A stretch of 64,000 nt of DNA from positions 19,017 through 83,016 of the forward strand of contig JAFTKM010000008.1 of the NCBI GenBank assembly GCA_017453245.1. The letters run 5' to 3'. Source of the stretch: Clostridia bacterium. GTDB taxonomy: Bacteria > Bacillota > Clostridia > Oscillospirales > CAG-272. Shown here piece after piece: positions 1 to 64,000 of this stretch. The translations under genes and the position numbers were made by a program. How positions within the stretch are numbered: the stretch's first letter is position 1; each line of letters starts with the position of its first letter. The notes beneath the pieces are model-generated. The model was not told the DNA's origin, did not search any database, and saw only the letters and a list, made by a program, of their open reading frames with translations.

Positions 1-831
1 CATAAGAGCGCGCACCTTAGCGGCGGTAATAAGCGCCTGAGCGGCACGGGGAGACGCGCCGTACTTGATGTACTTGGATGCGGTCGCGGACGCGCCGTCG
101 AGCTCGGGGTGAGTCGCGGAAACGAGATTTACTGCATACTCAAGCACGTCATCGATAACGGGAACACCGGATGCGAGCTGACGCATACCGAGTATGGTCT
201 CGCCGTCCATAACCGTCTCTGCGGTCTCAAGCATAGTAGCCTGAGTCATGGTAACTATATTCTTGAGCTCCTCGGTGCCGGGGAACTTCATAATAAGCTT
301 GAACATAAATCTGTCCATCTGAGCCTCGGGAAGCGGATAGGTACCGTCCTGCTCGATGGGGTTCTCGGTCGCCATTACAAAGAAGGGCTCGGCGATCGCG
401 TGAGTAGCTCTGCCGATGGTAACCTTGTGCTCCTGCATTACCTCAAGCATTGCGGACTGAGTCTTGGGAGTAGCTCTGTTGATCTCGTCTGCAAGAACGA
501 GGTTTGCAAAGATGGGGCCTCTGCGGAATACGGTACGCATATTGCCGTCCTTGTCCTTCTGAATGATGTTGGTACCCGTAACGTCGGAGGGCATAAGGTC
601 GGGGGTAAACTGAATTCTCGAGAAAGGAAGGCCAAGGGTACGGCTGAGAGAACGGACAAGTCTGGTCTTACCTACGCCGGGTACGCCCTCAAGAAGCACG
701 TTTCCGCCCGAGATAATGGCGATGATAATATTCTCGATAACCTCCTCGTTACCGACGACGTCCTTTGCGAGCTCTGCCTTAATACTCGCAATTCTGGCGC
801 TGAAGCTTTTTGCATTTTCCATATTTTCCAT
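1..831 (-). CDS. MoxR-like AAA+ ATPase, first 277 codons; the 3' end runs off the window
   Basis: My own minus-strand translation from the ATG at 831 gives MENMENAKSFSARIASIKAELAKDVVGNEEVIENIIIAIISGGNVLLEGVPGVGKT (Walker A), then VLADEINRATPKTQSAMLEVMQE (Walker B/sensor), then FFVMATENPIEQDGTYPLPEAQMDRF. It is absent from the ORF track because the frame is open at the window edge. The + ORF 109..849 is its antisense shadow. Confidence 0.85.
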   Translation of the reverse strand, partial: MENMENAKSFSARIASIKAELAKDVVGNEEVIENIIIAIISGGNVLLEGVPGVGKTRLVRSLSRTLGLPFSRIQFTPDLMPSDVTGTNIIQKDKDGNMRTVFRRGPIFANLVLADEINRATPKTQSAMLEVMQEHKVTIGRATHAIAEPFFVMATENPIEQDGTYPLPEAQMDRFMFKLIMKFPGTEELKNIVTMTQATMLETAETVMDGETILGMRQLASGVPVIDDVLEYAVNLVSATHPELDGASATASKYIKYGASPRAAQALITAAKVRALM

Positions 832-850
832 TTATATATCCTCACTTAAA

Positions 851-2254
851 TTAATCGTTTTTGGGCGCGCCGTCGAAGAGGGAGCCGAAATACTCCTCTG
901 CCGCGTCGGAGAGCTCTTCCGAGGCCTTGCCGTCGGTTATCTTTTCATTTGCCTTGGCAAAATAATCGCCGAGAATCTCGCCAAGAGGTCTGTGTGTATT
1001 AGTATCGGGATCAAAGACAAGGTCGTTGCTGCCGTAGATGACGTCACCCGTGCCAAGACCTCCCGAGCCTATGTTTTTATCGGGCTCTTCGCCTCCGGGC
1101 GGTACGGGCGGAGGCGGAGTTTCGGGATCGCGAAGATCGATATCGGTGTCGGGGTCGACAGCGGTAAGGTCGTCCTCGGTGATGCCGAAGAGATTGCAAA
1201 GCTTGTTAATAACTATCCTCATCGTGGATCTGTTGACGTTCTGTACGATGACCTCTGCGTTAAGAGCGGTTGCAGCCTTTGAAAACTCGTCCTCAATATC
1301 CGAGCCTTCTCTGATAGCCGCAGTCAGCCCCTTAAAGAGAAGGTAAAGAGTGTCGCCCGAGTGAACTCCCGAGGCGGCGAGATAGGAATCGATTTCATCA
1401 GCGGTGAAGTCACGGTCATCCGCGCCCGAAGCCGCAACAGACTCGCCAAGAGCGACAAGAGCGTTCTTGGAGCCCGAGCCCGCAAGCTCGCCAAGAGCCT
1501 TTGCAAGCTCCTTTACGGCGTCATCCGAGCTCTCAAGGAATACGACCGACAAGGACTCTGCGGAGTTTGCCTCGACGAGAGCGGCATTAATGCCGAGAAC
1601 CGTGGAGATGGCCTTGGTCTTCATCTCGGAGAGATAATCCGACGACTTGACAAAATCGAGCAAGGAGTTAAGCTCGGTGAGGACCTTTCCTCTCAAGCTA
1701 TCGTTTATGTATGCGCCCTCAACGGTGGTGATCAGCTCGCCGATGGCGGTGATTATCCACTGCTTGTCAAACTCGTCGATAACCGACTCGCCTCCGTCCG
1801 CCTTGGCAGGGACGATGAGCGCGCCGACGATGCATCCAACGGAAATGCAGAAGACAAGAAGTCCTGCGACAAGCTGACGCGCCTTAAGGGATTTTATCGG
1901 CTTTTCACCAAGGCGCTGATCGGCATCCTCGCGCTGAAGACGGGCAAATCCGCCCTCGTCGTCGCGGAGCTCGACCATTGTGCTGACCTTCTCGTCAAGA
2001 CCGTAGAGCGAGTCAAGACGCCTTGCAAGCCGCTTGTCCGACGGCATGAATATGAGATAGAGAACCAGAGAAAGCGCCGCCGCAAATACTGCCGCAAGCA
2101 CGTAAAAGATCGGCTTTACCGCATTGCCGCCAAGCTTACCCGCAAGTATGACTGCGGCAAGGCTGACGACCGATACGCCGACGCCCAGAAGCGCGGATAC
2201 GGCGATTGCCTGCGCTCTGACTCTCCTTTTGAATTTGTTAAAGCTTTTGCTCAT
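851..2254 (-). CDS. Hypothetical membrane protein (467 aa) with N-terminal TM helices and a Pro/Gly-rich C-terminal segment; lies 19 nt upstream of the MoxR gene
   Basis: Long ORF with hydrophobic stretches (AIAVSALLGVGVSVVSLAAVILAG, IFYVLAAVFAAALSLVLYLIF, LVAGLLVFCISVGCIVGALIV) and ETPPPPVPPGGEEP near the C-terminus. I recognise no family. Confidence 0.6.
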   Translation of the reverse strand: MSKSFNKFKRRVRAQAIAVSALLGVGVSVVSLAAVILAGKLGGNAVKPIFYVLAAVFAAALSLVLYLIFMPSDKRLARRLDSLYGLDEKVSTMVELRDDEGGFARLQREDADQRLGEKPIKSLKARQLVAGLLVFCISVGCIVGALIVPAKADGGESVIDEFDKQWIITAIGELITTVEGAYINDSLRGKVLTELNSLLDFVKSSDYLSEMKTKAISTVLGINAALVEANSAESLSVVFLESSDDAVKELAKALGELAGSGSKNALVALGESVAASGADDRDFTADEIDSYLAASGVHSGDTLYLLFKGLTAAIREGSDIEDEFSKAATALNAEVIVQNVNRSTMRIVINKLCNLFGITEDDLTAVDPDTDIDLRDPETPPPPVPPGGEEPDKNIGSGGLGTGDVIYGSNDLVFDPDTNTHRPLGEILGDYFAKANEKITDGKASEELSDAAEEYFGSLFDGAPKND

Positions 2255-2438
2255 TTATACCTCTCGAAAAATATATACAATAAAAATAATTCACACCCAA
2301 TTTTATCATACGGTCTTTGCTTTGTCAAGTAAATTAAAGCCGTTTCCGATGGTGGGTGTGAATTTTTAGACATTCTGTATTATTTTGTCAATTTGGTGTT
2401 TTTGTTTTTGTTGATGATGACAAGCCTTTTTTGGACAC

Positions 2439-2996
2439 TTAAAGCTCGGCGGACAACACGCTCTTAAGATTCTCTGCGGCTATATCCGCGCTCTCGTATC
2501 CGCCGTCGACAAGAATGACAGCGCCATAGATGACCGAAAGGAGCTTAAAGGACAGCTTTGCCTTATCGGATATGCCGCTTTTTTCGGCATAGCGCTCAAC
2601 AGCGGAGATTATCGGCCTGTCGAATTCCTCGAGGGGGCCCATCTTGCCCTTAGCAAGCGTGGCGGAGGCGGAAATAACAGTGCGGAAATTGCCGTTGGCT
2701 ATCCAGAAACGGAGTCCCGCTACCGCAAGCTCGGTGAGGAGCGCCTTGGGGTCGGATGCGAATATCTCGGTAATCTGTCGGGATAAAAGCGTCCAGCCCT
2801 CAATCACAAATTGCATAACAGAGGTTATAAGCTCGTCCTTGTCCTTGAAGTGGCGATAGGGAGCGGCGCAGGAAACTCCTGCGTCCTGAGCAACGCGGCG
2901 GAGTGAAAAATCGCTGACGCCGTGTGTCTCGAGCTCCTTGAGGCCGGAAAAGAGCAATCTTGATCTCACGTTATCGGGGGTAAAGTTTTCTTCCAT
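2439..2996 (-). CDS. TetR/AcrR-family transcriptional regulator
   Basis: N-terminal HTH signature FSLRRVAQDAGVSCAAPYRHFKDKDELI. The 185-aa size is typical. Divergent from the aromatic amino-acid operon. Confidence 0.85.
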   Translation of the reverse strand: MEENFTPDNVRSRLLFSGLKELETHGVSDFSLRRVAQDAGVSCAAPYRHFKDKDELITSVMQFVIEGWTLLSRQITEIFASDPKALLTELAVAGLRFWIANGNFRTVISASATLAKGKMGPLEEFDRPIISAVERYAEKSGISDKAKLSFKLLSVIYGAVILVDGGYESADIAAENLKSVLSAEL

Positions 2997-3013
2997 AATA
3001 TATAATCCCTTTA

Positions 3014-3028
3014 GTTAACAGTATTAAC
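3014..3028. promoter_or_regulatory. Candidate operator O1 (GTTAACAGTATTAAC), immediately downstream of the tetR -10
   Basis: The 18-nt AGTTAACAGTATTAACAT here is near-identical to AGTTAACAATGTTAACAT at 3125-3142. The motif is built on the GTTAAC palindrome. Confidence 0.4.
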
Positions 3029-3034
3029 ATCTAC

Positions 3035-3063
3035 ATTCTAGCACGTTTTTTCATATATTTCAA
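3035..3063 (-). promoter_or_regulatory. Candidate sigma-A promoter of the TetR gene
   Basis: On the minus strand: TTGAAA (3058-3063), 17-nt spacer, TGcTAGAAT (-10 at 3035-3040, extended TGn). Confidence 0.45.
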
Positions 3064-3082
3064 GTGCTTTTTACAAAAAGAC

Positions 3083-3110
3083 TTGACTTTTTCCCTATTT
3101 CGTGTATAAT
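3083..3110 (+). promoter_or_regulatory. Candidate sigma-A promoter of the aromatic amino-acid operon
   Basis: TTGACT (3083-3088), 16-nt spacer, TATAAT (3105-3110). A second TATAAT lies at 3115-3120. Confidence 0.5.
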
Positions 3111-3125
3111 ATGTGTATAATCCAA

Positions 3126-3140
3126 GTTAACAATGTTAAC
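3126..3140. promoter_or_regulatory. Candidate operator O2 (GTTAACAATGTTAAC), between the operon -10 and the RBS
   Basis: Two GTTAAC palindromes spaced by 3 nt. This is the paralogue of O1 at 3014-3028. Confidence 0.4.
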
Positions 3141-3154
3141 ATTACGGAGGAATT

Positions 3155-4351
3155 ATGATCAACGACAAGATGTACGCGCTCGGTTCTCAGCGCTCCGAGA
3201 TACGCGAGCTTTTTGAATACGGAAAAAAAAGAAAGGCCGAGATAGGCGAGGAGAACGTATTTGACTTCTCGCTCGGTAACCCGAGTGTCCCCTGCCCCGA
3301 GGAGGTTAACGAGGCAATCGTCTCCCTCGTCAGGAGCGGCAACTCTGTGAGCCTGCACGGCTACACGTCAGCGCAGGGCGATAAGGGTGTGCGCGATGCT
3401 ATCGCCTCGCATATTTCACGGGCTCACGGCTTTGAGGTATCCGGTGACGATCTGTATCTCACGGTTGGCGCGGCGGCGGCTCTTACCTGCTCCCTGACTG
3501 CAACGGTATGCCCCGGCGAGGAGGTCATTCTCCTGGCTCCGTATTTCCCCGAATATAAGGTTTTCGTCGAGAGGACGGGAGCGAGCGTCAAGGTAGTCAA
3601 ATGCACGGAAGGAAGCTTCGAGCCTGACGTTGATGCTATCAGGTCGGCTATCACCGAGAGGACTGCGGCGATCATAGTTAACTCACCGAACAACCCCACC
3701 GGCGCGGTATACTCCGAGAGTAGCATCAAGGCTATCGTAGAGGTCTTGAATGAGAAATCACGCGAGTACGGAAGGGACATATATCTCATAGCGGACGAGC
3801 CGTACAGAGAGCTTGTCTACGACGGTGTGTACGTGCCGTTTATTCCTAAGTATTACGATAATACTATCGTCTGCTATTCGTACAGTAAATCGCTCTCTCT
3901 CCCGGGCGAGAGAATAGGCTATTGCCTTGTCAGCCCGAGAGCACATGAGCACCTGAGGGTATACCTTGCGATATGCGGAGCGGGACGCGCGCTCGGTTAC
4001 GTTTGCGCACCGTCACTTCTGCAAAAAGCGATACCTTACTGCATAGGACTTTACTCAGATTTGAGCGTTTATGATAAAAATAGACAACTTTTGTTGACAA
4101 ATCTTACCGAATACGGTTTTGAAGTGGTAAAGCCGCAAGGAGCGTTCTATTTATTTATCAAGGCTCCGGATGGCAATTCGAAGGCTTTCTCCGAGGAGGC
4201 TAAGAAGCATGAGCTACTTATAGTCGCGAGCGACAGCTTCGGCTACTCGGGATACGCCAGAATATCCTACTGCGTAAAAACCGAACAGATAGAAAAGGCC
4301 CTCCCCGCCTTCCGCGCTTTGGCGGAGCGCTTAGGGCTTTGCGGAGAATAA
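3155..4351 (+). CDS. PLP-dependent class I/II aminotransferase (aspartate/aromatic type)
   Basis: 398 aa. Motifs NPSVPCP, NSPNNPTG and YSYSKSLSLPGERIGY (PLP-lysine motif). GGAGG RBS. First gene of the aromatic cluster. Confidence 0.85.
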   Translation: MINDKMYALGSQRSEIRELFEYGKKRKAEIGEENVFDFSLGNPSVPCPEEVNEAIVSLVRSGNSVSLHGYTSAQGDKGVRDAIASHISRAHGFEVSGDDLYLTVGAAAALTCSLTATVCPGEEVILLAPYFPEYKVFVERTGASVKVVKCTEGSFEPDVDAIRSAITERTAAIIVNSPNNPTGAVYSESSIKAIVEVLNEKSREYGRDIYLIADEPYRELVYDGVYVPFIPKYYDNTIVCYSYSKSLSLPGERIGYCLVSPRAHEHLRVYLAICGAGRALGYVCAPSLLQKAIPYCIGLYSDLSVYDKNRQLLLTNLTEYGFEVVKPQGAFYLFIKAPDGNSKAFSEEAKKHELLIVASDSFGYSGYARISYCVKTEQIEKALPAFRALAERLGLCGE

Positions 4352-4354
4352 ATA

Positions 4355-5443
4355 ATGAAGAATAAGCTGACAGTTGCAAGAGAAAAAATCAATGAGATAG
4401 ACCGCGAGATGGCAAAGCTCTTTGTCGAGAGGCTTAAGGCATCCGAGCTCGTTGCGGAATACAAGCAGGAGCACGGTCTTGAAATACTCGACCCGATAAG
4501 AGAGGCGGAGGTAATAAGACGCAATTCCGAGGCGGTCGAAAACGATGTTTACAGAGAATATTACGTCAACTTCCAGAAGAATACGATGTCACTCTCGAGA
4601 GCGTATCAGGCAAGACTCCTTGGGGGAATGAAGGTAGCTTACTCAGGTACTGAGGGAGCGTATGCGCACCTCGCCGCAAAGAAGCTCTTCCCTACCTCTG
4701 AGGCAATAGGATACGGCAGCTTTGACGAAGCGTATGCCGCTGTGGAAACGGGTGAATGTGACGTCGCCGTCCTCCCTATTGAAAACAGCTATAACGGAGA
4801 CGTAGGACAGGTGAGCGACCTGATGTTCTCGGGCCCCTTGTACGTCAATACCGTGACAGAGCTGGCAATATCTCACGACCTACTCGCGCCTCGTGGTACA
4901 AAGATCGAGGATATCAAAACGGTCATCAGCCATCCTCAGGCTCTCGGACAATGTCACGGCTACATCGTCGGGCACGGATACTCGGAGATGGAGTTTGCGA
5001 ATACCGCTCTCGCGGCAAAATACGTTTCGGAATGCACAGACGGAAAGACGGCGGCGATAGCGAGCGCGGAGGCGGCAGAGATATTCGGCCTTGAGGTGCT
5101 AGCGACAAATATAAACGAGTCGAGAAGCAATACCACGAGATTTGCGGTATTCTCGCGCTCGGAAAACAAGAATTCCATCACCGATAAGAGAGTGCATACG
5201 ATACTTCTCTTCACCGTGCGCCACGAGGCGGGAGCGCTTGCTAAGGCGCTTGAAGTTATCGCAAAATACGGCTTCAATATGGGCGCGCTTCGCTCACGTC
5301 CGATGAAGGAGCTGCTCTGGCAGTATTACTTCTACGTTGAAGCGGAGGGTAACCTGGACAGCGAGGACGGAAGAAAAATGATGGAGGAGCTCAAGGCTTA
5401 CTGTGACAGACTCAAGACCGTAGGCTCGTATACTGTAATCTGA
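4355..5443 (+). CDS. pheA: Bifunctional chorismate mutase / prephenate dehydratase
   Basis: N-terminal CM_2-like helix (REKINEIDREMAKLFVERLKASELVAEYK). PDT domain (VAYSGTEGAYAH, IENSYNGDV) and a C-terminal ACT-like region (TRFAVF...TILLF). Confidence 0.85.
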   Translation: MKNKLTVAREKINEIDREMAKLFVERLKASELVAEYKQEHGLEILDPIREAEVIRRNSEAVENDVYREYYVNFQKNTMSLSRAYQARLLGGMKVAYSGTEGAYAHLAAKKLFPTSEAIGYGSFDEAYAAVETGECDVAVLPIENSYNGDVGQVSDLMFSGPLYVNTVTELAISHDLLAPRGTKIEDIKTVISHPQALGQCHGYIVGHGYSEMEFANTALAAKYVSECTDGKTAAIASAEAAEIFGLEVLATNINESRSNTTRFAVFSRSENKNSITDKRVHTILLFTVRHEAGALAKALEVIAKYGFNMGALRSRPMKELLWQYYFYVEAEGNLDSEDGRKMMEELKAYCDRLKTVGSYTVI

Positions 5444-5458
5444 TAAACGGAGTTAATA

Positions 5459-6481
5459 ATGACAGTTTTGAATATGAATCTCGGGGAGAATTCCTACCCT
5501 ATCACAGTAGGCCAAGGACTCCTCGATAGATGTAACGAATACTTCGATCTTAACCGAAAGGTATTTATAATAACCGACGATGGCGTTCCGAATAAATATG
5601 CAAATACAGTTGCGAATTTATGCAAGGAGGCTACCGTCTATACCGTAAAGCAGGGTGAAGGCTCGAAGAGCATCGGCACGCTCGAGGGCGTGCTTGTAGC
5701 TATGGCAAATGCTGAGCTCGGACGCTCGGACTGTGTGGTTGCGATTGGCGGAGGCGTTGTCGGAGACCTTTCCGGATTTGCGGCATCGGTATATATGCGC
5801 GGCATAGATTTCTACAACGTACCAACCACCCTTCTCTCCCAGGTCGACTCGTCGATAGGAGGAAAGACCGCGGTAAATCTCGGCGGTATCAAGAATATCG
5901 TAGGCGCTTTCAAGCAACCGAAGGCGGTGCTTATCGACACAGACGTGCTTGACACTCTGCCGAAAAGACATATGGCAAACGGTCTATGCGAGGCAATCAA
6001 AATGGCGGCGACAAGCAATGCCGCGCTCTTTGGAAAACTCGAGACCTTGAATGAAAGCGACATATATAATAACATAGAAGAGATCATTGTCGAAGCACTC
6101 AAGATCAAGAAGACAGTAGTGGAAGAGGACGAGAAGGAATCAGGTCTTAGAAAAATACTCAACTTCGGTCACACTCTCGGTCACGGAATAGAAGCAAACG
6201 AGGACCTCGGCAACCTGTATCACGGAGAGTGCGTAGCTCTCGGTATGCTGCCAGTGACCTTCGGCGAGGCAAAGGAAAGACTCGCAAGACTCCTCAAAAA
6301 GGTGTCCTTACCGACCGAATACTCTGGAGATATAGGCGCCGCGCTCAGCTTTGTTTCGCACGATAAAAAGTGCGCCTCGGGCAAGGTTTCGGTCATACTC
6401 TGCGAGAAGATCGGAGAGTGTAAGATCGAGTCAATGAGCATCGACGAGTTCTCTAAATTAGTTCTTAACCATTATAATTGA
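5459..6481 (+). CDS. aroB: 3-dehydroquinate synthase
   Basis: 340 aa. Motifs GGGVVGDLSGFAAS, PTTLLSQVDSSIGGKTAVN and NFGHTLGHGIE. Confidence 0.9.
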   Translation: MTVLNMNLGENSYPITVGQGLLDRCNEYFDLNRKVFIITDDGVPNKYANTVANLCKEATVYTVKQGEGSKSIGTLEGVLVAMANAELGRSDCVVAIGGGVVGDLSGFAASVYMRGIDFYNVPTTLLSQVDSSIGGKTAVNLGGIKNIVGAFKQPKAVLIDTDVLDTLPKRHMANGLCEAIKMAATSNAALFGKLETLNESDIYNNIEEIIVEALKIKKTVVEEDEKESGLRKILNFGHTLGHGIEANEDLGNLYHGECVALGMLPVTFGEAKERLARLLKKVSLPTEYSGDIGAALSFVSHDKKCASGKVSVILCEKIGECKIESMSIDEFSKLVLNHYN

Positions 6482-6518
6482 CAACAATTATTTGCAAATA
6501 CCCCTTATAGGAGTAGAT

Positions 6519-7610
6519 ATGAAAAATACATTCGGAAACAATATATCCGTAACATTATTCGGCGAGAGCCACGGCGAGATGATTGGCGCGGTTCTCGACG
6601 GTCTTTGCGCAGGTGTGAAGATCGACTACGATCTTATAAAGAAGGAAATGGATAAAAGACGCCCCTCGGGCAAAATATCCACCCAAAGACGCGAGGCGGA
6701 CGAGGTAAGGATTGTCAGCGGTGTGATGAACGGTTACTCAACGGGTACACCCATCACCGTCCTTATAGAAAATACAAACACCAAGAGCAAGGATTACTCT
6801 CTGCTTAAGGACACACCCAGGCCCTCGCACGCAGACTATACCGCAGAGATTAAGTATCACGGCTTCCAGGACTACCGAGGCGGCGGACACTTCTCGGGAA
6901 GACTTACGGCACCCTTGGTCGCAGTCGGCGCTATCCTCACGTCTGCCCTTGCGGATAAGGGAATATATATCGGCACTCATATAAAGACTCTGCACGGAAT
7001 TTGTGACAGAGATTTCTCCTCTCTTAAAGATGACGTTGCACTTCTCTCGGACAAGCTCTTCCCCGTGCTTAATAACGAGTGTGAGAAGGCTATGACGGAG
7101 GAGATACTCAGGGCGAAGGAGATGGGAGACAGTGTTGGAGGCATTCTCGAATCAGCCGTTATCGGTCTTGACGCAGGCGTAGGCGAGCCGTGGTTTGATT
7201 CGCTCGAGAGCACACTCTCACACGCGCTCTTCTCTATCCCCGGTATTAAGGGTGTGGAGTTTGGTCTCGGCTTCGGCTTTGCCGACAAGTATGGCAGCGA
7301 GGCTAACGATCCCTTCGTGATCACGAACGAAAAAATATGCACAAAAACGAATAATAACGGCGGTATCAACGGAGGTATCTCCAACGGTATGCCGATCATT
7401 TTCAGAGTGGCGGTAAGACCTACTCCATCTATATTCAGGGAGCAACAGACCGTCAGCCTCTCAAAAATGGAAAATACAACGCTGAAGATAGACGGCAGAC
7501 ACGATCCCGCTATCATTCACAGAGCAAGAGCGGTAGTAGATGCTGTGACGGCGATCGCTATTGCCGACGCTGTGGCAACTGCTTTCGGCACCTCATATCT
7601 CGGAGGTTAA
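6519..7610 (+). CDS. aroC: Chorismate synthase
   Basis: MKNTFGNNISVTLFGESHGEMIGAVLDG, RPSHADYTA and GGGHFSGR. I prefer the ATG at 6519 (preceded by taggag) over the alternative start at 6492 in the ORF track. Confidence 0.9.
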   Translation: MKNTFGNNISVTLFGESHGEMIGAVLDGLCAGVKIDYDLIKKEMDKRRPSGKISTQRREADEVRIVSGVMNGYSTGTPITVLIENTNTKSKDYSLLKDTPRPSHADYTAEIKYHGFQDYRGGGHFSGRLTAPLVAVGAILTSALADKGIYIGTHIKTLHGICDRDFSSLKDDVALLSDKLFPVLNNECEKAMTEEILRAKEMGDSVGGILESAVIGLDAGVGEPWFDSLESTLSHALFSIPGIKGVEFGLGFGFADKYGSEANDPFVITNEKICTKTNNNGGINGGISNGMPIIFRVAVRPTPSIFREQQTVSLSKMENTTLKIDGRHDPAIIHRARAVVDAVTAIAIADAVATAFGTSYLGG

Positions 7611-7611
7611 G

Positions 7612-8850
7612 ATGAAATACGGTCTGATAGGAGAAAAGCTCGGACACAGCTTCTCAAAGGAAGTACATTCGATGCTCTCCGACTATGAATACGAAATACG
7701 CGAGATACCGAGAGATGAGCTCGACAGCTTTATGAGAGAGGCCGACTTTAAGGCTATCAACGTCACAATTCCCTACAAGGAAAGCGTTATTCCCTACCTC
7801 AGTTATATCAGCGAGGAGGCGAAGAAAATCGGTGCGGTAAACACGATAGTTAACCGCGGCGGCAAGCTCTACGGCTACAACACAGACTTCCTCGGAATGA
7901 CGGCAATGATCAATAAAATGAGACTTTCTCTTGCCGGAAAGAAAACTGTTATCCTCGGTACCGGTGGCACGTCAAAGACCGCCTTTGCCGTCGCGCAAAG
8001 CCTTGGTGCATCCCCGATCATTACCGTCAGCAGAACAAAAAGGGACGGTGTTATCGACTACGGCGAGCTTATAAAGGATCACCTTGATGCCGAGATAGTT
8101 ATTAATACCACACCGGTTGGAATGTATCCTGACAATTATTCATCGCCCCTTGATATAACCCCATTCAAAAATCTTGAGGGTGTGATCGACGCGATATACA
8201 ATCCGATCAGAACAACGCTCGTTATCGATGCGCTCGAGCGAGGTATCAAGGCAGAGGGCGGACTCTATATGCTTGTTGCTCAGGCAGTATACGCATCCGA
8301 GATATTCCTCGACGTCAAGTACCCCATAGAGAGGCTTGACAAGATCTATAAAAAGATCAAGAGAAAAAAGGAAAATATCGTACTTATCGGTATGCCCGCC
8401 TCGGGAAAATCGACCGTCTCGGCTCTGCTTGCAAATGACCTCTCAAGAAGGGTGCTTGATACCGATCAGATGATAATCGACGCAAGAGGTTTGAATATAC
8501 CCGAGATTTTCGCATCAGAGGGTGAGACAGCCTTCAGAGATTACGAAAGCACAGAAATTGCAAATGCAAGTTTACAAAACAATCTAATTATCGCAACGGG
8601 CGGCGGCGCGATACTGAGAAGAGAAAACGTCAGAATGCTGAAGCAGAACGGAGTTCTCTTCTTTATCGACAGACCGTATGAGAAGCTCGTACCTACCTCG
8701 GACAGGCCCTTGGCAAGTGACCTTGAGGCAATAAAAAAGAGATACGAGGAAAGATACGATATTTACGTAAGAGAGGCTGATTTTGTGATAGACGCGGACG
8801 ATCAGCCCGTAAACGTAGCAAAGAAAATCACCGGAGTGTTCTACAAATGA
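7612..8850 (+). CDS. aroE-aroK: Fused shikimate dehydrogenase (N-terminal) and shikimate kinase (C-terminal)
   Basis: N-terminus: YGLIGEKLGHSFSKEVH, NVTIPYKE, GAVNT, ILGTGGTSK. C-terminus: NIVLIGMPASGKSTVSALLA (Walker A), IIATGGG. ATG at 7612, 1 nt after the aroC stop and preceded by GGAGG. Confidence 0.85.
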   Translation: MKYGLIGEKLGHSFSKEVHSMLSDYEYEIREIPRDELDSFMREADFKAINVTIPYKESVIPYLSYISEEAKKIGAVNTIVNRGGKLYGYNTDFLGMTAMINKMRLSLAGKKTVILGTGGTSKTAFAVAQSLGASPIITVSRTKRDGVIDYGELIKDHLDAEIVINTTPVGMYPDNYSSPLDITPFKNLEGVIDAIYNPIRTTLVIDALERGIKAEGGLYMLVAQAVYASEIFLDVKYPIERLDKIYKKIKRKKENIVLIGMPASGKSTVSALLANDLSRRVLDTDQMIIDARGLNIPEIFASEGETAFRDYESTEIANASLQNNLIIATGGGAILRRENVRMLKQNGVLFFIDRPYEKLVPTSDRPLASDLEAIKKRYEERYDIYVREADFVIDADDQPVNVAKKITGVFYK

Positions 8851-9281
8851 AGAAGCTATATTACATAATCAACGGACCTAACTTAAATATGCTCGGCATA
8901 AGAGAGCCTGAGCACTACGGAAAAGAGAGCTACAAGGCACTCGTCAAAAGCGTAAAGGATACCGCAAAGGAGCTCGGTGTACGTATTAAGCTCTACCAGT
9001 CAAATCACGAGGGAGACCTTGTCGACAAGATTCAAGAGGCATACTTCAAGGGCGCCACGGGAATAGTCATAAATCCCGGAGCTTACACCCATACGAGCGT
9101 TGCTCTGCTTGACGCGGTAAAGTCAACAAGGCTCCCTACTGTCGAGGTGCATATCTCTAAGGTTGAGGAGCGCGAGGACTTCAGGCAGATAAGCTATATA
9201 AGTCTTGCCGCCGAGAAAAGAATTACCGGACGCGGAATTGCCGGCTACTCGGAAGCGCTCAGATATCTAGCTTCTAAATAA
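8847..9281 (+). CDS. aroQ: Type II 3-dehydroquinate dehydratase
   Basis: 144 aa. Motifs INGPNLNMLGIREPEHYG, QSNHEGDLVD, INPGAYTHTSVAL. Confidence 0.9.
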   Translation: MKKLYYIINGPNLNMLGIREPEHYGKESYKALVKSVKDTAKELGVRIKLYQSNHEGDLVDKIQEAYFKGATGIVINPGAYTHTSVALLDAVKSTRLPTVEVHISKVEEREDFRQISYISLAAEKRITGRGIAGYSEALRYLASK

Positions 9282-9351
9282 GCTTTTTGACTACTTTTAT
9301 TTTCAATATAGGCTTTATATACCTCACCAAGAACACTAAAAGGAAAACATA

Positions 9352-10566
9352 ATGAACGTAAGAATAAATAAGGGAGTGCCAGGGGGAAGAGTCAATGCCC
9401 CGCCCTCAAAATCCATGGCGCACAGAATGCTGATCTCTGCGGCTATGGCATCGGGTACAAGCAGAATACGCGGAATCTCCGACTGCGAGGACGTAAGAGC
9501 AACCATTGACTGTCTCGTTGCTCTGGGAGTACAGATCGAGCAGAGCGGAAACGACGTAACCGTCACGGGCGTTGATATGACCGCCTCGGCACCGCGCTCG
9601 GCACTTAACTGTAACGAGAGCGGAAGCACGCTGAGATTCCTATTGCCTATCGCGCTCCTATCCGGCAAAAACACTCTGTTTATGGGCGCTGAGGGCCTTA
9701 TGAAAAGGCCAATGAACGTCTACGAGGAGCTCTGCAAGAAAAAAGGGCTCAGCTACAACGCGGACGGCGAAAGTATCGCTGTACGCGGACCTCTCCCGGC
9801 GGGCGAATTTGAGGTGGTCGGTAACGTGAGCAGTCAGTTTATCAGCGGTCTGCTCTTTGCCCTCCCCTGCCTTCCTACCGACAGTAAAATCAAGATCATC
9901 CCTCCCATAGAAAGCAGGTCGTACATTGATCTGACCATTGAAGCTCTCGCGCTTTTCGGAGTCGAGGTAAAGTGGTCTGACGACACTACCCTTTACGTCA
10001 AGGGAGGACAAAAATACCGTCCCGCAGATCTTACCGTAGAGGGAGATTACTCGGGCGCGGCATTTATAGATTCCTTCTCACTCTTTGGCAGAGACGTCAG
10101 CGTTGACGGTCTTAACCCCGACAGCACTCAGGGTGACAAGGTCTACAAGCTTCTCTTTGATATGATAAAGAGAGGCGTACCCACAATACACATCGGAAAC
10201 TGTCCCGATCTTGGACCTATTCTTTTCGCGGCGGCCGCGGCAAAGCACGGCGCGGTCTTTACGGGCACGAAAAGGCTTAAGATAAAGGAAAGCGACAGAG
10301 CGGCGGCGATGGCCGAGGAGCTGTCTAAATTCGGAGTATCCGTGACCGTTTATGAAGATAAGGTAGTGGTCTACCCCATCAGCTTCCACGCTCCCAGCGA
10401 GACCTTATGCGGACACAACGATCACAGAATAGTAATGGCTTTGGCTGTCCTCTTGACGCTTACGGGCGGAGAGATCACGGGCGCTGAGGCAATAAATAAG
10501 AGCTATCCCTCATTCTTCGAGGATCTCAGAGCGCTTGGAATTGAGGTTACGGAATATGAAGCTTGA
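9352..10566 (+). CDS. aroA: 3-phosphoshikimate 1-carboxyvinyltransferase (EPSP synthase)
   Basis: 404 aa. Motifs PPSKSMAHR, CNESGSTLRFLLP, KESDR, HNDHRIVMA. Confidence 0.9.
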   Translation: MNVRINKGVPGGRVNAPPSKSMAHRMLISAAMASGTSRIRGISDCEDVRATIDCLVALGVQIEQSGNDVTVTGVDMTASAPRSALNCNESGSTLRFLLPIALLSGKNTLFMGAEGLMKRPMNVYEELCKKKGLSYNADGESIAVRGPLPAGEFEVVGNVSSQFISGLLFALPCLPTDSKIKIIPPIESRSYIDLTIEALALFGVEVKWSDDTTLYVKGGQKYRPADLTVEGDYSGAAFIDSFSLFGRDVSVDGLNPDSTQGDKVYKLLFDMIKRGVPTIHIGNCPDLGPILFAAAAAKHGAVFTGTKRLKIKESDRAAAMAEELSKFGVSVTVYEDKVVVYPISFHAPSETLCGHNDHRIVMALAVLLTLTGGEITGAEAINKSYPSFFEDLRALGIEVTEYEA

Positions 10567-11419
10567 CAAAAATACAAAGATACTGATAATAGGTCTTGGC
10601 GTTATAGGAGGCGGATACGCCTCGGCGCTGACCGAAAAGGGATATAACGTCTCTTGCATCACTAAGGAGCAAAAGGATATCGATTACGCTCTAGAAAGAG
10701 GTATGATAAAACACGGCACGACAAAGGTCGACCCCGAGCTTATCGGCGAGGCTGAGCTTGTTATCTTTGCCCTCTATCCTACCGTCTTTATCGAGTGGAT
10801 CGAAAAATACCAAAGGTATTTTAAACCGGGCACACTTATCACCGACGTGACCGGTGTCAAGGAAAGCGTTGTCGGCACTGTGCAATCGATGTTAAGAGAT
10901 GACGTCGAGTTCATCCCGGCGCACCCGATGGCGGGACGTGAGAGAAGCGGCGTTGAATACTCTGACCCGCAGGTTTTTAAGGGCGCAAACTACATAGTCA
11001 CCCCCACGAAGAAGAATACGGCTGAGGCTATTGAGCTCTGCAAGAGCCTTGGTGAAATACTCGGCTTTGCGAGAATAAGCGTGCTATCCCCCGAGGAGCA
11101 CGACGAAATGATCGCCTTCCTCTCCCAGCTAACGCACTGCATAGCAGTTGCGCTGATGACCTGCAACGAGGCGGAGGGACTTGAAAAATATACGGGAGAC
11201 TCCTTCCGTGACCTCACAAGAATCGCGAAGATAAACGATGCGATGTGGAGCGAGCTTTTCCTTATGAACAAGGACGCGCTCATTAAGGAAATGGACGCTT
11301 TTGTCGGCGAGGTCGAAAAAATGAAGAGAATGCTCATCTCGGGTGACCGCGAGGGACTCAGAGCCCTGATGCAAAGGTCGACCGAAAGGCGCTCACTCTT
11401 CGACAAACCGACTGTGTAA
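10556..11419 (+). CDS. tyrA: Prephenate dehydrogenase
   Basis: MKLDKNTKILIIGLGVIGGGYA (Rossmann fold) and HPMAGRERSG. ATG at 10556 overlaps the aroA stop. Confidence 0.85.
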   Translation: MKLDKNTKILIIGLGVIGGGYASALTEKGYNVSCITKEQKDIDYALERGMIKHGTTKVDPELIGEAELVIFALYPTVFIEWIEKYQRYFKPGTLITDVTGVKESVVGTVQSMLRDDVEFIPAHPMAGRERSGVEYSDPQVFKGANYIVTPTKKNTAEAIELCKSLGEILGFARISVLSPEEHDEMIAFLSQLTHCIAVALMTCNEAEGLEKYTGDSFRDLTRIAKINDAMWSELFLMNKDALIKEMDAFVGEVEKMKRMLISGDREGLRALMQRSTERRSLFDKPTV

Positions 11420-11480
11420 TGTCGGAAAATGTAAGAAAACAAAGAATTTGTATTATGATTGTACCGAAAGGACGGTAAAA

Positions 11481-12518
11481 ATGGAAAAGAATTTAACCTT
11501 CTACAGAAAGCTGCCTATACCGAAGGAAATTAAGGCAGAATTCCCTATCTCAAAGGAGCTCGCCGAGTTAAGACAGAGACAGCTCGACGAAATGAGAGAC
11601 ATCTTCGAGGGCAGGTCGCAAAGGCTCCTGCTCATCATAGGTCCCTGCTCCGCGGACGCAGAGAAGCCTGTGCTCGATTATATCTCGCGTCTAAGAAAGG
11701 TCCAGGACGACGTTAAGGAAAAGATAATGATCGTGCCGAGAGTATACACCAACAAGCCGAGAACAACCGGCGAGGGCTACAAGGGTATGCTCCATCAGCC
11801 CAATCCCAATGCCGCGCCCGACCTGCTCAAGGGTATAGTCGCGATAAGACAGCTCCATCTCAAGACTCTCGCGGAGACCGGCTTCTGCCCCGCTGACGAG
11901 ATGCTCTATCCCGAGAATTACAGATACCTCTCGGATATACTCGGCTACGTTGCCATCGGCGCGCGCTCATCGGAAAACCAGCAGCACAGACTCGTCTCCA
12001 GCGGCATCGACGTGCCCGTAGGTATGAAGAATCCGACCGGCGGAGATATATCGGTAATGATGAATTCCATAAAGGCGGCTCAGTCGGGCCACACCTTCCT
12101 TTACAGAGGCTGGGAGGTCGAGAGCAAGGGCAATCCTCTCTGCCACGCCATACTCCGCGGCTACGTCGACAAGCGCGGTCAGTCGCACCCCAACTATCAC
12201 TTCGAGGACCTGTACTCTCTTTGGGAGACGTATCAGGCATCGGGACTCAAGAATCCCGCGGTAATAGTTGACACCAACCACTCAAACTCCGGCAAGAAAT
12301 ACCTCGAGCAGCCGAGAATCGCGAAGGAGATACTCCACAGCGCAAGATATTCTCCCGAGGTGCGCTCGCTCGTCAAGGGACTTATGATCGAGAGCTATAT
12401 TGAGGACGGCTCGCAGAAGATTTCCGACTGCGAGGTATACGGAAAATCCATCACAGACCCCTGCCTCGGCTGGGATAAGACGGAAAAGCTCATCTACGAC
12501 CTCGCGGACGTGCTTTAA
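11481..12518 (+). CDS. aroG: 3-deoxy-7-phosphoheptulonate (DAHP) synthase, class I
   Basis: Motifs IIGPCS, VYTNKPRTTGEGYKGM, GMKNPTGGD, DTNHSNS. I prefer the start MEKNLTFY at 11481 over 11448. Confidence 0.85.
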   Translation: MEKNLTFYRKLPIPKEIKAEFPISKELAELRQRQLDEMRDIFEGRSQRLLLIIGPCSADAEKPVLDYISRLRKVQDDVKEKIMIVPRVYTNKPRTTGEGYKGMLHQPNPNAAPDLLKGIVAIRQLHLKTLAETGFCPADEMLYPENYRYLSDILGYVAIGARSSENQQHRLVSSGIDVPVGMKNPTGGDISVMMNSIKAAQSGHTFLYRGWEVESKGNPLCHAILRGYVDKRGQSHPNYHFEDLYSLWETYQASGLKNPAVIVDTNHSNSGKKYLEQPRIAKEILHSARYSPEVRSLVKGLMIESYIEDGSQKISDCEVYGKSITDPCLGWDKTEKLIYDLADVL

Positions 12519-12528
12519 TAGCTTTAAA

Positions 12529-12571
12529 GGAACAGATAAGAGACAAAAGCTCTCCGTCTGTTCCTTTTTTC
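12529..12571 (+). terminator. Putative intrinsic terminator of the aromatic operon
   Basis: GGAACAGA (12529-12536) pairs with TCTGTTCC (12557-12564), followed by TTTTTT. The loop is long (20 nt), so this is only moderately convincing. Confidence 0.5.
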
Positions 12572-12674
12572 TTGTCTTGAGCGTGAAAAAACTCACTTAT
12601 ATAAGACACGTGTCAATTAATAACATATATAAAATGAATAAGATGTAAATTCCTGCTTTTAGTCAAACTCAGTC

Positions 12675-12703
12675 TTGACTTTTAAAGCTTGAAGTGGTAA
12701 GAT
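12675..12703 (+). promoter_or_regulatory. Candidate promoter of the surface-lipoprotein operon
   Basis: TTGACT (12675-12680), 17-nt spacer, TAAGAT (12698-12703). Confidence 0.4.
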
Positions 12704-12760
12704 ATAGGATGGCTTTATATATTTTCACACGTGTTTATTATTTTTTAAAGGAGCAGATAT

Positions 12761-15700
12761 ATGAACTTCAAAAAACTGATATCGTTTCTCCTTTGTCTTA
12801 TTCTCACTCTCAGCTGCGTGCTTCCGCTAGTCAGCTGCGGAGGTAAGGATAACGGCGGGGATGATGACGATGGCAAGACACCCGGCGGCAGTGTCGTCGG
12901 AGGCGGTAACGGAGGCACCACGGAAAACGGTGAAACCGAATATACCGTCAAGGTAGTAACCGTAGGCGGAATGCCTCTTGAGGGCGTTATGGTATACATC
13001 CATAACGGTGAAGCATACAGCGTATGCACCGCGCCTCAGGAGACTGACAAGGACGGTATCGCAAAATTCAAGCTCAAGACGTCTAACGACTACTCCGTAC
13101 AGATCGACGGCGCGCCTAACGGCTACAACGTAAAGGAAGGCCTTACCAAGGATGACAGATATCCTCTCACGGCGCCCGACACGCTCATTACCCTTTCCTC
13201 CGCACCTATCACAAGCGGCGGCTTCAAGAGCTCTTACGATATTGGTGACGTTATGTACGACTTCACCCTTACCGACATCAACGGCGACACGTACAAGCTC
13301 TCCGAGATGCTCAAGACCAAGGATATGGTAATGCTCAACTTCTGGTACGTAGGTTGCTCGAACTGCTACTATGAGTTCCCCTATATCAACAACGTATACA
13401 AGAATTACATGGACGATATTGAGATCCTTGCGATCAACGACTATACGACCGATACCAAGCAGGACGTGATCGACTATCCCGAATATCTCGGCGAGGAGCT
13501 CGCAATGCCCCTGTTTAAGGTCGGCAACACCGCGAACGATCTCACCCTCTCCAAGTTCCCGAGTGAGGGTTATCCCACCACCGTTATTATCGACAGATAC
13601 GGTGTTATCTGCATGATCGAGGTCGGCGCAGTTCTCGGCGACTCCAAGTGGAAGAACATATTCGATCACTTTGTAGGCGATGACTACAAGCAGACTCTCA
13701 TCACAGACAACTCCATCCTCAATCCTCAGCTCGAGCCCACCGTTAAGTGGGATGACGATTCCGCCGAGGAAATTGCAAATGCGTTTAACAGCGGTGATAT
13801 CACCGTAAGCTATCATCCCGAGACAAACGAGAAGGACGCTAAGTACGCCTGGCCCTTCATCGTGGACACATATAACGGTGAAACAGTCGTACGCCCCTCC
13901 AACAACGGCGTTGACAACTCCTTCGCAATTCTTTACGCTGACGTACAGCTCAAGCCCGGTCAGGCAATTATGTTCGACTGGTTTGCTTCGACTCAGAATA
14001 ACGAGATGGGTACGGACGTGCTCTACATTCTCGTTGACGGCAAGGATATCTACTCTATATCCGGTATCAGCGAGGACGGCTACGAGATCTGCTGTACCTA
14101 CGTTGACCCCCGTCCCGTAACCGAGACTAACAAGGACGACGTCGCTACCTATGAGGTTGCGTTCGCGTACTATAAGGACACGGTTGAATCCGAGGGCGAC
14201 GACACCGTTTACCTCAAGAATCTCAGAGTTGTCGGAGTTGACGAGATTCCCGTTGAGACCTACATCTTCCGCTATGCGGCAACAGATCTTAACGAGACCG
14301 GTGACGGCTACAACACCTACGTTACCGTACATCTCGGTGCTGACGGCTACTACCACGTAGGCTCTGTGGACGGACCTCTCCTTCTTGCAAACCACTTAAG
14401 CTACACTCAGTTTGACTCCGAAAAGACCGTATCCGAGAGAGTTTACGCTAACTACTCACTTATGGTTAACGGAGTAAACAAGTTCCAGAACTGGGTAACC
14501 TACGGCAACGCCGCATCCAACTCCCAGATGTACTACTACACCCCCGTAACCGAGGAGCTCCGCGAGATGCTTATGGCATACTGCGAGGAGCACAGACGTG
14601 AGGTTGGTAAATCTGCGAGCGAGAACCTCTGGCTCCAGCTCTGCGTTTACTATGACGCATACGGAGTTGACGAGGATGGCAACCCCGCAGAGCACCTTCC
14701 CGACCCCATTCAGGGTCTTACCTCCTTCTCCGCATTCGAGGTGGAGATCACAAACGATAATCCTACTACTCAGGGCGACGTTGTCGCAAGCGCTGAGGTC
14801 ACCTACAACAGAGTAATTATGCCCCGTGGCTACCTCTACAAGTTCGTACCCACCAAGTCCGGCGTATACCGCATCACCTCTAAGAGTGAGCAGGAGGTAA
14901 ACGGCTGGATCTTCACCGGTAACAACGATGAGTGGGTAAAGAACGAGGGTGACAGAACCATTCTTACAAGCGATTCTGTCGCAGAGCGTATAACCGACGA
15001 TCTCCTTATTGAGAATGAGGACGGCACTATGGCCTTCGACCGTACCAACGTATCTCTTGTTGCGTATATGGAAGCGGGCGAGGCATACTACATCGACATC
15101 GCGTACTATGACGTATACGCGGTAGGCACCTTTACCTTTGACGTTAAGTGGATCGGCGAAAGCTTCGGACACTTCATCCAGGCATCTCCCGGACCTATCA
15201 CCTATATCGAGTCTGTAAACGGCGGTATGGGCCAGCTTATCGCAGGCGGTATCGACGTTGACTTCAAGACTGTGGACGGCGTTGAATACGCATATCAGGT
15301 TCTCGAAAGAGACGAGAACGGAAACGTTACAAAGTGGGGCGAGAAGATCTATGCAGACTTCTACTATCCCACCACACTCTTCCCCTCGCAGTCCATCGAG
15401 GCGCTCCTCAAGGCTAACGCCTTCAACTACACCATCACCGAGCTTGACAGAGAGGCTCTTATACTTCTCGACGGTGTAAGAGTTGACGGTAAGGCAGCTC
15501 TCATCGATAAGTGGATCAAGGAAGAAACCGTAGCCGACAAGGATGCGGCAGAGGCTAAGTGGGCAGAGCTCGGACTTGACGATATCGTTAAGGACGGACT
15601 CGACGGCACATATGACGGCACCTACACCGACGAGGCACTCGCACTCGCTGATTACGTAATTGCAGAGGGTACGTACGAGCTCAAGGCCGAGTGGGGCAAG

Positions 15701-16315
15701 GAGCTTCTCAGCAGCTACGTATGGGATCAGTACGAGATGGATAGCGTTATCCGCGGAGCCTTCAGCGCTGACGAGACAACGGCTGCAAAGCAGGCGGAAT
15801 ACCTCGAAAATGTAAACAATAACTTTACAGAAGCGTGGAATTACTACCAGATGGACGATGTCAAGCGCGGCATCTTCCACAACCACGATAACAGAACCGA
15901 CAAGGATATGAAGGCTCTCGAGTATCTCGAGATCTACAACGCAGACGGCAAGGAAGCTCTTAAGGCTTACTGGGATTCTGAGTTCAGCTCTATCCTTCCC
16001 GGCGAGGACGATGACGTAACCGATATTTCCGAGTGGAGATATAACTACTTCTGGAATTATTATAAGATGGATGACGTTATCGCAGGTATCTATCACGGCA
16101 AGGTTGCAGACTATACCGACGAGATGCTCGCGTATGTCGAAAAAATGGAAAATGACGTCGCTAATAATCCCGAGCGTCAGGGATGCGTTGCGGTAACAAG
16201 AGAGCTTGCTGAGATTCTCGATACTCTCATCGCAAGAGAGGTATTTGAGGACGTACAGAACGGTTGGCTCAAGTTCTGCTTCTACTACGATATGCTCGGC
16301 ACGTATGCTGAGTAA
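12761..16315 (+). CDS. Large surface lipoprotein (1184 aa): prealbumin/CarboxypepD_reg-like Ig domain, TlpA/redoxin-like thioredoxin-fold domain (CSNC), then a long uncharacterised region with C-terminal W-x-YY-x-MDDV repeats
   Basis: Lipoprotein signal LILTLSCVLPLVSCGG. YTVKVVTVGGMPLEGVMVYI...DKDGIAKFKL. Redoxin motif VMLNFWYVGCSNCYYEFPYI, with CSNC at nt 13355-13366. Three repeats: VWDQYEMDSVIRGAF, AWNYYQMDDVKRGIF, FWNYYKMDDVIAGIY. Confidence 0.8.
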   Translation: MNFKKLISFLLCLILTLSCVLPLVSCGGKDNGGDDDDGKTPGGSVVGGGNGGTTENGETEYTVKVVTVGGMPLEGVMVYIHNGEAYSVCTAPQETDKDGIAKFKLKTSNDYSVQIDGAPNGYNVKEGLTKDDRYPLTAPDTLITLSSAPITSGGFKSSYDIGDVMYDFTLTDINGDTYKLSEMLKTKDMVMLNFWYVGCSNCYYEFPYINNVYKNYMDDIEILAINDYTTDTKQDVIDYPEYLGEELAMPLFKVGNTANDLTLSKFPSEGYPTTVIIDRYGVICMIEVGAVLGDSKWKNIFDHFVGDDYKQTLITDNSILNPQLEPTVKWDDDSAEEIANAFNSGDITVSYHPETNEKDAKYAWPFIVDTYNGETVVRPSNNGVDNSFAILYADVQLKPGQAIMFDWFASTQNNEMGTDVLYILVDGKDIYSISGISEDGYEICCTYVDPRPVTETNKDDVATYEVAFAYYKDTVESEGDDTVYLKNLRVVGVDEIPVETYIFRYAATDLNETGDGYNTYVTVHLGADGYYHVGSVDGPLLLANHLSYTQFDSEKTVSERVYANYSLMVNGVNKFQNWVTYGNAASNSQMYYYTPVTEELREMLMAYCEEHRREVGKSASENLWLQLCVYYDAYGVDEDGNPAEHLPDPIQGLTSFSAFEVEITNDNPTTQGDVVASAEVTYNRVIMPRGYLYKFVPTKSGVYRITSKSEQEVNGWIFTGNNDEWVKNEGDRTILTSDSVAERITDDLLIENEDGTMAFDRTNVSLVAYMEAGEAYYIDIAYYDVYAVGTFTFDVKWIGESFGHFIQASPGPITYIESVNGGMGQLIAGGIDVDFKTVDGVEYAYQVLERDENGNVTKWGEKIYADFYYPTTLFPSQSIEALLKANAFNYTITELDREALILLDGVRVDGKAALIDKWIKEETVADKDAAEAKWAELGLDDIVKDGLDGTYDGTYTDEALALADYVIAEGTYELKAEWGKELLSSYVWDQYEMDSVIRGAFSADETTAAKQAEYLENVNNNFTEAWNYYQMDDVKRGIFHNHDNRTDKDMKALEYLEIYNADGKEALKAYWDSEFSSILPGEDDDVTDISEWRYNYFWNYYKMDDVIAGIYHGKVADYTDEMLAYVEKMENDVANNPERQGCVAVTRELAEILDTLIAREVFEDVQNGWLKFCFYYDMLGTYAE

Positions 16316-16329
16316 TCAGGAGGACAATT

Positions 16330-17019
16330 ATGACCTTTAAGAAATTTATTTCACTCATTCTCGTATGCTTTATGCTTATGGCGGTGCTTTCACTCACCGC
16401 CTGCGGCGGCAACGATGACAACAAGGATAACGAAAACACCAATGAAGGTGGCGAAAACAATACCACCGACAAGACCTACGCTGTTACGGTTCTTGATGAG
16501 GACGGTGCTCCCATTGAGGGCGTTAAGCTGGTTATCACAGACGGTACAACCTACCCCACCGCAACAACCGATGCAAGCGGTAAGGCGAGCGTTCAGCTCC
16601 CCGAGGGAACTATCAGCGTAATGATCACAACTGTTCCCGACGGCTATCTCAAGCCCGAGAAGGTATCCGGTGGTGTATACCACGGCGTATTTGCAAGCGG
16701 CACAAACGAGCTTGCAATCACACTTGAGAAGGATGTTGTTATTGATACCAAGGTAGAATATACCGTTAAGGTTGTCGATACATCCGGCAATCCTGTGGTT
16801 GGAATGAAGGTTCAGGTTTGTCCCGGAGGGGTTTGTTTGCCTGATGACTTCTATACCGATGAAAACGGTGAGATAAAGGCAATGATTACTCCCGGAACGG
16901 AAGTAAAAATACAACTTATCGAACTCGACGGATACAACCTTCCCACTACCGTTGACGGTACTTATCACGCTATAATACCGGTAGGCGAAACCGAAATAAC
17001 AATAGATACCGTTACATAG
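16330..17019 (+). CDS. Lipoprotein with two prealbumin-like (CarboxypepD_reg / SdrD-B-like) domains
   Basis: Signal plus lipobox MAVLSLTACGG. YAVTVLDEDGAPIEGVKLVI...DASGKASVQL and YTVKVVDTSGNPVVGMKVQV...DENGEIKAMI. GGAGG RBS. Confidence 0.8.
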   Translation: MTFKKFISLILVCFMLMAVLSLTACGGNDDNKDNENTNEGGENNTTDKTYAVTVLDEDGAPIEGVKLVITDGTTYPTATTDASGKASVQLPEGTISVMITTVPDGYLKPEKVSGGVYHGVFASGTNELAITLEKDVVIDTKVEYTVKVVDTSGNPVVGMKVQVCPGGVCLPDDFYTDENGEIKAMITPGTEVKIQLIELDGYNLPTTVDGTYHAIIPVGETEITIDTVT

Positions 17020-17036
17020 AACTAAATAAATAGTTT

Positions 17037-17072
17037 AGCGCCCCGAGGACGATGCCTCGGGGCGCTTTTTTA
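17037..17072 (+). terminator. Intrinsic terminator
   Basis: AGCGCCCCGAGG / CCTCGGGGCGCT is a perfect 12-bp stem, followed by TTTTTTATTTT. Confidence 0.8.
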
Positions 17073-17124
17073 TTTTGATAAGATGAATTTTAAGAAATAT
17101 GATCCGATAGATTCATATCGTTTT

Positions 17125-18675
17125 TTACTGTGCGTTTGACATAGCCGCCATAACGAGAATCAAAAGAGTATCGTAGTCAAGCTCTGTCTGCTGAAGCGAG
17201 TATATCTCGCCGTTCGGGTCTACAACAATAGTTATAGGATAGGTTCCCGTACCGCCGAGGGTGGTATAAAGGTATTCGCCCGAGGTGGTGTCTCCATCCT
17301 TTATAAGACGGTCAACACCAAAGAGGATCTTGCTCTGTGGGAAATTCTCCTCGATATACTCGTCGGACTCCTCCATCTGGTCGAAGGTATGTATCGCAAT
17401 AACGTCAACCTCACCGTAGAAGTCGGTTGCTATCTGGTCAAAATAAGGAAGCTCCTTGATGCAACCGGGACACCAAACACCCCAGAAATTGATGATGGTA
17501 ACCTTGCCCTTGTTATCCGTGGGATCAAAGCTTTCGGTGTATTCTCCCTCGCCGTTGTAGATGGGAATATCAAGGCTCGGACACGCGTCACCCTCGCCGT
17601 AGATCTTGAGCGTGTCATCAATAGGTTTATCGATGAAATTATAGTAAACAAGCGCGCTCACAAGAAGCGACACCATAAGAACTGCGGCAACAATTTTAGT
17701 AATTAAGCGGCGTTTTGCTAACTTTCGATTACTTTTTGCGGTGTTTTCAAGACACACCTCGCGTTCTTCATCGGACATATCTGAAGTCACGAGCGCGATC
17801 TCGTCGGGAGGTAAAATGACCTTACCGCCGCGCCAGGAGATAGCCTTGGTGGGGCAAACGCCGACACACTCACCGCAGTTGATACACTCGTGGTCACCGA
17901 CCTCGCGTATATCCATTTTACACTTTGAAATACAGAGTCCGCAATCGATGCACTTCGGCTTCTCAAGCTTGATGCCGAGGATGGCAAACTTGTTGAAAAG
18001 ACCGTAAAGAGCGCCGAGGGGACAGATAAATCTGCAGAACACTCTGAAGATGAATACAGAGCCTACGATCACGCTGACTGCGAGCGCAAACTTCCAGGTA
18101 AAGAGCGGACCGAGTCTTGCAAGCTCGCCCTCGTTTACCTTGTTTGAGAGCAGACCGAAGGCGCCCTCAATGGTGCCTGCGGGACAAACGTACTTGCAGA
18201 AGCCGGGGAGCGGCACGTTGCGCAGACCGTAAAGCACCGGCACGATAACAACTAAGAATACGAGAAGCACGTACTTGAAGTATGAGAGTATTCTCGTGAA
18301 GCGGTTTTTCTTAAGCTTCGGTGTCTTTATCTTGTAAAGCAGCTCCTGAATAAGTCCGAAGGGACAGAGGAAGCCGCAGATGAGTCTGCCAAGAAGGATA
18401 CTGTAAAGAAGGATTATGCCGACAACGTAGTACGGTGTTCTCTTCTCTGACGCGCCGAGCGCATTCTGAAGCGAGCCGAGAGGACAAGCTCCCGACGCTC
18501 CCGGGCAGGAATAGCAGTTAAGTCCCGGGGTGCATATATTTTTGAGCGGGCCCTGATATATTTTTCCGTTAGCGAAGCCCTTCAGATTGGCGTTAAAAAG
18601 CAACGCCGAATAGAGCTGAATAAGCTTACGCTTAGTAGGTACAAGGCTCTTAAGTTTAGTTACAAATTTACTCAT
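17125..18675 (-). CDS. Membrane polyferredoxin (NapH/MauN/COG0348-like, 2x[4Fe-4S]) fused through a TM helix to a C-terminal TlpA-like thioredoxin domain (CPGC)
   Basis: CYSCPGASGACPLG and FLCPFG / FICPLG TM-associated motifs. CIDCGLCISKC and CINCGECVGVCP ferredoxin motifs (nt ~17836-17955). TM helix ITKIVAAVLMVSLLVSALVYY. VTIINFWGVWCPGCIKELPYF, with CPGC at nt 17461-17472. Confidence 0.85.
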   Translation of the reverse strand: MSKFVTKLKSLVPTKRKLIQLYSALLFNANLKGFANGKIYQGPLKNICTPGLNCYSCPGASGACPLGSLQNALGASEKRTPYYVVGIILLYSILLGRLICGFLCPFGLIQELLYKIKTPKLKKNRFTRILSYFKYVLLVFLVVIVPVLYGLRNVPLPGFCKYVCPAGTIEGAFGLLSNKVNEGELARLGPLFTWKFALAVSVIVGSVFIFRVFCRFICPLGALYGLFNKFAILGIKLEKPKCIDCGLCISKCKMDIREVGDHECINCGECVGVCPTKAISWRGGKVILPPDEIALVTSDMSDEEREVCLENTAKSNRKLAKRRLITKIVAAVLMVSLLVSALVYYNFIDKPIDDTLKIYGEGDACPSLDIPIYNGEGEYTESFDPTDNKGKVTIINFWGVWCPGCIKELPYFDQIATDFYGEVDVIAIHTFDQMEESDEYIEENFPQSKILFGVDRLIKDGDTTSGEYLYTTLGGTGTYPITIVVDPNGEIYSLQQTELDYDTLLILVMAAMSNAQ

Positions 18676-18679
18676 ATCT

Positions 18680-19507
18680 TTATCCTAAGCCTATACATTC
18701 TGTGCAAATTTTGATTGCCTTGTTAAGCACGTCTGCCATACCGCCGTTGGTTATTCCCATAACAATGAAAGCAACCGCGCATCCAACGAGAGCAATTCTG
18801 ACTCCGAGGACTATCGGCTTCTCGTTTTTCTTAAGGTAATCCGCCGCTTTGCATATCACACAGCTATGCGAGCTCTCCCGAGTCTCGCAGATTCCCGAGG
18901 ACGCGAGAGCCTCCTTCAAGAGTGCGTGCTCTCTTTTAAGCGAGAGGTCGCGAAGGATAACGTAGACCACCTCGTAAACGAACAAAGGAGCCAAAAATGC
19001 GAGGTATACCAGCATACCGTGTAAAATTTCAGCGTTATATTCACCGCTCACCGCGGGGAAGTTGGCAGGGTTGAGGAGGAAGATAAGAGGAAGGACAGCG
19101 CTAAGAGTGATGAGGGTGAGTCTGACGTATCCGAGGATACTGCGCAGTTTTCTTTCCTTCACTATTTTTTCTGCCGTTTGCCCGTCCGCGCCGGAAAGGT
19201 CTACCCTTTCGGAAAGCTTCTTGACAAGCACGGTGAGTGAGCGCGCGCCCTTAAGCTTCTCCCCTTCGGTAGGCAAGGCAATCGATACGCCAACGCCGAC
19301 GATAACAAGAGAGACGGTGATATACACCCACACCGCAATTTTCGAAAACGCCCGAGCTATGCTCTCTCTTGTAAACGGGCTCTGCCCGCTCTTATAGATT
19401 GAATAGCAGGAGGTTATAAACAGGATACCCACAAGCACAAGCATAGCCGACATCAGTATGCCGAAGCCGAGGTGTATCCGCTTTTTGCTTTTTTCGGTCA
19501 GTTTCAC
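18680..19507 (-). CDS. Polytopic membrane protein (275 aa) with C-terminal CxxC pairs; translationally adjacent to the polyferredoxin-TlpA gene (4-nt gap)
   Basis: Several hydrophobic helices. GICETRESSHSCVICK (CVIC at nt 18851-18862) and KICTECIGLG at the C-terminus (CTEC at nt 18695-18706). I recognise no family. Confidence 0.65.
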   Translation of the reverse strand: MKLTEKSKKRIHLGFGILMSAMLVLVGILFITSCYSIYKSGQSPFTRESIARAFSKIAVWVYITVSLVIVGVGVSIALPTEGEKLKGARSLTVLVKKLSERVDLSGADGQTAEKIVKERKLRSILGYVRLTLITLSAVLPLIFLLNPANFPAVSGEYNAEILHGMLVYLAFLAPLFVYEVVYVILRDLSLKREHALLKEALASSGICETRESSHSCVICKAADYLKKNEKPIVLGVRIALVGCAVAFIVMGITNGGMADVLNKAIKICTECIGLG

Positions 19508-19599
19508 TTTTGATTTCCTTTCAAGTGAATTTCGTTTCTACCCTTCAGTATACCACAAGAATATCCGAAAGTCAATAGCTGGTGAAGGTGTCGGGGGGG

Positions 19600-19652
19600 C
19601 AGAAAAGCACTTATGACAGACGGTTTTTATCGTTTATCATAAGCGCTTTTTT
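19600..19652 (-). terminator. Putative terminator downstream of the Cys-rich lipoprotein gene
   Basis: GCACTTATGA (19607-19616) pairs with TCATAAGCGC (19637-19646) at 9 of 10 positions. On the minus strand it is followed by TTTTCTG. The T-run on the plus strand is better, so it may be bidirectional. Confidence 0.45.
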
Positions 19653-19705
19653 TATTTGGTTAAACTATATTTTCGGATTTTCTATAATTCTGCATTCTGC
19701 ATTCA

Positions 19706-22700
19706 TTATTCGACTATTTCCGAGGTGTAAACGAAGTAAACGTTTCCGTAGGTAAATTCTTCTGTGGGATTGCCGTCGTAGTCGTTTACCGAATCAACGT
19801 TATAGCTTTGAACGTACTCGTTATAGTCCTCTACCGTGTAGCAGGTTGAGATGCTGCCCCAAGGATCAAGCACGACGATGCGTATATCCTCCGCGGTCAT
19901 CTTGTAGCATTCCTGGAACCACATTCCCTCAAAACAGAAGTCACCGGCATTTATAGCAAAAGACATACCGCTAAGCGATACCTCATATTCGAGGTCGGTG
20001 TGCTTTTCGAACAAGCCGCCGGAGTAGATATTGTAGAAGCTGAGAGTGTTCTCGTCGATTCTGATGACTTGATTATCGGTTAAGTAAAGTCCGCACAGAC
20101 GGTCGAAATCTACCTCGAATTTCGCGTTGAGAGATACCGCGGTAAGCTTGAGCGCGAAGAGATCTTCTACCGAGTTTATGGTAATTGCTCCGTCCTCGGA
20201 CCTATATTCCCACTCGCCCGAGAAGTACATTATTCCGTAGGTAAAGTCGGTATACTGTGAATCGAGCTCGGGTGTGCTCCATTCGCCATCACGCGTATAA
20301 ACGTAAGGGCTTTCGTAATCGCCGACGAGCCCTACCTCGGTGTAGAAGAATACCTTGACCTCGTTGAAGGCGGAGACGTATATGTAGCACGAGTTGCCCT
20401 CTGTCGCAACCTCTGCGTCGGGATCGGTTACAGTAGATCCGTCAACGTTCCACGTATATCCGTCAAGGTCAAGCTCGAGCCCGTGCTCTTCGTTAACGAG
20501 AGCTATCACCTCGGCAAGAGTTAGATTCGCAGTGTGATAGATTTTGTAATCGTTTCCGTTCGTGTGTACCGCTACGCAAGGACGGTTATCGGTGCCCCAC
20601 AGCTCGAGGGATGCGTAGGGTACGTAATCCTTAGAGAAGCCGTCTATGTACTCGTATGAGTTGTAGTTCCAATCGTAATTGTCAAACTCAAGGCCGAAGT
20701 AGATCGTAAGAATTTCACCGACTGTAAGACCGTCGTTCTTATTGACGAACTTTTCTCCGTAATAGTTCTCCGTGCTTACGCTCATGCGGAAGGTCTGACA
20801 TATACCGATAATTTTATACGAAGTATAGCTGCGGTCGTAATCCGTCTCGCTGAAGGCGGGATCATAATAGAGCGTGATATCGAGGCTTTCTATTTCCTCA
20901 CAGCTTCCGTCGGGATAGTACAGAGTCCAGACGTACACGCCCTCGGTGGGATATCCGAATTGTGCGAGATCGAAGCAGATATCGCCTGTGAACTCTTCGG
21001 TGTATTCGTATCCGTTCTCGTCGAAAACGGAAACGGTAACGCGCACCTGATTAGGCGTGAAGAAAACGCTGAAGGCGCGGAACTCAAAGCACGTGCCAAC
21101 GAAGGTGTCGTAATCGTACTGCATTCCTTCGACGTTGATGGTGTACATAGTGAGATCCGCATCGATGAACTCGGCTATTTGAGCTCCGTTAGGAACACTG
21201 TCAAATACGAGTGCTTCGTAAATGTAATTTCCCGTGATCGAATCATATAACTCAACGTAAGCTACGTAGCAGGGAATGATCTCAACGGTGCAGTCCTTGT
21301 AAATGAAGCCGTACCATGATTCCAATTCGGGATGATAATCCGTATTTCCAACTCTGTAAAGATACTCGGGAGAGTAGCCGGGAAGAGAGAAATATCCTTC
21401 GTCTTCGGTATATACGTCTTGATAAGCGAAGTATTCGATCGAGGTCGGCGAGGTGAGAGTAATCGTTCCTTCGAGCGTCGTGTACTCATCCATTACGTAG
21501 ATGACGTTTACCGTGATCTCCTCTTCAACCTCGGATTTTTCAATGAGGAAAAGAGTTGAATAGCTTGTCGTGTTAAGATCCTCGATGACCGAGCCGTAGT
21601 TAAATATTACGTAATCGTCGACATTGATTCCGATACCGCCTAAAAATTCCGCAACGCTGGGGAACTGTGTAGCAGAGTATACCTCGGATGCAAGCATCTT
21701 GGTGCCGCTATCGGTAACAAGATATGCACTTGCGTGCTTTTGACATTCAATGTAAGATACGTTGATCTCACCGTAAGCTAAACTGTCAATAGTGCTGTTA
21801 TTGTCAACTATAGTGTATATATTGCTGTCTATTGCGTGCTTAACGTAGAATTCGTCTACGAGCTCGTAATAGGAAACTGGGCAGGGGAAGCTATGAACCT
21901 CCTCGATGCCGAGAGAGGGAATGCTTATGGTAACGGTAGAGCTGAAGTCCTCGGGATGTCCCTTCTGTATAGCAACGAGCTTGTCGTCTACACGTATAAG
22001 ATAATCCTCGGTGAGCTCCTCGCCGTTTGCATACCATACGTAATTTGATTCGCCAAGAGTTGTTCCGTATCTTTCCGAAAGGAGGTTCGCGAGAGTATTA
22101 CGCTTTTCCGTGATACCGCCGGTATACATATCACCCTTGTCGTAATTGACTGTTGCTTCGTAATATCCGCTTTCGTCGTAGGTGTAGTATTCGAAGAGAT
22201 AGATAAGGAAGTACACGTACTCGGGATAGTAATCAGGATTGGATTCGCTGCATCTGTTGCAGTAGCCCTCACTGTTGTAGTCGTGACCGTAGGCGTATTC
22301 ACCTATGATCTTACACAGCTCGCAGTAGCCGTCCTCGGTACAGGTGGGATCTGCCCACACGTGCTCGCATTCGGTGGAGTAGTCGGGATCGGGATCGCCG
22401 CAGTTTACGCAAGAGCCGTCAATATACTGGTGTCCGTAAGCAGCGACAAGGATAGTTCCGCACGCGTAGCATACGCTGTCCTCGGTACAGGTCGCTTCGG
22501 TACGGTTTTCGTGGTAGCAGTAATCGGGATCTACGACCTCACCGAAGTAGCCTGAGCAGTGGATGCAGTAGCCCGCGTCGTCAAGCTCGTGATCGCCGAG
22601 ACCGGTGTTCTCGTAGTAGCGATCACCGCACTCTGTGCAGGTGTAGTAAATAATACCTTCCGTGATGCAGGTAGCATCTTCGACCTTCATCTCGTAGTTG

Positions 22701-23665
22701 TGCTTGCACTCGACGTCATCGGGCGTGTAGTCAGGGTCAGCCTCGCCGCAGTTTACGCAGTAGCCGTCAGAATAGCTGTGTCCCTTTGCGCTCTCGCCGG
22801 GCTCTTCACAGAGCTCGCAGTAGCCGTCCTCGGTACAGGTGGGATCTGTCCACACGTGCTCGCACTCGGGAACAAAGTCGGGATCGGGCTCGCCGCAGTT
22901 TACGCAGTAGCCGTCAGAATAGCTGTGTCCCTTTGCGCTCTCACCGGGAGCTTTACAGAGCTCACAGTAGCCGTCCTCGGTACAGGTGGGATCTGTCCAC
23001 ACGTGCTCGCACTCGGGAACAAAGTCGGGATCGGGCTCGCCGCAGTTTACACAGTAGCCGTCAGAATAGCTGTGCCCCTTTGCGCTCTCACCGAGAGCTT
23101 TACAGAGCTCGCAGTAGCCGTCCTCGGTACAGGTGGGATCTACCCACACGTGCTCGCAGCCGGGTGTGAAGTCGGGATCGAGCTCACCGCAGTTTACGCA
23201 ATAGCCGTCAGCATAGCTGTGTCCGTTAGCTGTGCCACGTGTAGCGGAGCAGTTACGGCAGGTCTCGGGAGTTGTGCATCCTGCCTTCTGCCAGGTGTGT
23301 CCCATCGCCTCACCGTATGTAAAGCTTTCGGTATCAGCCTCACCGCACTCGCAGGAATAGTAGTATTCCGCAGCAGAGGTACAGGTAGCCGAGCTCTTGA
23401 GATATTTGTCGCTCGCTACCTCCTCGGAGTAATCGTGAGTATGTGAATCGGTCGGCTTGTCGTCCGGTTTTTCTCCGGAATCGTCGCCGGGCTTATCTCC
23501 CGTATCATCCCCAGGTGTGTCATCGGTGTTGTCGGGGTTTTCGTCATTTCCGCCGTTAAGAATTTGACCGATATTAAGGTTTCCGTTTTCATCGCAGGAA
23601 GCGAAGGTGAAAACAAGGCTTAATACCATAACGGAAATAAGCAAAAGGTAGAGTAACTTTTTCAT
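19706..23665 (-). CDS. Large secreted lipoprotein (1319 aa) with ~7 Cys-rich (CxxC-containing) 49-aa modules in the N-terminal third and an uncharacterised C-terminal region
   Basis: Signal plus lipobox VLSLVFTFASCDENG and an acidic linker. Repeated module GHSYSDGYCVNCGEPDPDFVPECEHVWTDPTCTEDGYCELCKAPGESAK. Confidence 0.85.
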   Translation of the reverse strand: MKKLLYLLLISVMVLSLVFTFASCDENGNLNIGQILNGGNDENPDNTDDTPGDDTGDKPGDDSGEKPDDKPTDSHTHDYSEEVASDKYLKSSATCTSAAEYYYSCECGEADTESFTYGEAMGHTWQKAGCTTPETCRNCSATRGTANGHSYADGYCVNCGELDPDFTPGCEHVWVDPTCTEDGYCELCKALGESAKGHSYSDGYCVNCGEPDPDFVPECEHVWTDPTCTEDGYCELCKAPGESAKGHSYSDGYCVNCGEPDPDFVPECEHVWTDPTCTEDGYCELCEEPGESAKGHSYSDGYCVNCGEADPDYTPDDVECKHNYEMKVEDATCITEGIIYYTCTECGDRYYENTGLGDHELDDAGYCIHCSGYFGEVVDPDYCYHENRTEATCTEDSVCYACGTILVAAYGHQYIDGSCVNCGDPDPDYSTECEHVWADPTCTEDGYCELCKIIGEYAYGHDYNSEGYCNRCSESNPDYYPEYVYFLIYLFEYYTYDESGYYEATVNYDKGDMYTGGITEKRNTLANLLSERYGTTLGESNYVWYANGEELTEDYLIRVDDKLVAIQKGHPEDFSSTVTISIPSLGIEEVHSFPCPVSYYELVDEFYVKHAIDSNIYTIVDNNSTIDSLAYGEINVSYIECQKHASAYLVTDSGTKMLASEVYSATQFPSVAEFLGGIGINVDDYVIFNYGSVIEDLNTTSYSTLFLIEKSEVEEEITVNVIYVMDEYTTLEGTITLTSPTSIEYFAYQDVYTEDEGYFSLPGYSPEYLYRVGNTDYHPELESWYGFIYKDCTVEIIPCYVAYVELYDSITGNYIYEALVFDSVPNGAQIAEFIDADLTMYTINVEGMQYDYDTFVGTCFEFRAFSVFFTPNQVRVTVSVFDENGYEYTEEFTGDICFDLAQFGYPTEGVYVWTLYYPDGSCEEIESLDITLYYDPAFSETDYDRSYTSYKIIGICQTFRMSVSTENYYGEKFVNKNDGLTVGEILTIYFGLEFDNYDWNYNSYEYIDGFSKDYVPYASLELWGTDNRPCVAVHTNGNDYKIYHTANLTLAEVIALVNEEHGLELDLDGYTWNVDGSTVTDPDAEVATEGNSCYIYVSAFNEVKVFFYTEVGLVGDYESPYVYTRDGEWSTPELDSQYTDFTYGIMYFSGEWEYRSEDGAITINSVEDLFALKLTAVSLNAKFEVDFDRLCGLYLTDNQVIRIDENTLSFYNIYSGGLFEKHTDLEYEVSLSGMSFAINAGDFCFEGMWFQECYKMTAEDIRIVVLDPWGSISTCYTVEDYNEYVQSYNVDSVNDYDGNPTEEFTYGNVYFVYTSEIVE
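22735..23224 (-). repeat. In-gene tandem repeat, 147-nt period, ~3.3 near-identical copies (Cys-rich modules)
   Basis: The aa 148-310 modules are nearly identical. The antisense ORF 22786..23169 shows the same 49-codon periodicity (SSRPRYRWDLSTRARTREQSRDRARRSL...). Confidence 0.85.
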
Positions 23666-24008
23666 ATGTACCTCCTTGAAAATTGAGTTCTATCTTTATT
23701 TTAACATATATGTACGCAAAAATCAAGGAAAATATGGAAGAGAGGGAGAATAAGTCGGGGGAGCGGACTACTCGGTTTTCATTACTACCCTTTCGGTCCG
23801 AGATCACCAATCGGTGCTAAAAATCGGACAGCTTGAAATTCACCCACCCGCGCGAATACGCGTATCGTAAGCACGGTATTTGTTACGCTTTCGGAATACT
23901 GTCCAAAAACAGATTGTATACAATCACCAAATTACATCGATTGGATTTTATCTTTTTCTACATATTAACATTTATTTAGATTAATATTTTAAATTAATGT
24001 GAACTGTA

Positions 24009-24037
24009 TTGAATTTTTGTCAATGTTGTGTTAAAAT
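24009..24037 (+). promoter_or_regulatory. Candidate promoter of the giant protease gene
   Basis: TTGAAT (24009-24014), 17-nt spacer, TGtTAAAAT (-10 at 24032-24037). This implies the ORF-track start at 24009 is not used. Confidence 0.45.
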
Positions 24038-24104
24038 AGTTAAGCGCGTTTTTACGTACGCGTGTATACATATGATTAATAAAAGAAAGGCAAAACCGAA
24101 AAAA

Positions 24105-27100
24105 ATGAAGAAGAAATCATTCACAAGGGTTTCATCAAGAATCCTGATGGCTCTTCTTGCGGTGGCTATGGTCTTCACCTTTGCCGCTTCTACCCTCGGG
24201 ACTACGGTCGCGGCGGACGGAGGCGTGTTCAAGAAGAACGATTCCATCTACACCGACTACAAGAGCTATCTCGACGGCTCGGTGGTACAGGCTCTGCCTG
24301 CCACGGTCGACAAAAATGAAACCATCTCGGTGATAGTCAAGCTTGACACACCGACTCTTATGGATGCGTACAACAAGACGGACAAGGCAATGTCCTTCGG
24401 TGAGTACGTAATGACAGAAGAGGCACAGAAGATCAAAGCCGATATTCAGGCCGAGAAGGAGGAATACCTCATCGCTCTTACAAGAAGCGGTATTCCCTAC
24501 GAGGTAGGCTGTGACTACGCGAATATCCTCGCGGGCTTTGAGGTACTCTACACTGCAAAGAACTTTGAAAACGCCTGCAAGTATCTCCCCACCGACGCAA
24601 CAGCGATCATCGGTGAGGTATACAAGGTGGCAGAAACCCAGCTCGTCGAGAATAAGATCGACGTATACGAGGAGACCGGAATCTTCGATAGCTCGGATTT
24701 CACCATTAACGGCGAAAAGTACTCGGGCAGCGGTATGGTAGTTGCGGTCCTTGACACGGGACTTGACTACACCCACCCCGCATTTGACCCCGCAAGACTC
24801 AACTCGAACAGACTCGGCCTTACCAAGAGCGAGGTTGAGAGCCACGTAGCCAACACCGTGGCGGCATCGAGAGTCCCCGGTCTTACCGCTGACGACGTAT
24901 ACATAAACGAGAAGGTTCCCTTCGCGTTCGACTACGCGGACAACGACTCCGACGTGTACTCGCTCCACAATAACCACGGTACTCACGTATCCGGCGTTAT
25001 CGTAGGTCACGACGACACCATCATCGGCGTTGCGCCCGACGCTCAGCTCGTATCGATGAAGATATTCTCCGACGTTCAGGATTCCGCAAGAGCCTCCTGG
25101 ATACTCGCGGCTCTGGAGGACTGCGTCGAGCTCGGAGTTGACGTAATCAACATGTCGCTCGGTACCGCCTGCGGCTTCAGCCGTGAGACGGACGAGGAGC
25201 AGATGTCCGGAGTATACGACGACATAAGAGCTCTCGGTATCAGCCTTGTAGTTGCGGCTTCCAACAGCTTCAACTCGGCGTACGGCTCGGAGAAGAACGG
25301 TAACCTCGGTCTTACCTCCAATCCCGATACCTCAACGGTAGGCTCTCCCTCCACCTATGACGGCGCGCTCTCCGTTGCGTCTATCAACGGTGTAAAGACT
25401 CCCTACATCCTTGACTCCAAGGGCACTATTATCTACTTCGTTGAGTCCTCTGACAGCGCGGGTGAGGAGAAGAACTTCTTTACCGAGCTGCTCGGCTCGG
25501 AGCTCAGCGAAACAGAGCTTGAATACGTGCTTATCCCCGGTGTAGGTAACCCCTCCGACTACGACGGCATCGACGTTATGGGTAAGATAGCCCTCGTACG
25601 CAGAGGCTCCAACACCTTCGAGGAAAAGGCAAAGGCGGCAGAGGCGGCAGGCGCAAAGGCGCTTATCGTATATAACAACACCTCGGGTGACATCAGAATG
25701 AACGTGGGAATCGTGTCTATCCCCGTCTGCTCTGTCAGCCAGGACGACGGTGAGATGCTCGCCGCCGCAAAGAACGGTACTCTCAAGATCAGCAAGTCGC
25801 AGACCTCCGGTCCCTTCATGTCCGACTTCTCCTCCTGGGGTCCCTCTCCCTCCCTCCAGATCAAGCCCGAGATCACCGCTCACGGCGGTAACATTCTCTC
25901 GGCTGTAACAGGCCACGGATACGACAGACTTTCCGGTACGTCGATGGCTTGTCCCAATATGGCGGGCGCGATCGCGCTTATGCGTCAGTACGTTATCACC
26001 AATTTCGAGTCAAAGATCAAGAACGAGAGCGGTGTTATCGACTACGTGGAGGTCAATTCCATTGTAAACAGACTTCTTATGTCCACTGCGGACATAGTCA
26101 ATAATAAGAACGGTCTTCCCTACGCGGTAAGAAAGCAGGGCGCAGGTCTTGCCAACCTCGGCGATGCTATCACTACCGGCGCTTATATACTCACCTATGA
26201 CAGACTCGACGGCTCGGTAATGGATAAGTCCAAGATCGAGCTCGGCGATGACCCGAACAAGACGGGTGTATATACTCTTAAGTTCACGATAGACAATTTC
26301 GGTAAATCTGCACTTTCATATGATATATCAGCAAACGTTATGACCGAGGGTGTCAGCGAGACACCCACCTATCAGGGCGAAACCGTTGTTTCCGAGGAGG
26401 GCTACCTTCTTTCGGGCGCGCGTGTTGAGATCACCTCCACCAAGGGCGGAGCGATAAGCGGCAACACCGTGACCGTAGAGGCGGGAGCAAGGTGCGACGT
26501 CGTTATCACCGTCACTCTCGGCGAGGATGATAAGGCGTACCTCGATTTTTCCTTCGAAAACGGTATGTACATAGAGGGCTTTGTAACCCTCACAGCCAAG
26601 GACGAGGGCTCTACCGACCTGAACGTGCCTTACCTTGCCTTCTACGGCAACTGGTATCAGGCTCCCCTCTTCGACCTTGACTACTTCGAGACCAACGCGG
26701 ACGAGCTCGACGACTCTCTCGCAACTCTCGATAAGACTCTTCCCGACGCTTACGCTACACGTCCTATCGGCGGTATCTCCGGTGACTACGTAAGCTATCT
26801 CGGCTCCTACTACTTCTTACAGAATCCCAAGAACAAGATAATCTCCGCATCGAGAGACTATATCGCGCTTTCCAACAATGACGGAACGATCCGCTCGCTT
26901 CGTTTTGTCTGGGGAGGTATGCTCCGTAACTCGGAGAGAATAGTTATCACGATAACCGACGACGCGACCGGCGAGGTTATTTTTGAGAAGGTGGAGACCT
27001 CCATCCGTAAGTCCTACGGTGACGGAGGCTCATACATCTACCCCGCAAATATCGAGATCGAGTTCGATACCGCGGACTACAACCTCAAGAATAACGCGAC

Positions 27101-30100
27101 CTATACCGTAAAGCTTCAGGGCTATCTTGATTACGATGACGGCACCGGCGAGAACAAGACTCCCGACGAGAACCTTAAGAGCACCTTTGAGTTCCCCTTA
27201 ACCGTAGACTTTGAGGCTCCCTCTCTTACCGACTGCGAATTCTACACCGAGTACGACAAGGATGCCAAGAAGACCCGCCTCTACGCTAAGATGGCGGTGT
27301 ATGATAACCACTACGCGATGGGTATGCAGATAGGCTACGTCGGCGTAGGTAACTACGTTGATGAGAGCACGGGTGAGATGGTAGAGGGCAATATGCTCTA
27401 CCCCTTCGAGACCTACATGACTCCCATCTACTCCGAGCGCAACGGCACGACCTACGTGACCTACGAGCTCACCGATTACATATACGACATCAAGCAGAAT
27501 TCCTACAACAAGAACACCTTCGCGGTTTCTTTTTACGACTACGCAATCAACGAGGCTACCTACGAGATCGAGCTCCCCGACGACTTCGCAGAGCTCTACC
27601 TTGAGGAGAGCGAGATCACCCTCAACCCCAACGAGGTATACACCATCACCGCAAACGTATACCCCGAGAGCGAGTGGGATGAGCTGCTCGAGTTCTCCGC
27701 CTCCGGTAATGCAGTACGTATCGTAAACAACAAGATCGTAGCGGTCAAGCCCGGCAAGAGCTCGGTATTCATCTACGATCCCAAGACAAACAAGGAAGTG
27801 ACGATGACGGTCACCGTCAGAGCTCCCGGCGACGAGGGCTACAAGGAGGTGACAAAGCCGGTTGCGGACGTATTCAAGCTCACGGGCTACGATACTCTCA
27901 ACGCGTTCTACTTCCTCTCCAACGATGACAGAGACATAGGCGAGACGGGCGACGTAGTGCTCTTCAACGGCGAGAACTATTCCCTCTCCTTCTATCCGTC
28001 CGAGTCGGTAAAGATCAACTACAAGCTCGACGCTTACTTCCCTGACGCGACAACCGTTGAGTTTATCTCGAGCAACGAGAGCATCGTGACCGTTGACCAG
28101 AGCGGAACGATAGTTGCTCTTGACGAGGGATACACCTCCATCACGGTAAGAGTCCTTCAGGACGGCAAGGCAACATATACCACCAAGACCATCTCGATAG
28201 AGGTCAAGGACCCCTACGTGAGAACAGGTCCCACGCTTAACAATTACTTCGGCGCAGGTCATATGAACTCGGGTAACGTTGAGATACCCGCGGATATGCT
28301 CTTCACCCAGATCGGTCAGTACGCATTCTCGAACTCCACTTATATCGATAAGACGGAGGAGCAGATACTCGAGGATCCCGAATCCAAGGATGCGACGATA
28401 ATTACCTACATCGGTAACGACGACATCAAGAGAGTCGTTATTCCCGAGGGTGTAGAGACCATCGGCGCCTACGCCTTCGCAAATCTCACAGCGCTTGAGG
28501 AGGTCGTGCTCCCCTCGACTCTCGAGGCAATCGAGTACGGCGCGTTCTTCAACTGTATCAGCCTCAAGACCGTCAAGGGCCTTGAGCACGTAAAGCTTAT
28601 TAACCAGAACGCTTTCGCTAACTGTAACATCTCGAACGACCTCTCGCTCGACAGCATCCACGCTATCGGTGACTACGCGTTCGCAAACAACAGAAGCCTC
28701 AAGTCCGTAACCTTCCCCTCAACACTTTCATCCATAGGCGCGTACGCGTTTATGAGCAATACCTCTCTTGAGAACTTTGACGTTTCGGAGTGCGGTACCG
28801 TCAAGTACGGTCCTTACGTATTTATGAACTGCCGTTCGCTTGAGACGATCACAATGAACACGAGCGTTATTCCCTCGGGAGCGTTCTACAACTGTGTGGA
28901 CCTTACCACCGTGAATATCGGCTCAACCGTATCCTACATCGGCGAATACGCCTTCACCGGCACCGCTGTCACAGAATTCACCGTAGCGGACGGAAACACC
29001 GCCTACAAGCCCTCGGCTAACAAGAATTACCTTCTCTCCCCCGACGGCACGACTCTTCTTCTCGTAGCCCCCGGCGTTAAGGGTGACTTTACCCTTGAGG
29101 GCGTTACTGAGATAGGCATCGGCGCGTTTGCGGGTAACAGCGACATTACCTCGGTAAATATGCCCGACGTGACCGTTGTTAACGATTACGCGTTTGCTGA
29201 GTGCAAGAGCCTCACAGACGTTACTCTCGGCAGTCTCGCGGCAGTCGGAAAGTATTCCTTCTTCCTCACCTCCATAACAGAGCTTCCCTCTCTTGAGGGC
29301 GTGGACGTTATCGGAGATTACGCCTTCAGCTTCACCCTCATCACCGAGGTAACGATCGGTGACGGTAAGGTTATCGGCGAGGGCGCATTCTGTGAATGTA
29401 CCGAGCTTAAGAAGGTCACTATCGGCAACGACGTACTTATCGGAAAGAGCGCATTCTTAAGAGGTACTACCACCGATGACCCGAGAAATCCCGGCAGCTA
29501 TCTCAACCTCGGCCAGAAGGCGGTTGAGGATATCGAGAGCGGCTTCTACCGTTACGATTACCTCTCCAAGCTCACAAGCCTTACCATTGGTAAGAACGCG
29601 GATATAGGCGAGGCGGCATTTATGGGCGCTTCCTACCTCACCAAGGTTACTCTCGGCGAGGGAGCCATTATCGGCAAGATGGCATTCTACAACTGCCGCG
29701 CGCTCTATGAGATAGATCTCTCCGGCGCTAAGAGGATCGGCAATATGGCGTTCTCGGGTGATAACACCTACGCCTTCATCGACGCTCTCGGCTCCGACTA
29801 TGCTGTACGCGATAACGCATACGTGCTCGTGTACTTCAACCCCATCATCACGAGCGTTGACCTCTCCTCCTGCGAGGTTATCGAGGATCAGGCGTTCATT
29901 CACTGTAAAAAGCTCACAACAGTCAAGCTCGGTGAAAAGCTCACCGATATTCCCTATATGGCGTTCGCAAACTGCGATTCTCTCACCACGGTAAACCTTG
30001 AAAACGTTGTTACCCTCGGCTACGCCGCATTCGGCGAGACCGACCTTGTCAGCGCAAATCTTTACAGGGCTGAGAAGATCGGCGACTACGCCTTCACCTA

Positions 30101-32384
30101 TTGCGAAAACCTTGACAACGTAATCTTCAACCCCATCGGTACAGAGGTCGGCGAGGGAGCATTCTCCTACTGCTCGACTCTTAACGCTACCGAGCACTTC
30201 AACAAGATTTACAGCATCGGCGATTACGCCTTTGCATACACCGACGTAAGAGAGGCTGACCTTGAGTGCGCGACTCTCGTCGGAGACTTCGCCTTCATCA
30301 AGGAGGAGATGACTCCCTTCGAGGTAACGCTCGGCAAGAATCTTGTGACTCTCGGTGACAACCCCTTCGCAAACTGTCAGATAGGTCCGTTCTACTCCAT
30401 CGTAGAGGAGACCTGGAACGGCGCGGTCGTTAAGACCGAATACGTATACACCTACGATATTAACGATCACGTTAAGATCATCAACGGCTCTATCTACTGC
30501 GTAGTGCCCGACGGACTTGAGCTCACCACCTACGTGGGACTCGACAAGGACGGCAAGAGCCTTGACAAGGATAACGTCAAGCTCGACGAGAGCACCGTGA
30601 GAATCACCGCTATGGCGTTTATGGGTGCGGATATAACGAGAGTTACCCTTCCTCACTCGCTCCGCTCTATCGGTCACAAGGCATTCTATCAGTGCGGAAA
30701 TCTCTCGCTCGTTGTATTCGAGAGCTATGAGGCTCCCGTGCTCGAGGAGGAGTTTGACCAGGCGCTTTACGACGCATTCCTCAATATCCCCTGCAAGGGT
30801 GAATACGACTTCACCTACTGGGAGGATCAGGACGGCGACGGCAAGCTCGACTCTCAGACTCCCGTTACCTACAAGGGCCTTGAGATCATTCCCTACTACA
30901 TGTGGAATATTTCCTCCACTAAGTACAACAACATCTTCTACGGCGCAAGCTTCGTTGACCATATCGGTTACGTAAACGATGCGAACCGTAACTACGCCAA
31001 CATGGGCAACCTCATTATGGTGGCTCCCTCCAACGGCGTATACTACGATACCTTCATTCTTGACCAGTACTTCAGCTCTATTATCTCGGGCGCGGTTGCG
31101 GCAGACGACGTAACTCTCGCGGCTATCGCGGCTATCAACGCTCTGCCCGACAGAGTAACGCTTGATGACGAGCCTCTCGTTATCGCGGCAAGAGCGGCGT
31201 ATAACAAGATCAGCAGCGCCGAGCAGCAGGCTCTCGTCACAGAACAGCTCCAGAAGCTCGTTACCGCAGAGAATCTTATCAAGGCGTACAGGAATACGGG
31301 AAGCGAGGAGCCTCCGGTAGTTGACGACGACCAGACCGTCACCAAGGATCCCACCAAGACCGCGCTTATCGTTCTTTCCGTGATCGAAGCGGTTGAGATC
31401 ATTGGCATTGCGGCCGCAGTTATCGTATGGTTCTATATCAAGCGCAGAAGAAAAATGCGCGAAAATCTCGCGCTCCGCGGCGGACTCACCACGGTGACTG
31501 TAAAGAAGCCCGTGGCTGAAGAGACCGTAAAGGAAGAAACCGCCGAGGAAATGGCAGAAAGACTCAAGGAGCACGAAAGACGCGCTGAAGAGGCTAACGC
31601 CAAGCACGAGAGAAACAGAAGGATAAAGAACATCGTTATCTACGTTCTTCTCTTTGCTATCTGTATTGCGGGTGTGGCGTTTGTAATGACGAAGTGCAGT
31701 AAGGATACCTCTCCTTACGCCGGCTACGGCGACGAGGGATACAGCGTCAGCATCAAGTATGACGCAAACGGCGGTATCTTCACCACCAACACCTCCGTGC
31801 TCGTGGATACTTACAGCTTAAACGATCTTCCCTCCTCCGAGGACGGAAGTAAGCTAATCACTCTCCTTGACCCGAACAGCCCCGCAAGAGGCAATCAGGC
31901 ATATCTGGCGGCCAAGGTCGGCTACCACCTCGCAGGCTGGTACACCGAAAGAACCGCAGTTACCGACGAGGCGGGAGAGGTTATCGGCTACACCTATTCG
32001 GGCAAATGGGACTTTGAGAATTCAAGGTACGCTATCAGCCCCGACGCAAATTATAACCCCGCAAGACCTATTCTCACCCTTTATGCGGCGTGGGTGCCCT
32101 CGTTCAGCTGTGAGTTCTATTCGGTTGATGAAAGCGGCGCGCTCACTCTTATTGACACTAAGGAAATAAATCCCGTGGAGGGCGCAAGAATCACCCTTCC
32201 CACGTACGACGAGGAGGCGGGAGCCTTTGAGATCGACGGAATACTCTACGATCTCTACTACACCGAATCCTGCACCGGCGAAAAAATCAGCGGCGAATCT
32301 GTATCCCATAGCGGCTTCTTCAATTCGGCAAACGCGACGGTTGAAAACCCCGTTATGAAGATATACTGCAAGCCCGTAGGCTAA
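24105..32384 (+). CDS. Giant cell-surface protein: signal peptide, subtilisin S8 peptidase with PA insert (lactocepin/C5a-peptidase-like), Ig-like domains, long BspA-type leucine-rich-repeat region, TM hairpin, C-terminal Listeria-Bacteroides (Flg_new) repeat domain
   Basis: Signal MKKKSFTRVSSRILMALLAVAMVFTFAASTLG. Catalytic motifs VAVLDTGLD (D codon 24753), NNHGTHVSG, SGTSMACP (S codon 25941). LRR units such as IGDYAFANNRSLKSVTFPSTLSSIGAYAF across ~28270-30700. TM1 at nt ~31363-31440 and TM2 at ~31633-31695. YDANGG...GYHLAGWYT...LYAAW at the C-terminus. The start could instead be 24072. Confidence 0.85.
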   Translation: MKKKSFTRVSSRILMALLAVAMVFTFAASTLGTTVAADGGVFKKNDSIYTDYKSYLDGSVVQALPATVDKNETISVIVKLDTPTLMDAYNKTDKAMSFGEYVMTEEAQKIKADIQAEKEEYLIALTRSGIPYEVGCDYANILAGFEVLYTAKNFENACKYLPTDATAIIGEVYKVAETQLVENKIDVYEETGIFDSSDFTINGEKYSGSGMVVAVLDTGLDYTHPAFDPARLNSNRLGLTKSEVESHVANTVAASRVPGLTADDVYINEKVPFAFDYADNDSDVYSLHNNHGTHVSGVIVGHDDTIIGVAPDAQLVSMKIFSDVQDSARASWILAALEDCVELGVDVINMSLGTACGFSRETDEEQMSGVYDDIRALGISLVVAASNSFNSAYGSEKNGNLGLTSNPDTSTVGSPSTYDGALSVASINGVKTPYILDSKGTIIYFVESSDSAGEEKNFFTELLGSELSETELEYVLIPGVGNPSDYDGIDVMGKIALVRRGSNTFEEKAKAAEAAGAKALIVYNNTSGDIRMNVGIVSIPVCSVSQDDGEMLAAAKNGTLKISKSQTSGPFMSDFSSWGPSPSLQIKPEITAHGGNILSAVTGHGYDRLSGTSMACPNMAGAIALMRQYVITNFESKIKNESGVIDYVEVNSIVNRLLMSTADIVNNKNGLPYAVRKQGAGLANLGDAITTGAYILTYDRLDGSVMDKSKIELGDDPNKTGVYTLKFTIDNFGKSALSYDISANVMTEGVSETPTYQGETVVSEEGYLLSGARVEITSTKGGAISGNTVTVEAGARCDVVITVTLGEDDKAYLDFSFENGMYIEGFVTLTAKDEGSTDLNVPYLAFYGNWYQAPLFDLDYFETNADELDDSLATLDKTLPDAYATRPIGGISGDYVSYLGSYYFLQNPKNKIISASRDYIALSNNDGTIRSLRFVWGGMLRNSERIVITITDDATGEVIFEKVETSIRKSYGDGGSYIYPANIEIEFDTADYNLKNNATYTVKLQGYLDYDDGTGENKTPDENLKSTFEFPLTVDFEAPSLTDCEFYTEYDKDAKKTRLYAKMAVYDNHYAMGMQIGYVGVGNYVDESTGEMVEGNMLYPFETYMTPIYSERNGTTYVTYELTDYIYDIKQNSYNKNTFAVSFYDYAINEATYEIELPDDFAELYLEESEITLNPNEVYTITANVYPESEWDELLEFSASGNAVRIVNNKIVAVKPGKSSVFIYDPKTNKEVTMTVTVRAPGDEGYKEVTKPVADVFKLTGYDTLNAFYFLSNDDRDIGETGDVVLFNGENYSLSFYPSESVKINYKLDAYFPDATTVEFISSNESIVTVDQSGTIVALDEGYTSITVRVLQDGKATYTTKTISIEVKDPYVRTGPTLNNYFGAGHMNSGNVEIPADMLFTQIGQYAFSNSTYIDKTEEQILEDPESKDATIITYIGNDDIKRVVIPEGVETIGAYAFANLTALEEVVLPSTLEAIEYGAFFNCISLKTVKGLEHVKLINQNAFANCNISNDLSLDSIHAIGDYAFANNRSLKSVTFPSTLSSIGAYAFMSNTSLENFDVSECGTVKYGPYVFMNCRSLETITMNTSVIPSGAFYNCVDLTTVNIGSTVSYIGEYAFTGTAVTEFTVADGNTAYKPSANKNYLLSPDGTTLLLVAPGVKGDFTLEGVTEIGIGAFAGNSDITSVNMPDVTVVNDYAFAECKSLTDVTLGSLAAVGKYSFFLTSITELPSLEGVDVIGDYAFSFTLITEVTIGDGKVIGEGAFCECTELKKVTIGNDVLIGKSAFLRGTTTDDPRNPGSYLNLGQKAVEDIESGFYRYDYLSKLTSLTIGKNADIGEAAFMGASYLTKVTLGEGAIIGKMAFYNCRALYEIDLSGAKRIGNMAFSGDNTYAFIDALGSDYAVRDNAYVLVYFNPIITSVDLSSCEVIEDQAFIHCKKLTTVKLGEKLTDIPYMAFANCDSLTTVNLENVVTLGYAAFGETDLVSANLYRAEKIGDYAFTYCENLDNVIFNPIGTEVGEGAFSYCSTLNATEHFNKIYSIGDYAFAYTDVREADLECATLVGDFAFIKEEMTPFEVTLGKNLVTLGDNPFANCQIGPFYSIVEETWNGAVVKTEYVYTYDINDHVKIINGSIYCVVPDGLELTTYVGLDKDGKSLDKDNVKLDESTVRITAMAFMGADITRVTLPHSLRSIGHKAFYQCGNLSLVVFESYEAPVLEEEFDQALYDAFLNIPCKGEYDFTYWEDQDGDGKLDSQTPVTYKGLEIIPYYMWNISSTKYNNIFYGASFVDHIGYVNDANRNYANMGNLIMVAPSNGVYYDTFILDQYFSSIISGAVAADDVTLAAIAAINALPDRVTLDDEPLVIAARAAYNKISSAEQQALVTEQLQKLVTAENLIKAYRNTGSEEPPVVDDDQTVTKDPTKTALIVLSVIEAVEIIGIAAAVIVWFYIKRRRKMRENLALRGGLTTVTVKKPVAEETVKEETAEEMAERLKEHERRAEEANAKHERNRRIKNIVIYVLLFAICIAGVAFVMTKCSKDTSPYAGYGDEGYSVSIKYDANGGIFTTNTSVLVDTYSLNDLPSSEDGSKLITLLDPNSPARGNQAYLAAKVGYHLAGWYTERTAVTDEAGEVIGYTYSGKWDFENSRYAISPDANYNPARPILTLYAAWVPSFSCEFYSVDESGALTLIDTKEINPVEGARITLPTYDEEAGAFEIDGILYDLYYTESCTGEKISGESVSHSGFFNSANATVENPVMKIYCKPVG

Positions 32385-32397
32385 GAAAGGAGAAAGC

Positions 32398-35337
32398 ATG
32401 AAAAAAAGAATAATATCTATGCTCTTGTGCGTGGTAATGTGCTTCTCCGCATCGGTGACGCTCACGGGCTGCGCGGCCGGTAACTCCGGTACGGACGCTT
32501 TCGTTATAATGACGGAAAGCCTCGACGGACTCTTCAATCCGTTCTTCTCCACGTCGGCAAACGACGGTACTATCGTATCAATGACTCAGATCGGTATGCT
32601 CTCCTCTAAGCTTAACGAGGCGGGAGAGGTTGACGTGGCCTTCGGCGAAAACGAGGCCACGGTAACCCTCGACTTCGAGCAGAGCGAGCTTAACGAGAAT
32701 AACGAAACCGTCTACACCTTCGTTCTTAAGAACGGCATCAAGTATTCGGACGGACACCCTCTTACTATGGAGGACGTGCTCTTCAATCTCTACGTTTACC
32801 TCGACCCCGTATATACCGGCTCGGCTACCATCTACTCGACTGATATCAAGGGTCTGGCGGCGTACAGAAACCAGTCTCTCGGAGCTGACAGCGACAACAA
32901 CAGCGAGGACACCATCAACCAGACTGCGGCGAGCAGAGCCTCGCAGAGAGTGATGACACTCGTACAGCTCTATTGGGACACCAACAAGAAGATCAACGGC
33001 TCGAGCGCATCGACCAACAACGTAACCTACCAGCAGATGGTCGAGGCTATCAAGGCCTACAACATCCAGGCAGACCTCGGTTATCTCTCGGCGGTGGCAA
33101 CCTCCGACAAGCACTCGGAGATAACCTATCAGAATCTCCTTAACGACTATGAGCTCGCTCTTACGTACTTCCGCGAGGAGCTCGAGAGCGACTACAAGAA
33201 CGCGAAGGACGCCTACACCGAGTCTCCCTACAAGGAGCACGAGGAGTTCAAGGACGAGGTCTTCTGCTTCATGTTCACCGAGGGCTTCATTACTCCCGAG
33301 TATGAGAAGATCCCCGGCACAAACAAGGACGATAAGTCCAAAATTAAAGGTTTTGTTTACAATTACAACAATGAAACGATAACAACGAAGGAAGCGGCTA
33401 TCGAGAAGGTATACAACGATACCGTAACTCAGAGCCTCGACGCGATCCTCCTTTACTGGGCGACCGCATCCAAGCTCAACACCGAATTCACCGCTAAGGC
33501 GAAGGAGGTCATCCTCCGTGAGAGCGCGATCGGAGGTCTTATCGTTCCCAACATTGAGGGTATCGTATCCCTCGGTCACACCACCGGCATTGAGAGTGTC
33601 ACCGTCAACGGCACCGACTACAAGGTTGCTCACGACCACGACGAGAACGGCGCTCCCGTGAACGAGGATGAGTACGACGTGCTCAGAATCACCATCAACG
33701 GCGTCGACCCCAAGGCAATATGGAACTTTGCCTTCTCGGTTGCTCCCCAGCACTATTACGGCAAGGGCAGCGCGGTCGGCGTGGATATTGCAAACAACCA
33801 GTTCGGCGTGGAGTTCTCCTCCTTTGACTACATGAGAGACGTGCTCCAGACTCCCGACAACAACAAGCTGCCTATGGGCGCGGGCGCGTACAAGGTTACC
33901 GACCGTTCCGGCAGCGATAACCCCGACAGAAACGATTTCTTCAGCAACAACATCGTTTACTTCAAGGCGAACAACTACTTCGAGACCGTTGGCGAGGGCA
34001 TCAGCAATCCCAAGATCGAGAAGGTACGTTATCAGGTAATCAGCGCATCCAACGCTCTTGCGGCGCTCGAGGAAGGAAGCGTACACTACATCACACCTCA
34101 GTATTCCAAGGATAACTACACCAAGATCGCGGAGCTTGAGAAGAAGAACTTCGAGAGCCTCTTAACCGATCAGCTCGGTTACGGTTACATCGGTATCAAC
34201 GCATCCAAGGTAACCGACATCAATATCCGTAAGGCGATCATGGCGGCGATGAACACTACCCTCGCTCTTGACTACTACGCGAGCGGTACTGCATCGCAGA
34301 TCTACTGGCCGATGTCCAAGGTCTCCTGGGCTTATCCCAAGGGTTCGGGTGACAACATCACCAACGACAAGGGCTATCCTCAGCCCGGCGGAACCTTCAA
34401 CGAGGCTGATGCCGAGGCGGCAATACAGAGCTATATGCAGGCGGCGGGCGTGAGCGCAGGCCATCCGAGTCTCTCGGTCACCTTCACCATCGCGGGCTCC
34501 AACCTCAACGATCACCCCACCTACAAGACCTTCAGAGACGCGGCAGACCTGCTCAACAGACTCGGCTGGGACGTAACCGTCGAGCCCGATACTCAGGCTC
34601 TCACCAAGCTCGCGACAGGTTCTCTCGAGGTATGGGCGGCGGCTTGGGGCTCGACCATCGACCCCGACCTTTATCAGGTATATCACAAGAACTCTACCGC
34701 GACCTCCACTCTCGCCTGGGGCTACCCCCACATAAAGGCGGCGGGCAGCGAGGAGGAGAAAAACATTCTCAACGACCTCTCCGATAAGATCGAGGCGGCA
34801 CGTGAGACAACCGACAGAGGTACCCGTTCCGCTCTCTACAAGGAGGCTATGGGTCTTATCCTCGACCTCGCGATCGAGCTTCCCGTATACCAGCGTTCCA
34901 CCGTATACGTATACAATACCGACGTTATCAATCCCGACTCCGTACCCGACGTTGTCAACCCCTACTCCTCTCCCCTTGACAGAATATGGGAGCTTGAGTT
35001 CAACGAGGGCGCGTTTGCCGGTAAGAGCACGGTAGACGTAGGCCTTATCTTCGCTATTATCGCTTCCGTTATGGCGATTGCGGCAGTTGTGCTTACTATT
35101 GTTTACATAACAAAGAAGAAAAACGAAAAATCACCTATGCTTGCTTACGCTGTTACTCTCTCCGATATAGAAGCAGGAAACGTCAGACTCCCCGGTCAGC
35201 CTAAGCAAAAAAAGCAAAAGGCGGCCTCGCCTGCCATATGCGCAGATGACGCGCAGGCAGAGGAGACGGCGCCCGAGCAAGCAGAACAAACCAATGAAAA
35301 TGAAAGTGACACTGAGAAAGGAGAAGAAGAATGTTAA
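32398..35337 (+). CDS. ABC transporter substrate-binding lipoprotein, family 5 (Opp/Dpp-type), enlarged to 979 aa with a C-terminal TM helix and acidic tail
   Basis: Lipobox SASVTLTGCAAG and an SBP_bac_5-like core (YSDGHPLTMEDVLFN...). C-terminal VGLIFAIIASVMAIAAVVLTIVYITKKK (nt ~35040-35125), then an E/Q-rich tail. Confidence 0.8.
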   Translation: MKKRIISMLLCVVMCFSASVTLTGCAAGNSGTDAFVIMTESLDGLFNPFFSTSANDGTIVSMTQIGMLSSKLNEAGEVDVAFGENEATVTLDFEQSELNENNETVYTFVLKNGIKYSDGHPLTMEDVLFNLYVYLDPVYTGSATIYSTDIKGLAAYRNQSLGADSDNNSEDTINQTAASRASQRVMTLVQLYWDTNKKINGSSASTNNVTYQQMVEAIKAYNIQADLGYLSAVATSDKHSEITYQNLLNDYELALTYFREELESDYKNAKDAYTESPYKEHEEFKDEVFCFMFTEGFITPEYEKIPGTNKDDKSKIKGFVYNYNNETITTKEAAIEKVYNDTVTQSLDAILLYWATASKLNTEFTAKAKEVILRESAIGGLIVPNIEGIVSLGHTTGIESVTVNGTDYKVAHDHDENGAPVNEDEYDVLRITINGVDPKAIWNFAFSVAPQHYYGKGSAVGVDIANNQFGVEFSSFDYMRDVLQTPDNNKLPMGAGAYKVTDRSGSDNPDRNDFFSNNIVYFKANNYFETVGEGISNPKIEKVRYQVISASNALAALEEGSVHYITPQYSKDNYTKIAELEKKNFESLLTDQLGYGYIGINASKVTDINIRKAIMAAMNTTLALDYYASGTASQIYWPMSKVSWAYPKGSGDNITNDKGYPQPGGTFNEADAEAAIQSYMQAAGVSAGHPSLSVTFTIAGSNLNDHPTYKTFRDAADLLNRLGWDVTVEPDTQALTKLATGSLEVWAAAWGSTIDPDLYQVYHKNSTATSTLAWGYPHIKAAGSEEEKNILNDLSDKIEAARETTDRGTRSALYKEAMGLILDLAIELPVYQRSTVYVYNTDVINPDSVPDVVNPYSSPLDRIWELEFNEGAFAGKSTVDVGLIFAIIASVMAIAAVVLTIVYITKKKNEKSPMLAYAVTLSDIEAGNVRLPGQPKQKKQKAASPAICADDAQAEETAPEQAEQTNENESDTEKGEEEC

Positions 35338-36320
35338 AGTACATACTTAAAAGAATCGGACTTGCCATACTTATTCTCATCGGCGTGTCCCTCATCATCT
35401 ACTTCCTTATCAGACTTATGCCCGTTGACTTCATTCAGAATAAGGTCAACGCGATGAACCAGTCCAACACAGTACCCGCGGATGCGGTTGAGAAGCTGTA
35501 TGAAATGTACGGACTTGACAACAGCGGATTTAAGGGTATCGTAAAGGGCTATTTCAATTGGCTTGGCGCACTCGCTAAGCTTGATCTCGGTAAGAGCTTT
35601 GTTGACTACGCTCCCGTAGCAGAGGTCATCGCAAAGAATATGGGTATATCCTTCGCAGTTGCTCTTATCGCTACCATCTTTGAGTTCATGATCGCGATCC
35701 CTCTCGGTATCACGGCGGCGACTCATCAGTATTCCTTCCGCGACTATCTGGTAACCGTACTTGCAATGATCGGTATTTCCCTGCCCTCATTCTTCTTCGG
35801 CCAGATGTTAAAGAACGTATTCGCCCTCCAGCTCGGATGGTTCCCGAGCCAGGGTACACTTTCGGGTGCGGGCTCGGCAACCGGTCTTGCGCTCATCCCC
35901 GACTACTTAGCTCATATGTTCCTTCCCATTCTCACCGTTGTAATACTCAGTATCGGTCCGAGAATGAGAATGACCAGAACGAATATGCTCGAGGTTATGA
36001 ACTCCGACTATATCCGTACCGCAAGAGCAAAGGGTCTTACCGAAACCAAGGTTATCTACAAGCACGCATTCCGTAACACGCTCATTCCTCTCGTTACTAC
36101 CCTCGCAGGTCTTCTTCCCTCGCTCTTCTCGGGTGCTATCATCACAGAGCAGGTATTCGGCCTCGACGGTATCGGTAACATAGCGCTCAACAGAATGATG
36201 CAGGGTGATATCCCCTTCATCATGGGCTACAATATGTTCCTCGCTATGCTTTCCGTGCTCGGCGTGCTTCTCTCCGACCTTATGTACGTTATCGTTGACC
36301 CGAGAGTCAAGCTTGATTAA
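35331..36320 (+). CDS. ABC transporter permease (OppB/DppB-like)
   Basis: MLKYILKRIGLAILILIGVSLIIYFL. The EAA-loop region reads SDYIRTARAKGLTETKVIYKHAFRN. Confidence 0.9.
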   Translation: MLKYILKRIGLAILILIGVSLIIYFLIRLMPVDFIQNKVNAMNQSNTVPADAVEKLYEMYGLDNSGFKGIVKGYFNWLGALAKLDLGKSFVDYAPVAEVIAKNMGISFAVALIATIFEFMIAIPLGITAATHQYSFRDYLVTVLAMIGISLPSFFFGQMLKNVFALQLGWFPSQGTLSGAGSATGLALIPDYLAHMFLPILTVVILSIGPRMRMTRTNMLEVMNSDYIRTARAKGLTETKVIYKHAFRNTLIPLVTTLAGLLPSLFSGAIITEQVFGLDGIGNIALNRMMQGDIPFIMGYNMFLAMLSVLGVLLSDLMYVIVDPRVKLD

Positions 36321-36329
36321 GGAGGACTT

Positions 36330-37571
36330 ATGGAAGAAAAGAATATTCTTACAAATGAAAACGAAGTTCTCCTTGACACCGCTCCCGAGGTAGAAAGCGC
36401 CGAGGCAGTCGTTGATACTGCCGAGGCTACCGTGACTGCAGAAATTGCAGACGAGTCTTGCGAAACGGTCGAAAAAGAGACCGCAGAGTCGGCAGAGGCT
36501 GTGTATGAAGCGGCAGAGAGCGAGACCGAAGCAGCAGAGTCGGAAATCGCTGACGCAGAGACCGAGGACACCGAGGTGCCCCTTGACAGAAACGTCAAGC
36601 TTATGTCTCCCATGCAGATGGTCATCCGCCGTTTCTTCCGCTCCAAGCTCTCTATCGTAGGTCTTGTTATGATAGTATCCCTCTTCCTCTTCAGCTTTGT
36701 CGGTCCTCTCGTTTACACGAGATGGGGCGAGATAGAGCTTGACGAGTCGGGTACGGTATCATACACCACTCAGGAGATAGAGGTCGTCGGCGAGGACGGC
36801 ACCGTAACAATAATCAAGCAGACTGTCGAAAGACAGGAGAAGGATAACTACCTTGCTCCCCCCTCCAAGGATCACCTCCTCGGCACCGACGAGCAGGGCT
36901 ACGACGTATTCACAAGACTTATGTACGGCGGACGAATCTCGCTGTCCGTAAGCTTTATCGCGGTGCTTGTTATCACCGTACTCGGCGTTATACTCGGCGG
37001 TATCGCGGGATACTTCCGCGGCTTTGTCGACAATCTCATAATGAGAATATGCGACGTGCTTATGTGTCTGCCCGGTATTCCCATCCTTCTTATCATCAGT
37101 ACGCTTCTTGAGGCGGCAGAGGTTGACGCTAAGTACAGAATATACTGGCTTATGGTCTACCTTACCCTCTTCTCCTGGCCCGGCACCGCGCGTCTTGTAC
37201 GCGGACAGATACTCTCTCTGCGTGAGCAGGAGTATATGGTGGCTGCGGAGGCGATGGGTTACTCCACCGGAAGAAAGATCTTCAAGCACCTCGTTCCCAA
37301 CGTTATGCCCCAGCTCATCGTACAGATGACTCTCAGCCTTGGCAGTATGATACTCTACGAGGCTACCCTTTCCTACCTCAACATGGGTGTTAAGGCGCCC
37401 TATGCGGCTTGGGGTACTATGATCAACATCATTTCCACCAATACCGATATCCTCCAGAACAACTTCAACGTCTGGGGTGCTCCCGGTATTTGTATAGTAA
37501 TCGCGGTTTTGGGCTTCAACTTTGTCGGAGACGGTCTCAGAGACGCCCTCGACCCGAAGAGCAGGAGGTAA
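36330..37571 (+). CDS. ABC transporter permease (OppC/DppC-like) with an ~85-aa acidic N-terminal extension
   Basis: E/A/T-rich low-complexity N-terminus, then DHLLGTDEQGYDVFTRLMYGGR and EYMVAAEAMGYSTGRKIFKHLVPN. Confidence 0.9.
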   Translation: MEEKNILTNENEVLLDTAPEVESAEAVVDTAEATVTAEIADESCETVEKETAESAEAVYEAAESETEAAESEIADAETEDTEVPLDRNVKLMSPMQMVIRRFFRSKLSIVGLVMIVSLFLFSFVGPLVYTRWGEIELDESGTVSYTTQEIEVVGEDGTVTIIKQTVERQEKDNYLAPPSKDHLLGTDEQGYDVFTRLMYGGRISLSVSFIAVLVITVLGVILGGIAGYFRGFVDNLIMRICDVLMCLPGIPILLIISTLLEAAEVDAKYRIYWLMVYLTLFSWPGTARLVRGQILSLREQEYMVAAEAMGYSTGRKIFKHLVPNVMPQLIVQMTLSLGSMILYEATLSYLNMGVKAPYAAWGTMINIISTNTDILQNNFNVWGAPGICIVIAVLGFNFVGDGLRDALDPKSRR

Positions 37572-37574
37572 TCT

Positions 37575-38951
37575 ATGAGCCTTGTTGATAAGAATAAGAA
37601 CATAGCGGGCAAGACCGGCAAAAGCACCGCCAAGTCCAAGAATTACCTCACAGGTAAGGAGATCCGCGCGATAGCAAAGGAAAACTCCAAGATAATGTTC
37701 AGACTCGAGAAGTACAAGTACCGCAAGGCGGAGGAGTCTGAATTTACCACAAAGATGAAGGACGACGCTAACATCCTCGAGATCGAGGACCTCAACACAT
37801 ACTTCTTCACCGATCAGGGTGTAGTCAAGGCGGTAAACGGCGTTTCCTTCAATATTCCAAAGAACACCACCGTCGGTATCGTAGGCGAGTCCGGATGCGG
37901 TAAGTCGGTAACGAGTATGTCCGTAATGAGACTCCTTCAGGGACCTCAGGGACAGATCTACTCCGGCAGCATCCGCTTCAAGGCGTACGACTACAAGCGT
38001 GACGAAAAGGGCAACCCTATCCCCAAGCTTGTGACCGACGAGAATGGCGACTATATCTACACCGAGCTCCTTGACAAGAAGGGCCGGGTGAAGATGAACA
38101 GACGCGGCGAGGCTCTCTACGTGCCGATGCAGGAGCACGACGAAAAGGGCCGCCCCGTCTATGAGACCGAGGAAAAGGTCTACGATATCGCAAAGATGCC
38201 TATGAGAGAGATCCACCGCATCAGAGGAAAGCAGATCGCAATGATCTTCCAGGAGCCTATGACCTCTCTTAACCCCATCTTTACCATCGGCGAGCAGCTC
38301 GACGAGGTAACCTTTATCCACACTCCCGGCGCGACGAAGGAAATGGCGAAGGCACGCTCGCTTGAGATGCTTGAGCTCGTTGGTATCGCGATGCCCGAGA
38401 GAGTGTACAAGTCCTTCCCCCACGAGCTCTCGGGCGGTATGCGTCAGAGAGTAATGATCTCCATGGCGCTGGCGTGTGACCCAAGACTCATTATCGCAGA
38501 CGAGCCCACCACGGCTCTTGACGTTACCATCCAGGCGCAGATACTCGACCTTCTGCGCGACCTTAAGGACAGAATCGACGGCTCTATCATGCTTATTACC
38601 CACGACCTCGGTATCATCGCAGAGATGGCTGACTACGTGGTGGTAATGTATGCGGGACGTGTTATCGAGCAGGGTACGGTAAAGGAGATCTTCCACGATC
38701 CCAAGCACCCCTACACCATCGGCCTTCAGAAGTCCAAGCCCACTATGCGCTCGGGCAACGAGTCCGACACGCTCTTTAATATCCCCGGCAACGTGCCGAA
38801 CCCCGTAAATATGCCTAACCACTGCTTCTTCAAGGAAAGATGCTCGCAGTGTAAGGCAAAGTGCTCGGGTGACTATCCCTGTATGGTGCAGGTAAGCCCC
38901 ACGCACTACGTTGCATGTCACCTTTACACAGAGGAGGAGAACAATGGCTGA
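37575..38951 (+). CDS. ABC transporter ATP-binding protein (OppD-like) with a ~65-aa insertion between Walker A and the Q-loop
   Basis: [31 protein letters not shown] and a C-terminal oligo_HPY region. The insert is [72 protein letters not shown]. Confidence 0.9.
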
Positions 38952-40053
38952 AAACGAAATACTCACAGAAGTTAATAACGAGCAGACAGAAGCTCCTCTT
39001 TACGACGATGAGGCCATAATGGCGGCTCACCGCGAGGCAAAGGAGGCACAGCGTCAGGCTGACTTCGAGAAGCCCTTTGACGAGGAGGCGCTGCTCGAGG
39101 TAAGACATCTTCGAAAGTGCTTCCCCATCAAGAAGAGCATCACCGGTAAGACTCTCCAAGAGCTTATCGCGGTGGATGACATATCCTTCAAGCTCAATCC
39201 CGGCGAGACCCTCGGTATCGTTGGTGAGTCGGGATGCGGTAAGACCACGATGGGAAGAACTATTCTCAAGCTCCATCAGCCCTCGGGCGGTCAGATCATC
39301 TTTGACGGCAAGGATATTACGAATTACACCAACAAGGAAATGAGAGATATCCGCACCAAGATGCAGATAATCTTCCAGGACCCCTACTCCTCCCTTCCTC
39401 CCCGTAGCACCGTCGGTGATATCATCTCCGAGCCCGTGCTCGTTCACGGCATCGTGCCTAAGGAGCAGGTGAAGGATTACGTGCTTGACCTTATGGATAA
39501 GTGCGGTCTGAGAGACTACTACTACGAGAGATACCCACACGAGTTCTCGGGCGGTCAGAGACAGAGAATCTGTATCGCAAGAGCCCTCTCGGTAAATCCT
39601 CAGCTTGTGGTCTGTGACGAGCCGGTTTCCGCGCTCGACGTATCTATCCAGGCGCAGATAATCAACCTTTTGAAGAGCTTACAGAAGTCGATGAACCTCA
39701 CCTACCTCTTCATTTCTCACGACCTCTCCGTAGTTAAGTTTATCTCGGATAAGATCGGCGTTATGTACCTCGGCTCTATGGTCGAGTTTGGTAACAAGAA
39801 GGACATCTTCGACAATCCCCTGCACCCCTACACTCAGGCGCTCTTCTCAGCTATCCCCGAGCCTAACCCCGACGTGAAGATGAACAGAATCGTTCTCAAG
39901 GGAGATATTCCCTCCCCCGCAAATCCTCCGAAGGGCTGTCTCTTCCATACGAGATGTCCCCACGCTACCGAAAAGTGCAAGCACGTGCCTCCGGCATACA
40001 AGGAGCACGAGCCCGGTCACTTCGCGGCGTGTCACCTTCTTAACGAGGACTAA
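38944..40053 (+). CDS. ABC transporter ATP-binding protein (OppF-like)
   Basis: [33 protein letters not shown] prefer the start MAENEIL at 38944, which overlaps the OppD-like stop. Confidence 0.9.
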   Translation: MAENEILTEVNNEQTEAPLYDDEAIMAAHREAKEAQRQADFEKPFDEEALLEVRHLRKCFPIKKSITGKTLQELIAVDDISFKLNPGETLGIVGESGCGKTTMGRTILKLHQPSGGQIIFDGKDITNYTNKEMRDIRTKMQIIFQDPYSSLPPRSTVGDIISEPVLVHGIVPKEQVKDYVLDLMDKCGLRDYYYERYPHEFSGGQRQRICIARALSVNPQLVVCDEPVSALDVSIQAQIINLLKSLQKSMNLTYLFISHDLSVVKFISDKIGVMYLGSMVEFGNKKDIFDNPLHPYTQALFSAIPEPNPDVKMNRIVLKGDIPSPANPPKGCLFHTRCPHATEKCKHVPPAYKEHEPGHFAACHLLNED

Positions 40054-40056
40054 GCG

Positions 40057-40308
40057 ATGGGAAAGAAAAAAGAAAAAAAGCCGAAGGTCAAATATATCGA
40101 CGACGGAAGAACCATTGCCGATATGTCGGGCCTTCAAGGAGTTGACAAGCGCTATACAGGTCCTAAGGGCGGCTTTAAGGCTCAGCTCAGAACCTATTGG
40201 AATACGGTGAAGCTCATGTTCGTGCCAATGATGGTCACGATAGGAATAATCACTCTCGCATTCCTTATTATGTGGATAATGTTAACTCTTAGTTACACTA
40301 TTAACTAA
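40057..40308 (+). CDS. Small membrane protein (83 aa), last gene of the Opp operon
   Basis: Basic N-terminus MGKKKEKKPKVK and one TM helix (MFVPMMVTIGIITLAFLIMWIMLTL). Lies 3 nt after the oppF-like stop. Confidence 0.5.
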   Translation: MGKKKEKKPKVKYIDDGRTIADMSGLQGVDKRYTGPKGGFKAQLRTYWNTVKLMFVPMMVTIGIITLAFLIMWIMLTLSYTIN

Positions 40309-40355
40309 AAAATTCCCCTGCGGGGCGCTCTGCCCTGCAGGGGAATCTTTATTTG
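40306..40355. terminator. Bidirectional intrinsic terminator
   Basis: AAAAAATTCCCCTGCGGGGC / GCCCTGCAGGGGAATCTTTATTT. Long GC stem flanked by an A-run and a T-run, between convergent genes. Confidence 0.7.
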
Positions 40356-40364
40356 ATTTGATTT

Positions 40365-40985
40365 TTAGGTATTCTTCATTACGATAGAGCCGACGCAATC
40401 GCTGACGTGCTCGCAGGCATCTGCGCAAGCCTCGAAGCAATCGAAGACCTTATACCAGGAAACGGTCTTAAGAACGTCGGTGGAGTTCTTGGTGAGAGCG
40501 TGCATGGTGGAGAGATAGAGCTTATCGCACTCCTCCTCAACGTCGTTGCACTCTACAACGAGAGCGTGAAGTCTCTTGGACTTCTTGAAGTTCTCAAACT
40601 CGCTCATGATCTCGCAAAGGAGATCGCAAGCCTTGACAAGGTTTCTCGCATACTCGATAGCGGCGGGCTCGATTTCCTTGATATCGTAGATGTAGAGCTT
40701 CTGGAGAACCTCCTCAAGAAGGTCGAGAACGTTGTCTAGCTGGTGGCTCATCATATCGAGGTCCTCGCGGTCAACGGGGGTAACGAAAGCCTTTGCGAGA
40801 GTCTCGTTCATCTCGTGCTTCTTTATATCAGCGCCGTGCTCGAAAACGTGCATTTCTTTAAGCATATCCTCAATCTTCTCGGGATCGTAGTTCTCAAGGC
40901 AGCTTACAAGGTATTCCGCAGCCTGCTTTGCAAGAGAGGTGCACTGCGCGAAGTTATCAAAATAGAATTTATCCGATTTAGCCAT
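40365..40985 (-). CDS. DUF47-family (PhoU-like, YkaA-type) phosphate-transport accessory protein
   Basis: 206 aa. MAKSDKFYFDNFAQ... and an all-helical profile. Immediately downstream of a PiT transporter gene, which is the conserved pairing. Confidence 0.75.
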   Translation of the reverse strand: MAKSDKFYFDNFAQCTSLAKQAAEYLVSCLENYDPEKIEDMLKEMHVFEHGADIKKHEMNETLAKAFVTPVDREDLDMMSHQLDNVLDLLEEVLQKLYIYDIKEIEPAAIEYARNLVKACDLLCEIMSEFENFKKSKRLHALVVECNDVEEECDKLYLSTMHALTKNSTDVLKTVSWYKVFDCFEACADACEHVSDCVGSIVMKNT

Positions 40986-41001
40986 TTTAGTTATTTCCTT
41001 T

Positions 41002-42054
41002 CTAGTTGAAGATTAACAAGAACAGTTTGGTAACGAGGAATGCAAGAAGTCCGCATCCCGGGAAGGTGAGTATCCAGGTCATTACCATTTCCTTTACGAC
41101 ACCGAAGTTGATAGCCGAAACTCTCTTCACCGCACCGACACCCATAATGGAGGTAGTCTTTACGTGAGTAGTGGAAACGGGCAGACCGAATACTGAGCAG
41201 AATACAAGAGACAGAGCCGATGCGATATCCGCGGAGAAGCCCTGATACTTCTCAAGCTTAACCATATCCATACCGACGGACTTGATTATCTTCTTGCCGC
41301 CGATAGCGGTTCCTGCCGCCATAACGAGCGAGCAGACTATCATAAGCCAGGTCGGAATAGCAAAGCTGGCCGCGGCGACTCCCGCGCCCTCGAGAGTGAA
41401 GACACAAAGAAGTATGATACCCATAAACTTCTGTCCGTCCTGAGCGCCGTGCATAAATGCCATTGCCGCCGCGCCCGCTATCTGCGCGCCCTTGAAGAAG
41501 GGCTCAGTCTTGGGACGGTCCATATTAAAGCATATCCTGGTCACAAGCTTGCAAATCAGCCAAGCAAGACCAAAGCCGAGAACAACCGAGATAACGATAC
41601 CGTAAACGACCTTCATCCACTCGCTGAGAACCACCGCGCCGAGTCCGTTAAGTGCCATTGCTCCACCGGTAAGACCTGCTATAAGCGCGTGGCTCTCACT
41701 AGTGGGGATACCAAACGCCCAGGCTAAGGTCGCCCAGATAACTATCGCGAGCATTGCGGCGCAAAGAACGATAATTACGGTACGCTCGGGGTTGTCACCG
41801 AAGTTGACCATACGGGTGATTGTGACCGCAACCTCGTTGCTGATCTTAGTCATAACGAACACGCCAAGGAAGTTAAACACCGCCGCCATAAGTATCGCCG
41901 CCTTAGGTGGCATACATCTGGTTACGACGCAGGTCGCGATGGCGTTAGGGGCGTCCGTCCAGCCGTTTACCAGAATAACGCCGAGTGTGAGCGTTACCGC
42001 GATAAACAGAAGAGGATTGGCCGTCATCTGTTGCCAAAATTCTAAAAATTCCAT
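41002..42054 (-). CDS. pit: Inorganic phosphate transporter, PiT family
   Basis: 350 aa. NGWTDAPNAIAT, FGIPTSESHALIG-like (FGIPTSESHALIAG) and LPVSTTHV motifs. Confidence 0.85.
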   Translation of the reverse strand: MEFLEFWQQMTANPLLFIAVTLTLGVILVNGWTDAPNAIATCVVTRCMPPKAAILMAAVFNFLGVFVMTKISNEVAVTITRMVNFGDNPERTVIIVLCAAMLAIVIWATLAWAFGIPTSESHALIAGLTGGAMALNGLGAVVLSEWMKVVYGIVISVVLGFGLAWLICKLVTRICFNMDRPKTEPFFKGAQIAGAAAMAFMHGAQDGQKFMGIILLCVFTLEGAGVAAASFAIPTWLMIVCSLVMAAGTAIGGKKIIKSVGMDMVKLEKYQGFSADIASALSLVFCSVFGLPVSTTHVKTTSIMGVGAVKRVSAINFGVVKEMVMTWILTFPGCGLLAFLVTKLFLLIFN

Positions 42055-42127
42055 AGTATTCCTTTCTTTATAGTCCGCGGGACATTCTCCCGCTTTTTAA
42101 AAAACAGATCACTAATTAAAGTATTTG

Positions 42128-42937
42128 CTAATTATTATTTACAATATCCAGATTTCTCTCAACGGTTTTTCTTCCGCGCCAGGCAAACGCCCTCTTAAGA
42201 AACGCAGGCTTGTCCATAGCGTCAAGAAGACCTCGGGTGAGATACGGAATACGGTCGCGGTGGAAAAATTCTATCGGTGTCACCATCGGCTCGCGGTTGT
42301 AGGGACAAGAGCTCTGGCAGAGGTCACAGCCCCAAGCGGTGTTGTACTTGCGCATAAGGTCGGCTTCCGCCGCGGTGAGCTCACCCTTTCGCTGAGTTAT
42401 AGCGCTGAGGCAATCACTTTCCTCTCCCCTGAGGCTACCCGTCGGGCAGGCTCTCTTACAAGAGCCGCAATGCAGGCAATGCTCAACCTCGCGCGGCAAG
42501 ACCGCGCCAAGCTCCTCGGGTGGGACGTCTGTGATAACGTCGCCGATAAAAACGTATGAGCCGTATTTCTCATTGATGATAAGTCCGTTGTCGCCGATAA
42601 TGCCTAGCCCTGCGCGGAGCGCGGCGCCAACCTCATCGATCGGGCTGTGGTCTCCGTAGCCCTTGGCGTGTACGTCGGGACGTAGCTCACGAAGAGCCGA
42701 GATAAGTCCGTCTGCGCACTCACGGAGCGCAAGATGATAATCAAGCGATGCCGCATAGCGCGAGATATTCACCGTCTCGCCCGTATAATAAGGCAAGAGG
42801 TACAGTATAACGCTGCGGGGCGTGAAGTCCTCGCGCGACATTATGCCGGGGTTGATCTCTCTGCAATCCGAGTAGGAGAGCACGGCGTAAAATTCGACGC
42901 CGAAGGACTCAAAATATCCTTTTAAAGCATTCTTCAT
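42128..42937 (-). CDS. Epoxyqueuosine-reductase-like Fe-S protein (QueG/DUF1730-type, short form)
   Basis: CLHCGSCKRACPTGSL and CDLCQSSCPYN cluster motifs, plus GLGIIGDNGLIINEKYGSYVFIG. ATG at 42937 has GGAG 8 nt upstream. The protein is shorter than canonical QueG. Confidence 0.55.
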   Translation of the reverse strand: MKNALKGYFESFGVEFYAVLSYSDCREINPGIMSREDFTPRSVILYLLPYYTGETVNISRYAASLDYHLALRECADGLISALRELRPDVHAKGYGDHSPIDEVGAALRAGLGIIGDNGLIINEKYGSYVFIGDVITDVPPEELGAVLPREVEHCLHCGSCKRACPTGSLRGEESDCLSAITQRKGELTAAEADLMRKYNTAWGCDLCQSSCPYNREPMVTPIEFFHRDRIPYLTRGLLDAMDKPAFLKRAFAWRGRKTVERNLDIVNNN

Positions 42938-43108
42938 CTTACAAACTCCAAGCTTATTATTTATATAATAACACATAAAAACAAAAATTGCAATAGGGTA
43001 TATTTATATTAAAATATTGACTTTAGGTAGATTTTAATATATAATGTAAATAGCAAAATTTTGCTATATTCGGATTTTCGGTTAAAAATACGTATATAAG
43101 GAGGCTTT

Positions 43109-43825
43109 ATGTTTAATCTTAACGAAGGATTACTTGCCTATCTCTTCCCTGACGGAATGCAGCCAATCGTGCTTTTCGGCTGTCTTTTCGTCGTTCTGTG
43201 CGCTTCCTACCTTCTCGGAAGCATTAACTCTGCAATACTTATCTCAAAGGTGATATACAAGGACGATATCCGTACTCACGGCTCGGGCAACGGCGGTATG
43301 ACAAATATGCTCCGTACCTTCGGCGGCAAGGCGGCGCTTCTCACCCTCGCGGGTGACCTCGGCAAGACTGCCATAGCGATCGTTCTTGCGGGAATTGTGT
43401 TCGGCTTCGGCTACGTTGCGGGCATCTCGGTCAGCGAGTTCTGCTACTTTGCAGGTCTGTTTGCCGTGCTCGGCCATATCTTCCCCATCTACTACAAGTT
43501 CAAGGGCGGCAAGGGTGTGCTCGTCACCTCTACGATGGCGCTTATCCTCACTCCCGTCCCCTTCCTTATTCTCTTCGGCGTTTTCGCGGCGGTGTACGGA
43601 ATGTCCAAGTACATCTCCCTCGGCTCTGTGAGCGTTGCGGTGCTCTACCCCGTTGTGCTCCACGGCTACTTTGCGGTAGTCTTTGAGATGCCGATGCCCG
43701 GACTCATTGCGCTCGCGTCGATCCTTCTTGCCTGCATCATCGTATGGTGCCACAGAGAGAATCTCAAGAGAATCAGCGAAAGAACAGAGAGAAAGACTTA
43801 TTTGAGAAAGAAGAAAGATGACTAA
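43109..43825 (+). CDS. plsY: Glycerol-3-phosphate acyltransferase PlsY
   Basis: YLLGSINSAILISKVIYKDDIRTHGSGNGGMTNMLR and FKGGKGV. Confidence 0.85.
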   Translation: MFNLNEGLLAYLFPDGMQPIVLFGCLFVVLCASYLLGSINSAILISKVIYKDDIRTHGSGNGGMTNMLRTFGGKAALLTLAGDLGKTAIAIVLAGIVFGFGYVAGISVSEFCYFAGLFAVLGHIFPIYYKFKGGKGVLVTSTMALILTPVPFLILFGVFAAVYGMSKYISLGSVSVAVLYPVVLHGYFAVVFEMPMPGLIALASILLACIIVWCHRENLKRISERTERKTYLRKKKDD

Positions 43826-44990
43826 ACAGGAATCCTTTATTGAAGCTGTCAAGCTCTCCTTTGACAAGGAAGTAATAAAGAAGCTCGTCTTCTCGCGCCC
43901 TAAGGAAAGCGAGATCTCCAAGGTCTCGGCAAGGCTGGTCTTGCACAGAGGCAGGCGCATGCTCGCCTTTGAGTACAGTCTGCCCGGCAACACCGTCTCG
44001 CACAAGAACGTGGGTGAGGGTGAGCTCGAGTCCTTCCTTAGTGAGCTGCTCGGCGAATATTCACAAGCTAACCTTCTGACCACGGCGGGTGACGTCGAGT
44101 GGAAGGTGTCGAAGTCGGGCAAGGAGGCTCTCCTCGGTCAGGACAAGCTAAAGAATAAGCTTGATAGTGAGGCCGTCGGCTTTGAGGCGGCTATCGAGGC
44201 ACTTGACAACAAGAAAAATTACCTGCTTTCGGGCTCGGAGACCTTCCTCATCAAGCTCGGTATCAGCGATAAAAACGGACGCGTGCACGACAAGCGCCAG
44301 GGCAAATTCAGACAGATATGCCGCTTTCTCGAGATAGTGGAGGACGTCTATCACGAGCTCCCGAAGGACGGTGACGTGACCGTATACGACCTCTGCTGCG
44401 GAAAGAGCTACCTGAGCTTTGCGGTCTACTACTACCTCACCGAGAGAAAAGGAAGAAGAGTCAGGATGCTCGGCATCGACCTCAAGCGCGATTGCATCAA
44501 TTGGTGCTCGGAGCTTGCCTCATCGCTCGGCTACGTCGGTATGACCTTTGTCACCGATGACGTAAGAAACACACCTAAGGGTGTTACGCCCGATATGGTT
44601 ATCTCGCTCCACGCGTGCGATATAGCCACGGATATAGTTATCAACCGCGCTATGGAGCTCGGCGCTAAGGTTATACTCTCTACCCCCTGCTGCCACAGAC
44701 ACATTAACGATAAGATATCGGCAGGCGAGCTCTCCTTTGTGACCGACTACCCGCATCTTACAAACAAGCTCGGTGACGTGCTTACCGACGCTATAAGAGT
44801 CGCAAGGCTTGAGGCAGAGGGCTACTCGGTGGCGGCGCTTGAGCTTGTCGACCCCGACGATACACCCAAGAATACTCTCATCAAGGCTATAAAAAAAGGC
44901 TCTCCAAAAGAGGAAAAGAGAGCGAGATACGAGGCAATACTTGACTTTGTCCTCGGTGAGAAAAAGAATGAATACCTAAAGAACATTTGA
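43818..44990 (+). CDS. Class I SAM-dependent methyltransferase (390 aa)
   Basis: VYDLCCGKSYLSF (motif I-like) and VISLHACDIATD. Overlaps the plsY stop. Confidence 0.65.
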   Translation: MTKQESFIEAVKLSFDKEVIKKLVFSRPKESEISKVSARLVLHRGRRMLAFEYSLPGNTVSHKNVGEGELESFLSELLGEYSQANLLTTAGDVEWKVSKSGKEALLGQDKLKNKLDSEAVGFEAAIEALDNKKNYLLSGSETFLIKLGISDKNGRVHDKRQGKFRQICRFLEIVEDVYHELPKDGDVTVYDLCCGKSYLSFAVYYYLTERKGRRVRMLGIDLKRDCINWCSELASSLGYVGMTFVTDDVRNTPKGVTPDMVISLHACDIATDIVINRAMELGAKVILSTPCCHRHINDKISAGELSFVTDYPHLTNKLGDVLTDAIRVARLEAEGYSVAALELVDPDDTPKNTLIKAIKKGSPKEEKRARYEAILDFVLGEKKNEYLKNI

Positions 44991-45002
44991 CGGATTTGAC
45001 AT

Positions 45003-45440
45003 ATGATTTACAGAGCAAACAGTGATGTCGAAACCGAAGCAATCGGTAAAAAACTCGCGGAAATGCTAACTAATCTTGGCAAAAAACGCGCATATATCGC
45101 CATGAGAGGCGAGATGGGCGTTGGCAAGACCGTTTTTACCAGAGGCTTTGTTTCACACTTCGGAAGGGCTAACGTAAAGAGCCCGACCTACACCATAGTA
45201 AACGAATACCGAGTCGGCGGGGTGAACATCTACCACTTCGACCTGTACAGGATCTCGGACGGGGATGACCTTGAGAGCATTGGCTACCACGAATACGTGG
45301 AGTCGGATGCCTACTCCATCGTGGAGTGGAGCGAGAGAGTGCCCGAATATATTCCCGAGGACGCTATCACGGTTACGATCTCAAGAGTGGCTGAGAATGA
45401 GGCGCTCCGTGATATAGAGATAGTTGGAGGCGCGATATGA
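45003..45440 (+). CDS. tsaE: tRNA t6A37 biosynthesis ATPase TsaE
   Basis: IAMRGEMGVGKTVFTRG, SPTYTIVNEY, HFDLYR. Confidence 0.85.
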   Translation: MIYRANSDVETEAIGKKLAEMLTNLGKKRAYIAMRGEMGVGKTVFTRGFVSHFGRANVKSPTYTIVNEYRVGGVNIYHFDLYRISDGDDLESIGYHEYVESDAYSIVEWSERVPEYIPEDAITVTISRVAENEALRDIEIVGGAI

Positions 45441-46165
45441 TCATACTTGCTTTTGACAGCACCGCAAAGGCGGCGTCGGTCGCGGTGTGCGACGGCGAGA
45501 AGCTGCTCGCAAACTACAATATAGACAACGGACTTACACAGAGTGAATTGCTCCTGCCTATGGCGGAGAATATGCTCGCGAGCCTAAAGCTCACCTTCGA
45601 CGACGTAGAGCTTCTTGCCTGCTCTGTCGGCCCCGGCTCATTCACCGGAGTGAGAATCGGCGTTGCGCTCGTTAAGGGCATCGCCTTCGGCAAGAATATC
45701 CCCTGCGTCTCGGTCTCGACTCTTGACGAGCTGGCTGAGAATCTTAAGGGACTTGAGGGTATTATCGTCCCCTGTATGGACGCAAGACGCAACCAGGTAT
45801 ATACCGCGACCTATCGCGGTAAGGACGGAGAGCTTGAAAAGCTCACCGAGGACAGAGCTATAGCAATCACAGAGCTTGCAGAGGAGCTTGGAGAATACGG
45901 TGACACACCGATATACCTCTCGGGCGACGGCTACGACGTGGCAAAGCGAGGACTTGAGTCAGCGGGCATCAAGGTAGCGAATACACCGAAGCTCCTTATC
46001 ACCGAGAATGCATACTCGGTAGCACTGATAGCAAAGAGAAAATACGAGGCGGGCGAGTATGGCACAGACCTTGAGATAGCGCCCACCTACCTACGTATGC
46101 CGCAGGCTGAGCGCGAGAGACTAGAAAGACTCGCGAAGGAAAAAGAAGAACAGAACAAGGAATAA
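45437..46165 (+). CDS. tsaB: tRNA t6A37 biosynthesis protein TsaB
   Basis: ILAFDSTAKAASVAV and VGPGSFTGVRIGVALVKG. Overlaps the tsaE stop. Confidence 0.85.
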   Translation: MIILAFDSTAKAASVAVCDGEKLLANYNIDNGLTQSELLLPMAENMLASLKLTFDDVELLACSVGPGSFTGVRIGVALVKGIAFGKNIPCVSVSTLDELAENLKGLEGIIVPCMDARRNQVYTATYRGKDGELEKLTEDRAIAITELAEELGEYGDTPIYLSGDGYDVAKRGLESAGIKVANTPKLLITENAYSVALIAKRKYEAGEYGTDLEIAPTYLRMPQAERERLERLAKEKEEQNKE

Positions 46166-46188
46166 GAATAACAAGTGAGGTAAATAAA

Positions 46189-46644
46189 ATGGAAAAGAGA
46201 AAGATCTACATCGGCGCTGACTCAGCGGGCTACACACTCAAATGCGAGGTTATTCCCTACCTCGAGGAAAAGGGCTACGAGGTCGTTGACTGCGGCACGG
46301 ACAGCGCGGCATCCTGCCACTATCCCCTCTTTGCAAACGCGGTATGCGAGAAGGTAAAGGAGGACCTTGACGGCTCCTTCGGTATTCTCATCTGCGGCAC
46401 GGGTATCGGTATGTCGATGTGCGCAAACAAGCACAAGGGCATCCGCGCGGCGCTCTGCTCGGACACCTACTCGGCAAAGATGACCAGACTCCACAACAAC
46501 GCTAACGTCCTCTGTATGGGCGCGAGAGTTATCGGCTCCTGCCTCGCTCTTGACATCATCGACTCCTTCCTTTCTCACGGCTTCGAGGGCGGCAGACACG
46601 GCCTCAGAGTCGATATGATGATGGACATCGAAAGCCAAAATTAA
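46189..46644 (+). CDS. rpiB: Ribose-5-phosphate isomerase B
   Basis: 151 aa. KIYIGADSAGYTLK, ILICGTGIGMSMCANK, ARV(I)G. Confidence 0.85.
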   Translation: MEKRKIYIGADSAGYTLKCEVIPYLEEKGYEVVDCGTDSAASCHYPLFANAVCEKVKEDLDGSFGILICGTGIGMSMCANKHKGIRAALCSDTYSAKMTRLHNNANVLCMGARVIGSCLALDIIDSFLSHGFEGGRHGLRVDMMMDIESQN

Positions 46645-46858
46645 TTTTGGCTCCAAATCTTTGATTTGGTAACGATTTGTCAAAATCGTCGATTCAAGCT
46701 TCAATGACTGCGTTCAAAAAGACGTCAAGACTTTTTACAGGTTGATTCATCAGCCGACGGAAAAACACAGTTTTTCCCGTATGGCGTTAGTCATTATGAT
46801 GAAGATCAAAAACAAGGGATTGACTTTAATTCAGCCCATATCCACACTACTATATTTT

Positions 46859-46898
46859 AAAAGCACTATGGACGTTTTGCAGTTCATAGTGCTTTTTT
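46859..46898. terminator. Intrinsic terminator between convergent rpiB and the mecA-like gene
   Basis: AAAAGCACTATG / CATAGTGCTTTTTT. Confidence 0.6.
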
Positions 46899-46940
46899 AG
46901 CTTTATTTTGTCAACTTTTGTTGTAATTTTGAGTAGTTAA

Positions 46941-47552
46941 CTAAAAATCCTCGGATATAATTCTATCGATGGTATTTTCGCTTATCAAGAGTCTGCCGTA
47001 CTCAGCGAGAACGTGGATAGGCAGGTCCTTGAGCCTCTCTGCGTACTCTATCAAGACCTCGTGGTCGGATATGCCGTTGACTATCCCCTCCTCAAGGCTT
47101 ATGTAATACTGACCGACGTCGTCAACGTAAAGAGAGCATTCGGGCTTCTCCCCCGCGATAGCTCTTGCGGCGACTATAAGCTCCTCCCTCGAGGAAAAGC
47201 GGTATATCCCGCGCCTATGCTCAAGAGTTGATAATCCGTCCGCCAGGCGGAGCGCCGCCCTATCCTTACCCGAGAGTCCCGTGAGCTTTGTGACGAATAT
47301 CTCACACTCGCCGCTTGGCAAGGGATATAGCTGAACAAGTATCTTTTCGCTCGTCACAGAGAAGCCGCACCTCTCCTCCGCAAGCAGTATTATATCTCTC
47401 ATTACACCCTTTATCTCGCCGCGAGTGAAGTCGGTTTTCGTAGTATCTATTCCATACCTCAGGCACTCACCGGACGTCAGGGTGACCTTAAGCTTTGTAT
47501 CTCCAATATTCAAAAATTCCAATATACTTACCTCTCTTTTTCCTATATCCAT
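46941..47552 (-). CDS. MecA-family adaptor protein (Clp adaptor)-like
   Basis: 203 aa. The pattern resembles MecA: LKVTLT..., ILVQLYPLPSGECEIFVTKL, then a C-terminal IYRFSSREELIVAARAI...SLYVDDVGQYYISLEEG...LIEYAERL. This is a recollection-based call. Confidence 0.55.
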   Translation of the reverse strand: MDIGKREVSILEFLNIGDTKLKVTLTSGECLRYGIDTTKTDFTRGEIKGVMRDIILLAEERCGFSVTSEKILVQLYPLPSGECEIFVTKLTGLSGKDRAALRLADGLSTLEHRRGIYRFSSREELIVAARAIAGEKPECSLYVDDVGQYYISLEEGIVNGISDHEVLIEYAERLKDLPIHVLAEYGRLLISENTIDRIISEDF

Positions 47553-47660
47553 TGTACTCTATTTTATCAAAGAATGATACAGGTAAGATAAGGCTCTTAA
47601 GGTTAGTTATGCCTCATTTCGCCCATTTTTCAGATATTATTCCTTTTTTGGAATAAGGTG

Positions 47661-47689
47661 TTGCTTTTTTCTCAAAAATGTGATAGAAT
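47661..47689 (+). promoter_or_regulatory. Candidate promoter of queT
   Basis: TTGCTT (47661-47666), 17-nt spacer, TGaTAGAAT (-10 at 47684-47689). Confidence 0.5.
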
Positions 47690-47696
47690 AAGTCCA

Positions 47697-47800
47697 CCTG
47701 CAAATGAACTTAGATGCCGTTTGCGTCCGGTGAGTTCGAGACCTTCCTCACCGATGGGATGCCCTGCGTCCCCAAAAAAAACAAAACTAAAGGAGAAAAA
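47697..47800 (+). ncRNA. Candidate preQ1 riboswitch in the queT leader (class uncertain: I-like 3' module, or class III given the ~100-nt length)
   Basis: GGGAUGCCCUGCGUCCCC hairpin (47756-47773) followed by AAAAAAAACAAAACUAAAGGAG, which runs into the RBS. That A-rich ...ACUAA tail is typical of preQ1-I. An upstream GGTGAG/CTCACC hairpin sits at 47729-47752. The downstream gene is QueT, a classic preQ1-regulated gene. Confidence 0.45.
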
Positions 47801-48313
47801 ATGAAAAGGAACGTAAGAAGGGTCACCTCATCGACCCGTTATCTGACACGCGGAGCGCTTATTGCGGCTCTGTACGTCGGCCTCACCTACGTATCGACGG
47901 TTTTCGGCCTCTCAAGCGGAGCTATACAGTTCCGTATATCCGAGGCGCTGATCATTCTGCCGATATTTATGCCTGAGGCTATCCCCGGACTGTTTATTGG
48001 CTGTATTCTCTCGAATATAGTCAGCGGATGCGTGCTGTGGGACATTGTTTTTGGCAGTATAGCCACGCTTATCGGAGCTGTCGGCGCCTATACGCTAAGG
48101 GATCTGCCGATTAAATTCAAATGGGCGGCAACGCTGCCGAATCTTATCTCCAATATGGTTATCGTGCCGTTTGTGCTGATGTACGCATACGGAGTGGAGG
48201 GCGGCTTCTGGCTTTTATCACTGTCGGTCGGCATCGGCGAGGCGGTATGCGGAGTTATCGGAGGCTCGGCGCTCTATTATTCGGTCAAGGACCTGAGAAT
48301 TTTTAAAATATGA
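47801..48313 (+). CDS. queT: Queuosine-precursor transporter QueT (ECF S-component-like)
   Basis: MKRNVRRVTSSTRYLTRGALIAALYVGLTYV...QFRISEALIILP. Start at 47801 after AAAGGAG. The upstream part of the ORF in the track is leader sequence. Confidence 0.8.
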   Translation: MKRNVRRVTSSTRYLTRGALIAALYVGLTYVSTVFGLSSGAIQFRISEALIILPIFMPEAIPGLFIGCILSNIVSGCVLWDIVFGSIATLIGAVGAYTLRDLPIKFKWAATLPNLISNMVIVPFVLMYAYGVEGGFWLLSLSVGIGEAVCGVIGGSALYYSVKDLRIFKI

Positions 48314-48661
48314 TTCGATGTTAAAGTCGGGGCGAGGTCGTTTTCTCGCTCCGCCTTTTTCTTTTACGTGCTCATGCCTGAGAGAATAATACGAAATAGT
48401 ATTTTCTTCCCCGGCAGAGAGAGGTTGTATTCGCGTCTGTTTGTGAAGATTACACAAAACTTCTTTGCTTTTTTAGTTTGATATAAGCTTTATTTTTGCC
48501 TTTTATATAAAATGTTCAAAAAAGATATTGTATTTTGATTGTTTTTGTGTTAAAATACTATGGTAGATAATATAAACTATCAGCTTGTATGTATTTTGAA
48601 CGTATATAAATGGCGCACATCCAAAAAATAATCGGTAAAGGACCGAGAAGGACGGAAGGAC

Positions 48662-50071
48662 ATGTCGCGAAAAACAAAGCTTGATCTTTGGATAGAGAGA
48701 CTCGAACAAATATCAGCCTGCCCAAAGGATATATTCAAAACAATTGAACCGGACGAGAAGCTTTTTCTCACTATTGAAAATGCTGACAAGGGTGACGTAT
48801 GCTCTGTCAGGGAGCTCGTCCTGTCACTCTACGAAATATACAAGAATGAGGAGCAGCTTAACGCCGCGCTCTTCCACTATACAAAAAAAGGACTTGAGCT
48901 CGGTGATAAGGATTGCGCACGAATTGCGCTTAAGCTGATCTCGGGCTTCAACACCGGCTTTGAGCTTCTTGACGAGGTGTTTGCCGCGCTTGAAGGAGAG
49001 AAAAAAGACGAAAACACAGAGCGCCTGATAACGGGAGTAAGGGTAAAACGTATTATTGCGAGCGCAACGTCCGATGCCGACTATAATCAGCTCACCGATA
49101 CACTCTCCGAGATGTACGACGAGTATTCTGCCTACGCGCGCATATACCTTGCAAGCCGCAGACTTAACTACACCGGATACTATGACAAGGAGAAGGTCGA
49201 CGCGCTCGCGGCGGCTCTTGACGTGCCGAGAGTTATTACCCTACCCGTCTTTGCGGGTGAGAGATGCAACGAGTCAACCGTCTCGGTCAACAGCGTGAAG
49301 GAGCACTCAGCGCTGAGATACGCTCTCGGACTTATCGATATGGACGAGTGGCGCGACTTCTGGCTCAGAGCTATATACGAATACTCCGAGATATATCTTG
49401 ACGGCAATCTGCTGCCCTTCACAAACGAAATGCTCACGGCAATAGACGGTCGGGCGGAGTATCCGAGAAAAAATCTCCACAAGCTGGCTATCAAGAAATA
49501 TTACCTTGATCTTACCGGCGGCGGAAAGAGCGAATACACGGCTTTGGAATCCGAGTGTAAATTCTATGGCTTGGAGTTTGATATCTCGGGCGAGGCGGAG
49601 CGCGATGCCGTGATCAAGGAGGCGGTATATACCGACAGCAAGATGGAAAGAGAGCGTCACGCCGCCGCATCAATGCTCGGCACGGAAATAATCCACGCGA
49701 AGAACAGATACTCGCTCACAGCTACTGTGAAAAATCATCTGAAGCGCGGAAACAAGCATATGTGGCCGATAACTCTCTCGATACAGACGAGTCAGGACAC
49801 ACCGCCCGTTATGGGACCGATAAGAATAAGTGAAAGACGTCACGAGGTCTGCCGCGGCGGAGTTACGCTCGGGGCTGACAGAAAGCTCTCGCAGGTTTTG
49901 TGCCGCGGAGATATAGTGATAGGCGATAAGGCTCACCCCTTCGAGGTCGACCTTGTTCTCGACATTTCCTACGTCAGCTCGACAAAGTGCGAGTGGTTCG
50001 ACGTCAAGGTCAGAGAGTACAACAGAATGGGTGACTATCTGGTCATAAACGGCGCGATCTCCATATACTGA
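48662..50071 (+). CDS. Hypothetical protein (469 aa), monocistronic
   Basis: Long ORF with an AGGACGGAAGGAC RBS region, an AT-rich upstream region and a strong downstream terminator. I recognise no motif. Confidence 0.6.
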   Translation: MSRKTKLDLWIERLEQISACPKDIFKTIEPDEKLFLTIENADKGDVCSVRELVLSLYEIYKNEEQLNAALFHYTKKGLELGDKDCARIALKLISGFNTGFELLDEVFAALEGEKKDENTERLITGVRVKRIIASATSDADYNQLTDTLSEMYDEYSAYARIYLASRRLNYTGYYDKEKVDALAAALDVPRVITLPVFAGERCNESTVSVNSVKEHSALRYALGLIDMDEWRDFWLRAIYEYSEIYLDGNLLPFTNEMLTAIDGRAEYPRKNLHKLAIKKYYLDLTGGGKSEYTALESECKFYGLEFDISGEAERDAVIKEAVYTDSKMERERHAAASMLGTEIIHAKNRYSLTATVKNHLKRGNKHMWPITLSIQTSQDTPPVMGPIRISERRHEVCRGGVTLGADRKLSQVLCRGDIVIGDKAHPFEVDLVLDISYVSSTKCEWFDVKVREYNRMGDYLVINGAISIY

Positions 50072-50082
50072 TATCTATAAAT

Positions 50083-50136
50083 AAAACGCTTACAGTCGAC
50101 GGCAATGTCCGTTTTTCTGTAAGCGTTTTATTTTTA
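50083..50136. terminator. Bidirectional intrinsic terminator
   Basis: AAAACGCTTACAG / CTGTAAGCGTTTT is a 13-bp stem, followed by ATTTTTAT. Lies between convergent genes. Confidence 0.75.
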
Positions 50137-50190
50137 TCGTTTTTTTGTTTACGATCGTAAAAAAGTGATTATCTCTTATATTTGACAACT

Positions 50191-51600
50191 TTAGTTAGCC
50201 AAATACTTATGGATAGACTCCGCGGCAACCTTGCCCGCTCCCATAGCCGAGATAACGGTTGCGGCGCCTGTTACAGCGTCTCCGCCTGCGTACACGCCCT
50301 TGCGGCTGGTGAGTGCATCCTCGGAGATTATGATACCACCCCACCTGTTGACCTCAAGGCCCTCTGTGGTATCCTTGATAAGAGGGTTCGGCGAGGTGCC
50401 GATGGAAATGATGACTGTGTCAACGTCGATTTCGTGCTCCGAGCCTTTGACCTCGACAGGTCTGCGGCGGCCTCTTTCGTCGGGTTCGCCAAGCTCCATA
50501 CGGATGCACTTCATGCCCGTGACAAATCCGTTTCTCGGGTCTCTCGAGTCGTCGGTGTTATTGTAACCGAGTATCTCGGTGGGGTTGCAAAGGAGCTTGA
50601 ATTCAATGCCCTCCTCCTCTGCGTGCTCGACCTCCTCGCGTCTTGCGGGGAGCTCCTCCATAGAGCGGCGGTAGACGATATATACCTTCTCCGCGCCGAG
50701 TCTGAGAGCAGTTCTCGCAGCGTCCATAGCAACGTTTCCTCCGCCTACGACAGCGACCTTACCGCCCTTCATAATGGGGGTATCGCTACCCTCTCTGTAA
50801 GCCTTCATAAGATTGGCTCTCGTGAGGAATTCGTTAGCGGAATATACGCCCTTAAGGCTCTCACCGGGGATACCCATAAAGTTCGGAAGTCCTGCGCCCG
50901 AGCCGATAAATACAGCCTCATAGCCCATTTCGAAGAGCTCGTCTATCGTAAGCGTCTTGCCTATAATTACGTTGGTGAGGATCTCAACTCCCATAGCCTT
51001 AAGGCTCTCAACCTCCTTAGCCACGATGGACTTAGGAAGTCGGAATTCGGGTATGCCGTAGACGAGTACACCGCCCGCTGTGTGGAGCGCCTCAAATACG
51101 GTTACCGAGTAGCCGAGTCTTGCGAGGTCGCCCGCGCAGGTAAGACCGGAGGGACCTGAGCCCACTACCGCAACCTTGCGGCCGTTTTTGGGCGCGGTTA
51201 TGGGTGCTTCGGTACTGTGAGAGTTGTGCCAATCGGCAACAAAGCGCTCAAGTCTGCCGATACCGACGGGCTCGCCCTTGATACCTCTGACACACTTTGA
51301 CTCGCACTGAGTTTCCTGCGGACATACTCTGCCGCAGACTGCGGGGAGCGAGGAGCTCTCGCTGATTATCTTGTACGCGCCCTCAAAATCAAGTTCGCGT
51401 ATCTTCTCTATAAACTCGGGGATATGGATCTTTACGGGGCAACCGCCGACGCAGGGCATTGTCTTACAGCCGAGGCATCTTGCCGCCTCGTCGAGCGCCT
51501 GCTCCTCGGTGTAGCCGAGGGCTACCTCGGAAAATACCTTGCCGCGCTCGATGGGATCAAGTGTGGGCATAGGATTCTTTTTCGGTGACATATTAGCCAT
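50191..51600 (-). CDS. nfnB: NADH-dependent reduced ferredoxin:NADP oxidoreductase large subunit (NfnB; GltD/SudA-like)
   Basis: CLGCKTMPCVGGCPV (Fe-S), VAVVGSGPSGLTCAGDLAR (FAD) and VAVVGGGNVAMDAART (NADPH). I prefer the start MANMSPKK at 51600, which overlaps the upstream stop. Confidence 0.8.
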   Translation of the reverse strand: MANMSPKKNPMPTLDPIERGKVFSEVALGYTEEQALDEAARCLGCKTMPCVGGCPVKIHIPEFIEKIRELDFEGAYKIISESSSLPAVCGRVCPQETQCESKCVRGIKGEPVGIGRLERFVADWHNSHSTEAPITAPKNGRKVAVVGSGPSGLTCAGDLARLGYSVTVFEALHTAGGVLVYGIPEFRLPKSIVAKEVESLKAMGVEILTNVIIGKTLTIDELFEMGYEAVFIGSGAGLPNFMGIPGESLKGVYSANEFLTRANLMKAYREGSDTPIMKGGKVAVVGGGNVAMDAARTALRLGAEKVYIVYRRSMEELPARREEVEHAEEEGIEFKLLCNPTEILGYNNTDDSRDPRNGFVTGMKCIRMELGEPDERGRRRPVEVKGSEHEIDVDTVIISIGTSPNPLIKDTTEGLEVNRWGGIIISEDALTSRKGVYAGGDAVTGAATVISAMGAGKVAAESIHKYLAN

Positions 51601-52456
51601 TGTTCTCTGCCCCCTTCTTAAAGAGATTGCAAGCCGACTCGTAAGCGTGGCGCTCGAAGTCGCGATACATATTTCCGCGCGAGATAGCCTCGTCAAAGTC
51701 TACCTCATAGCCGTTAAAGTCAGGACCGTCAACGCAAGCAAACCTGGTAACGCGCTTGCCGTCAATATTGAGGGTGAGTCGACAGCCTCCGCACATTCCC
51801 GTGCCGTCGATCATTATGGGGTTCATCGATACGTCGCAGGGGATACCCGTAGGCCTTGTTGCCTCAGTAACAAACTTCATCATAACGAGAGGTCCGATGG
51901 TGATGACCTTATCAAAGCTTCTGCCCGATGCGAACATTTCACCAAGAGGCAGACAGACGTTACCCTCTCTTCCATACGAGCCGTCATCGGTCATAACAAT
52001 AAGCTCGTCGGACGCCGCGCGGAACTCATCCTCGAGGATAACAAGGTCCTTCAAGCGGAAGCCGATAATAGAGGTGACAGAGCATCCGAGTCTCTTTAAT
52101 TTCTCGGCAATAGGAAGCGCGATAGCGCAGCCAACGCCGCCGCCAACAATACAAACCTTCTTCAGCCCATCGGTATGAGTCGGGACTCCGAGAGGACCTG
52201 CAAAGTCGGAGAGCGAGTCGCCCTCGTTCATCTCGGCAAGCTTTTTTGTGGTCGCGCCAACCGTCTGGAATATGATTCTTACCGTTCCCGCATCTCGGTC
52301 ATAGCCCGCAACTGTGAGGGGGATTCTCTCGCCCTCGGAGTCGGTGCGAAGAATGATAAACTGTCCTGGCTCAGCCTTTCTCGCAACGAGGGGAGCCGCT
52401 ATATCCATAAGAGTCACGTAAGGATTCAGGACTCTTTTATAAACTATTTCGTACAT
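51593..52456 (-). CDS. nfnA: NfnA (PyrK/SudB-like FAD/[2Fe-2S] subunit)
   Basis: 287 aa. FIILRTDSEGERIPLTV, VGGGVGCAIALP, GTGMCGGCR. Confidence 0.8.
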   Translation of the reverse strand: MYEIVYKRVLNPYVTLMDIAAPLVARKAEPGQFIILRTDSEGERIPLTVAGYDRDAGTVRIIFQTVGATTKKLAEMNEGDSLSDFAGPLGVPTHTDGLKKVCIVGGGVGCAIALPIAEKLKRLGCSVTSIIGFRLKDLVILEDEFRAASDELIVMTDDGSYGREGNVCLPLGEMFASGRSFDKVITIGPLVMMKFVTEATRPTGIPCDVSMNPIMIDGTGMCGGCRLTLNIDGKRVTRFACVDGPDFNGYEVDFDEAISRGNMYRDFERHAYESACNLFKKGAENNG

Positions 52457-52597
52457 GATCTCTCCTAAAATATTTTATCTATTCTATTTTAGCACAACGA
52501 TATGCTTTTTGCAAGGTGGTTGGAGCTTTTTATTTATTTTGTTATACCCGTGTTCATAAAAACTCAAGCGAGAAAAATAAAAGGATTTTCGGCAAAA

Positions 52598-52636
52598 TAT
52601 AAAAGCTGTCGTGAATGACGTGCGACAGCTTTTTTG
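52598..52636. terminator. Bidirectional intrinsic terminator closing the cassette array
   Basis: AAAAGCTGTCG / CGACAGCTTTTTTG. On the minus strand it is followed by TTTTATATTTT. Confidence 0.7.
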
Positions 52637-52776
52637 TGGGTTTATGTATACTTTGATTAGCATTATGCTAAATTAAGATGATTTTGCGGCACGTGATAAC
52701 AACCGCGTTATGAGATTCATCAAAAGGAAATCTTATATTTGCTCCTCTCTGAAATCAAAACTTGTTTGTTAATTGT

Positions 52777-53124
52777 TCTATAGCACACCGGGGCGAAAAA
52801 GTAAAGGACGGTTTGATTACTCGGGGCCGCCCTGCTTTTAACCTTCCCCAGCGAAGCGAGTTGGGGAAGGGGGACCACCTTTGGTGGTGGATGAGGTTGA
52901 ATTGATGCTCACGCATCATAAATTGCACGTTGTGCATGAATTGGCTACACCATGAATTGACGGCAAAGTCGTCACTATGGTGAAGTTTTTGCCTACGGCA
53001 AAAGTGAAGTTGTGCGAAGCACAGTGAAGTTTGAGGCGTTGCCTCAAGTGAAGTTGATTTTGCTCGGTGCAAAATCAGTTATTCGGTAAGAGACCTCATG
53101 GCTTTGGCAATACAGTCGGGGTAA
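52777..53124 (-). repeat. Cassette junction repeat copy 5 (cotJC-tail mimic 53079-53117, word-hairpin array 52842-53075, promoter block 52777-52835); followed by no ORF
   Basis: The mimic encodes DCIAKAMRSLTE-stop on the minus strand. The array is parsed in the findings. TTTACT, 17 nt, TATAGA. Confidence 0.8.
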
Positions 53125-53571
53125 CTAATTATTCAATAGATGATTTATCAACTCTTCGAGTCCGTCGGAATCAACGTTATAACCCCTCTTGCCGGTTTCG
53201 CTTTCTTCTGTTGCTTTATCCACCCACCCCGAATATGAAAATTGTAGCTCATACGTGGGGTAATAAAAAACAAGAACATTCTCTCTAGGCCAGTTTGGCT
53301 CCATAACTATCAGTTTTTCAAATTTCATATTAGCTATTTCTGATATTGCATAATCACATTCTTCGGCACTTAATGTTTTGACAATTTCGGTATTGAATTG
53401 ATATTCCGGTTCATAAATAGTAGAATAAGTGACAATCTCCGCCTTTACTAAATCGGCGCTTAATTCATCGTAAGTATAAGTTACGTAAGAGCCTGTACAT
53501 GATGCTGTGTTGAATAAAACGCAAAATACAATAAGCAAAACTAGTACGCACTTCACATTGTTATTATTCAT
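53125..53571 (-). CDS. Cassette D cargo: small lipoprotein (148 aa), hypothetical
   Basis: MNNNNVKCVLVLLIVFCVLFNTASCTGS (signal plus Cys). GGAGG lies 8 nt upstream of the ATG at 53571. AT-rich. Confidence 0.7.
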   Translation of the reverse strand: MNNNNVKCVLVLLIVFCVLFNTASCTGSYVTYTYDELSADLVKAEIVTYSTIYEPEYQFNTEIVKTLSAEECDYAISEIANMKFEKLIVMEPNWPRENVLVFYYPTYELQFSYSGWVDKATEESETGKRGYNVDSDGLEELINHLLNN

Positions 53572-53915
53572 AGTTGTTCCCTCCATAAAAAACTTATAGA
53601 ATGATGCCACATTTATTATACCACACTCACACGAAAAAGTAAAGGACGATTTGATTTCTCAAACCGCCCTATATGATGAATTGATGCTCACGCATCATGA
53701 ATTGCACGATGCGCATGAATTGGCTACGCCATGAATTGACGGCAGAGCCGTCACTATGGTGAAGTTTTTGCCTATGGCAAAAGTGAAGTTGTGCGAAGCA
53801 CAGTGAAGTTTGAGGCGTTGCCTCAAGTGAAGTTGCTTTTGCTTCTTGCAAAATCAGTTATTCGGTAAGAGACCTCGTAGCTTCGGTAATACAGTCAACA
53901 TAAAGCATTATTCAA
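53572..53915 (-). repeat. Cassette junction repeat copy 4 (mimic 53858-53896, array 53676-53855, promoter 53615-53643)
   Basis: The mimic encodes DCITEATRSLTE-stop. Promoter is TTTACT, 17 nt, TGgTATAAT. Confidence 0.85.
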
Positions 53916-54773
53916 TCACTTTAATTTTTCTTTACAATAACGCAAAAGCTCTTTGGTTAAGCAACAGAACGATTCACCTTTCACCTGTACCTTTCCATTG
54001 GAATCTATGAACTCACAACAAAATTCAATATAGTAGCACAACTTTATACTATTATCCAACAGGACTCTAATTGGTGAGCCAATTTGGACAAGTTCTTTTT
54101 TTCTCCAAAGATTTCGGTCAATGAAAATGCCTTTATCATCATAGTCAGAATTACTCGCAATTTGCTCTAATGGCTCAAATGAGAAGTATATTCCAAGATA
54201 TGTTGAATTTTCATTAGATAAAAACATTGTGAGTTCTACAAAATCAACTTGCTTAAAGCATCTTTTCCCAAATTCATTCCAATACCAAAGATATATTAAC
54301 AGTTGCTTTTGGGAAAGAAATTCAGTCAATCCAGATAAATCTTCTTTTTCCCAAAATCCACCGATCGTATATGTTTTGTATTTTATTTTTGGTTGTTCGC
54401 AATAAGTAATTGCCTGTTCAAACAACTGTGACGAGGGCGAATAATCAATATCAATTCTGCCAAATGTTTTGGTCTTGCCACATTCCGTGCATTGTGAGAC
54501 AAGCTCAACGGAAATAAAATCATCTGTTTCTTTTCTTCGCAGGTAATCAAAACGAACCTTAAAGAAATCATTTTTACAGGAACACTTTTGCTTGCTTGGA
54601 TGCTTTTCTTGAATTAAATCATACCAATATTCTTTACTATCAAGAATAAAATAGGATTTATCAGAACGAGATATAAGAATACCTGCATTTTCATCACGAA
54701 TATATCTGATTTGAAACTCATCTTCTCCTATAGATGACACAATTTCTTTTTGTATTTTTCTTTCGTCAAGCAT
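53916..54773 (-). CDS. Cassette C cargo: hypothetical protein (285 aa) with a CxC...CxxC putative zinc-ribbon
   Basis: KQKCSCKNDFF...SQCTECGKTK. AAAGGAA RBS. A hand count of one 60-nt line (54001-54060) gives 17 G+C. Confidence 0.7.
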   Translation of the reverse strand: MLDERKIQKEIVSSIGEDEFQIRYIRDENAGILISRSDKSYFILDSKEYWYDLIQEKHPSKQKCSCKNDFFKVRFDYLRRKETDDFISVELVSQCTECGKTKTFGRIDIDYSPSSQLFEQAITYCEQPKIKYKTYTIGGFWEKEDLSGLTEFLSQKQLLIYLWYWNEFGKRCFKQVDFVELTMFLSNENSTYLGIYFSFEPLEQIASNSDYDDKGIFIDRNLWRKKELVQIGSPIRVLLDNSIKLCYYIEFCCEFIDSNGKVQVKGESFCCLTKELLRYCKEKLK

Positions 54774-55018
54774 ATGGCAATTCCTTTCTTTTGTTATACA
54801 ATGTCAAACGATGAATTGAGCCGTTGGCTCATGAATTGCACAAAGTGCATGAATTGGCTACGCCATGAATTGACGGCTATGCCGTCGTTGTGGACACCTC
54901 ATCCACCACTTCGCGGTCGACCCCCTTCTCCCACTGGAGAAGGCTGAGGTTATTCGGTCAAAGACCTCATAGCTTCGGCAATACAGTCAGAGTGAAGTAT
55001 TCTTTTTAAATACGGTTC
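54774..55018 (-). repeat. Cassette junction repeat copy 3 (mimic 54950-54988, short array 54808-54949); lacks the conserved promoter block
   Basis: The mimic encodes DCIAEAMRSLTE-stop. About 55 nt (CCTTCTCCCACTGGAGAAGG hairpin through CATAGCTTCG) is near-identical to the true cotJC end at 57021-57075. Confidence 0.85.
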
Positions 55019-55522
55019 TCATTTGCCACAACAGCTATTACAAGCACTATCGGGTTCTTTACAATGATACCAACAATAATCCTGGCTAATTCGAGACGCA
55101 TATTTTGAAGCCTGAATTTCAAGAGAACGATTGTTTTTTTCCTTATCATCATAAAAATACCATTGAAAATAATGTGTCAGTTCATGACTTAGCGAATCGT
55201 ATATTTGGCATAAGCTTTGTTGCGTAGGAATGTATATCTGCGGATATGCTCGTTCGCCACTTTCATGATTTGAGAAAAACATCCCATAGCTATATCCCCC
55301 TTTGTGCTTACGAAATTTTTCTTGATTGCAAAAATAAACATTACATCTTATCGGGAAGTAAAATTCTTTTCTTAAATAGCGTACAAAATTACATATACAT
55401 TTCTTGGTTTTAGGGTCAATGTCTGATGCAAAATGAAGAGAAAGATTTGATTTAGGTGCTGAATCTGCATAAAATGCCAAGTTTTCCTCTGTTTTTGTTA
55501 CCCACAAAAAGTTATTTGCCAT
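55019..55522 (-). CDS. Cassette B cargo: hypothetical HExxH protein (167 aa), possible small zinc metallopeptidase, Cys-rich C-terminus
   Basis: LSHELTHYFQW and C-terminal CWYHCKEPDSACNSCCGK. ATG at 55522 has GGAGGT 8 nt upstream. Confidence 0.7.
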   Translation of the reverse strand: MANNFLWVTKTEENLAFYADSAPKSNLSLHFASDIDPKTKKCICNFVRYLRKEFYFPIRCNVYFCNQEKFRKHKGGYSYGMFFSNHESGERAYPQIYIPTQQSLCQIYDSLSHELTHYFQWYFYDDKEKNNRSLEIQASKYASRISQDYCWYHCKEPDSACNSCCGK

Positions 55523-55895
55523 TTTTAAGCACCTCCATTTCAAATCGACTCTATGATAATTATACCACACACCTACCAAAAAGTAAAGGACGATTTGATC
55601 TCTAAACCGCCCTATTGAATGAATTGAGCCGTTGGCTCATGAATTGCACGTTGTGCATGAATTGGCTACGCCATGAATTGACGGCTATGCCGGCGTTGTG
55701 GACACCTCACCCACCGTCTGCGACGTCCCCCCTCCCCAAAGGGGAGTGTAAATGCCACCTTCGCAAAGCGAAGATTTCATCGCTTTAGCGATTTCATCCG
55801 ACCTCGTCGGATTTATTTCGTCTTGGACGGATTTAATTGCGAAGCCTACTCCGTAAGGCTTCGCATGGCTTCGCCAATGCAGTCGACATGAAGTA
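55523..55895 (-). repeat. Cassette junction repeat copy 2 (recoded mimic 55846-55884, array 55616-55845 with ATTTCAT-type words, promoter 55559-55587)
   Basis: The mimic encodes VDCIGEAMRSLTE-stop with different codons for RSLTE-stop. Promoter is TTTACT, 17 nt, TGgTATAAT. Confidence 0.85.
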
Positions 55896-56669
55896 CTATT
55901 TATTGTTTTCCACCAACTTTTTTATGTAATCGCTTCTGCTTCCGTCCCAATGACACAATTCGCATTTGCCGTCCTTAAATTGATGCTTACACTTTTCATA
56001 ACCATAAAGAATATGTGCACACTCGGGACAAAGCGACATCATTTGCGATTTAGTTTTAATAAACTTGCTTCCGCATTCATCACATTCGTGACAGATTGAG
56101 CCAAGAGTTTCTTTCATTTTTTCTCTATCATAATCTAAAAAATAACCTTCAAGTTTTGGATAAAACTCAATATATTTATTCTCAGAAAAGAAAACAATAT
56201 CACAACCCCTATCGTCATAGACTGAAAATATAAATTGATCATCAAATGAAACAAAACTGACCAAAGGTGAATATTGATTATCTATTTGTTTTTTTATTAT
56301 TCTTTCAAAAACTGCGAAATCAACATCAAATGAAATATATCTTTTTACTGTTTCAACATCTTCGTCTATTAGATCTATACTATGTAGCACATCCATATCA
56401 AGATTAATTACTTCGTCAATGGTTATTCCAAAATTGCCAACTTCGCATGCTTTGCCGTCAATAAAATACTCTAAATAAAATGCCGCATCTATTTTTTTGT
56501 TTTCAAATAAAATGTTAGCAATTTTCATTGCTCTCTCTAAAGCGTTATCAAAATATTCTTTGCCTTGACCAATTCCCAACTCGCATCTTAAAGCTAATTT
56601 ATTACTGTAAAACCAGGGCTGCGAGTAATCGAAAGTGGGGTCAAGTATTTTTTCACGCATATTGTTCAT
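55896..56669 (-). CDS. Cassette A cargo: hypothetical protein (257 aa), DUF3885-like N-terminal region (tentative) plus C-terminal double zinc-ribbon
   Basis: SVYDDRGCDIVFF, and CHECDECGSKF...CPECAHILYGYEKCKHQFKDGKCELCHW. AT-rich. Confidence 0.7.
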   Translation of the reverse strand: MNNMREKILDPTFDYSQPWFYSNKLALRCELGIGQGKEYFDNALERAMKIANILFENKKIDAAFYLEYFIDGKACEVGNFGITIDEVINLDMDVLHSIDLIDEDVETVKRYISFDVDFAVFERIIKKQIDNQYSPLVSFVSFDDQFIFSVYDDRGCDIVFFSENKYIEFYPKLEGYFLDYDREKMKETLGSICHECDECGSKFIKTKSQMMSLCPECAHILYGYEKCKHQFKDGKCELCHWDGSRSDYIKKLVENNK

Positions 56670-57045
56670 GTTACTTGCTCTCTTTTAGAATATAATATTG
56701 TTTTTTACATTATACCACAACCCACATGAAAAAACAAGGACGATTTGACTAATCAAACCGCTAATCAAACCGCCCTTGTGGATGAATTGAGCCGTTGGCT
56801 CATGAATTGCACAGAGTGCATGAATTGGCTACGCCATGAATTGACGGCTGTGCCGTCGTTGTGGTGAAGTTTGCGTTTCACGCAAGTGAAGTTGTGCGAA
56901 GCACAGTGAAGTTGATTGTAGCCTTCTCCTGAGGGAGAAGGGGGACCACTTGTGGTGGATGAGGAGTTGGCTATAATTACAACAAAAGTGACACCTCATC
57001 CGCCTCACTTCGTTCAGCACCTTCTCCCACTGGAGAAGGCTTAGG
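56670..57045 (-). repeat. Cassette junction repeat copy 1 (abuts the true cotJC stop; array 56781-57045, promoter 56709-56737)
   Basis: Same ATGAATT and GTGAAGTT word-hairpin grammar. Promoter is TTGTTT, 17 nt, TGgTATAAT. Carries a duplicated GGTTTGATTAG unit. Confidence 0.8.
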
Positions 57046-57594
57046 CTATTCGGTCAAAGACCTCATAGCTTCGCCAAAGCGCTGGTAGTGGACAATCTCG
57101 CGCTGGCGGAGGAATTTGATAGCGTCGTTTACGTCGGGGTCGTCGCTAAGGCGGAGGATATTATCGTAGGTGACTCTCGCCTTCTGCTCTGCCGCGAGGT
57201 CCTCGTTGAGGTCGGAGAGCGCGTCTCCCTTTGAGGATATTGCAAACGCGTTGAAGGGCTCGCCCGATGCCGCCGAGGGGAAGACACCGTTGCCGTGGCC
57301 GATGTAATACTTATCAAGGCCGCCGGCAGTTATCTGCTCGGGGGTGAGGTTGCGTGTGAGCTGATAGATGATACTGCCCACCATCTCGGCATGCCCGAGC
57401 TCCTCATTGCCGATGTCCGTTAAGGTAGCGATAATCTTGCCCTTAGGCATAGTGAATCTCTGATTCAGGTATCTTGTCGCGGCGCCGAGCTCACCGTCGG
57501 GACCTCCGAGGGCGTCTATAATAAGACTTGCTAAGCGCGCGTTGGGGTTCTTAATCTTTACGGGGTACTGAAGCTTTTTCTCATATATCCACAT
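57046..57594 (-). CDS. cotJC: Spore coat protein CotJC (manganese-catalase-family)
   Basis: MWIYEKKLQYPVKIKNPNARLA...GELGAATRYLNQRF...EELGHAEM...REIVHYQRFGEAMRSLTE. Close to my recollection of B. subtilis CotJC. Confidence 0.9.
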   Translation of the reverse strand: MWIYEKKLQYPVKIKNPNARLASLIIDALGGPDGELGAATRYLNQRFTMPKGKIIATLTDIGNEELGHAEMVGSIIYQLTRNLTPEQITAGGLDKYYIGHGNGVFPSAASGEPFNAFAISSKGDALSDLNEDLAAEQKARVTYDNILRLSDDPDVNDAIKFLRQREIVHYQRFGEAMRSLTE

Positions 57595-57597
57595 ACC

Positions 57598-57852
57598 TTA
57601 GTCCTCCTTCCCACCCAGCTGCCAGGGCCAGGGGCCGTCCACCCAATTCCACTTATCACCGACTGTCATATCGGCAAAGAGGGGGCCGTACTTGTTCTGA
57701 TACTCAGTCATAAGGGTGTCAAGCTGATCGCGCATTTCTCTGAAATATGTCAGCGCGTCACGGCACTCGGGGTGAGTGTCGAGGAAAAGCTGAGCCTCGG
57801 TCATAGCGAAGCTTAAGGCGTGGATCCTCTTCATAAGCTCTTCTCTACTCAT
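57598..57852 (-). CDS. cotJB: Spore coat protein CotJB
   Basis: MSREELMKRIHALSFAMTEAQLFLDTHPECRDALTYF...PWPW. Start at 57852 inside the longer ORF in the track. Confidence 0.85.
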   Translation of the reverse strand: MSREELMKRIHALSFAMTEAQLFLDTHPECRDALTYFREMRDQLDTLMTEYQNKYGPLFADMTVGDKWNWVDGPWPWQLGGKED

Positions 57853-58060
57853 TGCCGTACACCTCCATAGGCATATCCAGCTCCTCGAAGATCGTACCGC
57901 GCATAAGACCGTGCTCGGGCTCATACAGCATTCTCCATCGCTGGATCGGTACGTAGGCGTAGCCGAGCGGCTTGTCGTGGAGGGTGGCGGCATCATTCTC
58001 GGGACAGAGCTCTGCCTCGGGGCGTACCTGCTCGGGTATGCCTCTCGCATTTCTTTCCAT
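57845..58060 (-). CDS. cotJA: Spore coat-associated protein CotJA
   Basis: 71 aa. LGYAYVPIQRWRMLYEPEHGLMRGTIFEELDMP. Confidence 0.8.
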   Translation of the reverse strand: MERNARGIPEQVRPEAELCPENDAATLHDKPLGYAYVPIQRWRMLYEPEHGLMRGTIFEELDMPMEVYGNE

Positions 58061-58194
58061 TTGTTTTCGTCCTTTTGTTTTTCGTAAGGGAGCGTTTTTT
58101 CATACTTCCCTTCCTTGTCAGTATATTCGATTTGTCGTTTTTTGTTAGTGCGATATAGACTTGAGCAGGTGATGCAGTTTTTCGCGATGAGTTC

Positions 58195-58223
58195 TTGACT
58201 AAGCTCTCAAAAAGCGGTATAAT
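58195..58223 (+). promoter_or_regulatory. Candidate sigma-A promoter of the DUF4416-MazG operon
   Basis: TTGACT (58195-58200), 17-nt spacer, TATAAT (58218-58223). Confidence 0.55.
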
Positions 58224-58273
58224 GAGTATAGAATATCGAAAAGATCGGATAAGAGTTTTTCGCGGAGGTCGAA

Positions 58274-58825
58274 GTGGGACAGATTTACGATTTTGAAAAG
58301 GAAAAGCTGATCGTCGGCGTGATATACAACGACGAGGAAATATACGATAGAGCGCTCGGGATGTTAAGGGACGCCTTCGGTGAGATAGACGGTGAGTCGG
58401 AGAGATTCTCCTTCTCAAAGGAGTTCTCGGACTACTACGACGAGGAGCTCGGCGGCGAAGGTCAGAGGGTGATTCTTTCCTTCAAGGACACAGTTGACCC
58501 GTCGCGTCAGGCGGAGATAAAGAAGGCTACCAACGAGATGGAGCGTATACTCTCGGATGGTAATGGCAACAGACTTATCAACCTTGACCCCGGCTTTATC
58601 AACCACGGCAGACTTATGCTTGCAACGACGAAAAAAGCGGGCTTCAGAATCCCCCTTGAGGATGGAATCTACACCGAGCTTACCCTCTTCTGGGCGAAGG
58701 GTGCGTGGCATAAGCTCCCCTGGTCGTACAGAGATTATCAGTCGGAGAGAGTGCAAAAATTTATCACCGAGGTAAGAAAGAGCTACCTCAAGGAAAGAAA
58801 AGAATTCTTAAAGAACGAGGAATGA
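58274..58825 (+). CDS. DUF4416-family protein (tentative)
   Basis: 183 aa with a GTG start after GGAGG. EKEKLIVGVIY...NLDPGFI...LATTK pattern. The family call is from memory. Confidence 0.6.
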   Translation: MGQIYDFEKEKLIVGVIYNDEEIYDRALGMLRDAFGEIDGESERFSFSKEFSDYYDEELGGEGQRVILSFKDTVDPSRQAEIKKATNEMERILSDGNGNRLINLDPGFINHGRLMLATTKKAGFRIPLEDGIYTELTLFWAKGAWHKLPWSYRDYQSERVQKFITEVRKSYLKERKEFLKNEE

Positions 58826-59166
58826 GCGAAATGATCTCAAAGGAAACGATAGATATAGTAAAGAAGTTCAGAGATGACCGCAACTGGAGTCAATTCCATA
58901 ATCCGAAGGATTTGGCGATATCCCTGAACCTTGAGGCGGCTGAGCTGCTTGAGATATACCAATGGAGCGCAGATGACCTTGAGTGCCTTAAAAGGCTTGA
59001 TGAGGTCAAGGAGGAGCTTGCCGACGTGCTCTGCTACTCAATACTCCTTGCTGACAGATACGGACTTGATCTTGATGAGATAATACAGAATAAAATGAAG
59101 AAAAATGCCGAGAAATACCCTGTCGAAAAAGCGGCTGGCGTCAGCACTAAATATACGGATTTGTAA
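58822..59166 (+). CDS. MazG-like nucleotide pyrophosphohydrolase (small, all-alpha NTP-PPase)
   Basis: FRDDRNWSQFHNPKDLAISLNLEAAELLEIYQW...EELADVLCY. Confidence 0.75.
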   Translation: MSEMISKETIDIVKKFRDDRNWSQFHNPKDLAISLNLEAAELLEIYQWSADDLECLKRLDEVKEELADVLCYSILLADRYGLDLDEIIQNKMKKNAEKYPVEKAAGVSTKYTDL

Positions 59167-59195
59167 ATTGTAATTGACAAAATCGGAGGTTAATT

Positions 59196-59516
59196 ATGTT
59201 TGTTAAGAATAACGATATAGAGCTCAAAGATCTCGGAGGCGGAGTATCAAGAAAAGTGCTCGCCTATGATGAGAATATTATGTCGGTTGAGGTAAGGTTT
59301 GAGAAGGGCGCTGTCGGCGCTATGCATACACACCCGCACACTCAGATCTCATACGTGCTCGAGGGCAAGTTTGAGGCTACTATCGACGGTAAGACAGAGG
59401 TCATCTCAAAGGGCGATACGTACATTACCCCGCCCGATGTACCTCACGGAGTTGTGTGCCTTGAAGAGGGCGCACTGCTCGACATCTTCACTCCTATGAG
59501 GAAGGACTTTGTATAG
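59196..59516 (+). CDS. Cupin-domain protein
   Basis: 106 aa. GAMHTHPHTQISYVLEGKFE...GDTYITPPDVPHG. Confidence 0.75.
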   Translation: MFVKNNDIELKDLGGGVSRKVLAYDENIMSVEVRFEKGAVGAMHTHPHTQISYVLEGKFEATIDGKTEVISKGDTYITPPDVPHGVVCLEEGALLDIFTPMRKDFV

Positions 59517-59517
59517 C

Positions 59518-59725
59518 GTGTTCTCCGTCAAGAAGAACACACTATAACTAAGTTTGCCCTTTCGGGCAAGTGCAGTTGTCTTCGACAGTGAAGTTCACTT
59601 CGTGAGTGAAGTTTTGCCTGTCGGCGAAGTGATGGGCAAACTTAACTACACTGCGAGCATTTGCGAGCAACTTCACTGTGCTTAGCACAACTTCACTTTC
59701 GCTTTTGCGAAAACTTCACCAGCAG
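59518..59725. repeat. Word-hairpin array with AGTGAAGTT (x2) followed by its reverse complement AACTTCACT/C (x3)
   Basis: AGTGAAGTT at 59587-59595 and 59605-59613. AACTTCACT at 59669-59677 and 59689-59697, and AACTTCACC at 59712-59720. Each pair is separated by a 9-15-nt mini-hairpin. Confidence 0.8.
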
Positions 59726-59774
59726 AAAAAGAGCAGACATGCGAGATTTTTCATCTTACATGTCTGCTCTTTCT
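59726..59774. terminator. Bidirectional terminator (mainly for the minus-strand heparinase-like gene)
   Basis: AGAGCAGACATG (59730-59741) pairs with CATGTCTGCTCT (59759-59770). On the minus strand it is followed by TTTTTCT. Confidence 0.7.
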
Positions 59775-59798
59775 ATTGTATATAGGCTTAAGCTTACA

Positions 59799-61793
59799 CT
59801 AAATATTAAATTTTAGTTCCCTAATTTTACCCGATTTTTCCGTGACGGTGACCTCTACATTGCCGTCTGTATTTTTCATTTCAACCGACGTAATTACCGA
59901 GTCGGACTTATACGCCTCGATGACGTTTATGAATATCGGGCATTTCTCGGTTGTGCGCTCAAGAAGATATGACACGCTCGAGGTTGCGGGATTGTTAGGT
60001 CCCTTAGCTAGTATCAGCTCCTTGCCTTCTGCCAAGGTGTGGACGTCCATACACCAACCGTCAGCGCGGTATGTGAGCTTGGTCGGGCGGTCGCATCGGT
60101 AGGAATAAGCTTCGCCAAGGTAGACTCCTGCGCCCTTGTCAGAGACCTTGCCGATATACTCAGCCTCCTTCGGTAGCTCTGCCTCCGCATTGATATGCCA
60201 GATCCATTCCTTCTTTAAGTCGTTATCCGATCTTACAGAGAAAACGTCGATGAAATACTTATCGTGCCACGAGATGATGCGGCGCATTGTGACACCCCTG
60301 TATGACTCGTCCGACCACTGCTTGATGGTGAAGGAGTCGAGCATCTCATACTCCTCGGGCGGCAGAGTCTCGGCATCAAGGTAGATATCGTCGGGAGCAC
60401 TCATACGATATTCTCTGATACGGGTATCACAGGGCGCCATATTCTCACCGTCGATAACAACGGTATTATGCGCCAGAGTATTCTTAAAATAACCGTAATG
60501 AAGAGGCGAACCGTAGCCCGAAGCGGTGCCAAAATCCATACACGCCCCCGCGCCAAAGGCGTCAAAGGAGAGAGCCAAGCGGTCATAGTGATCGTGCTCA
60601 CCGCCATAGGGTGTCGCCTTAAATAAGAGGGTTCTGCCCTCGGTTCCGTGAAGGATAGCGAGACCTGATCCACGCTCGGAAAGATAGTTTTCAAGCGGTA
60701 TTTCGTGACGCGCGGGAAGGTTATCTACGCCATAGATCAGCGCGTCAAGATGTCCCCTCTTACCTTCTCTGTCACTTAAGTAAAGCAGAGCAAGTATTTC
60801 GTCCGTGCCAAATACCGAGTAGGCAAATTCGTATATGTCCGAATAGCCCGAGAGTGAGCCGTGACCGTCGTTTAGCCTTGCGGTATTCGAGTCGTTCACA
60901 CGGAGCTTGAGAGGCAGGATCAAGGCCTTATAGAGCTTGTCGCGGTAGTGCGGATCTCCGAAAAGGCTATGCTCTGTGTTCTTCGCCATCTTCTCAAAGG
61001 TCATAAACCACCTGAGAGCATAGAGATGGTAGGATACCGAGCACTCAAACCACAAATTATCCTCGAGGTAGGCGTGGTCTATCTGGTATTTGAGACCGTA
61101 CTTGGTATCGGTGGCAAAGCGCACAAGCTCCCCATCTTCGATGGCAAGACCTATCGCGGCGATCGACGTGCAGATAGCGACCTCGTGGTTGTGTAGCTGA
61201 GGGGTAAGATACTTCCTCTGATGCTCTGCCGCGGGGCGGAACAGCTCGTTCTCGATAATGGTACGTTCCTCGTCTGTGAAGCTGAATTTGATAAGCGAAT
61301 ATGCGGGAGCGAGATTGCAGATTGGCTCGCAATCGGTAAGCACCTGAGCGGCAAATCTGCCCGGGTGATTATACGGAATGCCTCCGTTAACCTCATAGTT
61401 TTTGTAGTTTTCGGCGTAGCCGAGTATTATTGTCTTTGCGACAGATAAGAAGTCCTCCCTGCCCGTCGCAACATAGCCTATGGCAAGCTTATATGCGGCA
61501 GAGGTTGTCATAGTGAGGACCGTCTCCCACCACGCGCCAAGGTATGGCTCGCCCGTCTGCACACCTCCGCACTCGGGGCAGACAAAGCGCTCGTTGTCAT
61601 TATAGTTGAAGCTAAGGCGCGTGCCGCACTCGGGACAGGTGAAATAGTGATACCACGTGGCAAGACCTGTCTTTTGTATATAGAGCTTTCGGCGGACGTT
61701 GCTTGTGCTATTCTCGATCTTTGTTATATATTCGGGGTGATTTTCCACCCTTTTTCTTATTATTTCGATGTCTCTTTCGGAAAATATCATCAT
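59799..61793 (-). CDS. Heparinase II/III-like (alginate-lyase-superfamily) protein with an N-terminal zinc-ribbon
   Basis: 664 aa. CPECGTRLSF...CPECGG, SVSYHLYALRWF, GGEHDHYDRLALSF, KNTLAHNTVVIDGENM. No signal peptide. Confidence 0.7.
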   Translation of the reverse strand: MMIFSERDIEIIRKRVENHPEYITKIENSTSNVRRKLYIQKTGLATWYHYFTCPECGTRLSFNYNDNERFVCPECGGVQTGEPYLGAWWETVLTMTTSAAYKLAIGYVATGREDFLSVAKTIILGYAENYKNYEVNGGIPYNHPGRFAAQVLTDCEPICNLAPAYSLIKFSFTDEERTIIENELFRPAAEHQRKYLTPQLHNHEVAICTSIAAIGLAIEDGELVRFATDTKYGLKYQIDHAYLEDNLWFECSVSYHLYALRWFMTFEKMAKNTEHSLFGDPHYRDKLYKALILPLKLRVNDSNTARLNDGHGSLSGYSDIYEFAYSVFGTDEILALLYLSDREGKRGHLDALIYGVDNLPARHEIPLENYLSERGSGLAILHGTEGRTLLFKATPYGGEHDHYDRLALSFDAFGAGACMDFGTASGYGSPLHYGYFKNTLAHNTVVIDGENMAPCDTRIREYRMSAPDDIYLDAETLPPEEYEMLDSFTIKQWSDESYRGVTMRRIISWHDKYFIDVFSVRSDNDLKKEWIWHINAEAELPKEAEYIGKVSDKGAGVYLGEAYSYRCDRPTKLTYRADGWCMDVHTLAEGKELILAKGPNNPATSSVSYLLERTTEKCPIFINVIEAYKSDSVITSVEMKNTDGNVEVTVTEKSGKIRELKFNI

Positions 61794-61824
61794 ATTTACC
61801 TCGCGGCTGGTTGATTTCGTCTCT

Positions 61825-61853
61825 ATTTTAGCATATTAAAGCGAAGTTGTAAA
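61825..61853 (-). promoter_or_regulatory. Candidate promoter of the heparinase-like gene
   Basis: On the minus strand: TTTACA (61848-61853), 17-nt spacer, TGcTAAAAT (-10 at 61825-61830). Confidence 0.45.
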
Positions 61854-61858
61854 GTAGA

Positions 61859-62154
61859 GTGACGATGATTCTTTACTCCGTAAAGAGATATATTCGCCCT
61901 GAGGCGAGTGATATGTTGCTTTTCGCAACGTGATATTATTTCGCCGTGCGAAATAGTGATATGCTCGCTACAAGCGAGCGTTAAAAGAAAAAGCAACCAG
62001 CAGGTGACGATGATTCTTTACTCCGTAAAGATCGATATTCGCCTTACGGCGATCGATATGCGCTTCGCGCTCGATATATTGGCTTCGCCAATTCTATATG
62101 TGCTCTCACGAGCACGATAAAAGAAGAAAGCAACCATCTACCGGTTGCTTTTCT
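61859..62154. repeat. Two tandem word-hairpin arrays, each opened by GTGACGATGATT-CTTTACtccGTAAAG; words GTGATAT (array 1) and TCGATAT (array 2)
   Basis: Array 1 spans 61859-61979 and array 2 spans 62004-62116. Each is followed by an AAAAGAAnAAAGCAACC... terminator-like motif. Full parse in the findings. Confidence 0.8.
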
Positions 62155-62160
62155 AATATA

Positions 62161-62197
62161 AAAAAGAACGGTCAGCAGGTGACCGTTCTTAATTTTT
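62161..62197 (-). terminator. Terminator T2 of the rplL pseudo-copy
   Basis: AAGAACGGTCA gcagg TGACCGTTCTT. Same loop and flanks as the true rplL terminator, but a completely different stem. Confidence 0.65.
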
Positions 62198-62208
62198 ACA
62201 GAGTGTGA

Positions 62209-62257
62209 ATTACTTAACTTCAACTTCTGCGCCTGCAGCCCCCGAGTCTGCTGCAGA
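62209..62257 (-). pseudogene. rplL 3'-end fragment F2 (last ~10 codons plus stop plus 3' UTR)
   Basis: 62209-62240 is identical over 32 nt to 62695-62726. It then diverges in a 5-nt patch (CCCGA instead of TTGAG). Confidence 0.85.
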
Positions 62258-62390
62258 TAATCAAGCGAAGCGTATCGGGGAGCTCGCTCACCAGTACGCG
62301 AGCGCAGATTGCTCCGTGGCGGCTCGTCACAGACGAGCATAGGCGCGTAGCGCCAAGGACACGAAGTGGACTTACGCCACATAGGAGTAT
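62256..62390. repeat. Structured ~135-nt element, copy B
   Basis: About 93% identical to 62498-62631 (about 9 differences by eye). Contains perfect triloop hairpins GCTCGTC-aca-GACGAGC and GGCGC-gta-GCGCC, enclosed by GTGGCG/CGCCAC. Confidence 0.85.
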
Positions 62391-62502
62391 CTTCTCAGCC
62401 TCTTCCTTAGAGATGCCTTCCTTGATGGTCTTGGGAGCAGTCGGGCAAGATCCTTAGCATCCTTAAGACCAAGACCGCAAACGTCCTTAACAAGCTTGAT
62501 AA
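62387..62502 (-). pseudogene. rplL internal fragment F1 (codons for IKLVKDV...EAEK), frameshifted
   Basis: 50 nt and then 54 nt are identical to 62744-62793 and 62801-62854. They flank a patch where real ACTCAAC (7 nt) is replaced by TCGGGC (6 nt), shifting the frame by one. Confidence 0.85.
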
Positions 62503-62631
62503 TCAAGCGAAGCGTATCGGGGAACTCGTTCACCAGTACGCGAGCGCAGATTGCTCCGTGGCGGCTCGTCGCAGACGAGCATAGGTGCGTAGCGCCAAGG
62601 ACACAAAGTGGACTTACGCCGCAGGGAGCAT
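62498..62631. repeat. Structured ~135-nt element, copy A
   Basis: See copy B. Lies between the true rplL terminator and fragment F1. Confidence 0.85.
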
Positions 62632-62650
62632 AACGGGGATTTTAAAAGAA

Positions 62651-62690
62651 AAAAGCAACCAGCAGGTGGTTGCTTTCTTCTTTATAGAGA
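62651..62690 (-). terminator. rplL intrinsic terminator T1
   Basis: On the minus strand: AAAGCAACCA cctgc TGGTTGCTTTTTTCTTTT. Confidence 0.75.
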
Positions 62691-62695
62691 TGAAA

Positions 62696-63067
62696 TTACT
62701 TAACTTCAACTTCTGCGCCTGCAGCCTTGAGGTCTGCAGCGAGCTTCTCAGCCTCTTCCTTAGAGATGCCTTCCTTGATGGTCTTGGGAGCAGACTCAAC
62801 AAGATCCTTAGCATCCTTAAGACCAAGACCGCAAACGTCCTTAACAAGCTTGATAACGTTAAGCTTGGATGCGCCTGCGCTGGTAAGAACAACGTCAAAC
62901 TCGGTCTTCTCCTCAACAACGGGAGCTGCTGCTGCAACTGCGCCAACTGCTGCTACGGGAGCTGCGGATACACCGAACTCCTCCTCAAGAGCCTTAACGA
63001 GATCAGCAAGTTCAAGAATAGTAAGACCCTTTACAAGGTCAAGAATCTGGGTAGACTTTTCGTTCAT
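62696..63067 (-). CDS. rplL: 50S ribosomal protein L7/L12
   Basis: [36 protein letters not shown]...[56 protein letters not shown]. Confidence 0.95.
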
Positions 63068-63121
63068 TTTAAAATCCTCCGAATATTATACAAATTTTAT
63101 TACTAAATCAGTTTGCAGAAA

Positions 63122-63652
63122 TTAAGCCTCTGCGGGAGCCTCGGTAGCTTCGCCACCTTCATTTTCCTTATCAATCTTAGCCTGAAGAACATATGCAAGA
63201 CCGTAAAGAGAAGACATAAGGCTGCCCATCATCTTACCGATGAGAACTTCCTTAGAAGGAGTAGCTGCGAGAGCCTCTACGCCTGCCTGATCGATTACGC
63301 CACCGTCAACGAAACCAGCCTTGATTTCGAAAGTGGGAATCTTGTCAGCGTATTCCTTCATAATCTTTGCAGGAGCAATAGCGTCATCCTGGCTGATCGC
63401 GATAGCGGTCATACCGGAGAGGTACTGCTTCATGTCACCGTAACCAACCATCTCGCAAGCTCTGCCGGTTAGAGTATTCTTCATTACGGAATACTCGATA
63501 CCTGCCTTACGAAGAGCGGCTCTGAGTGCGGTGTCATCTGCAACGGTAATGCCTTCGTACTTAACAAGCACGCCGGATACAGCGGTCTGTAACTTACCGG
63601 CAAGCTCTTCTACGACCTGTTTCTTGGCTTCAAGAACCTTATTACTTGGCAT
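63122..63652 (-). CDS. rplJ: 50S ribosomal protein L10
   Basis: 176 aa. MPSNKVLEAKKQVVEELAGKLQTAVSGVLVKYEGITVADDTALR. Immediately upstream of rplL. Confidence 0.95.
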   Translation of the reverse strand: MPSNKVLEAKKQVVEELAGKLQTAVSGVLVKYEGITVADDTALRAALRKAGIEYSVMKNTLTGRACEMVGYGDMKQYLSGMTAIAISQDDAIAPAKIMKEYADKIPTFEIKAGFVDGGVIDQAGVEALAATPSKEVLIGKMMGSLMSSLYGLAYVLQAKIDKENEGGEATEAPAEA

Positions 63653-63835
63653 TTTGTTTCCACCTCCATAAAAATTTCAAATAAAAAATCCTTTCCGGGA
63701 GAAACACACAACTCTCCGAGAAAGGACAACCAAAATGAACGCAACGGTACTCCATCGCGTAAAATTATTGAATTTGTCTCACCTCGGCAGGAAAGCTATG
63801 CGCTTTTACCGGAACCTGCTGTCTTAGGATACCTA
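63653..63835 (-). ncRNA. rplJ 5' leader, candidate L10-leader-type attenuator
   Basis: ~180-nt UTR between the promoter and the ATG. Imperfect stem CCTTTCTCGGAGA / TCTCCCGGAAAGG (63690-63726) followed by ATTTTTTATTT on the minus strand. Autoregulatory L10 leaders are well known in Firmicutes. The structure has not been checked against a covariance model. Confidence 0.4.
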
Positions 63836-63839
63836 TGGT

Positions 63840-63868
63840 ATTATACACGAAGTGAAGTCACTTGTCAA
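63840..63868 (-). promoter_or_regulatory. Consensus sigma-A promoter of rplJL
   Basis: On the minus strand: TTGACA (63863-63868), 17-nt spacer, TATAAT (63840-63845). Confidence 0.7.
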
Positions 63869-64000
63869 TACCTTTTTTGAAAAAAGTTTGAGATTTTTTT
63901 AGTTAGCCTGGATTTAGGATGTAAATCGTCGCTATTCAATCAAGAGGGTATATACATACGTCAGAGAGAAGATAGTTGAACCCATAATATTTTCCCACTC

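Follow-up and report, generated by a model that had tools for sequence, protein, structure and literature searches.

Among the described dispersed intergenic repeats of about 100-160 nt that encode no protein are bcr1 of the Bacillus cereus group, BOX, RUP, ERIC and the Correia element. The insertion motif of bcr1 is TTTAT, and the mover of such repeats is unknown or acts in trans. The element analysed here, two copies of which (A and B) lie in a 64,000-nt stretch of Clostridia DNA (the window, taken as a whole), belongs to this general kind of small structured interspersed repeat. Like bcr1-type repeats, it shows a variable copy number in close relatives, compensatory changes in its fold and a short A/T-rich motif. 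Unlike them, it lacks inverted ends, clamps its ends on an internal strand beside a four-way junction, and occurs both in spacer-less tandem arrays and in phase within arrays of short words and hairpins; nor is there any similarity in sequence or fold. The fold, the end-clamping strand, the arrays and the in-phase relation to Gut-1-like arrays set it apart from bcr1-type repeats, and a literature search found no description of any of these four features.

Mobile elements that are processed as single strands provide a second comparison. IS200/IS605 elements, PATEs and REP/RAYT systems likewise have no terminal inverted repeats, give no clear target duplication and insert in a strand- and orientation-specific manner adjoining a motif of 4-5 nt; their substrate is a folded single strand whose cleavage sites are recognised via internal pairing, as we propose below for the present element. 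However, the Y1 transposase is missing from most genomes that carry the element, no insertion sequence with these ends was found, and the fold goes far beyond a pair of subterminal hairpins, exceeding the known needs of HUH transposases. Moreover, IS608-type elements target a motif 5' of the left end, whereas here the motif lies 3' on the folded strand. The integron attC site is similar in that the fold of one strand, not a sequence, is recognised and units stand head to tail at a short conserved core, but attC pairs its two ends as one imperfect hairpin, whereas the ends of this element pair with an internal strand. R and L boxes, a GTTRRRY core, IntI and attI are all lacking, and the insertion sites are dispersed. 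The rplL site CTTG^ATAACG, and the general site N^ATAW, resemble CTTG^ATA, the nick site of phiX174 gpA and of pC194-type and IS91-type systems, and the unit looks as if released between two such sites. In contrast to those systems, only the ATAW half is conserved, and few genomes of the genus have the phiX174-like Rep present here.

The third comparison is with the Gut-1 motif (RF01706), which was reportedly described in 2010 and which, to our knowledge, has stayed unexplained ever since. Gut-1 and Gut-1-like arrays occupy the same genomes and the same intergenic arrays as the element. In Gut-1, simple hairpins of 15-25 nt stand between 7-nt words (hence word-hairpin arrays), whereas the element, at 132 nt, has two folded domains. 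The boundaries of the array units read G^ATAT or G^AATT, that of the element G^ATAA, and the element replaces exactly one unit. Gut-1 matches scoring 41.6 and 29.6 bits (gathering score 50) were found beside the element and not on it, and the element model does not match Gut-1.

Both copies are located where an earlier note on this DNA, made from the sequence alone, had placed them; their exact limits and those of the neighbouring features are collected in Table 1. Copies A and B lie just downstream of rplL, embedded in a partial second rplL 3' region. They are 95% identical over 126 nt (six differences), with a more divergent 3' end that brings the total to about 9-10, in agreement with the figure of about nine given before. 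The rplL fragments reported to adjoin the element proved to be a spare 3' copy of the gene, present on both sides of copy A. The palindrome formerly assigned to copy A, on the other hand, reads GCTTGAT-A-ATCAAGC and stands at the 5' junction of copy B (62491-62507), where the element adjoins the rplL site CTTG^ATAA.

Table 1. Positions of the element copies, their structural parts and the surrounding rplL features, numbered along the window.
Feature	Position	Strand	Remarks
Element copy A, one unit	62257-62388	+	132 nt, ATAATC...CATAGGAGT; inside spare rplL 3' copy; 136.8 bits (model R1)
Internal 'splint' GATT-GCTCC, copy A	62307-62315	+	GATT with AATC (62260-62263); GCTCC with GGAGT (62384-62388)
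P1 long hairpin, copy A	62265-62305	+	GCG..CGC, AGCGTA/TACGCT, GGGGAG-CTCG-CTCACC
Four-way junction domain, copy A	62311-62388	+	P2 GCTCC-GTGGCG / CGCCAC-ATA-GGAGT closes P3, P4 and P5
P3, copy A	62322-62338	+	
P4, copy A	62342-62354	+	
P5, copy A	62355-62373	+	with tandem G.A
Element copy B	62499-62629	+	131 nt, ATAATC...GGGAGC; then ATAACG; 125.5 bits
Terminator hairpin after spare copy	62150-62190		type that follows the single rplL of G023
Spare rplL, last 15 codons + stop	62211-62255	-	82% identical to real tail
Spare rplL, codons upstream of tail	62391-62498	-	matches 62744-62852; ends at GATAA site
Terminator hairpin (GCAACCAGCAGGTGGTTGC) after intact rplL	62641-62690		differs; resembles the rplL terminator of G042
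Intact rplL (L7/L12)	62696-63067	-	unoccupied site CTTG^ATAACG at 62850-62859

The description of the element as highly structured was confirmed by folding. The plus strand has minimum free energies of -60.0 (A) and -57.9 (B) kcal/mol, with z-scores of -5.7 and -5.0, and none of 200 shuffled sequences folded as well. Each copy folds alone into one shared architecture. In P0 the AAUC of the 5' end pairs with GAUU; P1, a long hairpin interrupted by internal loops, ends in a CUUG or CUCG tetraloop; and P2, in which GCUCC-GUGGCG pairs with CGCCAC-AUA-GGAGU, closes a four-way junction. Of the hairpins within the junction, P3 is variable, with GNRA-type loops in many copies of this genome, P4 has 5 bp and a GAA, GUA or AAA triloop closed by C-G, and P5 exists in two forms, AAG-GA-CAC...GUG-GA-CUU with its tandem G.A and a simple GNRA hairpin. 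The earlier drawing, made from two copies, was right to let GTGGCG/CGCCAC enclose the hairpins GCTCGTC-aca-GACGAGC, GGCGC-gta-GCGCC and CAC-gaa-GTG. The GGAGC/GCTCC helix, however, had been mis-assigned: GCTCC pairs with the 3'-terminal GGAGT, and the two covary as GCTAC/GTAGT and GCTCT/AGAGT. Similarly, the differences between the copies do keep the pairing, as had been argued, although the change from GGAGC to GGAAC is not a wobble on the minus strand; it forms one half of a compensatory change, from GGGGAG-CUCG-CUCACC to GGGGAA-CUCG-UUCACC.

In order to probe the fold across the family, we scored its pairs in two alignments. Among 16 copies, 85% of the cells are standard pairs, compared with 28-47% in slid controls, and 22 pairs change on both sides. 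In an alignment of 86 copies, which was fitted to the model and includes 60 loci retrieved by a text pattern, 90% of the cells are paired (29-48% in slid controls), 40 of the 45 pairs change on both sides, and none of 500 shuffles reached the observed pairing values. As a result of the model fitting and of the fixed ATAATCAAG, CAGATTGCTC and GGAGT of the pattern, covariation in P0 and in the outer part of P2 is under-sampled in the larger set; in the unconstrained array of genome G019 (L020), P0 covaries as AACC/GGUU and AAGC/GCUU. The G.U pair that ends P2 hardly varies (76 of 79). The conserved fold of the element is real and is kept by many compensatory changes. The most conserved letters, ATAATCAAG, CAGATTGCTCC and GGAGTA, make up the two ends and their common internal partner strand. 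Since both ends pair with the internal GAUU|GCUCC, the first and last bases of the unit lie side by side along a single unbroken partner strand, separated only by an unpaired A-U-A. The ends of the unit coincide exactly with helix ends.

Which strand is functional had been left unresolved in the earlier note, a position that is now superseded, as three lines of evidence favour the plus strand. The minus strand folds less well (-52.1 kcal/mol for A and -45.0 for B, z-scores -3.1 and -1.4). Raw counts of G.U and A.C combinations are about equal; once three questionable column pairs are removed (a non-pair and a weak pair, to which the A.C cells mostly belong, and a G.U that scarcely varies), about 87 G.U remain against about 38 A.C, and the margin is wider in the well-aligned helices P1, P2 and P3. 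The stable loops, CUUG/CUCG and C-GNA-G, read correctly on the plus strand only. Taken together, the folding z-scores, the excess of G.U and the loop types indicate that the plus strand is the folded strand. It may act as RNA or as single-stranded DNA, the sequence being compatible with either: C-GNA-G triloops are typical of single-stranded DNA, where they are very stable, and CUUG or GNRA loops are typical of RNA.

A search for further copies, one of the checks proposed in the earlier note, was carried out with BLAST, nhmmer and a covariance model, and gave 16 full-length and 1-2 partial copies (17-18 matches) in this genome (G000; 1.59 Mb, 64% complete). Between most pairs of copies, homology starts and stops within 1-3 nt of the same two points. 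These common limits show that the repeated unit is the stretch of about 132 nt itself, 5'-ATAAnC...CATAGGAGT-3'. According to the covariance model the element is present in 19 of 25 genomes of the genus, with 1-13 copies in 18 of the 24 others; numbers per genome range from 0 to 17, and this genome has the most. Sixteen genomes from other families of the order were free of model matches, and only 3 of about 96 other genera of the family had any, with 1-2 copies each. The text pattern, in which ATAATCAAG, CAGATTGCTC and GGAGT were fixed, retrieved the 60 further loci from public genomes, all of them metagenome-assembled genomes (MAGs) of uncultured Clostridia, Eubacteriales or Oscillospiraceae and many labelled as roe deer, goat, sheep, water deer or yak gut; 14 short metagenome contigs also match. 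Searches of plasmid and phage collections gave no match to the element, and we regard six viral contigs as chance matches since they fit a loosened pattern but not the model. All the genomes are MAGs, which usually lack plasmids and phages. Within this sample, few members of the family occur outside one genus-level clade of uncultured Clostridia from herbivore guts. The earlier failure to place the element in a known RNA family still holds: scans against Rfam 15 gave no match on the element at E values up to 10 (61700-62800) or, at six other loci with copies, up to 0.1, and no Rfam ribozyme family matched it in the same scans.

The ends of the unit, 5'-ATAAnC...GGAGT-3', are exact, and its surroundings follow a motif. 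In 54 non-redundant contexts the 3' flank after GGAGT begins with A (53), T (38), A (38) and A or T (45). In sets picked without G in the pattern, about 17 of 23 cases have G immediately 5' of ATAA and about 5 have C, the G in the 60 MAG loci being partly an artefact of the search pattern. Spacer-less head-to-tail units joined as GGAGT|ATAA are found in G019, where the array is placed between two terminators, and in G007, L060, L090 and L047. At locus L085, a spoIVB 3' copy contains three elements at three sites. Comparison with intact genes gives clean filled and empty versions of two of these sites, AGCCCG^ATAATACAG and, on the other strand, CATATTCTCG^ATAAAAATTCC, and the orientation of the element tracks that of the asymmetric flanking motif. 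Two copies in this genome replace exactly one unit of a word-hairpin array (CATG^AATT, C^ATAAC), and element-free versions of those arrays are present elsewhere in the same genome. Three copies split another repeated structured module at CCCG^AAG, an unsplit copy of which lies about 300 nt away. The exact ends, the ATAW flank and the tandem arrays together mark a repeat that moves, not a local oddity of two copies.

Some junctions are untidy. Several sites have an extra A or T before the last base of the 5' flank, and some 3' flanks are AAG or AATT instead of ATAW. Flanks are often common to several copies. C-terminal fragments of spoIVB stand beside the element at more than 20 loci, and these element-side pieces are closer to each other across genomes than to the resident spoIVB gene. 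The shared flanks and the similarity of the spoIVB pieces suggest that flanks travel with the element, so that there were fewer independent insertions than there are copies. The copies have no constant orientation towards adjacent genes, and gene fragments occur on either side. Orthologous sites in the closest relative, G023, compared over the first 2000 nt of concatenated flanks, were too turned over in the intergenic arrays to be compared cleanly, with the exception of rplL.

At the rplL locus, the spare 3' copy is interrupted by copy A and bounded by copy B at the point where the intact gene reads CTTG^ATAACG. The upstream spare piece is identical to its counterpart in rplL except for one patch, 62437-62445; only two patches distinguish the spare copy from the gene, and they are mutually complementary. 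A stretch of 57 nt flanking copy B is identical to rplL, ATAA is present at both junctions of copy B, and the repeat period at the locus is 353-354 nt. At the copy A junction, an AT between GGAGT and CTTCTC is missing from intact rplL. All 25 other genomes of the genus with a match have a single rplL 3' end at the orthologous locus. G023, which is 94-95% identical across rplL, has one rplL and no element, and its gene is followed by the type of terminator that here trails the spare copy. The G023-like and G042-like terminator types suggest the order native terminator and 3' end (the spare copy, holding A), copy B, new terminator and replacement 3' end, the last of these now fused to the gene. 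It is possible that a 354-nt circle consisting of B, the terminator and the 3' end integrated at CTTG^ATAA; alternatively, B may have landed in a tandem duplication.

No gene is consistently adjacent to the copies in this genome, in other genomes or on the metagenome contigs, and the ORF starts on the 14 contigs gave no recombinase-like neighbour. LRR/BspA-like surface proteins, AraC-family regulators and SpoIVB were considered as partners and rejected, as their proximity reflects shared loci. Among 31 genomes of the genus, Y1_Tnp (PF01797) is present in 10 and does not track copy number; G007 has 13 copies of the element and no Y1_Tnp. RVT_1 (PF00078) occurs in three of the 31, TnpB (PF07282) in two and IS110 in one to three (PF01548 above cut-off in one), none of them in this genome. 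Rep_1 and the IS91-type Y2_Tnp matched none of the 31, but the control genomes were likewise silent for both, which makes these two zeros uninformative. This genome does encode a phiX174-like two-tyrosine Rep (C23:89197-90225), found in 3 of the 31. The covariance model detected no element beside the Y1, TnpB, RT, IS110 or Rep genes tested, nor at six Y1 loci when run with its filters off. Since MAG bins usually lack plasmids and phages, the partner could still be extrachromosomal.

The exact ends, the asymmetric motif, the orientation bound to it, the arrays, the patchy spread and the absence from G023 argue for a mobile, non-autonomous element, and a fold of one strand that clamps both ends makes a single-stranded intermediate the most economical mechanism. 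We therefore consider it somewhat probable that the element is a non-autonomous, protein-less mobile element acting as a folded single strand; the missing partner enzyme, the untidy junctions and the shared flanks count against this reading. The folded single strand would be the active form, its internal strand holding the two cut sites together, and an enzyme acting in trans would excise the unit and insert it at N^ATAA sites. The best fit would be an HUH-type enzyme that nicks and joins one specific strand, as in the 'peel and paste' of IS200/IS605. Insertions would persist mainly where they are harmless, namely in intergenic word-hairpin arrays and in spare 3' gene copies with G^ATAA (rplL, spoIVB), and neighbouring gene pieces would then move with the element through recombination. 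A bolder version of this proposal, which we think unlikely, is that the element represents a new kind of mobile element whose ends, clamped on the guide strand, are joined into a single-stranded circle of DNA or RNA through GGAGT-ATAA that re-enters at N^ATAA. The catalyst would then be a hitherto undescribed host or extrachromosomal nicking-joining enzyme, or the fold itself, and Gut-1-type word-hairpin arrays might be miniature relatives laid down by the identical reaction.

The evidence for structure also bears on the possibility that the element is a structured RNA module with a function, whether as an sRNA, as a scaffold that binds protein or as an RNA that processes itself. It would be transcribed from the plus strand and spread by duplication and recombination. 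The arrays would then be multi-unit transcripts cut at GGAGU^AUAA, the internal strand holding the unit ends for cutting or joining. Such a role would fit the strong covariation over the whole unit, variable hairpins included, as well as the RNA-typical loops (GNRA-type in P3 of the copies of this genome, CUUG/CUCG in P1, tandem G.A in P5), the near-invariant G.U of P2, unit ends that are exactly helix ends and the two terminators flanking the G019 array. The element also substitutes for a hairpin in Gut-1-like arrays, and Gut-1 is an Rfam RNA motif. However, there is no convincing promoter upstream of A and B, terminators on both sides of them imply low read-through, and no Rfam ribozyme or RNA family matches the element even at E values up to 10. 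The spread of copy number from 0 to 17 within one genus, the inconstant orientation to neighbours, and the ATAW flank and the motif-dependent orientation, which are properties of DNA insertion, point the other way; C-GNA-G triloops, moreover, are also classic in single-stranded DNA. We judge this RNA module rather less probable than not by a clear measure, yet a resident processed RNA family, possibly self-cleaving, is a serious rival and is compatible with mobility.

The repeated gene ends at rplL and spoIVB can be accounted for differently if the element is the attachment or recognition site through which a conservative site-specific recombinase, acting on the short core ATAA, moves small integrative cassettes. 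Each would be a circle made of the element and a new 3' end for the target gene, and would integrate in the way of tRNA- or gene-end-targeting islands and their integrase-less remnants. The order of the rplL locus (native 3' end, B, new terminator, replacement 3' end) is what such an event would produce, with the spare copy keeping the native G023 type of terminator and the intact gene acquiring that of another species, and the 353-354-nt period, the ATAA at both B junctions, the spoIVB fragments at more than 20 loci and their mutual closeness across genomes agree with it. Most copies, however, are plain insertions: both arms of the target are there, and the copy brings no duplicated gene end. 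Examples are the tandem arrays, the array insertions, copy A and the three L085 spoIVB sites. A double-strand recombinase would leave the strand-specific, covarying fold without a reason, no linked recombinase was found around the copies, and the core has no inverted binding arms; on balance we hold the cassette explanation to be quite improbable. Still more doubtful, and in our view largely refuted, is an orphan guide-RNA scaffold, either a TnpB/IscB omega RNA or an IS110 bridge RNA, with the rplL and spoIVB pieces serving as guides. The size of about 130 nt and the compact fold are of the right order, the flank matches the host gene exactly over the 57 nt of rplL beside B, and there are no terminal inverted repeats. 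Against this, TnpB and IS110 are confined to 2 and 1-3 of the 31 genomes and missing from this one, Rfam gave no match to the HEARO or IS605-orfB RNA motifs, the model found nothing next to the TnpB and Y1 genes, few as they are, the side and the orientation of the gene fragments both vary, and the internal loops stay the same from target to target.

Several further assignments were tried and rejected. GATAAT does not appear to be a promoter -10 box, since the upstream sequences share no -35 box, and AGGAG does not appear to be the ribosome-binding site of a leader, GGAG being paired in a covarying helix and most copies having no following ORF. A classical MITE does not fit either: terminal inverted repeats are missing, the ends ATAATCAAGCG and ACTCCTATGTG being unrelated, and so is a fixed-length target-site duplication, as the 3' flank (e.g. 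ATTATC) is often unlike the 5' ATAATC. An RNA borne by a retroelement (a retron, a group II intron or a SINE-like element) was dismissed on the distribution of PF00078, a TnpB omega RNA or IS605 right end on that of PF07282 and the lack of an adjoining model match, and an IS110/IS1111 bridge or seek RNA on that of PF01548 and on loops that stay constant across targets. In the case of a type III toxin-antitoxin array, what follows the G019 array is a terminator and a gene that, from the start of its sequence, is histidine ammonia-lyase-like, and most copies are single. A miniature IS200/IS605 element (PATE) shares the manner of insertion, that is no inverted ends, no target duplication and orientation-specific insertion beside a short motif, but the distribution of Y1 does not follow that of the element and the model found no copy at the six Y1 loci.

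With 86 aligned copies and 40 covarying pairs, the family joins the few bacterial non-coding elements with a complex fold and no known function. Its anatomy (clamped exact ends, the ATAW site, spacer-less arrays and the Gut-1-like phase) points to single-strand cutting and joining with the usual enzymes missing. If the link to word-hairpin arrays is true, it would provide a testable origin for the Gut-1 motif. A mobile element acting as a folded single strand would also account for the spare 3' copies that trail essential genes such as rplL and spoIVB. The findings are relevant to the annotation of MAGs, as fragments and repeats of this sort break assemblies; at least eight copies in this genome lie within about 2 kb of a contig end. 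One copy is a mosaic (C11), its 5' half being 97% identical to C22 and its 3' half 94% identical to a C21 copy.

Three copies of the ~132-nt folded non-coding element lie at three separate sites within a spare copy of the spoIVB 3' region in a metagenome-assembled contig (JAZNHD010000064.1, 2948-3413), one in the sense and two in the antisense orientation. Two of the sites have the form G^ATAA (^, insertion point) and the middle one is C^ATAA. When the three elements are taken out, the spoIVB reading frame is restored except for one extra T. At loci L053, L026, L062, L076, L098, L104, L111 and L112, which come from several species, an AraC-family regulator gene is followed by the element 50-250 nt downstream, and short spoIVB-derived pieces flank the element at all of these but L111, for which none are listed. 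Since the regulator locus is not close to spoIVB yet carries spoIVB pieces, the flanking gene pieces moved along with the element.

In the window, the spare rplL copy around copy A differs from the intact gene only in two patches (62241-62254 and 62437-62445), which are mutually complementary (GCCCCCGA..CTGCT with AGCAG..TCGGGC). Together they preserve a helix within which copy A would lie.

The genome of the window also holds a second repeated structured module, (T)TTTGAGrTA...CTTCkACCCG^AAG-hairpin-CGAGCyTTGGTmGAAAAcGGcGG, which is absent from Rfam and uncatalogued. The outer helix of this module shows covariation (TTCGACC/GGTCGAA and TTCTACC/GGTAGAA), and the element splits three of the module's copies at CCCG^AAG. 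Two Gut-1-like arrays stand beside the element in the window, with the constant words GTG|ATAT and TCG|ATAT; their unit boundary, G^ATAT, matches the element's G^ATAA in form. One array scored 41.6 bits against Rfam Gut-1, under the gathering score of 50. Ahead of several element copies in this genome stands another multi-copy repeat, which contains GAGTGTCATCCTGAGC(GAAGTGCGTAAGCACGGAGTCAG), and other shared repeats (AACCCGCAGGGCGACAC..., AAGTTTTGCTCCGG...) come after them. The intergenic DNA here consists of several repeat families stacked together.

Features in the genome of the window (C-numbers, contigs)
Feature	Location	Strand	Remark
Gut-1-like mini-hairpin array	window 61885-61975	+	hairpins spaced by constant words
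Gut-1-like mini-hairpin array	window 62025-62115	+	hairpins spaced by constant words
Second structured module	C22:5500-5570
Second structured module	C23:121134-121222
Second structured module	C17:42808-42900
Second structured module	C9:15659-15739
Second structured module	C4:92216-92290
Second structured module	C17:37199-37250
Second structured module	C23:113433-113480
Second structured module	C23:53687-53736
Stacked repeats at an element copy	C21:15937-16016
Stacked repeats at an element copy	C21:45630-45709
Stacked repeats at an element copy	C26:39339-39418
Stacked repeats at an element copy	C3:1713-1792
Stacked repeats at an element copy	C2:115528-115607
Rolling-circle Rep	C23:89197-90225	-	Pfam PF23343, E 1.2e-9

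LRR genes are close to the element at 14 loci. At one of them (L050, 300-3595 of contig C36 in genome G019 of the same genus), the gene for an LRR/BspA-like surface protein (1389-3017) lies between a single upstream copy and a three-unit tandem array downstream. The rolling-circle Rep, with the motifs FVTFTY, HFHGLVY and YILKYIGK, occurs in only 3 of the 31 genomes of the genus.
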